From NCBI RefSeq assembly GCF_009914755.1, contig NC_060940.1: a DNA stretch of 64,000 nt; one strand, written 5' to 3'. The notes below the pieces were generated by a model that searched no databases, was not told the DNA's origin, and worked only from the letters and a program-made list of their open reading frames with translations. Made by a program: the position numbers and the translations under genes. Every line of letters starts with the position of its first letter. The first letter of the stretch is position 1. Of this stretch, positions 1 through 64,000 are shown in pieces. This DNA comes from the human T2T-CHM13v2.0 reference genome, Homo sapiens.

Positions 1-1004
1 AACAGTTGTGAAGACTAAAAACAAAGCTTAAATCAATCTCTGGCACTAAGTATGTACTAAAAATAGGCTCATCATCATCATCGTCATCTTCATCTCCCAT
101 TAAATGATATATTAATAAACTTCCCTATTTAGAAAGTAGTGAAGAATGCTCTTCCTTGGGAATTTATAAATGGCAGAAAACTTTAAAAAAATGTGTGTTA
201 TTTAACTCCCATAACTCTAACAAAGGCAGAGATATTTTTCTCATTTTTTAAAGTTCCAGATCATGACAGACTTTATGGGGTGAGTCATAGGAATTTATAA
301 AATAGTCTATAAATACAGCCCTTTAGTGAGATCAGAGGTAGGAATGTCATAATATTACCAGATTACACAATAGAAGGAACTTGATGGGAAAGAAATGACT
401 TAGTTTAAAATTCACTTTAAAGTCTACCTCAACTATTTTGGAAAACTCCTGCTGCTTCTGTAGAAATTTCACACATTTTATTGCCTAGTAGACTTTATGA
501 TAACAGCTCCCAAGAATGACTAAACAGCACAAAAATTCTGACTCAACGTTTTGGTCAACAAGCATGCATGAAACACCAAATTTGTACCAAGCACAGTGCT
601 AGATTCCTTTTCCTTCTCCCACCCTTCTTTTCTTGGTTTCTTATATAATGAATAACAGAAAAATAAAACTCTTAGGAACTAGGACATTTTAGGTAACACA
701 ACTGTTAAACAGCGGAACCAGAATGAATACTCGCTTCTGAGTCATTGTGAAGTTCATGCATAAACCAAACACATAAAGGGCTTATCTTATTCATGCATAA
801 AATGGGGATAGTAATAGTCCCTGGCTAACAAGATTGCTGTGAAGATCACATGAGATGATAGGTGTGCCACACTTTACCAACATGTGTGTGCTGACCGCTG
901 TGTATAACACAGTGTGAAGGGCCCTCATATCATTTGTATCATGGTGACATCCTTGAATGCCTACACATGTACTCAATTTTCTGAACCCCAAACTGGGACA
1001 CAAC

Positions 1005-2021
1005 ATTCTATGATTTGAATGTTTGTGTGATTCCCAAAATACATATGTTGATATCCTAACTCCCAAGGTGATCGTATTAGAAGGTGGGGCTTTCAGGAGG
1101 TGATTAGGATGTGAAGCCCTCACAAATGAAATTAGTTCCCTTATAAAAAAGACCCCAGGGATCTAGCAAGCCCCCTTCCTCCATTGTGAGGACACAGTGA
1201 GAAGTTGATTGTCTGCAACCCAGAAGAGGGCCCTTACCAGAATCCGATCACACTGGCATGCTAATCTTGGACTTCCCAACTTTCAGAATTTCGATTAATT
1301 CATTTCTTTTTTTTTTAACTTTATTTGAAGTTCAGAGTTACATGTGCAGGATGTGCAGGTTTATTACATAGGTAAATGTGTGTCATGGGGATTCATTGTA
1401 CAGATTATTTCATCACCCAGGTCTTAAGCCTAGTATCCATTAGTTATTTTTTCTGATCCTCTCCCTCCTCCCTCCCTCTACCCTCTAGCAGGCCCCAGTG
1501 TTCCCCTTTATGTGTCCATATGTCTCATCATTTAGTTCCCTCTTATAAGTGAGTATATGTGGTATTTGGATTTATGTTCCTGAATTAGTTTGCTAATGAT
1601 AATGGCCTCCAGCTCCATCCATGTCCCTGCAAAGGACATGATCTCATTCTTTTTTATGGCTGCATAGTATTCCATGGTATATGTGTGCCACATTTTCCTT
1701 ATCCAGTCTATTGTTGATGGGCATTTCAGTTGGTTCCATGTCTTTGGTATTGTGAATAGTGCTGCAATTAACCTATGCATGCCTGTGTCTTTATAACGGA
1801 ATGATTTATATTCCTTTGGGTATATGCCCAGTAATGGAATTGCTGGGTCAAATGATATTTCTGTCTCTAGGTAACTGAGGAATCACCACACTGCCTTCCA
1901 CGATGGTTGAACTAATTCATATTCCCACTAACAGAAGAAATTAATTTCTATACGGTTTATAAGCCATCCAGTCTATTTTGTAGTTTGCATTTTGTATAGA
2001 AGCCCAAATGGACTACAAAAC
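1005..2021 (+). mobile_element. MLT1A-type MaLR solo LTR, split by an L1 fragment
   Basis: gaatgtttgtgtg...catatgttga...ccttataaaa...gaggacacag...atcttggacttccc, resuming at tttataagccatccagtcta...gcccaaatggacta. Confidence 0.75.
1303..1935 (-). mobile_element. 5'-truncated older L1PA 3' end
   Basis: T tail at left; ORF 1532-1780 is the ORF2 C-terminus ([14 protein letters not shown]-like), followed by 3'UTR. Confidence 0.9.
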
Positions 2022-3496
2022 AGAATATAACAAGTGATTATTTTTCTCATTTTGGAATATACTGATTTGAACATATCTTAGACACCTAAATATTAAAATG
2101 CAATATCTAAGTAAACATGATTTATTGAATAAGATGGTAAGAATTTAGACCTTCCCTGAAAGCCAGAGAATAAAAGCTTCCATCTCCCAAGTTCTTTACA
2201 GGCCTATGAATAAACTTTAAATCCACCTTCCTTTTCTCACAAACTCTGCTCTGCTGCTTGAAGACATGACCTGGATTTCTGTGTGTTTCTTTAGGCTGCC
2301 AGGAGAGTCTTAGTCCAAAGGCCACTCATATACCCATAATCTCCTCACAAAAAACACGGGTCCACAGTCTGTTATCCTGAGTTCTCATCTTAGTCTCATT
2401 ACTGGCGTATATGTGATTTAGTTATGTTATTACTGTTCCCTGATCTGTAAAATGGGGATTGTACCATGATTTATGAACTTTAAATGAGGTAATGCTTATA
2501 AAATACTTATTAAGGGTCTGACACCAAAACAAAAGCTCTGTAAACATGTATTTTAACAGCTTTAGTGTCAGCATTATTTATAAGGAAAAGACTGTAAGAT
2601 TTCTATTGATGATTCCCTGACTTTTTCTAAGGTCCAAGGTAGTTTTCCTTTCACTGTTTACTTCTCTGTCCTTAAAGAAGTTCATCTGGGCCTTAATGTT
2701 AGTGTCCTGCGTGTACACAGGAAATTAGAGGAATTTGGTTTAAGTGATGAAAGATGAAGCTGGGAAGGGAGAATAAATAGGAACCGATCTCTGCATTTCT
2801 GGTACCAGTATTTTTTTTCCACCAACTTTTCTAACCAAAATCTCTGTCCTTGAACTGATCATTGAAGATTCAAAGGTTTATTAGGTTGATTTTTGTATTC
2901 ATATTGAGTAGTTTATAAGCCTTTAATCTTAGTTATAAGATTAATCACAAAATCAGAAAGGATGCCATTTTTGGAATGCTCTCAGCAAATGCTGTCCTAA
3001 TCACCCTCCTCCCCACCCCCATACCACAGCTATGCCAACCCCATCTCTAGCTGCAAAGATTCAGTTTGCTTTTTTCTGGTCCTCACAGCTGCCACTATAC
3101 ATTCCACCATTTTAATTCCTCCCCTCTCTTCCTACTCATTTCACTGTGTGATAAAACTGCAGCATCAATAAAGGACAACACTTCATTACAAAACTCTGAT
3201 ATAGGCCCTTTCTTTAAGCCAAATCACAGAAAATACTTAAAAAAAAAGAGTGGGTTAAAAATAACAACTCTGGGGTAATGACTTAAATTTCAGAATTCAA
3301 AGTATCTGTATCATGTAATTTCTCAGGCATCATGATTTGAGGTAGAAATCTCAGAAGTAGATCCTCAAGCCACTTTGTTTTCCTGTGATTCTCAGCATCC
3401 TTCTGAGTAGCACCACATAAAATAGAATAAAAACAACCTGAGGAGCCAGAGAGTCTTCAGTGGAATCTCACCTGGGGGAATAACATTGAAACTCTC

Positions 3497-3529
3497 AGGT
3501 TGGTGCAAAAGTAATTATGGTTTTTGCTA
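3497..3529. mobile_element. MADE1 (Hsmar1-derived MITE) half-element inside a MIR-like segment
   Basis: aggttggtgcaaaagtaatt matches the Hsmar1/MADE1 TIR. Confidence 0.65.
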
Positions 3530-6483
3530 TCTCTTAATCTCAGATGTTCATCTATAAATAGGAGAAAATCTACTTCACAAGGATTGCTTTGCAGTAAATG
3601 AGTTGATAAATGATTCACATTTAGACACAAAAATAAATAAATATAAATGATGAGCCAATTCCTCAATCTGTAAGAGTTCTCTTAAAGCCCAAATTGACTG
3701 TGGAGATGAATATCCAAAAACGAAAAGAAATAAATAAGAACTACTAGTCACATGTTTTAGTAGCTTCGGGAAAGACAGAATTCTTTATGTGACACTCAAA
3801 AAGTATTTCCAAACTCTTCGTGGTGTTTGTCTATACCAGGGTTTACTGTTTTCAAAATATCTCTTACTATAGGTATCTCCATAGAGCATAGACTTCAAGC
3901 AAAGAGATGAGAAGCTATATCATGTTTCCTTGCTCACATCTTACCTACAGGAGCCTTTTATACCTGGCCCTAGAGTTTGCTGATTGACCCTTTTTTAAGA
4001 ATTTTCTCTCCTATTTCTGTATAAACATTTGCCTGACCTTTGCTCTTTAAGCACAAGGAAAGAATGTTTGATTCATATAGCATCACATAGATTGTGAAGT
4101 TACTCAAAAAAGGCTTGCTGGAAGGATGTGTGAACACTTATTAAGCATGGAATATTATTTTGTGTGAAACATAGTACTAAAAATATGAGGAAAGGGAATA
4201 GATGGGAGAGAAAAAGAGAAATAAAAAAGGGAATAGATAAGAGAGAAAAAGAGAAAGAAAAAAATTAATTTGGATCCTACTTTTCACATTGAAAAGGCTA
4301 ATGAGTTTTATTTTAGGTTAAAAAAAATCTAGTATTTTTATCTTTAGAATTGAAGTTTCTGTTCTAATTTCTTGAGAATTGTGCATATATTGGATTTGCT
4401 GCTCATTTGCAGAATTATTTGAAATGCTTTAGACAGAAGAGCTAGTTTTGAGAAGAATAGCATGCACATTGGAGAGTCATCTTCCTGCCACAGTAAGAAG
4501 AAACTTCTCATTAACACAATGGGAAGTGGCATGTGAGAAAATGGGCTCCTTGGGTCACATTAATATCAATTCTAATGATGGAAGTTTTAGAAATAGACAG
4601 TCTCTTTCTACTGCAATAGATATAGTTTAGAAACTGCATTGTCCTTGATAACTAATATTCACAAGAGACTTATTTAAACTTTCTCACTTTTAATCCAACA
4701 AGTATCCTGATTGGCTTCTAATACCACCATTCCTCTAATCTACAGTAGTATTTCTTGGAAGTAAATGCTAAGGAACTGATCCTTTTACTTTGCGGAATTA
4801 AGGATACAAATTCAAGAAAATTCCTAATGGCTTAGCAACTTGTTCAAAGACGATAATTTAATACACAGCACACTAACCACAGACACAAGCCAATGTCACC
4901 AGTTCATTCAATTCAGAGTAGCTTCGAGAGATCAAAAGTAAATTTAAGAAAATACACTGGTGTAGTGGTTGAGAATAGGTCAAAATGGCCAACTGAATAT
5001 TATTGCATTGGGGAAATAACATACTTCTGCATTGCTGCTACTGTTGATATTAAATAGAAACTTTCACCAGAGTAATATGTTTCCTCAATTAACACAGCCC
5101 AGCTGCATACATTTCATACTGATATTTGGCACAAAAATTCCACCTCTTTCTGTGTGTGTGTGTGGACTTACATTAGATTTTTTGTTGCTAACATATATTT
5201 ATTTAAAGCATCTCCTACCTCCTTTCCCTCAACCCATACCCAATGCTACATATCCACACAAAGCCTCCATCTCCTACTCTATTTTGTTTTTTTGTAATAA
5301 AGAACATCAATCTGTGACAATATACATGCAGAACACTTTCAAGATTTTCAGAACAAAGTTTTGAATGTCGTGGATCTTTCATTTTTACTCCCTGTGACTC
5401 CAGTACAACACGAACAAACTGCAATTAAGTCTGGAATGTACACAGCAGCCATACAGGTTACCATAACAGATAAATGAATAATAGGTGAAAAAAGTTATTC
5501 TGAACTGCATTCTTTCTACTGCAATTTGTGCGAAACAGCTGATGATTTTTCCAGGAACTAACTCTTTTATTCATAACTTCTGTGCTATGCCAATTTATAT
5601 ATCAGCACTTCAATTACCTCATCTAAAAAATGAGAACAACAGGATTGCCTTAAAAGGTTAAGGTATGCCCCAAATGAGAGTATGCAATCAAGATTTCCTT
5701 GTACTTTAAAACATGGCATCACAGTGAGTGTTTATCATTACTTGTAGATGACACTGCCAAATATCCAGATTTTTTTAAAATAACAACAAACATATTTGAA
5801 AGATTCTGGTGTGAGGGCTCTACATGGAAAAAGCCATAATTTTGTGATATTTCTATTTGCTATTTGCACCAATAGGGTGAAGCAAATTCACTCAACACGA
5901 TCAATGTATCTTTACATTATTTAGGGTAAATATAGAACTCTCAGATTCCAAATCTATGTCAATTCATTTCAGGTCTCATTTCTTCAGTGTGTTTGTGTTG
6001 TTTTAAAGTTTGTTCCACAAACACTTTTAGAAAATAACATAATAAAACCATAATCACATGTATAATTTTATGTAACACTGGAACAAAAAAAAAGAAAATG
6101 CTCCAGAGTAAATCCCACATTCAGTTTGACTCATGATCAATTCTTCAATGTTTACATAATACTTTTGAAAAATTTGAACTTTTTTCCCCTGGAGCCAGGA
6201 AAATAATAGTGCATTATGAGAATTCTAAATGTGATGATGTAACAAAAAATGCAAAAATGAAATGCAGTTTTACACATTGTGAAAGGATTACATTGCAAAT
6301 TTGATTTTTTATTTAATGTCAACAAAGTTTTAGTGACTGCCCCTTAGTGCCGAGTATCATAAAACTATCATGCTTGTATGTGTGCATAATATTAAGAGGA
6401 GTGACATGATATAAACTCAGGAGTGATATGATCTAAACCACAGCTGAATTGCATAGAACTTTATATGGTAGCAGAAATATGCT

Positions 6484-6650
6484 CTGTGTTATCCAGTATG
6501 GTAACCACTAACTATATGTGGCTATTTCACCCTAGCTATCTAGCTAGTGTAACTGAGAAATTGAAATTTTTACTTTATTTAATTTAAATTAATTTTCTGT
6601 AACTTCAATGAGCTGTATTTGGCTAGTGGCCACAATATCAAACAGCACAG
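6484..6650. mobile_element. MER3/MER33-like hAT-Charlie relic
   Basis: ctgtgttatccagtatggtaaccacta...gctagtggccacaatatcaaacagcacag, with inverted ends. Confidence 0.65.
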
Positions 6651-7147
6651 GTCGAAACTGAGGTAGAAATCATCTTGGCAGCTGTGTGGAGATCAAAGGA
6701 TAAGAGATGAGCAAATGAGGCTGTTATCACTACTCAAGTTAGAGATGATGGTGTTTGAGCTTAGGAAGTAAAATAAACCAGGCATAGTGATTATTTGAAC
6801 ATGGAAAGCAAAGGAAGTGAAGAAGTCTTGAAGAAACACTCCTATAGTATGTTTGTAACATGTTCAATTACTCTATATTGGTTTTCAAGTTAAAAATAGT
6901 TCTGTCTTGTTTTCTTTTACCCATTTCTATGTAATTATTCAAGTACAACAAATGGATCAGAAATGTTCACATAAATATTAGCAAAAGATGACTAAATATT
7001 TCTAGAAATGCATGGAATCCGGAAGTTCTGGTGGCTATTTGAGATTTATCTCTTGTGTGTGCTTCTCTATGATGGGAGGTTAGGAGTTGTGAGGATAAAC
7101 TCTCTTACACCAAAGCCCTCATGATGACCTTGATCCTCACTGCTTAC

Positions 7148-7333
7148 CCCCAGGACACAAGAAGCCCAATCGATTTCTATGAATGTCCACAGGTCCACAT
7201 TGACCCAGCAATGCCAGGGGCAATCTACAAGTGAAGAGAATCTTTCCCCTCCCTGAAATGATATCTTTTTGGAGCTGTTGATCGTGCCTGTCATACTTCT
7301 CTCCATAGGAAATAGAGTCAAGGTTGACAAACG
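7148..7333 (-). other. Candidate 186-nt cryptic/cassette exon in the CDH8 intron
   Basis: Minus-strand acceptor ttctgttgtctcttctgttacctattAG|CG and donor CTGGGG|GTAAGC; GC content higher than the flanks. No transcript evidence available. Confidence 0.4.
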
Positions 7334-7977
7334 CTAATAGGTAACAGAAGAGACAACAGAATGATGAAGTATAAAAAAAGCATCTTACAATGTAACAGTT
7401 CAGACCATAGGACCAGATCCAGTACTCATATTTAATAATATATTTAATGCATTTATTGAATCTTTCCTAATTTTTGACCTTTCTGCTAAGCCCTATATAT
7501 TAATTTTTCATTTAATCTTTCCTATAATCTAGTGGAGTAGCCCATTATAGACTTTCTTGTCTCTCAATGTTTATAGTTGTAAAATGGGGATAACATGCAT
7601 TTCCTCCGTCATAAAGTTAGTAAGAGAAATATGTATAATATCTTGACCATAGTATCTGTCACATAGTAAACTCTTATTAAATGTTGGAAAGTTATGAGGA
7701 TGGTGATATTTGATTATGTAAGTGGTTTCCATTTTGGTAAAAATTGTTTACCATATAGAAAAAAACATATTTGAGGAAAGCATGCACACCAAAATTAATT
7801 TTAAAAGTAGTGTATAACTATGTCAAAATAGGTTATGTAAAATGTCATAAATGAGTATATAATTTGAAATTTTAATTGGATATTAAGGTTCATTTACCAA
7901 ATAATAAGGAGTTTTGGTAAATACTGGGAATGAACTGTTAAGCAAGATATGGTCTATTAACTCTTTTCCCCCCCCCA

Positions 7978-8189
7978 AAGACAAGGTCTCACGAGGTCTC
8001 CCTCTGTCACCTAGGCTGGAGTTCAGTGGCACGATCCCAGCTCACTGTCACCTTCACTTCCCAGGGTCAAGTGATCCTCTTGCCTCAGCCTCCTGGGTAG
8101 CTGAGATTACGGGTATGCACCACCACGCCCGGCTATTTCTTTGTATGTTTTATAGATAGGAGGTTTCACCATGTTGCCTAGGCTGGTGG
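7978..8189 (-). mobile_element. AluJ-like partial SINE
   Basis: ctctgtcacctaggctggag...caagtgatcctcttgcctcagcctcc...ccatgttgcctaggctggt; highly diverged. Confidence 0.85.
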
Positions 8190-9516
8190 TCTCTCAACCT
8201 TAAAACTAGAGATGCATTTATATTCAAATGATGTGCTTATTTACACACTATAATAATAGGATAAACACACCATTCCAGTGTTCTGCCAGATGTAATTCAT
8301 TCTGGGGACAAAAATATTTTTTACCAAAAATGCTCATTCCTAAACGCAATGTCTACCCACACGGTCTCACCCGGTCTTGTACAATTAAACAAATGCAAAA
8401 TGCAAGATCATGTATTTGATGTCCAATAAATGTTAGCCAGAAATGTGTCCTCTTTTGCCATTAAACAGACAATTCTCTTCACTACAGTCTACACCCTGTT
8501 CCTCTTCCATACTTGTTCTGTCCAATCTCAGACCCTTGGCTTTGGAAGGGCATTTAGGTCTTTTCCTGTGCTTTGTACCACTAAATATATTTTCCATGAC
8601 TTCGACCCATTAAGGACTTTCATAAATTGTATTCTCATTTACTATGAAGGTGTGAACCTCGGTAGATCATCCCAAACTTGATTTGTCCCCTATTGCCTGT
8701 TTCAAAGGCACTTCAGCTAGACCCGTCCCATTCCCCAGCAAGCAGACTTCATACTCATGGGGTAGAGCTAATAAACATTTGACAAATGAATGAAAATAGA
8801 AGCTCTCCATTTCCACCGTGCTCTCTTCTTAAAATATGCAATATTATGTTTTCCTCTGCAACATTAAGTCAAATCTGATTGTCCTTATCAAAAGCAAAGC
8901 TGTATAATACATCATGTCAAACCAGAATGTAGAAATATAAGGAAAAATAAAGGTTTAGTTAAAATGACTCCCATAAATATTTGAACATCAGATAAGGATG
9001 TCAATCTCCCTTTGTCATGATGCAAAATAGAGGATTTATTTTGCCTTATGAGTATAATAATGTTAGATATCATGGCTCAGCCTACACAAGCATCTTTGTT
9101 TCTCTCAGAATATAAGCATTATTATTAAGTTTTGTTCCCTAGAGAATACAGAAGCTTCACCAATCAGAAAAAAAAAAGCTGATTTTAAACCCTAGATCAG
9201 CACTTTCTTTTTTTGTTTCTCTCTCAAGATTCTTGTGCAATCTCTACCACCTTAGATCACTAGTTTTAAAATATTTTACAAATACATGTAATTTGATTAT
9301 TATTTATAACTAATAGCCAGGTCTAGTATACCACACTGATAATATTTCAGGCAACTTAACTTGCCACTATGAGGTTTGCATCTCAAAATGTGTAACAAAT
9401 ATATATTTATCTAAGGGAAGACACTGTAGGTTGAGAAGTGTGCCCTGTTCTATCCAATATGGTAACCACTGTGGATTTGGGAGCTGGACAGCTAGCGGTG
9501 TGAATTCAGTAAAATT

Positions 9517-10419
9517 GGAGGAGCCAAGATGGCCGAATAGGAACAGCTCCGGTCTACAGCTCCCAGCGTGAGCGACGCAGAAGACGGGTGATTTCTGCAT
9601 TTCCATCTGAGGTACCGGGTTTCTCTCACTAGGGAGTGCCAGACAGTGGGCGCAGGCCAGTGGGTGCGTGCACCGTGCGCGAGCCAAAGCAGGGCGAGGC
9701 ATTGCCTCACCTGGGAAGCGCAAGGGGTCAGGGAGTTCCCTTTCCGAGTCAAAGAAAGGGGTGACGGACGCACCTGGAAAATCGGGTCACTCCCACCCGA
9801 ATATTGCCCTTTTCAGACCGGCTTAAAAAGCGGCGAACCATGAGATTATATCCCACACCTGGCTCGGAGGGCCCTACGCCCACGGAGTCTCGCTGATTTC
9901 TAGCACAGCAGTCTGAGATCAAACTGCAAGGCGGCAGCGAGGCTGGGGGAGGGGCGCCCGCCATTGCCCAGGCTTGCTTAGGTAAACAAAGCAGCCGGGA
10001 AGCTCCAACTGGGTGGAGCCCACCACAGCTCAAGGAGGCCTGCCTGCCTCTGTAGGCTCCACCTCTGGGGGCAGGGCACAGACAAACAAAGAGACAGCAG
10101 AAACCTCTGCAGACTTAAGTGTCCCTGTCTGACAGCTTTGAAGAGAGCAGTGGTTCTCCCAGCACACAGCTGGAGATCTGAGAACGGGCAGACTGCCTCC
10201 TCAAGTGGGTCCCTGACCCCTGACCCCCGAGCAGCCTAACTGGGAGGCACCCCCCAGCAGGGGCACACTGACACCTCACACGGCAGGGTATTCCAACAGA
10301 CCTGCAGCTGAGGGTCCTGTCTGTTAGAAGGAAAACTAACAAACAGAAAGGACATCCACACCGAAAACCCATCTGTACATCACCATCATCAAAGACCAAA
10401 AGTAGATAAAACCACAAAG
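9517..10419. promoter_or_regulatory. L1 5'UTR: CpG-rich internal sense promoter and antisense promoter; YY1 site intact
   Basis: CAAGATGGCC near 9525-9534; CpG density far above the flanks. Bidirectional promoter activity is established for L1PA/L1HS 5'UTRs. Confidence 0.85.
9749..9964 (-). CDS. ORF0: Primate L1 antisense ORF0, full 71 aa
   Basis: MAGAPPPASLPPCSLISDCC...RCVRHPFL*, ATG at 9964 in a strong Kozak context (gcaATGg). Donors CAG|GTGTGG after nt +106 (9859) and CAG|GTGCGT after nt +191 (9774). Confidence 0.88.
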   Translation of the reverse strand: MAGAPPPASLPPCSLISDCCARNQRDSVGVGPSEPGVGYNLMVRRFLSRSEKGNIRVGVTRFSRCVRHPFL

Positions 10420-11436
10420 ATGGGGAAAAAACAGAACAGAAAAACTGGAAACTCTAAAACGCAGAGCGCCTCTCCTCCTCCAAAGGAACGCAGTTCCTCA
10501 CCAGCAACGGAACAAAGCTGGATGGAGAATGACTTTGATGAGCTGAGAGAAGAAGGCTTCAGACGATCAAATTACTCTGAGCTACGGGAGGACATTCAAA
10601 CCAAAGGCAAAGAAGTTGAAAACTTTGAAAAAAATTTAGAAGAATGTATAACTAGAATAACCAATACAGAGAAGTGCTTAAAGGAGCTGATGGAGCTGAA
10701 AACCAAGGCTCGAGAACTACGTGAAGAATGCAGAAGCCTCAGGAGCCGATGCGATCAACTGGAAGAAAGGGTATCAGCGATGGAAGATGAAATGAATGAA
10801 ATGAAGCGAGAAGGGAAGGTTAGAGAAAAAAGAATAAAAAGAAATGAGCAAAGCCTCCAAGAAATATGGGACTATGTGAAAAGACCAAATCTACGTCTGA
10901 TTGGTGTACCTGAAAGTGATAGGGAGAATGGAACCAAGTTGGAAAACACTCTGCAGGATATTATCCAGGAGAACTTCCCCAATCTAGCAAGGCAGGCCAA
11001 CGTTCAGATTCAGGAAATACAGAGAACGCCACAAAGATACTCCTCAAGAAGAGCAACTCCAAGACACATAATTGTCAGATTCACCAAAGTTGAAATGAAG
11101 GAAAAAATGTTAAGGGCAGCCAGAGAGAAAGGTCGGGTTACCCTCAAAGGGAAGCCCATCAGACTAACAGCGGATCTCTCGGCAGAAACCCTACAAGCCA
11201 GAAGAGAGTGGGGGCCAATATTCAACATTCTTAAAGAAAAGAATTTTCAACCCAGAATTTCATATCCAGCCAAACTAAGCTTCATAAGTGAAGGAGAAAT
11301 AAAATACTTCACAGACAAGCAAATGCTGAGAGACTTGGTCACCACTAGGCCTGCCCTAAAAGAGCTCCTGAAGGAAGCGCTAAACATGGAAAGGAACAAC
11401 CGGTACCAGCCGCTGCAAAATCATGCCAAAATGTAA
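10420..11436 (+). CDS. ORF1: LINE-1 ORF1p RNA-binding/chaperone protein, full 338 aa
   Basis: MGKKQNRKTGNSK start; coiled coil; REKG, ARR and YPAKLS motifs intact. Confidence 0.95.
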   Translation: MGKKQNRKTGNSKTQSASPPPKERSSSPATEQSWMENDFDELREEGFRRSNYSELREDIQTKGKEVENFEKNLEECITRITNTEKCLKELMELKTKARELREECRSLRSRCDQLEERVSAMEDEMNEMKREGKVREKRIKRNEQSLQEIWDYVKRPNLRLIGVPESDRENGTKLENTLQDIIQENFPNLARQANVQIQEIQRTPQRYSSRRATPRHIIVRFTKVEMKEKMLRAAREKGRVTLKGKPIRLTADLSAETLQARREWGPIFNILKEKNFQPRISYPAKLSFISEGEIKYFTDKQMLRDLVTTRPALKELLKEALNMERNNRYQPLQNHAKM

Positions 11437-11472
11437 AGACCATCGAGACTAGGAAGAAACTGCATCAACTAA

Positions 11473-15327
<3,855 letters not shown>

Positions 15328-15639
15328 ACAATGAGATCACATGGACACAGGAAGGGGAATATCACACTCTGGGGACTGTGGTGGGGTGGGGGGAGGGGGG
15401 AGGGATAGCATTGGGAGATATACCTAATGCTAGATGACAAGTTAGTGGGTGCAGCGCACCAGCATGGCACATGTATACATACATATGTAACTAACCTGCA
15501 CAATGTGCACATGTACCCTAAAACTTAAAGTATAATAAAAAAAACAAAAAACAAAAAACAAAAACAAACAAACAAACAAAAAATTCAGTAAAATTACTTC
15601 ATTACTACAGAGTTTCAGTGTGCGTATCCATTATAGACA

Positions 15640-16012
15640 TGAAGAACTGCTGTGCAGATTGCCCTTCAAAGGAGGATGCCAGAGATGTGAGGGGCGTGGT
15701 CAGGAGACAGCCTCCAGCTATCCACTACTTAGGGTCCATCTCAGTTTCAGAAAATCCCCACTCCAGAGGTTTTCTGAAGACTAAGCAAACAGAGATATAA
15801 AGGCCCTACCACTTTGGCATGACGTAGTACTCCTCTGATAAGCAACACTGATTCCAAAGGAAACTACTAGTTTGGGCCAAGTTTTGGCTTGGATTGAGGT
15901 GCAGTTTGATTTCACTGTCTGTCCATCATGCTCTTGCTCCTTTCCTTTCATAGGTGGCAATCCCTAACAAATGGCTTTCATTTCAGACTCCATCTACTTT
16001 CAAACCTGTAAC
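15640..16012. mobile_element. Degenerate ERVL-type LTR
   Basis: GC-richer block with gatataaaggccc and a ...tgtaaca end, resembling LTR16/33/40-class LTRs. Confidence 0.35.
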
Positions 16013-16827
16013 ATATTTGTTTAATGGGAATAAGAATATGTGTAATTCAGGGAGTTAATGCTACAAAGTGTAAATGTAAATGAAATATATGCAAAAAGCA
16101 CTGTACTAAAATGCTAAATATGCATGAATAAAGACACATAAAATATTTTTCATATCCTTTGCTGAAAACCTAGTGTCATACAGAAGAATGCATATTCAAG
16201 TTTGATGTACAAACTACAAATCTATTCTAAGTCAGTTTCTTGTTCTTGCTTCTTCATCCATTTTGGTAGAGAAATGCTACTGTAATCAAAGAATGTGTGA
16301 AGAGATTACAGTGAAGGGACTAGGGTTTGGCTAAGGCAGTCAACAGCCTCAATTCCAAACCCCTGTATTATAGCCATCACTGAGATCAGAAGAAGAAAAT
16401 GAGCAGGTAAAAAAAAAATAGAAATTTATAATAAAACCATGAAGGAAACAAATTCCTCACTCTAAGCAGGGAAACATCACAGTATTCTTCAGGGTACCCA
16501 CTGCATCCTGCATTATTGGTTATGAAAATTTCCTCAAAAGCTAGGCTGAGGAAGCCAGCTTTTTCTGGCAGATTCAACATGGGTGCATGCTGTCATGGGC
16601 CCCATGAGTACTAAGATTCCAAGGGCTCTAAGGCAATGATGGCAATAACAATTCTCATTGCAGGTAGCTGGATCCTAATACAAAAAAGTTATTTGACTAC
16701 TAACATTCTTTAAATTATTTTGAGAAATTTATTTTAGGGAGCTTTGAGACAGAGTAAAATCCTGGAATGATATGGGAGCTGACTGTTCAACTTACTGATG
16801 GAAATTCAAACTTCCAACAGTCTTGTG

Positions 16828-17320
<493 letters not shown>

Positions 17321-17409
17321 GCCTAGTGTAATGGAGTCAAAGTATTTACTAACGTCATGGGGTTTTGTCCCTCTAGTAAGCTCTTTAGAAAGAAAAAAAG
17401 GTGACTTTC

Positions 17410-17667
17410 CTGCATGTTCTCACTCATAAGTGGGAGTTGAACAATGAGAACACATGGACACAGGGAGGACATCACATACCTGTGCCCATCAAAGGGTCAG
17501 GGGCAAGGGGAGGGAGAGCATTAGGACAAATACCTAATGCATATGGGGCTTAAAACCTAGATGACAGGTTGATGGGTGCAGCAAACCACCATGGCACAAG
17601 TATACCTATGTAACAAACCTGCACGTTCTGCACATGTATCCCAGAACTTAAAGCAAAATTTAAAAAG
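17410..17667 (+). mobile_element. Short L1PA 3'UTR fragment
   Basis: gcatgttctcactcataagtggg...atcccagaacttaaag; approximate TSD aaagaaaaaa(a)ggtga on both sides. Confidence 0.88.
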
Positions 17668-18530
17668 AAAAGAAAAAAGGTGAAATTTATATAGTCATAG
17701 ACAACACAGTCTATTGGCAGAAAGCATCATGATATTTTCATTGCTCAGTGCACTGGAATTTAGAGGACAGATCAGGACAGGAACCTGACTGCCCTCTTTT
17801 AAATCAGCATGGTTCTCAGCATACTTTAGATGCTGTGCAGAGCAAAACACAAGGTTCCAAAATCAAAGATGCTACTTACATTCTCCCCTTAGAGGGTGCA
17901 ATGCACCTTAGCAACTCACCTGTGAAGTCCTATAGCAAAGACCGTGGAATTCAAAGTGACCCGGTCACCCTATCTTTAGTCCCAGTAGTGATTATTAGAG
18001 CTCCATTAGGGATTTGCTGCCCTTGGAGAAAGACTGTGTATCTATTTTTCAAATTTAAACGGCATAAATGCACTTTTATATCATAAAAAATGTTTTGGTA
18101 AACACTGGTTTGAGGCCTCTGTATGGAAAATTTATAGGAAGATACAATTGTGAGCCAACTGCAAGTGAAGATGCTATTTAGAGCCACACATAATGAAATA
18201 AACCCCTTAGTTATGAATCAGTTATTATATTTCACTGAACTCCAACTGTTTCTTTCTCACTGCTTAATTTCACTCTAGCTTTTGTTATTATGCCTAAAGA
18301 AACCATTTTAACATTTTCTCGCATGCACTTTGAGTATCAAAAATTCCATCTACAAGTTTTCAGCTTTTTGCCTCTAATTGCTCCACTGGTTGCTCTAACT
18401 GCTTTAATAAATAATATTATCTGAGTTCTGCTAGTTCCAGAATTCTAAGGTCCCTGCATCACATATTATTTATTATTCCTCTAAGGAAAAGAAGGAGCCT
18501 TTTTCTATCCAAATAATTTCTTTATAGTCA

Positions 18531-18557
18531 GAGAGGAGAGAGAGAGAGAGAGAGAGA
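18531..18557. repeat. (GA)n microsatellite
   Basis: Direct reading. Confidence 0.9.
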
Positions 18558-18801
18558 AAGACAGGAAATGAAGGGAGAATAAAAATGTGAGAAAACAATA
18601 AATAAAATCTACCTTCAAATTACTACAAGGTTCTCTACAGGGTGAGATATTTTCACTATAACATTATTGGCATCCTTGGATATCTATGAACTTCTATTCA
18701 AAATTCATTAGGAAAGGTTTTCCTCCATGTGACCTTAAAGCTCTACAGTTTGATTTTGTTTACCATTTTCAGAGAGCATGTATAAAAGACTAGTTAGATA
18801 A

Positions 18802-19167
<366 letters not shown>

Positions 19168-19492
19168 TTATAGGCTCACAAAGACAGATATTGTGCCTTT
19201 CTAGAAATTTCTTGACAAAATGTAGGTTCAGCTGACAATAATTGGACAAAATGTCAGTCAAAATATATATGAATGAATAAATGAATTAATGTGAATGAAT
19301 GAATGAATGAGTTTCTGAATATGTGACTTAATGAATTAATTACCATTAGTTGAATTCGCAGGTATAGTGAGTTTTTCGAAACAGTGTTGGACGATGTGCT
19401 GTTTTCAAATTGGGGACAATCAAATTTTTATTTGGCCATGAAAGTACAAGAATTAAATGAAACAAGTTTTAATTATTTAAAAATACTAGGTT

Positions 19493-20118
19493 CTTATACG
19501 CTGTTGGTGGGAATGCAAAATGGTGGAGCTGTTATGGAAAATAGTATGGAGGTTCCTCAAAAACTTAAAAACAGAATCACTATATGATTCTGAAATCTCA
19601 CTTCTGAGTATTTATCCCAAAGAATTGAAATCAAGATATTAAAAAGATATTAGCACTCCTATGTTCATAGTATTTACAATAGCCAAAATGGGAAAACAAC
19701 CTAAACGTTCATTGATGAATGGATAAAGAAAATGTGGTATAGAGAGACATTGAAACACTATTCAATGTGTTTCTCCTTTAAAAACAAGGAGATCCTGCAA
19801 TACGCAACAACATGAATGAATGTTAAGGACATTCTACTAAGAGATATAATCCAGTCACGAAAGGACAAATACTGCATGATTCTGCTTTTATGAGGTATCC
19901 AAAATAGTCAAATCCAAAGAATCAGAGAGGATTGTGGTTGCCAGGGACTGGGGAAAAAGAAAATGGGGCATTGCTAATCAACAGGCATAAAGTTTTAGTT
20001 ATGCAAAATAAATAAGTTCTAAAGATGTGCTGTAGAAGTTGCACCTATTGTTAATAATACTATATTGTGCACTTATAAATCTTATAAGATAGTGGATCCC
20101 TTATTAAGTGCTCTTTAC
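19493..20118 (+). mobile_element. Old L1M (L1MA/L1MB) 3' fragment
   Basis: ctgttggtgggaatg...ggaggttcctcaaaaa...gtggttgccaggg...gtgcactta. Confidence 0.8.
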
Positions 20119-21475
20119 ACACACAAACACACCACAAACACACACACAAACAAACATGCTCCTTACAGAAATTGAGAGTTATTGCAAGACTGAGGGAATC
20201 AATCAATACACCATCTACTATCTAAATTAATTCCAAGTTTTCTACAGTATGAAATATTTTCACTTTAGCATCCTTAGATATCATGAATCTAAAGACTGCT
20301 TTCAGGAGAATTGCTGATGAACAGCCACCCTGGTAACTCAGGTGAATTATAAAAATGCCAGAATACCAGTAGGAAAAAAAAATGCAATGCTTCTGTGTTG
20401 AGTGGGTATTTATATTCAAGAGAGGAATTAGGACAACACAGCACTGTGGCCACAATGATCTTATGTTGACCTCCTACTCTGCCTGCTGAATGGCCATCAT
20501 TTCCACTTTTAACTTAAGCAGCTCATGCAGTCTTATTCAAGGTGAATGCTTGGGAAACAATAGAAAGTGATTTCCTTAGAAAGAATCACATACCATCTCA
20601 AAGCCATGGTGACACCCAATACACAATTGAAATAAGTTTATGAAAGGAAAAAAAAAATGGCCCACAGCAGATTTACATGAAAGAACTGACTTATTTCTAG
20701 TATCTGTTCTGGGCTAGGAATGTTTACCTTAAATATAAATAATTTGCTGCATATAACAACTTTTCAGAGTGTCTGTCACGAAGTATGGGCTCAATAAACA
20801 CGACTGTCATCATCGTATTCCACTTTCAAGAATCCATAATCTAGAAGAGCGTGCATAGGTATAGTGGCCAATGATAAGCAGAAACTTGGATTTAACCTCT
20901 CGTCCTGCGTTTACGTGCTATATCACTAAGTACAGGAAGCTTATCCTTTTTAAGTTTCCTTCTTTATAAAACTGAAATCATACTAAGTATTTCTTGGTGT
21001 CATTTGTAAGAATTACGTGAGATAATACATAATAGGAGCTTAGTATGGTGTCGGATTCATCAAATAAAAATAACATTGTTTTCTCCTTTACCTTGCCCAT
21101 CACAATCTGGTTCACAGCCAATAATAACAAACCCATACCAGGTGGCTAGGCAGATGAGCAAAGATCACAGCATTTATACTCTGGTTAATTCCACAGATTT
21201 GGTTTATTTTTCTTCTTTCCTGATATTCAGTGAGGTCATTTAGAGAATGAATAGTCAATTATTTCCATTATAATTGGTCCTACTCAGTCATCCTAAAGCT
21301 TATAGGCCCAGTTGACGAGTTACAGAGATCACAAGGAAAAGAAAGGACTGGGGATAGGCATGGCACCATCATAAGACCCAAGTGCACACCCCAGTTCCAC
21401 TTCTAACTATTTGTGTGATACTGGGCAAGTTAGTTCTTTAATCCTCAGGTTTCACATCTCTTAAATGGGTATAAC

Positions 21476-21846
21476 CGAGACAGCCAAATGCCTAAGCTGA
21501 TAAAAGGCCCTTGGAGAATCTCCGGCCTGCCCCGCAAGTGTTTACATCAGATGCTCTTGTGCAGATGAGGGAACTGGCCCAGGGCTGTGTCTGAGCATGT
21601 CTACATGCGCACTGGGGGAACAGGGTGGAGCCACGGGCAGGGGGAGAAGCCTGGTCTCCAGTTCCGTGTCCTAGCCGGGAGGATTCAATCTGTGAGGTGG
21701 GGAGCCTGTTAGCATGACTCTTATCTTGCTTTGCTGTTTTTTTTTCCCTTTTTGCCCAATAAAATCCTGTCCTACTCACCTTTTAATGTGTCTGCGTACC
21801 TAAATTTTCCTTGTTATGTGATAAGAACCCAGCTTTAGCTGCAACA
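21476..21846 (+). mobile_element. MER61-family ERV1 solo LTR inserted in a MIR
   Basis: (t/c)gagacagcc...gcgcactgggg...ggtggagccac...ggattcaatctg...cccaataaa...gcaaca; near-TSD taac/taat. Confidence 0.75.
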
Positions 21847-24800
21847 TAATGACTCCACATATATATACTAGAAGTGTTAGAGAATGAAACAAGTATATGT
21901 TGCACAGGTCCTGATATATACCAAGCACTCACTAGTAACAACATCCGTAGCAGTAGCAGGAGAAAATAAGACTAAATGAGATCAATTAGACTATTTAGCC
22001 TATAGCTGTCAAAGAAAAAACACAATTCTGCACACAGCCACCTAGATGAATCTCTACTAAAATAAGTTTTAGGTTCTTAATTTGCATTTAAGATGTGAAA
22101 TTGATGGTGGCTTACCTTTTATTAACTGGTAACCCTACTAGCTACCACATATTTTATTCAATATTGTCACTTAATCATCTCATTAACACTGCAAGAAAGA
22201 TGATATTATCCCATACGGAGGAGAAAACTGAATCTCAGAGAATTCCAGAGACTAGTTCTCCGACTGGGAAGTAGTAGTGATATGATTTCAACCTTAGTCT
22301 CCCTAAATTCAAAATATGTCATATTTTAAATAATTTACACAACTTTATTTTACATTAGTGAAAGACATAGTATTGCAGAAAGTAGCAAGGAACTAATTAA
22401 TGTTCCTGCAAGTGAGAGGGTAAGATGACGGATTTTTCTCTATGTCACTTTTCATTTTCCCCCGTAAAGGAATATACAGACAAATACATACAGATAGAGA
22501 TATAGTAGTAGGTATAAGAAGTCAAAAATACATGATATTTCTAGCTTGACAATGTGCTCTAAAAAGAAATTGAACCGCGTGAGAAGCCAACCAACCAACA
22601 AATAACTGTATGTTTTAGCATGGCAGATGCTGGGATAACTGCCTATTTCTTGCTGGATAGCAAATTAAACGTTATCCTAAAAGATGGATACATTCTTGTC
22701 AGTGTATAAAATACAACAGTCCTAAAGAGAAAATAATGCATAGCTATGTGTTACCCAATAATTCCCTGAATATCCATATCCTCTGGTTCTGTCTAAAAAG
22801 GTTAAATGGCTCTAAATCTGTCTGCTAGACTCATAAGGAACTATGCATTGCTCTGGCTAGTCAGGAAATTTAATTTTCTTCTGAAATTAACCAATTGTGC
22901 ATAGAGAGAGGGAAGCTGCTCTCCATGATCCAACTGGGGTGGAGGTGGGGGCAGAGGACTGTAGAACTGCAGAACAGATGTTGAAAAATATGGTTTGTGA
23001 TTCTTAAGTTCTCATCCCATGGAGCCAAGCCAGGTTTAATAAAAAATGTGTGGGCTCCCCCTTCTGAATGACATGCCAAAGGCTGCTGTAAATGCTTTGA
23101 AACAGCATTTGTCCCTTCTTTGGGTAGAACCATAGATGCTGAAGAACTAGCACTTGCCTGACATCTATCAGAAGCACAGATATGCCTGTGTCATCAAATA
23201 GTGCTTTATCTGTCCATCTCTTCCTGGTAAAAACAGTCTCAAATCCCCTTTAGCTTTCCTGAAAATGAAATGCTTCTAAGCTGGACAGTTATTTCTAAAC
23301 AGCCTCAAGCTTCCTCTACACAAACTTTCCTGCCAGTAACAGTAATAAAAGTAGCAATAGCAATAATAATAACTAGCAACTACAATGAGAATCTTCTCTT
23401 GATTCCCTGTGAACTGGAATTAGTATCAGTAAATCTCCATTTTTACATCAGTAAAATGAATAGATTATAAAATGTGCAACCATATGTGGACAACTATGAA
23501 CCTGGATTTATAGCTAGCTCTGCCAATAAGATGCTACTTTTACTATGGCATGAAAGTTCCTTAAGCCTCATCTCTAGATGATTAAGATCGTGTCTCTGCA
23601 CAGCCAGTCCATTCCCACTGGTACCATGTAGTCCATGTTGGGAGCTTATATTATTGTGCTGATATCTGAACCCTTATTTTCCCTAAGGACCCTTGGCTTG
23701 GCAGACTCTGAAGCCCTTACATGCTCCTGGCTGACAAGAGTAGAAACCTTGTCAAATCAAGCACTAAAACCGGTCCTCTGATTGGTGTCTCAGTTGAACC
23801 AATCTCATTTCCTCCCTTCACATTCTTTCTCCTGCTTGGAGATGTAAAGGATGTGGCAACTACTCCTTTTTGAGTTCCTTTCAGAGGAAATTGAGAAACA
23901 TAGGAACAGGGCAGATTCATCCACTCAACAAATATCATTGTCCCCATTAATGTCAGCATTCCAGCATAAAGCCATTGCATAATTTCACTATATTTTCCGG
24001 AAATTAATGCCAATGTAAATTTTTTTTTGGATATTCCTCCCATTGCATTCAACATTGGCCCATTAATAGATATAATTTTCTTAGCCAAATACCCTTATTT
24101 TTTGCATATGTCTATAGTTTGTGAAATTTCTTTAGAACTGAGAATGGCCAATGGACCATTTCTCAAATCCCCAGGTAGTTTCATCTTCTTAGAGGTTAGA
24201 CTCTTCTGCAGGAAGAGTCTTCTTTGCATACTTATTGGCTGTAGTCTTATTTGTTATTCTGAATTTAGAAATGATTTGTACTTAAAAACAAAAAGTGCTC
24301 TTCTGGGTCTGTAAATAATTTTTGTACAAATTCAACTTATTTGGGGTGCTGATTGTCCTGCAAGGTTTTAATCTCAGCCTCATAGTCTCAGCACCCTTGT
24401 GAGTAACAGGAATTTAATACATTTTTTAAAAAATCGAATAAATAAACCGACAGATAACTCACTTTACCAGGGTTTCCCCAAATGAAGTAATTGGAAGCAG
24501 GTCTGCCCTAGTTATTTGTGACTTGTAAATTGAAAGGGTTTGGTATGAGCTGACATCAAACTCAGAAATCAGCTGGACAATTCTTTAAAATTGTATTCCT
24601 CCATCTACTTCTTACTCTCTATCTCCTTGATTTTGCAACAAATATTTGTAAGACAATATTTGAAATCCACACTCAAAACACATCATTAGCCAACACTTCA
24701 CCCTTGGAGACCAGCATAGAAGTTATAGATTTTCAGTGTGCTTTCAGGAGAAAGCTATTTAGCTGGAGAACCTGTACTGTCATTTGGGTGACTGGAAAAA

Positions 24801-25371
24801 GAAAAAAGATGTGTACAGTACAACAGAAAAAAAAAATCGAATGGAGCTTCATTTCTAAAAAAGACAGAAAAGCTTTAATAAAGAATTATTTCGCATCCTG
24901 GGGAAAAATTTTGAGCAGAAAAACTATAAACAGAGGGTATTTTTGAAATGGCAGAGAAAGATTTTTATCTAGGAGACACCAAACCAGATATGCTGACCTA
25001 TCAGAAATGTCCAAGAAGTAATAAAAAGATCATTTCAAAGCCAAACACCAAATGCAGAAATAAAATAGGAGCCTCTTAATGCATTGACACTATGGTCTCG
25101 TGCCTCTAAATTCTAATATATAATTCACCATAACTGTCAAAAGAGACAGAGGACAAACTAGCAATGCTTCCCCAAAGCTAAACAAACAAACAAAAAAAGC
25201 ACTAACAAACAAAAACATAAAAATAACAAGATCCACCCAAATGTATTGCAAACATTTGCAACTTTGCATTTTCATAGAGCTCTCTAAGAGCTGGAATAGC
25301 TGTATTCATCTTATTGTTCCTGGCTCTGGGCTCTATGTAGCACTTAGTAGGCATACGTGTGCGTGTACACA

Positions 25372-25372
<1 letters not shown>

Positions 25373-25403
<31 letters not shown>
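25373..25403. repeat. (CA)n microsatellite ~140 nt downstream of the 254-nt exon donor (UG repeat in the pre-mRNA)
   Basis: Direct reading. Confidence 0.95.
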
Positions 25404-25408
<5 letters not shown>

Positions 25409-25540
25409 GTGCCAACCAACATTATTTGGTCATGTGAGCATAGTCCCAAGGAGAGCCCCACAGAAGGTACAAGCAAAGGCATTTTTCACTGATCTGCTTG
25501 TCATTTGCAGTAGCCAGTATTCCTTTTAAAATAAAAATAC

Positions 25541-25794
25541 CTTATAGGACTGGAAGTGATATCAGGGTCACGAGCAGTCACTTGCCCAATCACGGAGTTT
25601 AGAGCAGCATTTTCATGAACTTCAAGTAGGTAAGTCGGTGAAGAGAAGACCGGAGGCTCATCAGCATCTTCAACCACGATTTTGACTGTCGCCGTGTCTT
25701 TAAAGGGCCCCCTGCCACTGAAGCGTGGGTCAATATGGACATTGGCTGCCTCTACCTTTAGCGTATAGGATTTTTTGGTCTCAAAGTCCAGAGG
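25541..25794 (-). CDS. CDH8: Cadherin-8 coding exon (probably exon 7), end of EC3 and start of EC4
   Basis: taacAG|CCTCTG...CCTATAAG|GTATTT, 254 nt, phase 0/2. Encodes [84 protein letters not shown](R). Not listed in the ORF track; found by reading the minus strand. Confidence 0.96.
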
Positions 25795-28700
25795 CTGTTA
25801 AGAAATGACAAAGATAAATGCTTCTCACTAATGACCACAGCAGCAAGAACAAATGAGTATAATGCTGATGGATGAAAGTTATGTGCATTTAAACCCATTT
25901 GTGAGCCTTAATGGGATCACTCTCCAGTCCCCCAGATTCAACCTGTAAATTTTATGGGCATTTATTTATGTCTGTTTATTATATAAGCTCAGTGAATCTA
26001 ATCTCCTATTGTTTTGTTTTGCTCATTTCACTTGGAATTCACAAAATATTCACAGTCATGAATTGTGCCATCAAAATTTCACTTCAGAGTCATAATAAAA
26101 TTTTACTAGTGACAGCATGACCTGCATACTAATCAGCCACTTAATCAGGCCTCTGCTGGTGGGAGATAAGGCGACATCGAACACAATCTCTGTCTGGGAA
26201 GAATATTTTATCATTTCTGCAACAGAGTGTGAAATGTAAAGAACTAGAAATAATCATTGTTTAGTCCAAGGAGACATTATAAAGCATAATTTAGCACTAA
26301 TCCCCACAAAGAGTATTTTCTGATTTCACTTTAAAGCATTGCTACTCTACTGATCATGTGGTTAAAATGAGGTTTATTATTTTTTAGGACATTCTTAGAG
26401 ACTCTCTATTATGAATTTATGCTATGAGGCAGGTGGGCATGTAAAGAAATATGTGCACCGATACATATGTATGTACTTGTGTTTATATTTAGAAGAAGAA
26501 ATTATGTGAGCAGTATAAATAGATAACTGAATCTAATTGTGCCCCCACAAACCACTTAAAAGCAATTTGAAATTACCTCATTGCACCATTACTGACAATA
26601 TTTCTGACATACTAATACTTCATTCCCTAAAACTCTGAGAGACTTTGGTCAATGACCTAGGTAAGTAAAGCTAGGTAAAAAGAATTCGCCTTCAATAAGC
26701 CAGAAGCCCACGTGCATTAGCACCTTTATAGCCCAATTTTTGGCAACTCATAATACTTCAGATTTCAAGAATGCAAGTCTGTCGAGGTTCAAAGAGACAG
26801 TATACATCTGCATTACAAATTTCTCATAAGAAATAGAACTTTAAATAGGCAATGAAGATTTTTAAAAATAAACTAGAAGACAAACTGGCACCAGTGAACT
26901 CTTTCAGAATTCCAGTACAAGCTTAATTATATATTCTTATTTCAAACTATTGTGTTGGTTTTCACATTTAAATTCTGATCTAATGGGACTTGGCTCCTTT
27001 TTTTTTTTTTTTTTCAATATTTTCTAGTAAACCAGGCAGGCACTCACTTTACTATCTATTCTAAAATTACTAAGCACATGCATCCATGAATAGATCATGC
27101 AACATCAGCATATTCACAATTTGCCAATCACCTTTACTGTAACAATTTTGCAATTTCAAATTCTTCACAAACATCGTTAAGTATAACAGATTATGTTCTG
27201 CTTAATTCCAGCTCAAGATAACAACAATGAACCCAGACACATTCTGGTGTCCCAAGAATTTTATTGGACAAAAAAGAGGGCCTATAAATTGTAGAAATAC
27301 AACTCCTTTGCACTGTTCTCTAGGGTAAAATACACATTTTACTTGGTGTCAAGGTGTATAGTATATGCTTCCAAGTTTATGAATAACAGCAAATAAAAAT
27401 AAAGTAAATGGCTAATTGTTTCAGTTTATAACAGCACTTTATGGCAAAAAAAATGGGAATAATAACAATAAAAATGACATTAGGAATCATTAGTCAAGGA
27501 AAATGTGGCTCTGGGTTATTCAATAATTGACTCAAATATTGTACTCTACTTTATTTCAAACATGGCTTTTTAAATGTTTTGTAGTTCTTAATGCTAAACT
27601 CAACCAGGATTTTGGTAGAAAGATAGCATTGCTCAACAGAGAGTTAAAATAAATGTAGACATCTTTTTCAAAATTGATTTTTAAAAATATGTTTTATAAA
27701 AAAGAATATCCAGAAAACTTTAGGTCTCCAGTGTTAAGATCTCTTCAGTGGGGGCGATTTTTAGAGCAAGACCATTGGAAATATGTCTCGTGTAACATGA
27801 TGGAGATTCAGATATGACCTTACAGTCATATCTACATAATGCTGATGAAGAAAGTGAAAAAAATTATTGACTCCCAATAGTGTGGTCCACCAACTACCTT
27901 ATTTGAGAACAAGCTAATCCATTTAAAAGCTAGTTTGATCTACTTGATGACAAAGGTTTGAAGAACAATATTGAAGAAAATAATCAGGATGAGGATCAAA
28001 GAGTATTTTCCTTGCAAGTGTTTTGTGACTATAAAGAATGAACTATGTTCTACACATTTCTTATGAGTGTAGGTATTATGATGAGAACTATAAATGGAAA
28101 ATGCTGTACAGAATTGTTTACATCTACCATAAAAACAAGAGATTGCTAACAAAAGCAGCCTCAAATTTTCCTACATTATTTGTACTTGTTATGGAGATCT
28201 TTCTTTTTTCAATGGTACCTCCCTATCCAGAAGCAAGGGAACGATGAGATTCATTTCCCATAATGCTCAAACCTCTGAGCCATAGTTTGGAGTATACAAT
28301 GGTAGCAGGGTTGGCCCTGTCCTTCAGGGACTAGAGAAAGCCAGGATAACTGAACCTGAATGTTCTGCCTGTTTGGTTTTTTTTTTTTTTTTTTTTTTTT
28401 TTTAGTTTCCATGAATGTACAGCCTTCAATAAGGACTTGGGAAGCTTCAGTGTATTTGGGGAAGATATTTCAGGAAGCAAGAGTTCAAACATGTGGAGAG
28501 TTATATACAGAAAGACCAAAAGCCACTGAACTTGTCACCTCTGTGGGCAACTGAGGCCTGTTCTTACTGAGAATCCTTTTACAATCTTAAACAATATGAC
28601 TCAGAATAGTTTCTTCAAACAATAGTAACTGTCCACCAATTTTTCTCCCCCTTTGGTTGAGGGCTGCCTTCACAGGATGTTGACTTCCCCACATAATTGA

Positions 28701-28988
28701 AGTGCCCTGTACAAGAAGTCAGTAAATTCCTGTGGTTATGGGTAATAGGTAAGTTGGAGGACAAGCACTATTATGGTAGCTGTTTACTAGACCTTTAGCA
28801 GAAATGTGAAGGGGGCCCAAGAGATAAGAGTTGCCAAAAGGACTGTACTAGTTATCTTGTCTTACTGCTCAAAGCTAAACACCTACCAGCTGTGCAATTC
28901 TGCCAGGAACTCCACACAAGTCCCTCAACTTTAAAACTCAAGTTTCAACAAGATATTTTGAAGATGAACAAAAGCTTCCTTAGCTTAC

Positions 28989-29176
28989 TTTTCTTAGCCT
29001 TATAATGCCATCCTGGGCCTGGGCATCAGAAGTGATTTCAAAAAGTGCTGTTCCATCTCCATCGATGATATCATATGATGACTGTGCATTTTCACCAATA
29101 TCCTGATCATTGGCCTTCACCCTTCCTATTGCAGTGCCAAGAACCACATCTTCCGGTACTGAGAAGTGATACAGGC
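28989..29176 (-). CDS. CDH8: Cadherin-8 coding exon (probably exon 6), first half of EC3
   Basis: tttttaaAG|GCCTG...AGAAAA|GTAAG, 188 nt, phase 1/0. Encodes (S)LYHFSVPEDVVLGTAIGRVKANDQDIGENAQSSYDIIDGDGTALFEITSDAQAQDGIIRLRK (PE and DxD motifs), in frame with the preceding exon. Confidence 0.96.
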
Positions 29177-29910
29177 CTTTAAAAAGAGGAGAAACAATGA
29201 GAGTCACACAAATTCCAACCATTCATTCATTCATATGGCAAATATCTTTTGGGCACCTCCTTTGTTCTGGGCATTCCTATAGATGCTACCAATAAAGTGA
29301 TAGAAAAGACAGAAATATCCGTTTCCCTTCTGGAATGTTCAGTCTTTTAACTGAATCAGAGAAAAACAGTTCCCAGAAGAAGGCATGATCCCTTTTCAAG
29401 GCTCTTCTGAGATATGAAACTTACTCAACCATATGTTTACCAAGTGTATATTTGGAGCAGTTATATCAAGACTATTAGGGAATCTATGTGTATATTTTTT
29501 CCTTTTTGCTGTATAATCACATTTACTGCCCATGGGGATATTCGTCGTTGCCAACATAAAATATTAAGCTAATTTCAGCACAGAAAGATGCAATGTGTAA
29601 CACACTGGAAGTCACTTTTGAACTTACCTTTATATTTACAGACTTTTAGACCATTTTTGATAAAATTCAATTACTGAACTTCTGCTGTGCCCTGCAGCAA
29701 GCTGTTCAGACACATGAAACACTCCTCTTGTTGCTAAAGTCCTCATTGCTCTAAAGACAAAAATCCTGCCTTCAACACTTCCTAGGCAAAATACAATCAA
29801 GTGTATCTTCACTCTCCTATGGGGGCAATAAAGTGTGTCTAATTAGTGTCATTAGTCCATTTTAACTCAAGTCACTTTAGTTGTTATACTGCTGTCACTC
29901 ACTTTCACTG

Positions 29911-30266
29911 GTGTAGAGGAAGCTGTTGGTGTCCCAATCATAACCCCCGGCCATTGTTACTGTAGTGTACACCTGTCTTACATCTAACTGCCACTCCTGC
30001 ATTTCTTTGCCTGAGGGTTATTGCGGGCCTTTAGAACCTATTTTGCCCACTGAGTGTCAGGCCAAAAATGCCAGAAAATTAATGCCTCCTGCAGAAGCAG
30101 CCCTCAAAGACTCACAGGAGTTAGTATATAAAATTCTAGGTCTCTCCATTCTGTGGCAGGATAACTTTGAGTTTTTTCTTTTCTTTTCCTTCTTTACAAT
30201 GGTCCAGAGTTTCTCCAATAAGATAAAGTTCCAGTAACCCACTGTAGTAACTGGCTCAAAAACGCA

Positions 30267-30310
<44 letters not shown>

Positions 30311-30435
30311 GCTATTTCTCTCTCTGTCTCTCTCTCTCCTTTCTCCACTGGCATTTATTGGTCCCATCTCCGAGTTAAACTTACAATCAAATTCTTGTCT
30401 CAGGGTCTGTTTCTGGGGAACCCAAACTCAAAAAA
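29911..30435 (+). mobile_element. LTR16-like ERVL solo LTR containing a T41 run
   Basis: gcatttctttgcctgaggg...gaagcagccctc...ttgtctcagggtctgtttctggggaacccaaac. Confidence 0.6.
30269..30309. repeat. T41 homopolymer
   Basis: Direct reading. Confidence 0.92.
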
Positions 30436-31952
30436 CCAAAAAGTTTTACTCTCCTTGCAACCACAACAAGGGAAAATTAAACATTCAATGACCTAAAAAC
30501 CCAAAAGGAAAAATCAAATCTGGAGAACATTACCTAATTCTCATTCGAGCTCAAATCCACTGAGTCCCTTGGATAAACTAAGGCTCATTATACTCAACAT
30601 AACAGTAAGGTTTCTTCTAGCACTAACACCCCTTTATTTAACAATGGGATAAAAACATCTCTCTTAGAATCACGAAGTTATAGGACTGGGGATTGAAATA
30701 TTTTCCAAATAGTTCTGCCACAAGGTAGGCACTGAAAATCCTCACTGCAAGCGAAGTCTCCCAGTTTTCTCATAATTGGTGTAATGATTCCATTTTCCAC
30801 AAACTGTATATTCCAAGTAAGGTTTGAGATGATCCCTTTTGGTATGCTTATTAAATAAATAAGACAGCAAGGGGCCGCGCCGTGCTGCTAGTCCTACATG
30901 GGGAGTCTTGGGAAGCCAAGCAAATGGAACATTCTTTTAACCATTCCTATTCTGTGCCTGCTCCTCATCTCTATCAGTGTGATCACAGTTAATAGTTATT
31001 ATCTCTAAGAAAAGGCACACGTTTGAAATTGATCTGCCATTATTTAATTGAATAATCATTTTCTTATAATGAAATATGGCATCTTGCAGTATTCACTGTA
31101 ATGGCAACTGCAAAGGCAAAAAAAGTGAGGGAAAGAGTAGAAGAAATGGTGTTCTCCATTTCAATAATTTTGTTTAAAAAGGTTGCATTGTTGTCTGATT
31201 TATGAATTGCCAGATGTAAAAATTCTAAAATTCTTAATGAAAATGCATCTCCTCTATCCTTTCTAGCTTGGAATTTCTTCAGATAAATCATCAAAGATAC
31301 CTCAAATGTGTCATTTTCAAGCTCCATACACATTTCTCTCTTTGTCACTCTCTCCCTGTCTCTCCCCACCCCACCTTCCCTCCTTTAACTCTTTAAAAAA
31401 CAGATTTCCTATGGTGTTTTCTATACCAACAAATAGCACCAGCATGCATCTAATCTTTCATGTTAGAAATATTATCATTTATCTTCCTCAACTGAAAATG
31501 CAATCTTTCCTTAGACTTTTATCTTCTGTGACTCAACTATGCATCACACTCATACACTTTTCTCTGCATCCAACACAACTACCCTTGCTTGCCAGGGCTA
31601 CCATCACCTTTTATGTGAATGATTGCAAATAACTCTTTAACTGGCTGCAAAGCAGAAAAAAACATTGGAGGAAGGCCAGATTTAATTTCTTTTCAGTTTC
31701 GCTGGAACCACAGCCTATCACTCAAGCTGCAATTTAAAATCTTTAAATGGCCTCCTAATGATCTTAGGATAAAGGTCCTCATAGGTCCTCATACTTAAAA
31801 TGGCTTTTGAATCCAAGTATGGCTAATTTCAGTCTAATCTAACTCTCCAGACTCTTGCTGCAGCACTTTCCCCTGGCACTCTCTGCTCCAGCTGCAGTGA
31901 AATTATTTCCATTCCCATACATGGCTGTACACCATCCTTCCACAGAGCTTCT

Positions 31953-32290
31953 TTTGTTTTATTATTGACTATATTTAAGGTGTACACTGTGATGTTTTGA
32001 TAAAAGAAACCACTGCCTTGGAAAGATGTCTGCACTTTCATGTTCATTCCAGGATTCTTCAGAATAGCAAAGAAATGGACATCACCCAAGTATCCACTGA
32101 CAGATGAATGGCTAAAGAAGTTGTGGTGTATATTTATACAATGAAATATTATTCAGCCTTTAAAAAGGAGATCCTGTCATTTGCAACAACATGAATGAAC
32201 CTAGAGGATATTATGTTAAGTGAAATAAGCCAGATCAAAGGAAAAAAAGCCCTGCCTGATCTTACTTATATGTGGCATCTTAAAAATAAT
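31953..32290. mobile_element. Old L1M fragments in opposite orientations
   Basis: Minus-oriented 3' terminus (tatatttaaggtgtacactgtgatgttttgata) joined to a plus-oriented ORF2 end/3'UTR start. Confidence 0.7.
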
Positions 32291-33075
32291 AATAATAATA
32301 ATAAGTATGTAGACACAGGGCTTTTAAACATCCTTTTAAGCTGCACTATTCATCCTCCCTCCCATGGCTTCACCTTGTTCCAACTAATTGTTTTCACTTT
32401 TTCATGTTTCAATTCAAGAGTCCCCATGTCAGAAAGGCCTTATCAAATCATGTCTCTGTCATATTACTTGAATAAATGCTCAGAAGAAAGTGTTCGATGA
32501 GAGTAAAGAAAGTTGTCAAATAATTATTGTCTCCCTGATTCTTTCATGTTGGCTGCCTAGAATGCACGCTGTTGAAATTTCCAAGGCAGAGTATGGCTTT
32601 AGCAGGGAAGAGTGGAGTCTTACTGATGTCCTCCCAGTTGCAGGAAGAAGGAGTGTAAATTTTGCAGCAAGCCTACTGCATATTTGTCTTCCCTACCTCG
32701 GGCACTAGAGATTTGATTTCCTTTCTAAAACAAATGGGGCTAATAATAGAGCAATATCTGAGCTTCATTTGCATCACCCTCTCAAGCTTTCATAAAGAGA
32801 AATAGCAGGCAAAAGAGAAAGGAGTGCACAACTTGCAGTCAGACATACTGGTTCTAATTCTTACTTACTATACGCTTGATATTTGGAAATGGTATCAACT
32901 GTTTTGTAATCTGTAAAATGGGAATAAGTTTAGTACCAAAATCATGCCATACCTGGCACATAATAAGCCACTCAATAGTTGCTGTCAGGTTTTTAATTAT
33001 CACTAAAAATTATAATATAAATTCAAATGGAAACATCATACCAAGATTCTCATCCAGTGCAGGAAATTAACTTAC

Positions 33076-33243
33076 TCTGTGCAAATTTTGGAGGATTGTC
33101 ATTAACATCAGTAAGAGTCACTGTAAGTGTCGTGGTCCCAGACAGGCCACCAGAGTGTCCACCCATATCTTTGGCTTGGATAACAACCAGGTACTCCTCC
33201 TTGGCTTCTCTGTCCATGTTGGGAAGGGCAGTTTTTATAATAG
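33076..33243 (-). CDS. CDH8: Cadherin-8 coding exon (probably exon 5), C-terminal half of EC2
   Basis: Minus strand ccctcAG|CTATT...GCACAGA|GTAAG, 168 nt, phase 1/1. Encodes (A)[55 protein letters not shown] with cadherin DRE and DxNDNxP Ca2+-binding motifs; recognised as CDH8. Confidence 0.96.
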
Positions 33244-35831
33244 CTGAGGGGGAAAATGGAAGAATGACTTTCAGTCACAGAGCTAATTCAAAAATGAAAG
33301 TGTTAATCTCACACATGCACACATACACACAAGCATACACCAAGTCCCTAGTCAGATAATTTTCTGTGTTCTTCTGACATTTGATTGGTGTGTGCCTGTT
33401 ACATCAATGAGAAAGACTGTGGTCATAGACATTTACAGATAATTTGCAAAAATATATTTTATAATGTATAAAAAGAACTTGCAAAAATATACATTAGAAA
33501 GTAAACTGAATGGCATCCCTTGCCTACCAAATTATAATGTATATCATAACACAGTCTCGTCCACCCCAGAAAACCCTGGGAGTGAAAGAATTCTCCAATT
33601 TATCACAGATCTCAATTCCCCCACAGGAGGAGTAAATACACACATAGCTTGAAGGCTCTGAGGTCAAAGATAAATTATTCTGAAGTTCACAGATACATTT
33701 GAGAGATGAAATAAATAAATGTGTCATTAGAATCAACTCAGATGAATAAAATACCAATCAGAATTAATATAGTCAAGTGTCTTAAGTTCTAATCTACTGT
33801 TCAGCTATATTTATATTTTAATTCTTTAGATACATCTTCTCTTTGTAAAAGTAGCAAATAGTTTAGAAAAATAGGAAGATATAGGAAAAGGTGTATAAAA
33901 TATAAAATTACATAAAATACGATAAAATTATCACTGCTCAAATCTTAATGTTTTTTCTTCTGATATATATTCAGCGTTTCATGTGGGTTTGTCTGTTTGT
34001 TTCACTGGTAATTTAATATTCTTGTTAAAGATCCAAAATTTTCTTAGATCCTCCTGAAGTTTATTTTGAAAATCAAAAATCCTTATTTAGCTCTCTACCT
34101 CCACATATTTTTTTCATAGATAACGCTGACATTTTGAGGCGCAAAATTATAAGGCCATGATATGTACATACCCAGAAATGTGAGTATAAACATTTAACCA
34201 CAGACATGATCATGATGTAGGCAGCATTCTGAGACTTTCTTTTTCTCACAGGAGATGTTTTTGAAAAACTTCCTTGTCACTGCATAGAAGTTCACCTCAT
34301 TACTTCCTACAGTTGCATAATTTTTCATTGTACAATATACTATACATGGCTAAGGCATTCTCATATTGATAAATATTGCAGTTATTTCATATTTTCCCAT
34401 GTCAAACAACTGACAGATATATTAGTATGATAATATTGTATTTTTTTATTTCCTGCATTTTTACTTAACTCTGTCATAAGATGCCCCTTCCCCATATTGC
34501 TAAATGTCCATAATAAAACTTATTTTGACTAGTCCAGAATACTTCTATTGAATTGATGTGTGTTACATTTCTGGTCAAGCTAAAAGGAAAATGTCCAGAT
34601 TAAAGACAATTTAACCCCTTCACTTCTAACCCAGGGGCACCATACATGTTCAATTCAAATTGAAGCTGAGCCATTGCCTTGGCCACTTCTGAAGTTGTAA
34701 TTCTTTTTTTTTTTTAATTCATATGGTTTATTTAAATCATCTGTCTGTAAAAGCACTGCAAGGAGTTCAAGTCCCTAAATCTTTTGAGTAGCAAGTGAGT
34801 CCCAAGAGTTACCAGGGAAATACAATGCACCTACACAGGGAGCAGGCTCTGGGGAGAACTGTGAGTTCTTATACACTTTATTAGACTCTGACACAACTTT
34901 AATAATAGGGCTTCCCATTCAGGGAGCACTGAATTAGATAACCTTGCTTATTTGGAAACATTTGTAATACTACGATGATATTTTTCAATGCAATGCTTTG
35001 TTTCAGGATTTGATCACATCATAATATAGCTTATAGGTCATACCTATATAGTTAGAAATAAAAACAGAAATAAAAGTAGAAATATATCAACCATTCAGAT
35101 TTAGATCACTCTGAGGCATGTTTGAGAAGAAAACAAACAGATAAGCAAAAAACAGCAACAAAGACAACAACCTCATTATATTAGCATGTTGAGATACCAA
35201 GATAGCTACTCTGCTATGAATATACATTTTCATGACCTAGAATGTTTTCATTATGGCTCAAATTTTCAGTAAAAAAGATTGAAAACATTGTTTTCCTCCT
35301 GTGACATTTACATGAATGCTTGTACCACCACATTCTAAGGTCATCACCAATTATGCCATCCACTGGACTTTGGAATTTGACATGGAGCTTCTAACAATCA
35401 GAGCAAAATAATGTTGTTCTCCAAGGAAGGCAGCAATTTTTTTCAAGAAAGTTGATGAGGTGAGGTCTATGCATGAGACTTCTCAGGTTACTTGCGTGAA
35501 AGAACTCCTGCAACTTCTCTGAGTCAAAAAAGATTGGTATGTATTATTCTCATCATTTCTTTTATATGTTGTGAAAGTGAAAATGTAAAACAAAACAAAA
35601 CTGTGATGTCTCTTAGGCATTTGGAATTAAAATAGTTTTTTTACTCACTTGGAAATAACACCTTTGGGTTAGTGTCTACAAGTTATATCAGAATATGAGT
35701 GAAGCGTCACAGTGGAGAATGTTGTTTAGCAAATAGGACAAGAAATGCTCCATGGGACTTCATCAATTGCAAAAGTCTTTTTACCCTCCCCCATTGAGGT
35801 AAGCAGCTTCATACTACCTAAGATGCATATA

Positions 35832-36748
35832 CAGTTGACTCTTGAACAACACGGGAGGTAAGGGGCACTGACCCCACGTACAGTTGAAAATCTGTATGTC
35901 ATTTTTGACTCCCCCAAAACGTAACTGCTAATAACCTACTATTGACCACAAACCTTACTGATAACACAAACAGTCGATTAACATATAAATAGAATAGTGT
36001 AAGAGGCTTGTGAAACTGGAACAACTCCATCTTGAATAGGGGTTAGGTAAAATAAGGCTGAGACCTTCTGAGCTGCATTCCCAGACAGTTAAGGCATTCT
36101 AACTTACAGGATGAGATAGGAAGCCAGAACAAGATACAGATCATAAAGACCTTGCTGATAAAACAGGTTGCAGTAAAGAAACTGGCCAAAACCCACCAAA
36201 ACCAAGATAGCGACAAGAGTGACCTCTGGTCGTCCTTACTACTGCACTCCCACCAGCACCATGACAGTTTACGAATGCCACGGCAACTTCAGAAAGTTAC
36301 TGTATATGGTCTACGAAAGGGGAGGAATGAATAATCCACCCATTGTTTAGCATATCATCAAGAAATAAGCATAAACATGGGCAACCAGCAGCCCCAGGGC
36401 TGCCCCTGTCTATGGAATATCCATTCTTTTATTCCTTTACTTTCTTAATAAACTTGCTTTCACTATTCTACAGACTTGCCCTGACTTCTTTCTTGCACAG
36501 CATCCAAGAACCCTCTTTTGAGGTCTGGACTGGGACCTCTTTCTGGTAACAATAGTATCTACACACGTTTTATGCATTCATGACATTCATTTTTCTTAAT
36601 TTTTTTAACATTCTAGGCTACCTGGTTCATCTGTCAATTTTTCCAAATTGTTGAAAATCTCAGAAAAATTTACAAAATATTTATTGAAAAAAATGTACTT
36701 GTAAGTGGACCCTCATAGGTTAAACCTGTGTTGTTCAAGGGTCAACCA
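35832..36748. mobile_element. Tigger2-derived Tc1/mariner non-autonomous element interrupted by MER41A
   Basis: TIR cagttgactcttgaacaacacggg (35832-35855) and its complement (36725-36748), flanked by TA. Confidence 0.85.
35998..36551 (+). mobile_element. MER41A ERV1 solo LTR, 554 bp
   Basis: TG...CA ends; caactccatcttgaataggg, cccagacagttaaggcattctaa, cttaataaacttgctttcac; 4-bp TSD ATAG at 35994-35997 and 36552-36555. Confidence 0.88.
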
Positions 36749-39687
36749 TATATTTTCAAGTTTGATTCCTCTTACCAATGCTGCCCTCATAATTGAAATC
36801 AAGCAAGTTTGTATTTTTTGTCTTAGTCTTAACCTTACCAACTCTGTGACCATGAATAAATTATTAAACTCATCCAAACTCCATATCCTCTCAATCAGAG
36901 ATAATAACCAGCTTCTCACTGTGGACATTCCAAGATGATGTGAGATAATTCAGGCAAAGTTCTTGGTACACAGTAGTTACCCAAACACACTGTTCCCCTT
37001 CCCCAACGTGACTTTTTAATGCTTATGTTGATGGTGGCTAGAGTACAGAATATTCTACAATTGCTCCCACAAGTCCACTGCCCAGCCCTACCCACCCAGT
37101 GTTGGCATGTAAGGGTGGCCTTAATAGATTGCCCCAATTAACTCCTTTACTTTCTGGCTTTTTGTTAGGCTCCACCAATATACATTAACCTAGGAGGCTG
37201 TGCAACTGGCTCCCCCAAAGACTCCTGCAAAGACTTTATTCCTGTATTTGGCCACTCAGGTTATTATTTAGAGATATCGTTAAAGTAAAATTCTATCTAG
37301 TGTCCAATAACTGCCACCTTCCTTTGTTCCTTAAGGTCTAGGAGTCTTGATGGTACTTCTATCGCTAGCATCTGGTGCTGCATTCTTCCATGACGGTCTC
37401 TCTTAACCAGGCCATACTTTTGTCAATTGTCCCTTTGTTAAATTCTCCTCAATTGCCTCTTTCCTGACAAGATCCCAAAATACACGTTACAAAACTGGGA
37501 CTCTGTCCAAGTGCCAAACATTTTGCCTGCATGTCACTCCTACACAGACATCTATAGTTCAAAAGTACTTCAGTGTAATAATGTACTGCGGTCCAGGCCT
37601 GCTCCTTAAGAAGGCAGGGCAGACTGTTTTCTTACCTGTAAAATGAGAGTAATACCTATTCATTTAAGTGGGTTGCTCAAGATGACCCCACTGGGAAGCT
37701 GCACCTCTGAGAATCTTTGCATCTCCTCTTTCCTTCCACAACATTGGGAGTAGGTTTTCTGATCTCTAAGGCGAGTAGGAAGTCTCTCCAAGGTTTCTTT
37801 AGAACACACAGTGCAGTTAATTGGCTTCAATTCAAACTGAATAATGAACAGCTCTTGCTTTCCCGAGTCCACTGCCTCTAGTCTCAACCCCATGACTAGC
37901 AGAAACTCATTAAAACATCCAAGACAGAATTTTTGGAATGCTTTTTATGCTATTTTGTAGCTGGAAAGGCAGGATAGGGGAAACCACAATTGTCCTGGAT
38001 CCTCTTATTTTTCTTTTTGTGTTGGGCTTATCTACACATATTACTTAACTTTACTATTCCTATTCACAATGTATTTCACTTCCATAGATACTTCAAGATA
38101 TTGACAAGCTCCAAAAATAGAAAATGAAAATAGCCTTACTATTCTCTTCTACTTCTTTTCTCCTGTTTTGGCTAACATATCTCCCAAGCACTAGTAGTTT
38201 CAGGCTGTTTCTTTTATGAAAAGAAATGTGTTTGATGAGAAACTCTGCATCCAATAAAACAAATTAATGAATAAACAAAATTATGGACAAGAGATAACTC
38301 CCCTATTTTAAAAATCATTGTTTGGTATGAAATGCCACCTAATACAGAGCACAAAATATAGTAATTAGGGAAGACTGTTTTCAAATTTAAGAAGGATTTA
38401 AATTCTCAGATTTGAGAAGTCAAAAGTCAAAAATTTTGAACTGTGAATGCTAAAAAGTGACTTAAAACTTCAATAAAATGGCATTTCTTATCCATTTTCA
38501 ACTTTTATTCTAAAAAGCCAGAGAGAGGATTCTGACTCGCTATTTGCCAGAATAGTTTATTTTGGCAAATTAGTTTAATTTAAAGCAAATTTTGATGGTG
38601 CTACGTTAAATAACATCCCGTTGCCCAAGACATAAATTGTGTCTATCTTTTTTCATAAATGGCCAAGCAGCAGTAGTGTCCATGTCCCTAGCATGCTTAC
38701 AGTCACACATTCTCAACACTCAGCAACATGTTCAGAAGCTCACATAAGTTTAACCTTCCATTACACCGGTGCGGCGACAAGTTAGTGGTCTCAAGTTTAG
38801 GAGAAGCCATGTGACAAAATGCTTTCCTCTGAAGCAATTAGTAAAATTCTTGATGTGAATATTTGATAAATAACCTCACAATAAAGAAAACAGCTTAGAT
38901 CATTTTTTCCAGCATAGAAATTCCAGGATAAGAGTATTGAGTTGATAAAATTATCTGATCACAACTTTTATTTTTTACTTTTGTAAATTTCCAACAGTAA
39001 TGTTTCTAGGGTTTAGATTTAGACCATTTCATAATCAGCTAGCCTTGGACTAACACAGAACATCCCTGGGACAAACTTTTTTCCTTGAAAGTGGGGGGCT
39101 GTAACATTTTGTAATTTTGAGAAGGAAAAATCACACTTGGTATTCAGGGGTACCTATGCCTCCTGGAGTCTCAGTAGCTTAAGTTGCATAGTAGTTCCAG
39201 ATGAGAGAATACAAATGATTATATTTTAGAAGTTTCCCTGGAACTTCATTTTGAAAATTCAAGCAAACAAGAGAATTCAACTAATGAGAACCCTCCATTC
39301 TCCATGAAGTTCATTCAATGGAAATTTGAACCTGGCACTGGGGAGTAGAAGATTAAGGGGTGAATTCTAGTAGAAGAATTACAAGGAAAAGGAGGATCAT
39401 CTTGTTTAAAACCAACATTCATTACCTAGCTGTGAATAGACTCGTGTTTGATTCTCCTGTATTTAAGATATGATTTTATCTTTATGTTATTCAATCAAAT
39501 GGAGATTTTCCTGGTTCAGGAGTTTAAGAATTTAAATCCTAGACTGGCCTAAGTTCCTCTTAGTGCTCAACAGCTGTTTCTTATGTCTCATCATCCAGGG
39601 AGTATTTCTGATTAGAATCCAGCTTCAGTCATCTCAAAAACATTAAACTTGTGTGTGTGTTATTTTTTCTTCCCATTGTCTTTGGCG

Positions 39688-39955
39688 TTATCATTTGAGA
39701 AGCATTTTGTATCCGTCACGAAGATTTCTTTTTATAATTTCTGTGATATCACCAGATTGAGAGGCTTCACAAGAAAGGCAAGGGGATGCTGATTGACTCT
39801 TTTGTCATTTTGAAGGCTGATTACTGTAATTCACTCTTCACGGGTCTCCCAGATTGTGCTGTTCAAAGATTGCAGTTGATATAAAATGCTGTGCTAGACT
39901 CCTCTTTTGAATAAGACTTGTTGAACACATTATCCTGGTTATGAAACCACTAGCT
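39688..39955 (+). mobile_element. Ancient L2-clade LINE ORF2 C-terminal fossil
   Basis: Translates as LSFEKHFVSVTKISFYNFCDITRLRGF, then after a frameshift LIDSFVILKADYCNSLFTGLPDCAVQRLQLI*NA...EHII, matching the L2-clade pattern LSF..H...FYHLR.I.R.R / SRLDYCNSL..GLP...LQ..QNAAAR...HITP. Confidence 0.7.
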
Positions 39956-40395
39956 TTGTTATCCCCAAAAACCCTTTCCAATTCAGTGTACAATTATCAT
40001 TTTATTATCTGTGAAAAGGGGTCTTTTACTTATGAGGTTAAGTGGTAAAAGGCTATAAGAGACAATACTTCTATAAGTGGGGGGGTCATGTACTGCACCC
40101 ATACTTTCTGCTAGCTATGTGATTTATACTACATGCTACCAGTTATGAAGAATAAAGTATATATAACCAGACATACTTCCACACACACCCACCTTACCAC
40201 TGAATAACAGAATCACAACAATATCAAACTTGCACAGATATACCACAAAGGAAAAAATGAAACACTTAGATAAACACATTAGAAAATAATTCGGCCTCCA
40301 TAAGGCTCAAAGAAAACAGCACTTCCCTTTCTTTGTGACTAATAATTTATGATTTAGATAGATGGGGAGAGATTTTAGAGGAAGACAGATAGATA

Positions 40396-40396
<1 letters not shown>

Positions 40397-40442
<46 letters not shown>
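40397..40442. repeat. (TAGA)11 tetranucleotide microsatellite
   Basis: 11 perfect TAGA units with degenerate GATA-rich flanks. Confidence 0.95.
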
Positions 40443-43400
40443 CATAGAGAAATAGAGAGGGAAATAGAGAGACAGATAAATAGACTTATAGATAGATGGG
40501 TCTGAATTTGGAGAAACTGTATCTCCTCTTATACATTTCTGGTGCCTTCTAAAAATATAACAACCCATTTGGAAATACAACTGATCAAGTGAATCAGCAA
40601 TCAAAAGCTTGTTTATACATTTTGACCAGTACTTTTTAAACTAAGAACTTATTCTAAGAAAATCATAAATTTTATTTTCTCCTGGTTACTCATATTTTTA
40701 GTTTTAGATGTTCACTTTTCTGTACAATATTTTTTAAAAGAAAATCAATTTAAATAATAACAAGAAAAATATTAAGTTAGTGGTTAAGGTTATAGATATC
40801 AAAGGCATACAATATTAAGCAGACATTAAAAACTGTTATAAAGAGCCTATTGCAAATGATTACATTATAATAATTTTAATATTATTTTGAATTATATATG
40901 CCATGATTAGCCTGTGTTATATGGTGCATATAAAAATTTGGAAATAAATACACACAAAGATAGCTTGATATGTTTTAGTGCAGGCACTGGAATTGTCCCC
41001 CCCTTTTTTCATCTGTCTATAAGAAGAAGCACAGATCTGTGCTTAGAGAATGGGTTCTGGAGTTAGCTAGATGAGAAATTATTTTTGTAGAACTATTACC
41101 AGCCATGTGATCGTGGGCAGGTCACTGAAATTCCCTGAGGCTCACTGATCTCATATACAAAACGTTATTAATTGCAATCAAGAGTTTAGACTCAGTATTA
41201 TTGTTCGGTATTATTACATGATAAGTAAAAAGGCAAATGTTTTATTTTCTACATTATATATGTATAATATTATATACACAGTATATATATTTTATAAAGA
41301 TGCACATATATATGCACACTCATAGCTGTAAATATGCACATATAAATGTAGATAAATTTTGTATTTTTTTATAAATATATACGTTCATATATGGATATAT
41401 AGATTCACACATATGTAAATATATGCATGTTTTCTACTTAGGCTTTATAAATGTATACACACATACATATATACACATGTCAAATGAAATTTAGGTATTA
41501 ATTCAGTGGTTATGATAATCAGCAAATACTTATGCTATTTTTAAAATTAGAAACAAAGATTATATTCAGAAAATCTACTACAAGATGTGAACATCTCTCA
41601 CCAATTTCAAAAAAGTAATGCTTCCACAGTGATTTCCAGGTAACAAAGTGATTTTTCTCTTATTCAAATCTTTACATGACTTGTCTCCAAACATTTTTTA
41701 CTATGGTATTCTACACAGCATATGCCTTTGATTTTCCAAGCACTTTCCTTTCTTTGGATTTGCCATATACTTTGGTTCCTCCACAATTTTGCGTGGATAA
41801 TACAGTCTAGAACACACTTACTCTTTACTGGATCTCTTAAAATTCCATGCATCCTTTCAGTCCCAGCTCTGATGTCTCAGCTGCCAAGAAGTCTTTCCAA
41901 ATAGGACTACTTGCTTTCTTCCTTTTGATTGTATGCACCTTTGCTAGAAACTTCCCCACAGCATTTGTTTTTATGTTTCTTTCCATTTCACCACCTCCTC
42001 TATTTCAACCTGTCCTGCTAGCAAAGTAATGGGTATGAAAGCCATGTCATAATTATCGCCCAGAACCTAACGCAATCCCTGGCACATAATAGGTTATTCA
42101 ACAAATGTAAGAGAGAAGAAAATACTACAAAGAGAAAAAGAGAAGATAGGAGAGAATGAAGATGGAAGAAGAAAGAGAGAGAAAAACGTGGTAATTGAAG
42201 CTTGCTGCTTCAGGGACTCAGCCCTGGAGCATGCAACCACTTGAAAACTATTAATAATTGCCATGTCTCCAGGGACCAGAGACATACAGATGTTGTTACA
42301 CAGTCACAGAGCCACTAAGTGTGTGTGTCTGGTGGGAGGGTGGGGGTGAGTGTGGCAGTATTTGACTTCAAGTCTTACTGCTTCAAGGCTCAAGGGCTAC
42401 TTCATTCCATCACAGCCTGAGTCACATCTTGAGATTATGCTGGTTTGCCAGAAGAAGGACATAGCACTACAATTAATGCTAGTGAGGTGAGTGTGTTTTA
42501 TAGACTGAAGAACACGGGGTTCTCATTGTTTCTGTAGATATTTTATTCATTTCATAATTGACATTTGAAGTTTTAATTAAATGTCTCAATATAAATTTGT
42601 AGGGCAGTGTTCTAATATTTCATATATTCTCAAGAATACTCAAAAAAGGTGGTGCTGATGGGCTATGGATTCTAGAAATATTTCATGAATATAATTACTT
42701 GGGGATGAATTCATGAAAAAACAATTTCTTTGATATACATGCTTTACCAATGAATGATGTTCTGGTGTTACTTGCTATTTTTGAAGATTCATAGTTATTT
42801 ATTTCTCTTGGCAAATATATGGTTATGACATGCAAATTCTCCTATAAGAGTTGATAGGAAAACAATTCATTTTCCACAGGTGAAAATATATTATCACATG
42901 AATATTGGGAATTCAGAATGTGACCCAGCAATGAGAAAGGTCTTGGACAAAGTCCCGCAGCCTGCAGCTGTGGCGTCCAAATCTTGGTCTTTAGAAACTT
43001 AATTATAAAATTTTTTTTTAATTTGCCTAGAAACTCCATGTCTGATAAAAAGAATGTAGAAAATAATATACTCTCCTTTGCCAAAAAATATCTCCGCAGA
43101 ATGCTTAGTAAGATATTTGTCCAACAATCACCTTCTATGCTATCCCAGCATCTTAATATGATTCTGTTTGACAGGCATGGCTCTGTCATATAGGTTTTAT
43201 ATATTAACCTCTATATGCCCTGCCCCATTTATGCTTGGAAATTGTTGCTATAGAATAGCGGGCTTGAAAGCTTTAAATCAGACCGCTGAGGATCATTCCA
43301 CTATCTCAATGTGTAAAAATTACTTCCTTACATGTGAGTTTCCTGTTTTATAATGTAGCATATTCTTAGACTAAAAAAACTACAGCTTCTTAATTATCCC

Positions 43401-46400
43401 ACTGTGTAGATCACAGCCATCTCTATATCCATATCCATATGGAATAACATATGAAATCCCTGCAAGTGAATTAACTATTATATCACGTCTCTATATTTTT
43501 ACTCCCAACATGCATAGTGACTTCGTGTAGACTGTTACTTCTGTAGCTCTTGGATTCCCTGTTAAATAATTCTACACAGGCCACCATTTCCAGTACCAAC
43601 ATATGGCTAGCCAATGACTGATGCTACCTAAATTGCCAATTTTGAGTTACATTGAAATACTTCCAATTATTCCTATTCAGAATTAAGGTGAAATTTCTTT
43701 TTTCCTAAATGAAAACATTTCCAGGGACACTTCAATCAAGTGGAATTATTTCTGTGAAGAACATGATGGCACTATTCTTTCCTTAAGCCACAATTCCAAT
43801 AACTAATTACACGTATAATAAGTATATTATGGTTTAAAAAAGCAAAGTGAAAGTCACTACAAAATTGGATGCTTTCTCCTAGCAATTCAGAACTTAAGCA
43901 GAAGAGAACAGCAGAGTTGTAGAGAGAATGGGGCACTGGCCTTGGAGTTACCTACTAAGAAATGGAGCCAGAATTCAGACCTGAATCTGAATACAATTTA
44001 GTGACAATTTTCAATTCTTAGAACCTCAGTCTCCTCACTTATAAAACAGACATAGAAATACCCACCTGAGACTTATAAAATAGCACCCGACATAATTCAC
44101 AGAGTATAATAGGTACTCAAAACAAATTTTAATTGAATTGATCTTATCCCCAATGTTAATGTGGTCCTAATGCCTGTCGTGCTTCAAAGGCCTAGATATC
44201 AATCAGACATAGTATATCTGATCGATCAATCAGACATGATCAATCAGGGCCTGTCATATTGATCACAGCCTACCACTACACACAAGCAATACAAGTAGTG
44301 TTTTAGGAGCCCAGGTTTGATATGACACAGTGGGTTGGATTTCTGGCTTCTTCACTTCCAGTTGTTGTAAATAACCTGGGAAATTTTCTTAACCTCTCTG
44401 AGTCCATGATTTTTCTTCTGCCACATGAAGACAGCACTTACCCCAAAATATTTTTAAAAGATGACTATTAAAGATAAACGCATGATAAAATATTTAGCCA
44501 ATAATAATTAGCTGATCAACACTGTGATGACAACATCAATAACTACTACCACTACAACCCCTAAGACTACATTATTGTTGTAATTGCACAACTCTGACTG
44601 CACAAAGCTGTAAAGACAGAGACAATAATTGCTTCCATTGCTTTAAAACAGGGCAGAAAAGCACAGCTATTTCAATGAGAGATCTTTGGCCAGGGAGGGA
44701 GTGTCTTCATTTAATTACGGTAGCTGTCACAATGACCATCGAACATAGACTGACGACTTGTCTAAATTCCCCTCAGAGTAGGACTCAGGAGCTAGACTGA
44801 GATATATATATATACTTTCCAGGGCTTTCTACCACTGTCATGCTTCTCCTGGTTTTTCTTTGTCAGCCAAAGAGACTTATAAAACATTGAGATATACAAA
44901 AGTGAAAGGTGTTCAAGTACTGAGCGGAGTTACATGCTAGAGGCACTTAAAATTCTGACAACTTGATTCTTTCACAGTAATTCAAAGGGCACAGATCTCA
45001 CAACTAACCCTGGATAATCTTCTCACCACTCCTTTTGTTCCTTTCAAGCCAATACCCTCCTTGACCCTTTTGTTGCATTCCACAAGTCCTGTTTTTGAAA
45101 TCCTCCTACATTCTTCTTTGGGGGTGCAGGCTCTCTTTCTTCCCAGTGCAGTGACTTGCCTCTTTCCTCACATTTATCTCTGAAAATAGAATTTCCCTCC
45201 TCCTCCTCCTCCCCTTATGCCTCTTCTCAGACAATGCTGCTGCAGGATTCCTGCTTCATCAGATCACTGTCTGTGCAAGACATAGCATCAGCTGTTGGCT
45301 CAACATTGCACCTCGTTTTCCCTTTTGCTTATAATCACCGGTTCTCATTTTGCATTTTTTCTTTATGTTTTCATATTTTCCAAAAGAATGTATTTGTACT
45401 CATGTAGTCAACACTTTTCAGCTCCCATTCATACACCTAAGAAAGTGGGTGGCACATAAAATCTTGGGTTCTATTTTATACAGATTAAGGAAAAGAAGCG
45501 GGATGAGCATACTTAGCCACTGACAAGGAATGAGTTCATCATTCCATAAGTGTTTATCAAACAACTACTGCATATCAAACACTGTTTCAGATAAAGACAG
45601 AGAAGGAAGCTGACTTCATAATCTCTACATTCTAAGTGTGGAGGGCAGGGCACTATATTGCAAGTTGCACAGGTGTATGAAACACAGCAAACAGTCACCA
45701 CAATGTATTGGCTTTCTGGTTCCAGCCTTTCCCTTTATAAAACAGAGAGAGTGTTACTTGCAGACAAAATAAGACAAATATGTGTGATCTGCAGGAGCCA
45801 TTCATTACTAGTGGTCCTTACGCACATAGACCACATTTTAACTACACTTAGCCCAGGCTGTTTGGGAAACTTGCAATCTAGGTGTGATTATGCCCCAAGA
45901 TAAAGAGGCAAGCAGAGGGGAATAGATCTCTATGTCCCTCCAGGACAGAGATAGTTAGATCTGTATAAACAAGAGTCTGAGTCTGACCTTCCTTGGAGGG
46001 AAGCCGGAGGCAAAAAACACTTAGAACAGAAAGTGAGGTGGATGCTCTAGTTAATAGAGAGTTACTAAACAGAGGGTTAGTAACAGCAGGTTGTTACAGG
46101 TCTATTGTACCCTTAGTGACAGTTGTCAAAATACATCACAGCAGTGTTTTTCCAAAGATTAAGTGGCTTGTGCTTTTTATTCTTTATATTAAAATTAACT
46201 CTATATCAAATAGGTAATCTTTTTTATCCTTCTCTAGATTTTTAAAGATTACATGACTCTCCTTTGGCTTACACTTCCTGATTCTTATCAGTCTCTTCTC
46301 ATTCTCCACTGCCTCCTTGCAATATGTGCTCTTTCTTTGAATGTTTTTGTTTCAATGAATCTAAGGGAGATACATATTCTAGGAAAACATATTTGGCATG

Positions 46401-48652
46401 TGAATGCATGAATGAACGGATATTGAAGTTCCACCTTTCCTAACTGTCTGCTTCCTTCAATTCAACTCAATAAACACTCACTGATTACCTCCTATTTGTC
46501 AAGCTTTAGGCTTGGTGGATAGAGGGGTGTCTCCGCAAGATTCTCTGCAGCAAAGATACCCACTGTTGATAAAAGACTGGTTCCCTCAAACTCTTCGTTG
46601 CTCATGGTAATTACAGAACCTGAGGTTAATTTGTTTACATTTTCTGTTTTTGTGCTTCTTACAATACAAAGAATGCAAGTCCCTGATTGATTTCTGAGAA
46701 ACTTGCAGCCATTACTAGCATGTGACATTTTATGCTGTGTAATGCTGAACAAAATACCATCTGTAGAAGTAACCTATATATGTGCATATAAGTTCAACAT
46801 ACAAAAGAAAAAATCATTTTATGCAGAGAAAACATTGTGGGCTAGAACAAAAGCATAAATGTGTCTTCAAATCTGACATTTATGTTTTGAGTAACTTTGA
46901 ATAAGTCACTAATCCTTTCTAATCATGAAGTCCCTGAATTGTTAAATGAAAAACACTAATCTTTTGTCACTAAAATGATCAAGGGATTAAATCAGGAAAT
47001 GCATGTAAGGTTGTCTGAAATATATACTTTTCCTGCTTCTTGAAAGTACAGCATAATAAGTGACTTACTCCAAGTCACAGTGCTAGTAAATGACGTTGGA
47101 ATCTAGAATTTTCTAACTCTAATTCAAATAGCTCTCTCCTTAAGCAATAGTGTAATTCTTTGTCCATCCTCACTGAAAAAAATACATTTCCTGAGATCCC
47201 ATAAAACACATCAAAATGCATTGTATCATAGATAGGCAGATTGTACTGATGATTATCAAGATCTTTAACTTTTTTTTCCTTTCTGTTTTGCTAGGAATCA
47301 TTGCCATGTGATGGCCCCGAAGGGTTCCAAAGATAAGACGATGTTGTTGATTCTTTCTGAACCTATCAATCAGCCACTCTTCCCACAGCTGTTTGTCTGA
47401 TTATTTCATTTTCCCAAAGTGTGAACTTAGTTTTATTGTATTTGTTTTATATATTTAGAGGAAAGTATAAAATAAGCCTGAAGATCTTCATGTATTCAAA
47501 TGATCTGGTATTATGAAGAAATTCTAGGTTTCCATTTCAATTGTGAGTGGACTTAGAATCCAAAGAAATCTCAGGTGAGCAAATCAGACAGATGATAAAT
47601 GAATTAAACTTTCTTTCATAATGGTTTTTCATACTTGTGCTACCTCTGTCAAATACTCCAAACTTAACCCTGATCTCTTAGCACCCCACAGCAGGGAAAG
47701 AGAAGTGAAGCCATGTTCTCATCTTCCACCTTCCTTAATTCCCCAACTTTGCATAAGGCTAGATAATGTGATTCCAATTAAAGCCATGGAGAGAGCACTT
47801 TTAATGAGATAGGGACTAAGGGTTGGAGATATAAAGACAGATGAGATGTAGTTCTCTAGATCTGAAATAGCTCACAGTTCAAATGATGAGGCAAGTGTGA
47901 GCAACAGCCGCTAAAAGGCAAATTTATCTCATACCATTTTGGACCTTGCTATTGTGTCTCACTTCACTCCGTTATAACAATTATCACACCAAATTTGTTT
48001 TCTATATGTGCTTTTGTTCCTAATTTTTGCATCTACCTTGCCTGCCCCTCTTTGTCAAAATTTGCCAAGACTTTCAGCACCCTCTTTTCTATAAAGGTAT
48101 TCCTGCTCCAATCTTCCCACACTAAAATACATGACTAATGCCTTGTTTACTCCCCTGATAACTTTTATAAATACCATAAGAATATATAAAAGTGATTTTC
48201 ATCTTTCCATGTTGCAACAGATCAGTCCTAAGCTTAGAATCCCAACAGCTATTATATCCCAGGCACACTTCATAGACAGTGTGACTATCAGCAAGCCACT
48301 TTGTCTCCCTGATCCTGTCCTCCTTGGTAAAAAAAAGCATTGTAATACCTCTCTTCAAATGTCAAATTATTAATGAGCCTTCCTTGACCAACATTTACAA
48401 AATAATAACCAATGTCTGTTGGCACTCCTACTCTTTCTCACCCAACCATTGAAGTCTTGGTCCATGTGCATTCTAGTGGGATCAGACAGACAATAAACAA
48501 ATTGAATTTTTGTTGTTGTTTATTGATGCTTACCCAGCCCCTAGAAAAATACCTGGCACATAATAGTCTCTCAGTATTTCTAAATATTTTTCAATGGCTC
48601 AATGCATGAATACTTTTTTTCCTTTATGAGCTTGTAATAAATTGCTATGGCT

Positions 48653-49001
48653 AAAAGGAACAAGATGATGTCTTTTACAGGGACATGGATGGAGCCAGAA
48701 GACATTATCCTCAGCAAACTAACTCAGGAACAGAAAACCAAACACTGCATGTTCTCACTTATAAGTCGTAGATGAACAATGAGAACACATAGACACAGGG
48801 AGGGAAACAACACATATTGGGGTCTTTCAGGGGTCAGAGGGAGGGAGAGCATCAGGATAAATAGCTAATGCATGTGGGGCTTAATACCTAGGTGATGGGT
48901 TGATAGGTGCAGCAAACCACCATGGCACACATTTACCTATGCAACAAACCTGCATGTCCTGCACATGTATCCCAGAACTTAACATAAAATAAAATAAAAT
49001 A
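48653..49001 (+). mobile_element. Older L1PA 3' fragment
   Basis: gggacatggatggag...cagaaaaccaaacactgcatg...atcccagaactt followed by an (AAAAT)n tail. Confidence 0.88.
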
Positions 49002-49108
49002 ACTTTTTTTAAAAAATAAAGAAAATAGAAAAGAAAAAATATAAGACATAAATTTAAGTTAAATAAAATAAAATAATGTAGTCCATCAGTTACAGGGGAA
49101 AAAACTTG

Positions 49109-49905
49109 CTATGGCTGAAGAGTACTCCATTGTGTATATCTACTACACTTTCTTTGTCCATTCACCTATTAATGGACACTTAGATTGCTTCCAAATTTTA
49201 GCTATTGTAAACAGTGCTGCAACAAGCATAGAAGTGCTAATATTCCTTCGATATTCTTATTTCCTTTTTTTGGGTATATACCCAGCAGTAGGATAGCTGG
49301 ATCAGATGGTAGCTCAATTTTTAGTTTTTTGAGAAACCTCCAAACTGTTCTCCATAGTGGTTGTCCTAACTTACATTTCCACCAATAATGTACTATTCAG
49401 CCATAAAAAGAGAATGAGATCCTGTCATTGGCAACAACATAGATGGAACTGGAGATCATTATGTCAAGTGAAATGAGCCAGGCACAGAAAGACAAACATC
49501 ACATGTTCTCACTTATTTGTGGAATCTACAAATCAAAACAATTGAACTCATGAACATAATGGTTATCAGAGGCTGGGAAAGGTAGTAAGGGGCTGGGGAG
49601 GGAGTGGGGATTGTTAACATCTAGAAAATAAATTGAAAAAATAAGTAAGACCTACTATTTGATAGCACAATAGAGTGACTATAGTCAATAATAATAACTT
49701 AATTGTACATTTTAAAATAAAGAGTGTAAGTAGATTGTTTGTAACTCAAAGGATAAATGCTTGAGGGGATGGATACCCCATTCTCCATGATGTGCTTATT
49801 TTACTTACATGCTTGTATCAAAACACCTCATATACCCAATAAATATACACACCTACTATGTACCCATGAAATTTTAAATAATAATAAGACAATAAAAATT
49901 TAAAA
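49109..49905. mobile_element. L1MA-type element with 5' inversion
   Basis: Minus ORF2-end segment 49109-49390 joined to a plus segment from gtactattcagccataaaa to an A-rich tail. Confidence 0.8.
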
Positions 49906-49944
49906 AATGAAGTTTCCCCATCAAAAAATAAAGAAACTTTTGTG

Positions 49945-50266
49945 ATTTGTTTGTTTGTTTGCTTGGAGACGGAGTCTTGCTCTGTCGCCCAGGCTGGAGT
50001 GCAGTGGCACGATCTCGGTTCACTGCAAGCTCTGCCTCCCAGGTTCACGCCATTCTCCTGCCTCAGCCTCCTGAGTAGCTGGGACTACAGTTGCCTGCCA
50101 CCACGCCCGGCTAATTTTTTTTTTTTTTTTTGTATTTTTTGTATTTTTAGTAGAGACGGGATTTCACCATGCTAGCCAGGATGGTCTCGATTTCCTGACC
50201 TCGTGATCCGCCCGCCTGGGCCTCCCAAAGTGCTGGCATTACGGGCATGAGCCACCGCACCCAGCC
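49945..50266 (-). mobile_element. AluY full-length SINE
   Basis: cactgcaagctc, ttcacgccattctcc and tagccaggatggtctcga AluY diagnostics; (TTTG)n tail; expanded mid-A region. Confidence 0.9.
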
Positions 50267-50273
50267 AGAAATT

Positions 50274-50648
50274 TGTATGGTTTTAATGTTTGCTCCCTCT
50301 TCAACTCATGTTGAAATTTAGATGCCATTGTAACAGTATTAAGAATTAGGACATTTAGGAAGTGATTAGGCCATGAGGTCTCTGCTCCCAGGAAAGAATA
50401 AATGCCATTATCACAGGAATTGGTTGTTTATAAAAATATGAGTTTGGCCCTGTTTTGTCTCTCCCTCTTGCCCTCTCTTTGCCCCTTTGCCAACTGATGT
50501 CTTATGCAGCAACAAGGCCCTCACCAGATGCTGCCACCTAGATCTTGGACTTCCCAGCCTCCAGAACTGTGAACAAATAAACTTTTGTTTATTATAAATT
50601 ATCCAGTCTGTGGTATTCTGTTATAGAAGCACACAACAGACTAAGGCA
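50274..50648 (+). mobile_element. MST-type MaLR solo LTR
   Basis: actcatgttgaaattt...aaggccctcaccagatg...cttggacttcccagcctccagaactgtga...gactaaggca. Confidence 0.8.
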
Positions 50649-51756
50649 GAAATTCTATATGAAAACAAACATATACAAATAGTGACTCCCTTCAGACCTC
50701 TTCTGAAGATGTATAGAGGATTAGAGCTGACTTTTCCTGCCTCTTCACCTCTAAGATGGAAAACTCTGGCTACAGAATACTCAAGAGCCAGAGCAGTACT
50801 GCCCTACTTAACAGGGAGCTAGGTGGTGTCATTAATTTATGCCTGTGAAACATTCTGAATACCTTAGGATCAAATTACTGTTGTGCTTATTTTCGCTCTT
50901 ACATAAATATTTGCACATGTGAAAATTCAGCACCTTGACATTTACTGAAATGGTTGCATGGAAAAATGAGGTAAATTGACTCAGAGACAGGTGTTGGCAG
51001 TCAGCACAGTGGAAAACAGCCCTTTGTCAAAGTAACAACCATACGTGGTGTAGCAAATGTTCAGAAACCAGGACCTGCTGGAGGTGGATGGGCTAAAGGG
51101 TGGCTCTAAAATGATACTTTCTGTCAGCTGCTGTGGGTCTGAACACACAGCCTGGACCCTCTGGTCCTATACTTTATACTTCAGGGCTGCTCCACCAAGA
51201 TAATAAGGCTGGTATTTGTTTTGTGTATTAAATGTAAACAAGACTCAATTTTACACGCTAAATCATTTTCAAGCCAATGTCTTACGTTACCAACAATTTT
51301 CAGTTACAATGGGACTCAGAATTGAGAGATGCGGGATTCAAGACAGTAATATTTGGCTTAATGCCCTTCAGTGACATTTCTCACTTTGGCAGGAAAGGAA
51401 CTCAAGTAGCTGAGTGAAAATCATGTATGGGTCGCTTTAAATATCTCAGCTTGAACCCTATAATATGCTCTGGAAAGGAGCTATGATCATTCATCCTTAG
51501 ATATAAAGAAATGGGATCTCAGGGATATGGAATATCTTAGTCAAGGTCATGCAACTAGGAAATGTTGGGGAGAGAAGTGAAACCTAACTCTGACTCCTAA
51601 GTTCACATTCAGAACTTTACATACCAAGTTGTCTCCCCTGAAATTCCAAAACACATTGCTTCAAACTTGAATCCTCTCTCTCTCAGAAACAGTGACCACT
51701 CAGAGGCTTAGCTTTTGTTTGTTTGTTTGTTTGTTTTTTAAAAAAAGTTTATATGT

Positions 51757-52498
51757 GTGCAAGTGTCTTTATAGCAGCATGATTTATAATCCTTTGGGTA
51801 TATACCCAGTAATGGGATGGTTGGGTCAAATGGTATTTCTAGTTCTAGATCCCTGAGGAATCGCCACACTGACTTCCACAATGGTTGAAGTAGTTTACAG
51901 TCCCACCAACAGTGTAAAAGTGTTCCTATTTCTCCACATCCTCTCCAGCACCTGTTGTTTCCTGACTTTTTAATGATTGCCATTCTAACTGGTGTGAGAT
52001 GGTATCTCATTGTGGTTTTGATTTGCATTTCTCTGAGTATGTTTATTGCGGCACTATTCACAATAGCAAAGACTTGGAACCAACCGAAATGTCCAACAAC
52101 GATAGACTGGATTAAGAAAATGTGGCACATATACACCATGGAATACTATGCAGCCATAAAAAATGATGACTTCATGTCCTTTGTAGGGACATGGATGAAA
52201 CTGGAAACCATCATTCTCAGCAAACTATCGCAAGGACAAAAAAACAAACACTGCATGTTCTCACTCATAGGTGGGAATTGAACAGTGAGAACACATGGAC
52301 ACAGGAAGGGGAACATCACACACCGGGGACTGTTGTGGGGTGGGGGGAGGGGGGAGGGAGGGATAGCATTAGGAGATATACCTAATGCTAAATGACGAGT
52401 TAATGGGTGCAGCACACCAACATGGCACATGTATACATATGTAACAAACCTGCACGTTGTGCACATGTACCCTAAAACTTAAAATATAATAAAGTTTA
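51757..52498. mobile_element. 5'-inverted (twin-primed) L1PA4-like element
   Basis: Inverted part 51757-52036, direct part 52037-52498; 17-bp TSD AAAAAAAGTTTATATGT at 51740-51756 and 52499-52515; TTTT/AAAA target. Confidence 0.92.
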
Positions 52499-55400
52499 AA
52501 AAAAAGTTTATATGTAAACCAGAGCATTTGTTTGGCTTATTTCCTTCAGCGAATTTTTCAGTTACTTTAGATGACAGTCCTCAATAACCATTTTCCAGGG
52601 TATAGGAGGCACATTACTTTAGAGTTCACGTGAAATGTAAATAAGGCAATTCCCATTTTTAAATGCACTTTCTCCAAGTCTATTTTCCAATGTTATAGAA
52701 AATGATGTGATCTCAGAATAGATTTCATTATGATGATTCTAGTATTTGATTATTGCAATTTAGTATAACTTGTGGATAGAAAATGAAACTTGATGGGTCA
52801 GGGTGGGTTCCTTTCTTCTAACTATTACAGGATAACTAAGGAAAGTTACGTATAGTGAGAAAAAACACGACCTGTGGCACATCAATAATCAGTTTATCAA
52901 TATCTGATCAATAACAATCTTGTACAGTTATGCCATAAGGGAAAGACTTTAAAAGTATGACTTTGTAAAGTTGGTAAAACCTGGTTATTAAGAATGCCAC
53001 TTTGATAGCAAGTCAGATTTAAACTCAAATGAATTGACTAAAGTCATACAGAGAGCAAAGTTAATTGTATAAGAACTGTATGGGGCCACTTCTTTCCTTG
53101 ACCCCATTTGGTAAAGGAAAAACTAAGGACTAGCAAGGTTCATTCCCAGCTATCTCAATTACCAAATATTTTTACCAGCTCTACTGTCCCCTGACACATA
53201 GTAAGTCTTTTCTATCATTATAATTTGTGTCTAGGGTTGCTAATTTATACTCTGCTGAGAGTGAAAGCAAGAAAATAAAATCTGCTATTTGTTTCACTTT
53301 GTAAACACAGTCATTTATTATTATCTTCATTTACAGCTCATGAATTCATTTGTCCATAAACGGCACAATTAGGCAATCTCAATTTCTGTCTTTAGAAGAT
53401 CCTCAGGAGTTAGAGTGCAAAGGTGGCTTCTAAGATAAATAATACCACAGCAACAATATTAAAGTTAATGGAATGGAAGGAAAGTTCCAATAGTGCTGTG
53501 TCACATACAATAAAACTTTACCGCACGTGAAAACTACCTTTAAAGAAACTCTCCAGATATGTAAAAAAAAAAAAAAAAAAAACTATCTAATTATAGCTAT
53601 GCTTGCATTCACCAGCCAGTTCAACTCTGTTAACCCTATGAACACTATAATCTCTGATTTACTAAATTCCAAATTTCTGATCCTCATGGTGATATAAAAC
53701 TGCCTAGCTCATAATAAAACTATCACACTTAAGATTCTGAATGGCAAATTACACATAATCACAAATTGTAAAGTGAGTCTAGTATAGTCCTTAAATCACT
53801 TTTCTAGCTTCTCCTTTGTTTTATTTATATAGCCATATGTGTCTTAGATTCTGCCCATGAGAACTCAAAAACTGTCTTTTTCACTTATTTGAAACATAAT
53901 ACCAGACCCATAGGAGTTTGAAAAACCGACTTATCCTGCAGATATCTATTTTAAAAGAATGGGTGTAAAACCTATTTATTTTCATTTTATAACCATGCAA
54001 TTTTCTAATTGCAAGGGGAAAAAAAGGTAAGCCTACAGATCGGTACTTAAACTCAAAATTACTTTTAAATTAGAGTTTTGCTCCAAGTGGAAAGTCTCAT
54101 AGCTTTTTAAGGAACGAAGGACTGATTCTCTTGAGACTGAATATGCTTTGCAAATGACTCCATTTTGAATTCCTGTACCCAACATTCCTGAATCATCCAT
54201 ATCCAGATGAATCAAAACTAATGATACTGGTAATTCAAGAATGTTCCATTAAGTTTCCACTTCCCTTTCATAAAATCAAAGTAAAATCATTGAAATAATA
54301 ATAAATTAATGATCTCATTGCCTTATATGTTTCCTTTATGACACTTTGGATAATAAGCAAGAAAACATCCAATTGGTATAATTTTGGCATAAATTTTTAT
54401 GATGGCATCTCTCCAGTTCTTTAACCTCCATCAAGTCAAATCTATTTCTACCCCACACATTTTGTCCCTGATAGTGGAGATGATTAATAAGTATCTATTC
54501 ACTTAATTGAAAATAATTCACTTAATTGAAATTAAAAATTAATCTAAATGAGAGCATCAAGGTGTTTAGAGTACCTGTCTTCTTTTCCTTTGTCCAGACT
54601 CCTCTACATTTTGCAGATGGGAAGCCTGATTCAGCGGAGGTGGAAATGTGACAGAAGTGGTCAGAAAACCGAGCTCTGGAGTTTACTACCTGGGTACTTC
54701 TCAGAAATTAATTTGCCCAGAGATTTTATTTCCTTACATGAAAAGTAAGGACCATAATACCCACTTCACATAGTTACTAAGAAAATTATTGAAATGGCAC
54801 AAAATTTGTGATCAATAAATGGTAACTACCTTCTGCTTAATTTTTGGAACAAAATAAAACAGACTGGGATACTCAAGAGTTACATTCCACTGTAATAAAT
54901 GAGAAGTCACTGCTTCTAGAAGGGAAGAGGAGACACAAAGCATCTAAAGAGAAAACACTAGTGAAATGTTATGAGCTAGTCTTATGTAGAACTTACAGGC
55001 GCATCTTTATGTTCCTGGTCCACTATCAACAATCCCATAGCTACTGTTCCCTAATAATCAGATGCTGGGATATATTGAATATGACAAAAGATATATTCTA
55101 AGTTTTTAGAAAGCATCCATTTTTGAAATCCAGCATCTCCTGGGATCTGAAATTAAATGTATCAAAATCCTTCTGAAAAAGCCCATTTTTCTAACCATGT
55201 TCATTCTGGATTTAACTGTCTGTGTTTGTTTTCTCATTCATGACATATTATTTGAACAACTATCATGAGATGGGCCTGGTTCTAAGCCCTGCAATGCATA
55301 GTGAGGAAACCATCCAAGATCCCTGTCCATATGGCACAAACTCTTTTTAAAAAACACAAAAACAATATTTTTGGCACAAAAAGAGAAATTATGGCCTCAT

Positions 55401-55593
55401 GTTTTAGTCCAGAGAAAATTATTTCATAGGGATGTTTCTGAAATTTGACTTTATGAGGAAACAAATTGAGTATTTTCCTCTTCCTTCTACCTCTGCTCTC
55501 TTAGTGGATTCTTACTCATGCATCAGAGACTAACTTTGGCTTAAAGAAAAGTGGTCTCCAATGTTAATTAACCCCCTTCTGTAAGCTTCCAAT

Positions 55594-55598
<5 letters not shown>

Positions 55599-55629
<31 letters not shown>
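55599..55629. repeat. (TA)n microsatellite
   Basis: Direct reading. Confidence 0.93.
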
Positions 55630-55632
<3 letters not shown>

Positions 55633-55940
55633 ATTAATATATAAAATTAATTATGGGAGGTGGGTGGAAACTTATGATGTTTAACTCTCTGTTAAGCAAG
55701 AACATTAGATAATCCTTCTCTTTGGAAGTTACATCTAAAGTTACTTTTGCCATAACATTTAAAGCAATTATTGAGCACTGGAGATTTCTGAAAGAATATA
55801 TTCCATATAGTCTTAAATGCTGAGGATGCAGAGTTAGGTTATAGGAATGGGAAGGAGGGAACTACAACAATAAACATAAAAGATTACTGTCTATATCTAT
55901 CAATCAATCTGTCTGTCTGTCTATATCTACCAACTATCCT

Positions 55941-55971
<31 letters not shown>

Positions 55972-58102
55972 CACACACACACACTTTTTTATTGTAAAAG
56001 GAGTTATTACAAGTTAACATCCCTTGGATATTGGTTAATCTTTGATGCTGTTAGATAAACATGTTTTCCTATAAAATTAATGAAAACAAACCTTTGTTGT
56101 TCTTCACCAAATCATTTTGAACTAGTCATATGAAACAGAGCTAGATTTCCAAGGTCAAAAATGACATCACTATAGGAACCAAATATACAATTTAATTCTG
56201 AAGGGACATGATACATAGAAAGCTGAGAAAAAATCCTGATCCTACCTGGTGTGTTCACATTGGATGAATGCCACTGGGGAATACATTTTTTCTTTTGCTT
56301 CCAACTAAACCCATCCCAACGCATCCCAGTGTAATATCAGGTGTTACATACTGAGGTGGCTGTGTAGTTCATAGTCTTTCTATCCAGCATGCACATATGC
56401 AGACCTTGGTTTCTCCAAATAGACATTTCTTTGACTCTAGCTATGGTCAACACTGGAAAGCTCCTTGTGAACTTCAAAAATGGTTTGTCCAAAGGTGCAA
56501 ATAACATGACCATCACACCACTTCAAGCTTACCCAAGTATATTTAACTGTTCTATGTGCTTGGAGTGGGGGGATTATTTTAATAATCACAAAACAATTAA
56601 TATGACCTCAGCCCCTAGTTCATATATTGTATCTTCCACAGAAGACAACAAATGGGAAAATAAGTGATTGTTAAGTCATTGTGTGCACGCAGCTAGCTGT
56701 CCTCTTAACTATGAAATGAGCCATAAAAACTGGAGAAGGATGACATTTGTTGGGGGTATACATCTGTATATATTGAGCGGACACCTATTAGAAACTTAAA
56801 ATTACATTTCGTCACAATCATTATCATCATTTATTTTGGGCATTTCAGACAAATCAATGAGATGTAAAGTTAGGTACAAGTAAAATTAGTCACTTTAGTT
56901 TCTCATTATTCTTCTTCAACGTATTAATTCATTAATTTGCCCAACAAATATTTATTGTAAACTATATGTAGAGTTTGACACCTGTTTGGCACTGGCCATA
57001 TCATTTAACCTCAAAGATCCTCAAAATCTTCATCTTTAATAAGATATGTTAAAATAGCTACTTTACTTGATATAGGGATTAAATAAGAGTGCAAGCAGAC
57101 ACTGGAGACACTGGCCACCAGCACAGTTTGTTGCTACCTACAATTTTTGTTGTAATATTGATTCTTCTATCTGAAATGCAAAGAACATAAGAAAGGCAAG
57201 TGTCTTTCTCCATACTCTCTTTTGTCCTAAAACAATAATAGTATCATATGATATTATTCTCCTTCTCTTTAGTTGCTGAGAATGTGTGTATGTGTGTGTG
57301 GTGTGTGTTTGAAAGACCTGTCTCCCGCCTGTCTTCTTACTCCAAAAATGTGGAAATCTATGCCCATTACTGCATTAAAAGAAAAAAAAAAAGGAAATTG
57401 GATGAAGAGTGCATTAGGAGGAAACCCCACAGGTGACAAAAACCACTCTTTGGCTTCCTCCCAAGTCCTCCTGTCTATTGGCCTTGTGCCTAATATTTAC
57501 AGGGAGAACTCCTGTGCTATGCCAAGAGGCTTACAAGGGACTCCACATGTAACAGAATTAGCCACCCTTGCACCTCTCCACTCCTGGCTTCCCACTTCAT
57601 GAGAGGACATAATTTGGAGGGGGTGTGTGATTTTGTAAAGTGAATCAGCTGTGGGATTGGTAGAGCTACCTCATCCTTTAATCAGCACTTGGCATGGAAA
57701 GAGGTTCTAGGTCTCCTATGATGTAACTTTCCCAGCAATAGTCAAAATCTTACCTCCACTGCATGTCACTCCTGCCTTTCAAACTTTCAACTCCAAATCC
57801 AGCAGTTTAAATGAAAACAGGTGGTTTGTGTGGAACACAGCTGAAGGACTTTTCTACCTACCAACAATGCAAGAGCTTTTGGTTCTTCTAAGTGAAAATG
57901 TCCTATCACAAATATCACATTTTGTTTCATTAAATACAAACAAAAATAACAAAAGTAATGATATTAGTGATATCCTTAATTTGTGAAGATCAAAAGCAAA
58001 TAATGGGACATATATTTTTTCAATATCATGAATGACTAGAAGACAGTGTTAGTGCTCTTAAAAATTGCGTACTTAATGAAGAATTATGTACAAGTGGACT
58101 TA

Positions 58103-58497
58103 TATACTATCCATTTTGTGTTGCTATAAAGGAATACCTGAGACTGGGTAATTTACAAAGAAAAGAGGTTTATTTGGCTCATGGTTCTGCAAGCTCTACA
58201 AGCATGACACCAGCATCTGCCCGGCTTTTGGTGAGGAAGTTTTACTCATGGCAGAAGGTGAAGAGGGAGCAAGGCATGTCACATGGCAAGACAGGGAGCA
58301 AGAAAGAGAGAGGGAGGTGCCAGGCTCCCTTAAACAACCAGCTCTTGCATGAACTAATAGAATGAGAATTAACTCATTACTGAGGGGAGGGCACCAAATC
58401 ATTCATAAGGGATCTGCCGCCATGACCCAAACACCTCTCACTAGGCCTCACTTCCAACATTGGAGGTCACATTTCAACATAAGATTAGGAGAGGACA
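58103..58497 (-). mobile_element. MSTB-like MaLR solo LTR
   Basis: ttgctataaaggaatacctgagactgggtaattt...catggcagaagg...cacatttcaacat. Confidence 0.82.
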
Positions 58498-60913
58498 AAA
58501 AATAATAATAAAATAAAAATAAAAACTGGGTACTTAAGTCACAAGAAGTGAAAGCACACATTCAAAGTCAGACTGAAATTAGTTACGTTTGGATTTCTAA
58601 ATTGCAGATTACGTTTATTATATATCGAAAAAGTTCTTCAAGTAAAATCTTCTAATACCATTGAGAAAATGAAAACTATTTAATTTCTCAATATCACCCT
58701 GATCACCAATTTATCTTTTCCCCTGAGCACACAGCCCTTTGATTTCCTCATGCCAAAAGACCTTATTTAATAGCTCCCCTTACCCCACATTTTCATTTCT
58801 TAAACTACCATTAGTTTTTCAGGACATATTCTCTGTTATCACTACTCTAAAAAATACTTTCTTGCTCTTCATACATGTTTGCTAAGTTGGCACTTAGCAA
58901 ACATCCCTATGTCATGAACCCTATATTATGTGTAGTATTTATCACACACAGCATTTCAATCTTAGTGCCCACAACATGGCAGCATGTAGATATTGACTAA
59001 GCATTGAATAATGTGAAGTATGAAGACATTCCCACCTATAAATGTATATCCCAGCATTGTTCATCTGCCTGAGTTTATCTCAGTACCCACCCCTTCTGAA
59101 ATGTCTTCACTAAGCAAGTTCTTTAGCCAGTCCTCTTGGCACTGGAAATTATAATCTATGCAATCCTGATTAAAAAGAGGCCCTGTGTGTAAGCAATTTA
59201 TCATTTTGACTCCGAAGGCATAAAAAGGACTCAATTCCATGAAGGCATTCCATGAAGACTCCATGTATTATCTTGATTTTTCTAAGAAAGAACCATTCAT
59301 TACATGGATTTTTTTTCCCAAGGAATATTTTTTACTTAGCTCATTTTTACAGGTTCCACAGAGACAAATGTTGTTTGTACCCAATGAAGAAAAATGGTCT
59401 GAGTTTCAAAAAAAGGTCAATGAATTAACTTAGTTTATTTTTAAGCAGGTTATTTTTCATACTCTCACTTGCCTGGAGCAAAGTTTAGGCTGTTCTGAAA
59501 CTTTACCCTGGTCTCTTTAGATAATTAAGCATTTATTATTCACTTGCCTTGCATTTTATTTAGATTTTCCATCTTCAATCACCTAGGATGGACTGCATCT
59601 GTTTTCTCACTGCTGTCCTCAAATTAGTGCCTTTTAAATAAATGCCACATTTCTCCTTGTCTGTGCCCAAAATATTACAGGCAAACATATGGTATTGGGG
59701 GTGGCAGGGAGGGGAAAACAAAAAAAAAACATTTTAAGAATACAAGTAAACTATTTTCAGCCTTTTGAAGTACCATAATAAAAACTATTCACAAGAATGA
59801 CAATTCATTTTACAATTACTACTGCCTTCCATTTTCTCTGATGCTACACTGTCTCTCCAACACCTATGGATAGAGGAGGCCTGAACCTGCTTCCAAGTTC
59901 TTTAGGTCTCTTTTCAAACCAATGTCATTCCCAGGTATGAACTATACTGCTTGAAAGTTAAGTGGGAAGCAAGGGAGAAGGTCAAAAATTGAGGTATGGG
60001 ATCAGGCAGATTCACCTTGAATCCTGCTTCAAACACCTTGGGCAAGAAACATGCAAGTCAAACTCAGTTGTCTCATCAGTAAAAGTGAGATGACACTAAT
60101 ACCTACCTCAAAATATTGTGTGGAAAAAATTAAATTAAATTCAATAATGTATGCAAACCCAGTTAGCACAATGGCAAGAACATAGTAAGAGTTCAATAAA
60201 TAAAGTTCTTGTTCTGTTCTTTTTATTCTTCCTGTTATGATTTGACAGAGGAATTTATCTAAAGGTGAGAAAGACATTTTACTTCATTCTCTCCGAAACA
60301 CAGTTTTGTCATTTGCAAAATGGAGACAGAAATTCTTCACTCCACAGTTTGGTTTAGTGTTTTGTCAAACCTAAAAGACTGTATATACACAATGATTTGG
60401 CTTTCTATTGTTGCTGTTATTATTAGCAGCACTAGTAGTACCATCACAGTGACCTCTGGAATAGGAAGATATATTAATAATCATTTCTTCTTTGTTTAGT
60501 GGTCCCAGAACCTTTCTATCTCCTTGTATGATCTAGAAGCAAATCTGAGCAAGAGTTTATTATGGTCTCAAGGCTATTTTTGCAAATACTAGAATAGCAT
60601 TGTGTTGCCTAGACACTTAAAACATAGTATGAGATTTGGAAAAAGCATGAATGCTGCTCCTAAATGAATTTCAAACAAAACAATCATATCTGAGATTAAT
60701 ATGGTGTTCTTTCCATCAGAGAAACAGATAGAAGTATAGACTGGATACCAAGCTTTATTCCCTAGATGTTTCCTCTTACATCTTCTCTATGAATTGTGGC
60801 AAGCTTTTCTCTTTCTATTAATTTGCACTTTCTTCCTCCTTCCCTTTATCCTCCCTGCTTCTTTTGCACATCCCTCCCGGCCTTCCCTTCCTCCAGCTCT
60901 CCCTGACTCTGCC

Positions 60914-60983
60914 CTTCCTTCCTTCCTTCCTTCCTTCCTTCCTTCCTTCCTTCCATTCTTCCTTCCTTCCTTCCTTCCTTCCC
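60914..60983. repeat. (TTCC)n polypyrimidine repeat
   Basis: Direct reading; explains the spurious ORFs 60787-61047 and 60794-61234. Confidence 0.92.
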
Positions 60984-62000
60984 TCTTTCCCTCATTCCAT
61001 CCTTCACTACTTACTGAAGGACTTCTAGGTGCCAGACATCTAGGCATAGGAATGCATAGATTTGCAAAATCAACAAATCATACAAGCCCCCTTCTTTCCT
61101 GGACCTTGCACTCTAGCATGGTAATTAACTTAAAAAATATAAACAAGTCAATAAACAAGATAACCCTGATTTTGTTAAAGCTCAAAGAAGAAAATAAAGA
61201 ACAAATGGTATATCTCTCTGTGCTCTTAAGGTGATAACTGAAACAATAGAAGAAGCTCTCTCTGATATGTTATGGCAACAGAAAATAATTCCATGAAGTG
61301 AAATGTAACAAGCAAGGGGAGAGCAGAACTTATCTGTTCCAAATTCCAGAGTTCTGTTTTTAGCATTCTTGCGAGGAAAAAACAAGATACATACAAGATT
61401 TATTGTCTCATGCCCTGGTTTATTTTTTGTTATTGAAAATATGATAACAGCAAAGAAGAGCTGACAGTGGTCAATGGACAATCTTCTTTATAAAGAGTAT
61501 GAATGTGACTGCCTTATGTAACCCGGTGAGGGACTGTTCACTGTCACAATATCGATCATTTTAGCTACAGATTTGACCCTTGATAGTATGCCAGAATCCT
61601 GGTGTAAAAAGGAACTGAAGGTTGGTCCCACATATGTGGTGATGTGTAATGGTATTCAGCCAACATTTTCGAACCCATCTATGCTGGGTCACTTCCTGAA
61701 GTAATGTGCAGACCTATCATGTAAAGAACCATCTTATTAGGTGCTCTCAGAGGTATGTGGGTCTTAGGTAACGAGTCTCTGCTCATCCATGACATTTTCT
61801 TTCTTTTACTAGAATTTGGATTCTTGGGTCAAAATTAGTAGCCATTCATAATGTTTTTGACCCATAGCATGCATTTTTAAAATCAACGTATATATTAATA
61901 TTCCCATTATCGGTTTATCCACCAAGTACTTGCTATTCCTGCATATTATAGTTTTTAATATCACATTTGCTAAATCTATAGAATTAAAAGTTGTTTTCTT

Positions 62001-62181
62001 CATATACATATATGTGTATATATACATGTACATATATGTATGTATAAATATATATGTATATACATATGTATGTGTGTATATACAAGCACATATTTACATA
62101 CACATGTGTATATATGTATACATATATGTGTGAATATACATGTATATATGTTTATAAGTACGCACACACACATGCACACAT

Positions 62182-62219
<38 letters not shown>
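62001..62219. repeat. TA/TG low-complexity tract ending in (CA)n
   Basis: Alternating purine-pyrimidine sequence; explains four overlapping spurious ORFs. Confidence 0.9.
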
Positions 62220-62223
<4 letters not shown>

Positions 62224-62684
62224 GAAGACACAGAAGCCCACTGCTTGCATTTTCCTGCCAAAGGATTACTTTAAGGATTTCCATGCAGTTAGCTGAGACC
62301 CTGTAGCTGAAGTACCTTTAGGCTTGACCTCAGGATCCAAGTCAAGACCCTGCTTTCCACAGGCACATCCCAGCCAATGACTGAGCATGGTGAGTTTATT
62401 AAAGCCTGGCCGTTTATGTGCAACATGAGACTCCTTTTAAGAGTAATGTTTGCTCCAGGGGTCCCATTGTTTTGGTCAAGATGTTGTCAGATCTACATTG
62501 CCTTATACTGCTTTTTCTCCTCTTTGATCGCATGGGTAGAAGATCTGCATTTGATAAGAGGAACTTCCATGTCCAAGTCGGCTACATACCCCTTTTATTT
62601 TTCACAGTCATAAGCCCCTAATAAGCCATTGGCACTACTATCTCTGTCTCAGCATTCTATTTTCCAAAGGACCCAACTAATACA
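62220..62684 (+). mobile_element. LTR16-like ERVL solo LTR
   Basis: cagccaatgactgagcatgg...aaagcctggcc...gtctcagcattct...ggacccaactaataca. Confidence 0.55.
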
Positions 62685-64000
62685 CATCTTTTGTTCCCCA
62701 CAAAGGGGGTATTTGCTTTCCATATGCTTACAGACTTTAAAATCTAAATGTTCAAGGCCATTGCCTCTTTTTTTCTTGTTTTTCTAATAAAAAATGTTAA
62801 ACAATGTTCTTAATCTATTTCTGCTTAGCTTGTATAACCTCCTTTAAAACACACACACATTTTATCAGTCTCAATTCTTTTTTTTAAGAGAGAGGTCCTC
62901 AAAGATAGAGTCTAATTTAGATTCTTAGGGACAACTAACACTTACTGCTTTCATTTGAACACACTCAAGCATAATTTTGCAGACATTTACCCAAAAATGT
63001 TTACATTCCACTCATACATATTTATGTTTCATCTAAAGAACTTAGTCTGACTTTTATCGATTATTGAATTTAGCTTCTATTTTTATTTAAATTGTGTCCA
63101 CCTTACTTAAAAACCTCAACTTCATTCACCCAACATTACTAAGAAAATATTCTGTGAATTCTTCAAGTATCATCTATCTCCATTACACTATCCACGATAA
63201 TGCCAAATAAACTTTCTAAACTATAAATCAGACAATTTGATATCTGTCAGATTGGAAGTGATAAAACTAAAATGAGTTTGTGTTGATATATATACACATT
63301 ATGCTGAATAAAAATGTAAATATTAAATGTTGCTGACAACAGTTAATTAAACAAATGGCAATCTATATCACTGAAACTTATAATTGTCCAAATCCTCTCA
63401 CTTAGCAGGGGGCTTTTATTATTTATACCTCATAGTAATTTATTCCTAAGAAACAAATTATCTAAATGACATTACCATGCTACCTTTATTTATGGTGGAA
63501 AAAGTCTGTCTTTTGAAATGGATTATGAGATACTTGTAGACTGAGATTAGCCTTTGTGATTTTTTTCTCCCTATATTTAATCCAGTGCCTGGCACACAGT
63601 GAATGTGTATAGGTATGTCAATAGGTATTTTCTGGATTAATGTCTATTTTGCAGTGGCAATGGTGAACAAAAAGACCCAATTGAACAAATGGCCAAGAAG
63701 AGAACATTACTCAGGTCCATTTTGGCATCTAACACATTTCTGTCTTACAGAAGACCCTGTGCCATAGTTATTACCTATTAAACTGAAGTTCAAAACAAAT
63801 TTGACATTAGTATCGAAATAAAAAACCAGGGTGTGAGTCCCACCTCTGCTATGAACTCTGCCACTGTAACTTTGGCCAAGTTATAGGACATCTCAAACTT
63901 GAAGGCAGCCACCTGCTCTGCCATTTCAGGATCATCAAGGGACCCAAATGAGAAAAAGTTTAGAACAGACTTCCTTCTTGGCTGCGGAAGGATATATAAT

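What the first reader, a model, noticed from the sequence alone, without database searches (positions are those of the whole stretch)
9749..9964. L1 ORF0 splice donor SD2 is phase-matched to CDH8: predicted in-frame ORF0-CDH8 fusion from the L1 antisense promoter
Seen: the L1 is antisense to CDH8, so its antisense promoter and intact ORF0 read in the CDH8 direction towards the remaining 3' exons. ORF0 donor TTT TCC AG|GTGCGT (exon end 9774) falls after 191 nt = 63 codons + AG (phase 2). The natural donor of this intron is CCT ATA AG|GT (25541), also phase 2 and also ending AG. Splicing SD2 to the next CDH8 exon (left of the window) would keep frame and rebuild the same split codon. SD1 (+106, phase 1) would be out of frame. 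Established: ORF0 SD1/SD2 form fusions with host exons, and cadherins lacking most of the ectodomain but keeping the catenin-binding tail can act as dominant negatives. Inference: an ape-specific, L1-demethylation-dependent isoform ORF0(1-63)-partial EC4-EC5-TM-cytoplasmic tail, without signal peptide or adhesive EC1. Its membrane topology is uncertain.
Basis: partly seen in the sequence, partly recalled or inferred. Interest (0 to 1): 0.85.

Follow-up and report, generated by a model that had tools for sequence, protein, structure and literature searches.

The report
In-frame L1 ORF0 donor in CDH8
A full-length L1 retrotransposon sits backwards in an intron of the cadherin-8 gene, and one of its antisense splice donors would join the next CDH8 exon in frame, but this is a one-in-three coincidence and no RNA or protein evidence for such a product was found.

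Summary
The sequence observation is correct. A full-length L1 (+ strand, 9517-15581) lies antisense in CDH8 intron 7. Its 71-codon ORF0 (9964..9749, minus strand) has donors after nt 106 (phase 1) and nt 191 (phase 2, exon end 9774). I found the next CDH8 exon outside the window (exon 8, window -2457..-2593). SD2-to-exon 8 keeps frame and rebuilds the natural AGG codon. The resulting 437-aa ORF runs to the CDH8 stop. SD1 stops after 57 codons.

The interpretation remains an untested prediction.
- A phase match is expected by chance one time in three.
- The SD2 31-mer occurs 550 times in this genome.
- Criscione 2016, citing Denli 2015, gives 57 observed ORF0 fusions among ~3200 genic ORF0 loci.
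- The published L1-driven CDH8 transcripts (Criscione 2016; Jönsson 2019) start in a different, internally deleted L1 about 116 kb upstream. They run into exon 3 and start downstream of the ORF0 ATG.
- Nothing in the papers I could search points to this L1.

The predicted protein has no signal peptide and lacks the first third of EC4. A dominant-negative role is therefore speculative.

Verdict: an ordinary member of a known class, of low interest.

The parts
9517..15581 (+). Full-length L1 (L1PA2-like by divergence) with an A-rich tail. It is flanked by a 14-bp target-site duplication AATTCAGTAAAATT at 9503-9516 and 15582-15595.
   Evidence: Sequence read. The 5'UTR is 903 bp, and the best non-self genomic matches are 98% identical over the full length.
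9749..9964 (-). ORF0: 71 codons plus a TGA stop, with start context gcaATGg.
   Evidence: It has no Pfam family.
9853..9861 (-). SD1 donor CAG|GTGTGG. The exon ends at 9859 after ORF0 nt 106 (phase 1). It is out of frame with exon 8.
   Evidence: the ORF ends after 57 aa.
9768..9776 (-). SD2 donor CAG|GTGCGT. The exon ends at 9774 after ORF0 nt 191 (phase 2). It is in frame with CDH8 exon 8.
   Evidence: 437-aa ORF. The 31-mer around it occurs 550 times in the genome.
9705..9713 (-). Third consensus-like donor CAG|GTGAGG. It lies about 40 nt downstream of the ORF0 stop, so using it would give a non-fusion transcript.
Evidence: context printed. My base count from the printed context puts the exon end at 9711.
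9839..9841 (-). ORF0 codon 42 (ATG). It is the first in-frame AUG of transcripts that start near L1 position ~412, and it lies in the same frame as SD2.
   Evidence: Met at positions 1 and 42.
10420..11436 (+). L1 ORF1, open, 338 aa.
   Evidence: It matches solved L1 ORF1p chains (2yko_A, E 6e-139).
11500..15327 (+). L1 ORF2, open, 1275 aa.
   Evidence: It aligns end to end with solved ORF2p 8uw3_A, with about 35 differences in the first 1000 residues by my count of the printed alignment. One of these is His where the solved protein has Asp at 205.
25541..25794 (-). CDH8 exon 7 (254 nt), covering the end of EC3 and the start of EC4. Its donor is CCT ATA AG|gt, phase 2.
   Evidence: Pfam Cadherin 58-93/93 followed by the start of the next repeat.

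Best explanation
This is an ordinary, probably fixed, L1PA2-age full-length L1 inserted antisense in CDH8 intron 7.

It carries the standard antisense ORF0 with its two donors, as do hundreds of other copies. Because intron 7 is phase 2, the phase-2 donor SD2 happens to be frame-compatible with exon 8, which lies 12.2 kb downstream.

If the methylation-sensitive 5'UTR is de-repressed, antisense transcripts could splice SD2 to exon 8. Such transcripts would carry a 437-aa ORF, or about 396 aa from Met42 if transcription starts at the usual ~400 position. Any such RNA is most likely a rare by-product. Its protein would lack a signal peptide and have a truncated EC4, so it would probably be poorly inserted and unstable.

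Shown here: the anatomy, the frame and the domain content. Inferred: promoter activity, splicing to exon 8, translation and the fate of the protein.
For: - Geometry and frame.
- The donor is a repeat-family feature. There are 550 exact genomic copies of the SD2 31-mer against 0 for the reversed control. The first look found 4449 candidates for the 5'UTR.
- Base rate: ~3200 genic ORF0 loci and 57 observed fusions (Criscione 2016, passage citing Denli 2015).
- The catalogues I could read list L1-CDH8 transcripts only from the other L1. Criscione Table S1 has 3 of 3 CDH8 rows at hg19 61935225-61952680, all marked 'previously identified: no' and 'PacBio: no'. Jönsson Supplementary Data 2 has 1 of 1 CDH8 row at hg38 61918303-61919817. 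That L1 maps to L023 3360-6342, which is window ~126360-129342.
- No row near the expected hg38 position of this L1 appears in Jönsson's supplements.
- Full-text searches for CDH8 with ORF0, L1 antisense promoter, L1PA2, L1HS, or LINE-1 plus chimeric returned only Jönsson 2019 and unrelated papers.
- There is no N-terminal hydrophobic segment (maximum 19-residue Kyte-Doolittle mean 0.56 in the first ~78 residues, against 3.74 at the TM). EC4 begins at Pfam profile position 35 of 93.
Against: - The element looks promoter-competent. The 5'UTR keeps 35 CpGs, with observed/expected 0.70 in the first 500 bp. The antisense-promoter core is identical to that of the upstream L1, which does produce capped CDH8 chimeric ESTs and is activated in DNMT1-knockout neural progenitors.
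- SD2 matches 8 of 9 consensus donor positions. Exon 8 is a constitutive exon only 12.2 kb away, closer than the 17.4 kb spanned by the documented upstream chimera.
- The fusion ORF ends at the natural stop in the last exon, so nonsense-mediated decay is not predicted.
- The catalogues read are based on ESTs or GENCODE TSSs and would miss rare junctions. I had no access to junction compendia, CAGE data, the Denli 2015 tables or the Garza 2023 supplements.
Confidence: 0.75

Rival explanations
1. In hypomethylated cells this L1 drives a real, translated ORF0(1-63)-CDH8 (partial EC4 to C-terminus) protein. That protein reaches a compartment where its tail binds catenins, and it acts as a hominid-specific dominant-negative cadherin.
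For: The 437-aa ORF is in frame and has the natural stop. The PF01049 tail is intact. The antisense-promoter core is identical to that of an active CDH8 L1. Jönsson 2019 reports increased protein for several L1-fusion genes (passage). Ectodomain-deleted cadherins acting as dominant negatives is established knowledge, recalled here and not checked.
Against: No transcript evidence was found. There is no signal peptide. About 255 residues would have to cross the membrane ahead of the TM for the tail to face the cytosol. The classical dominant-negative constructs kept a signal peptide (recalled). EC4 is truncated. The primary antisense TSS at ~400 lies downstream of the ORF0 ATG. The base rate is 57 of ~3200.
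Confidence: 0.04
2. Antisense transcripts from this L1 exist but are not ORF0(1-63) fusions. They start near L1 position ~400-412, after the ORF0 ATG. They then use SD1, the post-stop third donor, cryptic acceptors or intronic poly(A) sites. The result is non-coding or NMD-prone RNAs, or at best a Met42-initiated product.
For: The capped ESTs and the GENCODE TSS of the sister L1 start at L1 position ~350-412. Criscione places the primary antisense TSS at ~400, just past a YY1 site at 448-453 that coincides with the ORF0 ATG. A third donor, CAG|GTGAGG, lies after the ORF0 stop. In the 12.2-kb interval, 82 of 187 YAG candidates have at least as many pyrimidines as the exon 8 acceptor, and there are 29 AATAAA/ATTAAA hexamers (crude count). 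Criscione found that 73% of antisense-promoter ESTs encoded no peptide of 100 aa or more.
Against: Reviews citing Denli 2015 state that ORF0 is translated and that its two donors form fusions, so some transcription start sites must lie upstream of the ATG. The acceptor count is a crude pyrimidine tally, not a validated splice model. Natural intron 7 splicing finds exon 8 across the same interval.
Confidence: 0.2
3. The L1 5'UTR is permanently silent at this locus in all relevant cell types, and nothing is made from it.
For: It is absent from the EST and GENCODE-based catalogues read. Young L1 5'UTRs are normally methylated in somatic cells (Jönsson 2019 abstract and passages).
Against: Jönsson 2019 reports upregulation of the evolutionarily young L1 families on loss of DNMT1. 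This element retains its CpGs and an intact promoter sequence.
Confidence: 0.25

Closest known systems
L1 ORF0-host exon fusion transcripts (Denli et al. 2015, Cell 163:583; not held here, known through Criscione 2016 and three reviews)
   Same: A primate L1 5'UTR lies antisense to a gene. ORF0 has a strong start context and two internal CAG|GT donors. A downstream host exon lies on the same strand, and the SD2 junction preserves frame.
   Different: No junction read or peptide is known for this locus. CDH8 is marked 'previously identified: no' in Criscione's cross-reference, which included the ORF0 fusions.
Published L1 antisense-promoter CDH8 transcript (ESTs DA733799, DA686646, DA449371; GENCODE v25 TSS; activated in DNMT1-KO hNPCs)
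   Same: Same gene and same orientation. The sequence is identical across the antisense-promoter core and ORF0 start. Both would give a 5'-truncated CDH8 mRNA lacking the signal peptide.
   Different: It is a different element. It is internally deleted (~3 kb) and lies ~116 kb upstream, at window ~126360-129342. It precedes exon 3, whose acceptor I read as phase 0, so neither SD1 nor SD2 would be in frame. Its capped starts lie after the ORF0 ATG. Its third donor is mutated, AG to AA.
L1-MET and other L1 chimeric transcripts (LCTs) induced by L1 hypomethylation
   Same: An intronic antisense L1 acts as an alternative, methylation-gated promoter downstream of the host start codon (Criscione 2016 background passage).
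   Different: Those transcripts are shown experimentally. Here only the sequence potential is shown.
Ectodomain-deleted dominant-negative cadherins (engineered constructs; recalled, not checked here)
   Same: It retains the TM and the catenin-binding cytoplasmic domain (PF01049 at E 1.5e-32).
   Different: It has no signal peptide and keeps EC5 plus two-thirds of EC4. Its topology and stability are unknown.

Membership tests
L1 ORF0-gene fusion locus | Primate L1 5'UTR with the antisense-promoter region present | tested here: met
   The 5'UTR is 903 bp. Columns 41-232 of alignment A1, which cover the promoter core and ORF0 start, are identical to the L1 that yields capped CDH8 ESTs.
L1 ORF0-gene fusion locus | ORF0 start codon and an open frame up to the donor | tested here: met
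   ATG at 9964 in context gcaATGg, with 71 open codons.
L1 ORF0-gene fusion locus | Two internal splice donors (SD1, SD2) | tested here: met
   CAG|GTGTGG after nt 106 and CAG|GTGCGT after nt 191. The existence of two donors is stated in reviews. Their exact positions in Denli 2015 could not be read.
L1 ORF0-gene fusion locus | Downstream host exon on the same strand, frame-compatible with a donor | tested here: met
   Exon 8 lies at window -2457..-2593. SD2 gives a 437-aa ORF and SD1 gives 57 aa.
L1 ORF0-gene fusion locus | Observed chimeric RNA junction | not testable with these tools
   No RNA data are available here. The literature and the supplements I could read list none for this L1.
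L1 ORF0-gene fusion locus | Evidence of translation of the fusion | not testable with these tools
   This needs ribosome profiling or mass spectrometry.
Hominid/ape-specific young L1 (L1PA2-like) | Low divergence from sister copies, and a 5'UTR of the L1HS/L1PA2 type | tested here: inconclusive
   The best non-self 5'UTR matches are 97-98% identical at the same 903-bp length (40 of 4449 candidates scored). It is 96.6-97.2% identical to the upstream L1. The 3'UTR reads GATGAC-AAG-TTAG, and the diagnostic value of that site is recalled. No subfamily library and no other primate genome were available.
Retrotransposition-competent L1 | Open ORF1 and ORF2 | tested here: met
   338 aa and 1275 aa with no stops. 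Both give full-length matches to solved ORF1p and ORF2p.
Retrotransposition-competent L1 | Conserved catalytic residues of the ORF2 endonuclease | tested here: not met
   His aligns with Asp205 of 8uw3_A. That Asp205 is catalytic is recalled, not checked. I therefore do not file this element as competent.
Dominant-negative (ectodomain-deleted) cadherin | Cytoplasmic catenin-binding domain present | tested here: met
   PF01049 at E 1.5e-32 in the exon 12 translation.
Dominant-negative (ectodomain-deleted) cadherin | A signal for membrane insertion that leaves the tail in the cytosol | tested here: not met
   There is no hydrophobic N-terminal segment (maximum KD19 of 0.56 in the first ~78 residues). 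The only hydrophobic segment is the TM at ~256-281, which is followed by RRHK.

The most novel reading that the evidence does not exclude
In early embryonic, naive pluripotent, tumour or DNMT1/HUSH-deficient cells, this intron-7 L1 acts as a second L1-derived CDH8 promoter. It would produce a hominid-specific 437-aa ORF0-CDH8 chimera, or its Met42-initiated 396-aa form. The catenin-binding tail of that protein would titrate beta-catenin or p120 and so modulate type II cadherin adhesion or Wnt signalling in developing neurons.
Probability: 0.04. Interest if true: 0.6.

Novelty: new member of a known kind. Interest (0 to 1): 0.2.

Why it matters
If the isoform were real and translated, it would link L1 de-repression to an autism-associated adhesion gene through a lineage-specific truncated cadherin. 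It could also be a source of a tumour neoantigen at the ORF0/CDH8 junction. As things stand, the locus is one of hundreds of L1 copies with the same donor. It is mainly useful as a concrete, cheaply testable junction (T2T chr16:67589774 joined to 67577543) to look up in junction compendia.

Tried and rejected
- **Is this the L1 already published as a CDH8 alternative promoter? Rejected.** The hg19/hg38 coordinates map to an internally deleted L1 at L023 3360-6342, about 116 kb upstream of the window's L1.
- **Locating downstream exons with a genome-wide Pfam Cadherin search.** This was swamped by protocadherins: 150 of 824 candidates were scored and none was in CDH8. I found the exons instead by motif and exact-length scans of 140 kb of fetched DNA.
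- **Reading the primary sources.** Denli 2015, Speek 2001 and Matlik 2006 are not held.
- **PMC12587700 supplements.** One small file, with no CDH8.
- **PMC9385849.** Its 'CDH8' appears to be a misprint for CHD8, since the same passage elsewhere writes 'CHD8 variants'.
- **Is the L1 absent from GRCh38 (a polymorphic insertion)?** I considered this because of a recalled gene-length difference. I dropped it because it rested on recalled coordinates only and could not be tested here.
- **Validated splice-site scoring.** No MaxEnt-type model was available. The acceptor tally is crude.

Full report
**1. What is in the sequence**

The window holds a full-length L1 on the + strand. Its 5' end (GGAGGAGCCAAGATGGCC...) begins at 9517, and its A-rich tail ends at 15581. 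It is flanked by a perfect 14-bp target-site duplication, AATTCAGTAAAATT, at 9503-9516 and 15582-15595. CDH8 runs on the minus strand, so the L1 is antisense to it and lies in the intron after the exon at 25794..25541.

On the minus strand, ORF0 starts at 9964 (gcaATGg) and runs 71 codons to a TGA at 9751-9749. It contains two CAG|GT donors:
- SD1: CAG|GTGTGG after nt 106, exon end 9859, phase 1.
- SD2: CAG|GTGCGT after nt 191, exon end 9774, phase 2.

A third consensus-like donor, CAG|GTGAGG, lies about 40 nt beyond the ORF0 stop. The natural donor of the upstream CDH8 exon is CCT ATA AG|gtattt at 25541, which is phase 2.

**2. The missing exon**

The window's genome is held, so I anchored CDH8's last exon with PF01049 at C16:67441695-67441871. 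I then fetched the 140 kb between it and the window and scanned the minus strand. In window coordinates the exons are:
- Exon 8: L009 7543..7407, which is window -2457..-2593. It is 137 nt, with acceptor ttttgtag|G TTT TCC ATC and donor A|gtaagt.
- Exon 9: -64726..-64847.
- Exon 10: -77983..-78100.
- Exon 11: -136222..-136473.
- Exon 12: from -137842.

Joining in silico gave these results:
- SD2 to exon 8 reads ...TRFSR|FSIDRHTDLE..., and the junction codon AG|G = Arg is the same as in the natural splice.
- The frame stays open for 437 codons to the natural CDH8 stop. That is 63 ORF0 residues, then Arg, then 373 CDH8 residues.
- SD1 to exon 8 terminates after 57 codons.

The in-frame claim is therefore confirmed with the real exon.

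**3. What the predicted protein would be**

Exon 8 matches Pfam Cadherin profile positions 35-74 of 93. Exon 7 carries the end of EC3 and the start of EC4. Exon 11 carries the end of EC5. The exon 12 translation matches PF01049 at E 1.5e-32.

In the fusion:
- The EC4/EC5 linker DVNDNAP is at residue 126.
- The only strongly hydrophobic stretch is at ~256-281 (19-residue Kyte-Doolittle mean up to 3.74). It is followed by RRHK.
- The windows starting in the first 60 residues, covering about the first 78, reach only 0.56, so there is no signal peptide.

For the catenin-binding tail to face the cytosol, about 255 residues, including a truncated and probably unfoldable EC4, would have to be translocated ahead of the TM without a signal peptide. 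That this is inefficient is my inference from general membrane-protein biology. It was not tested.

**4. Is the match more than chance?**

No. A donor of fixed phase matches a given intron phase one time in three, and ending in AG is the donor consensus (recalled).
- The exact 31-mer around SD2 occurs 550 times in this genome (266 forward, 284 reverse; 0 for the reversed control).
- The 5'UTR drew 4449 first-look candidates.
- Criscione 2016, citing Denli 2015, gives ~3200 genic ORF0 loci, of which 57 were seen fused to an exon (passage).

**5. What is already published for CDH8**

- Jönsson 2019 (PMC6639357; passages and Supplementary Data 2) names CDH8 among L1-regulated genes in DNMT1-knockout neural progenitors. 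It lists one row: L1HS_1468, hg38 chr16:61918303-61919817 (+), with a GENCODE v25 CDH8 TSS at 61918714.
- Criscione 2016 (PMC4908685, Table S1) lists three ESTs, from NT2 cells and a tongue tumour, spanning hg19 61935225-61952680. All are marked 'previously identified: no' and 'PacBio: no'.

These transcripts come from a different L1:
- BLAST of the window's L1 against the fetched upstream DNA finds an internally deleted L1 at L023 3360-6342. It consists of the first 1486 bp (96.6% identity) and the last ~1480 bp (97.2% identity).
- That places it at window ~126360-129342, about 116 kb upstream of the finding. The 1.5-kb length of the 5' fragment matches Jönsson's annotation.
- It lies 17 kb upstream of the EC1 exon at L024 ~5522. 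I read that exon's acceptor as phase 0, so neither SD1 nor SD2 would be in frame there.
- The capped 5' ends and the GENCODE TSS fall at L1 position ~350-412, whereas the ORF0 ATG is at ~448.
- Criscione puts the primary antisense TSS at ~400, just past a YY1 site at 448-453. In this window that site coincides with the ORF0 ATG.

By analogy, many antisense transcripts of the window's L1 would start near 9928 and lack the ORF0 ATG. Their first AUG would be ORF0 codon 42 (9841-9839). It is in the same frame, so SD2 splicing would still give an in-frame product of about 396 aa.

**6. Evidence that the element could fire**

- The antisense-promoter core and ORF0 start are identical between the two L1s (alignment A1, columns 41-232).
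- The 5'UTR keeps 35 CpGs. Observed/expected is 0.47 overall and 0.70 in the first 500 bp, against 0.16 in the flank.
- SD2 matches 8 of 9 consensus positions (my count).
- The fusion ORF ends in the last exon, so nonsense-mediated decay is not expected.

**7. Evidence against efficient use**

By a crude pyrimidine tally, exon 8's acceptor has 10 of 17 pyrimidines. In the 12.2-kb interval, 82 of 187 YAG candidates have at least as many. The interval also holds 29 AATAAA/ATTAAA hexamers.

**8. Searches for this isoform**

- CDH8 with ORF0, with 'L1 antisense promoter' or with L1PA2 returned only Jönsson 2019.
- CDH8 with L1HS added two unrelated papers.
- CDH8 with LINE-1 and chimeric returned none.
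- Jönsson's supplements have no row near the expected hg38 position.
- Denli 2015, Speek 2001 and Matlik 2006 are not held.
Those tables may bear on this claim.
- No RNA-seq, CAGE or proteomic data can be queried here.

**9. The L1 itself**

ORF1 (338 aa) and ORF2 (1275 aa) are both open and align full length with solved human ORF1p and ORF2p. Against 8uw3_A, ORF2 shows about 35 differences in the first 1000 residues by my count of the printed alignment. One of these is His where the solved protein has Asp205. I recall that residue as catalytic in the endonuclease, so I do not call the element mobile.

The closest genomic 5'UTRs are 97-98% identical (40 of 4449 candidates scored). The 3'UTR reads GATGAC-AAG-TTAG. 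Both fit an L1PA2-age element rather than L1HS. The subfamily diagnostics are recalled. 'Ape-specific' is plausible but untested.

**10. Verdict**

The concept of L1-antisense-promoter-driven, 5'-truncated CDH8 transcripts is already published for another L1. My estimates are:
- About 40% that trace SD2-exon 8 junction reads exist somewhere in public data.
- About 4% that a functional dominant-negative protein is made.

Interest is low (0.2).

Noticed in passing
window 10420-15327 (+): Both L1 ORFs are open (338 and 1275 aa), which is uncommon for a non-L1HS element. However, ORF2 has His at the position of Asp205 of solved ORF2p and about 3.5% amino-acid differences overall.
   Followed up: partly
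L023 3360-6342 (window ~126360-129342, outside the window): The L1 that the literature reports as a CDH8 alternative promoter is an internally deleted copy (5' 1486 bp plus 3' ~1480 bp). The annotated lncRNA CDH8-AS1 starts at window 126376 on the + strand, which is about position 17 of this L1. It therefore looks driven by the L1 sense promoter (plus the hub's gene table).
   Followed up: partly
window 9959-9964: The ORF0 start codon (ATGGCG on the minus strand) coincides with the second YY1 site that Criscione 2016 places at L1 position 448-453. Their primary antisense TSS (~400) lies downstream of it.
   Followed up: partly
window 9367-9702 (-): A 111-codon ORF starts in the L1 5' end (antisense) and runs out into the flanking intron. 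It is most likely a chance ORF.
   Followed up: no
window 15537-15581: The L1 poly(A) tail has decayed into an (A)nC / (CAAA)n-like microsatellite, consistent with an insertion older than L1HS.
   Followed up: no
CDH8 exons 5-12 (window 33243 to about -138345): Intron phases derived from exon lengths are: i4 = 1, i5 = 1, i6 = 0, i7 = 2, i8 = 1, i9 = 0, i10 = 1, i11 = 1. Intron 7 is thus the only one of these eight where the phase-2 donor SD2 would be in frame, while SD1 would fit five of them (plus exon lengths from the hub's gene table; my arithmetic).
   Followed up: yes
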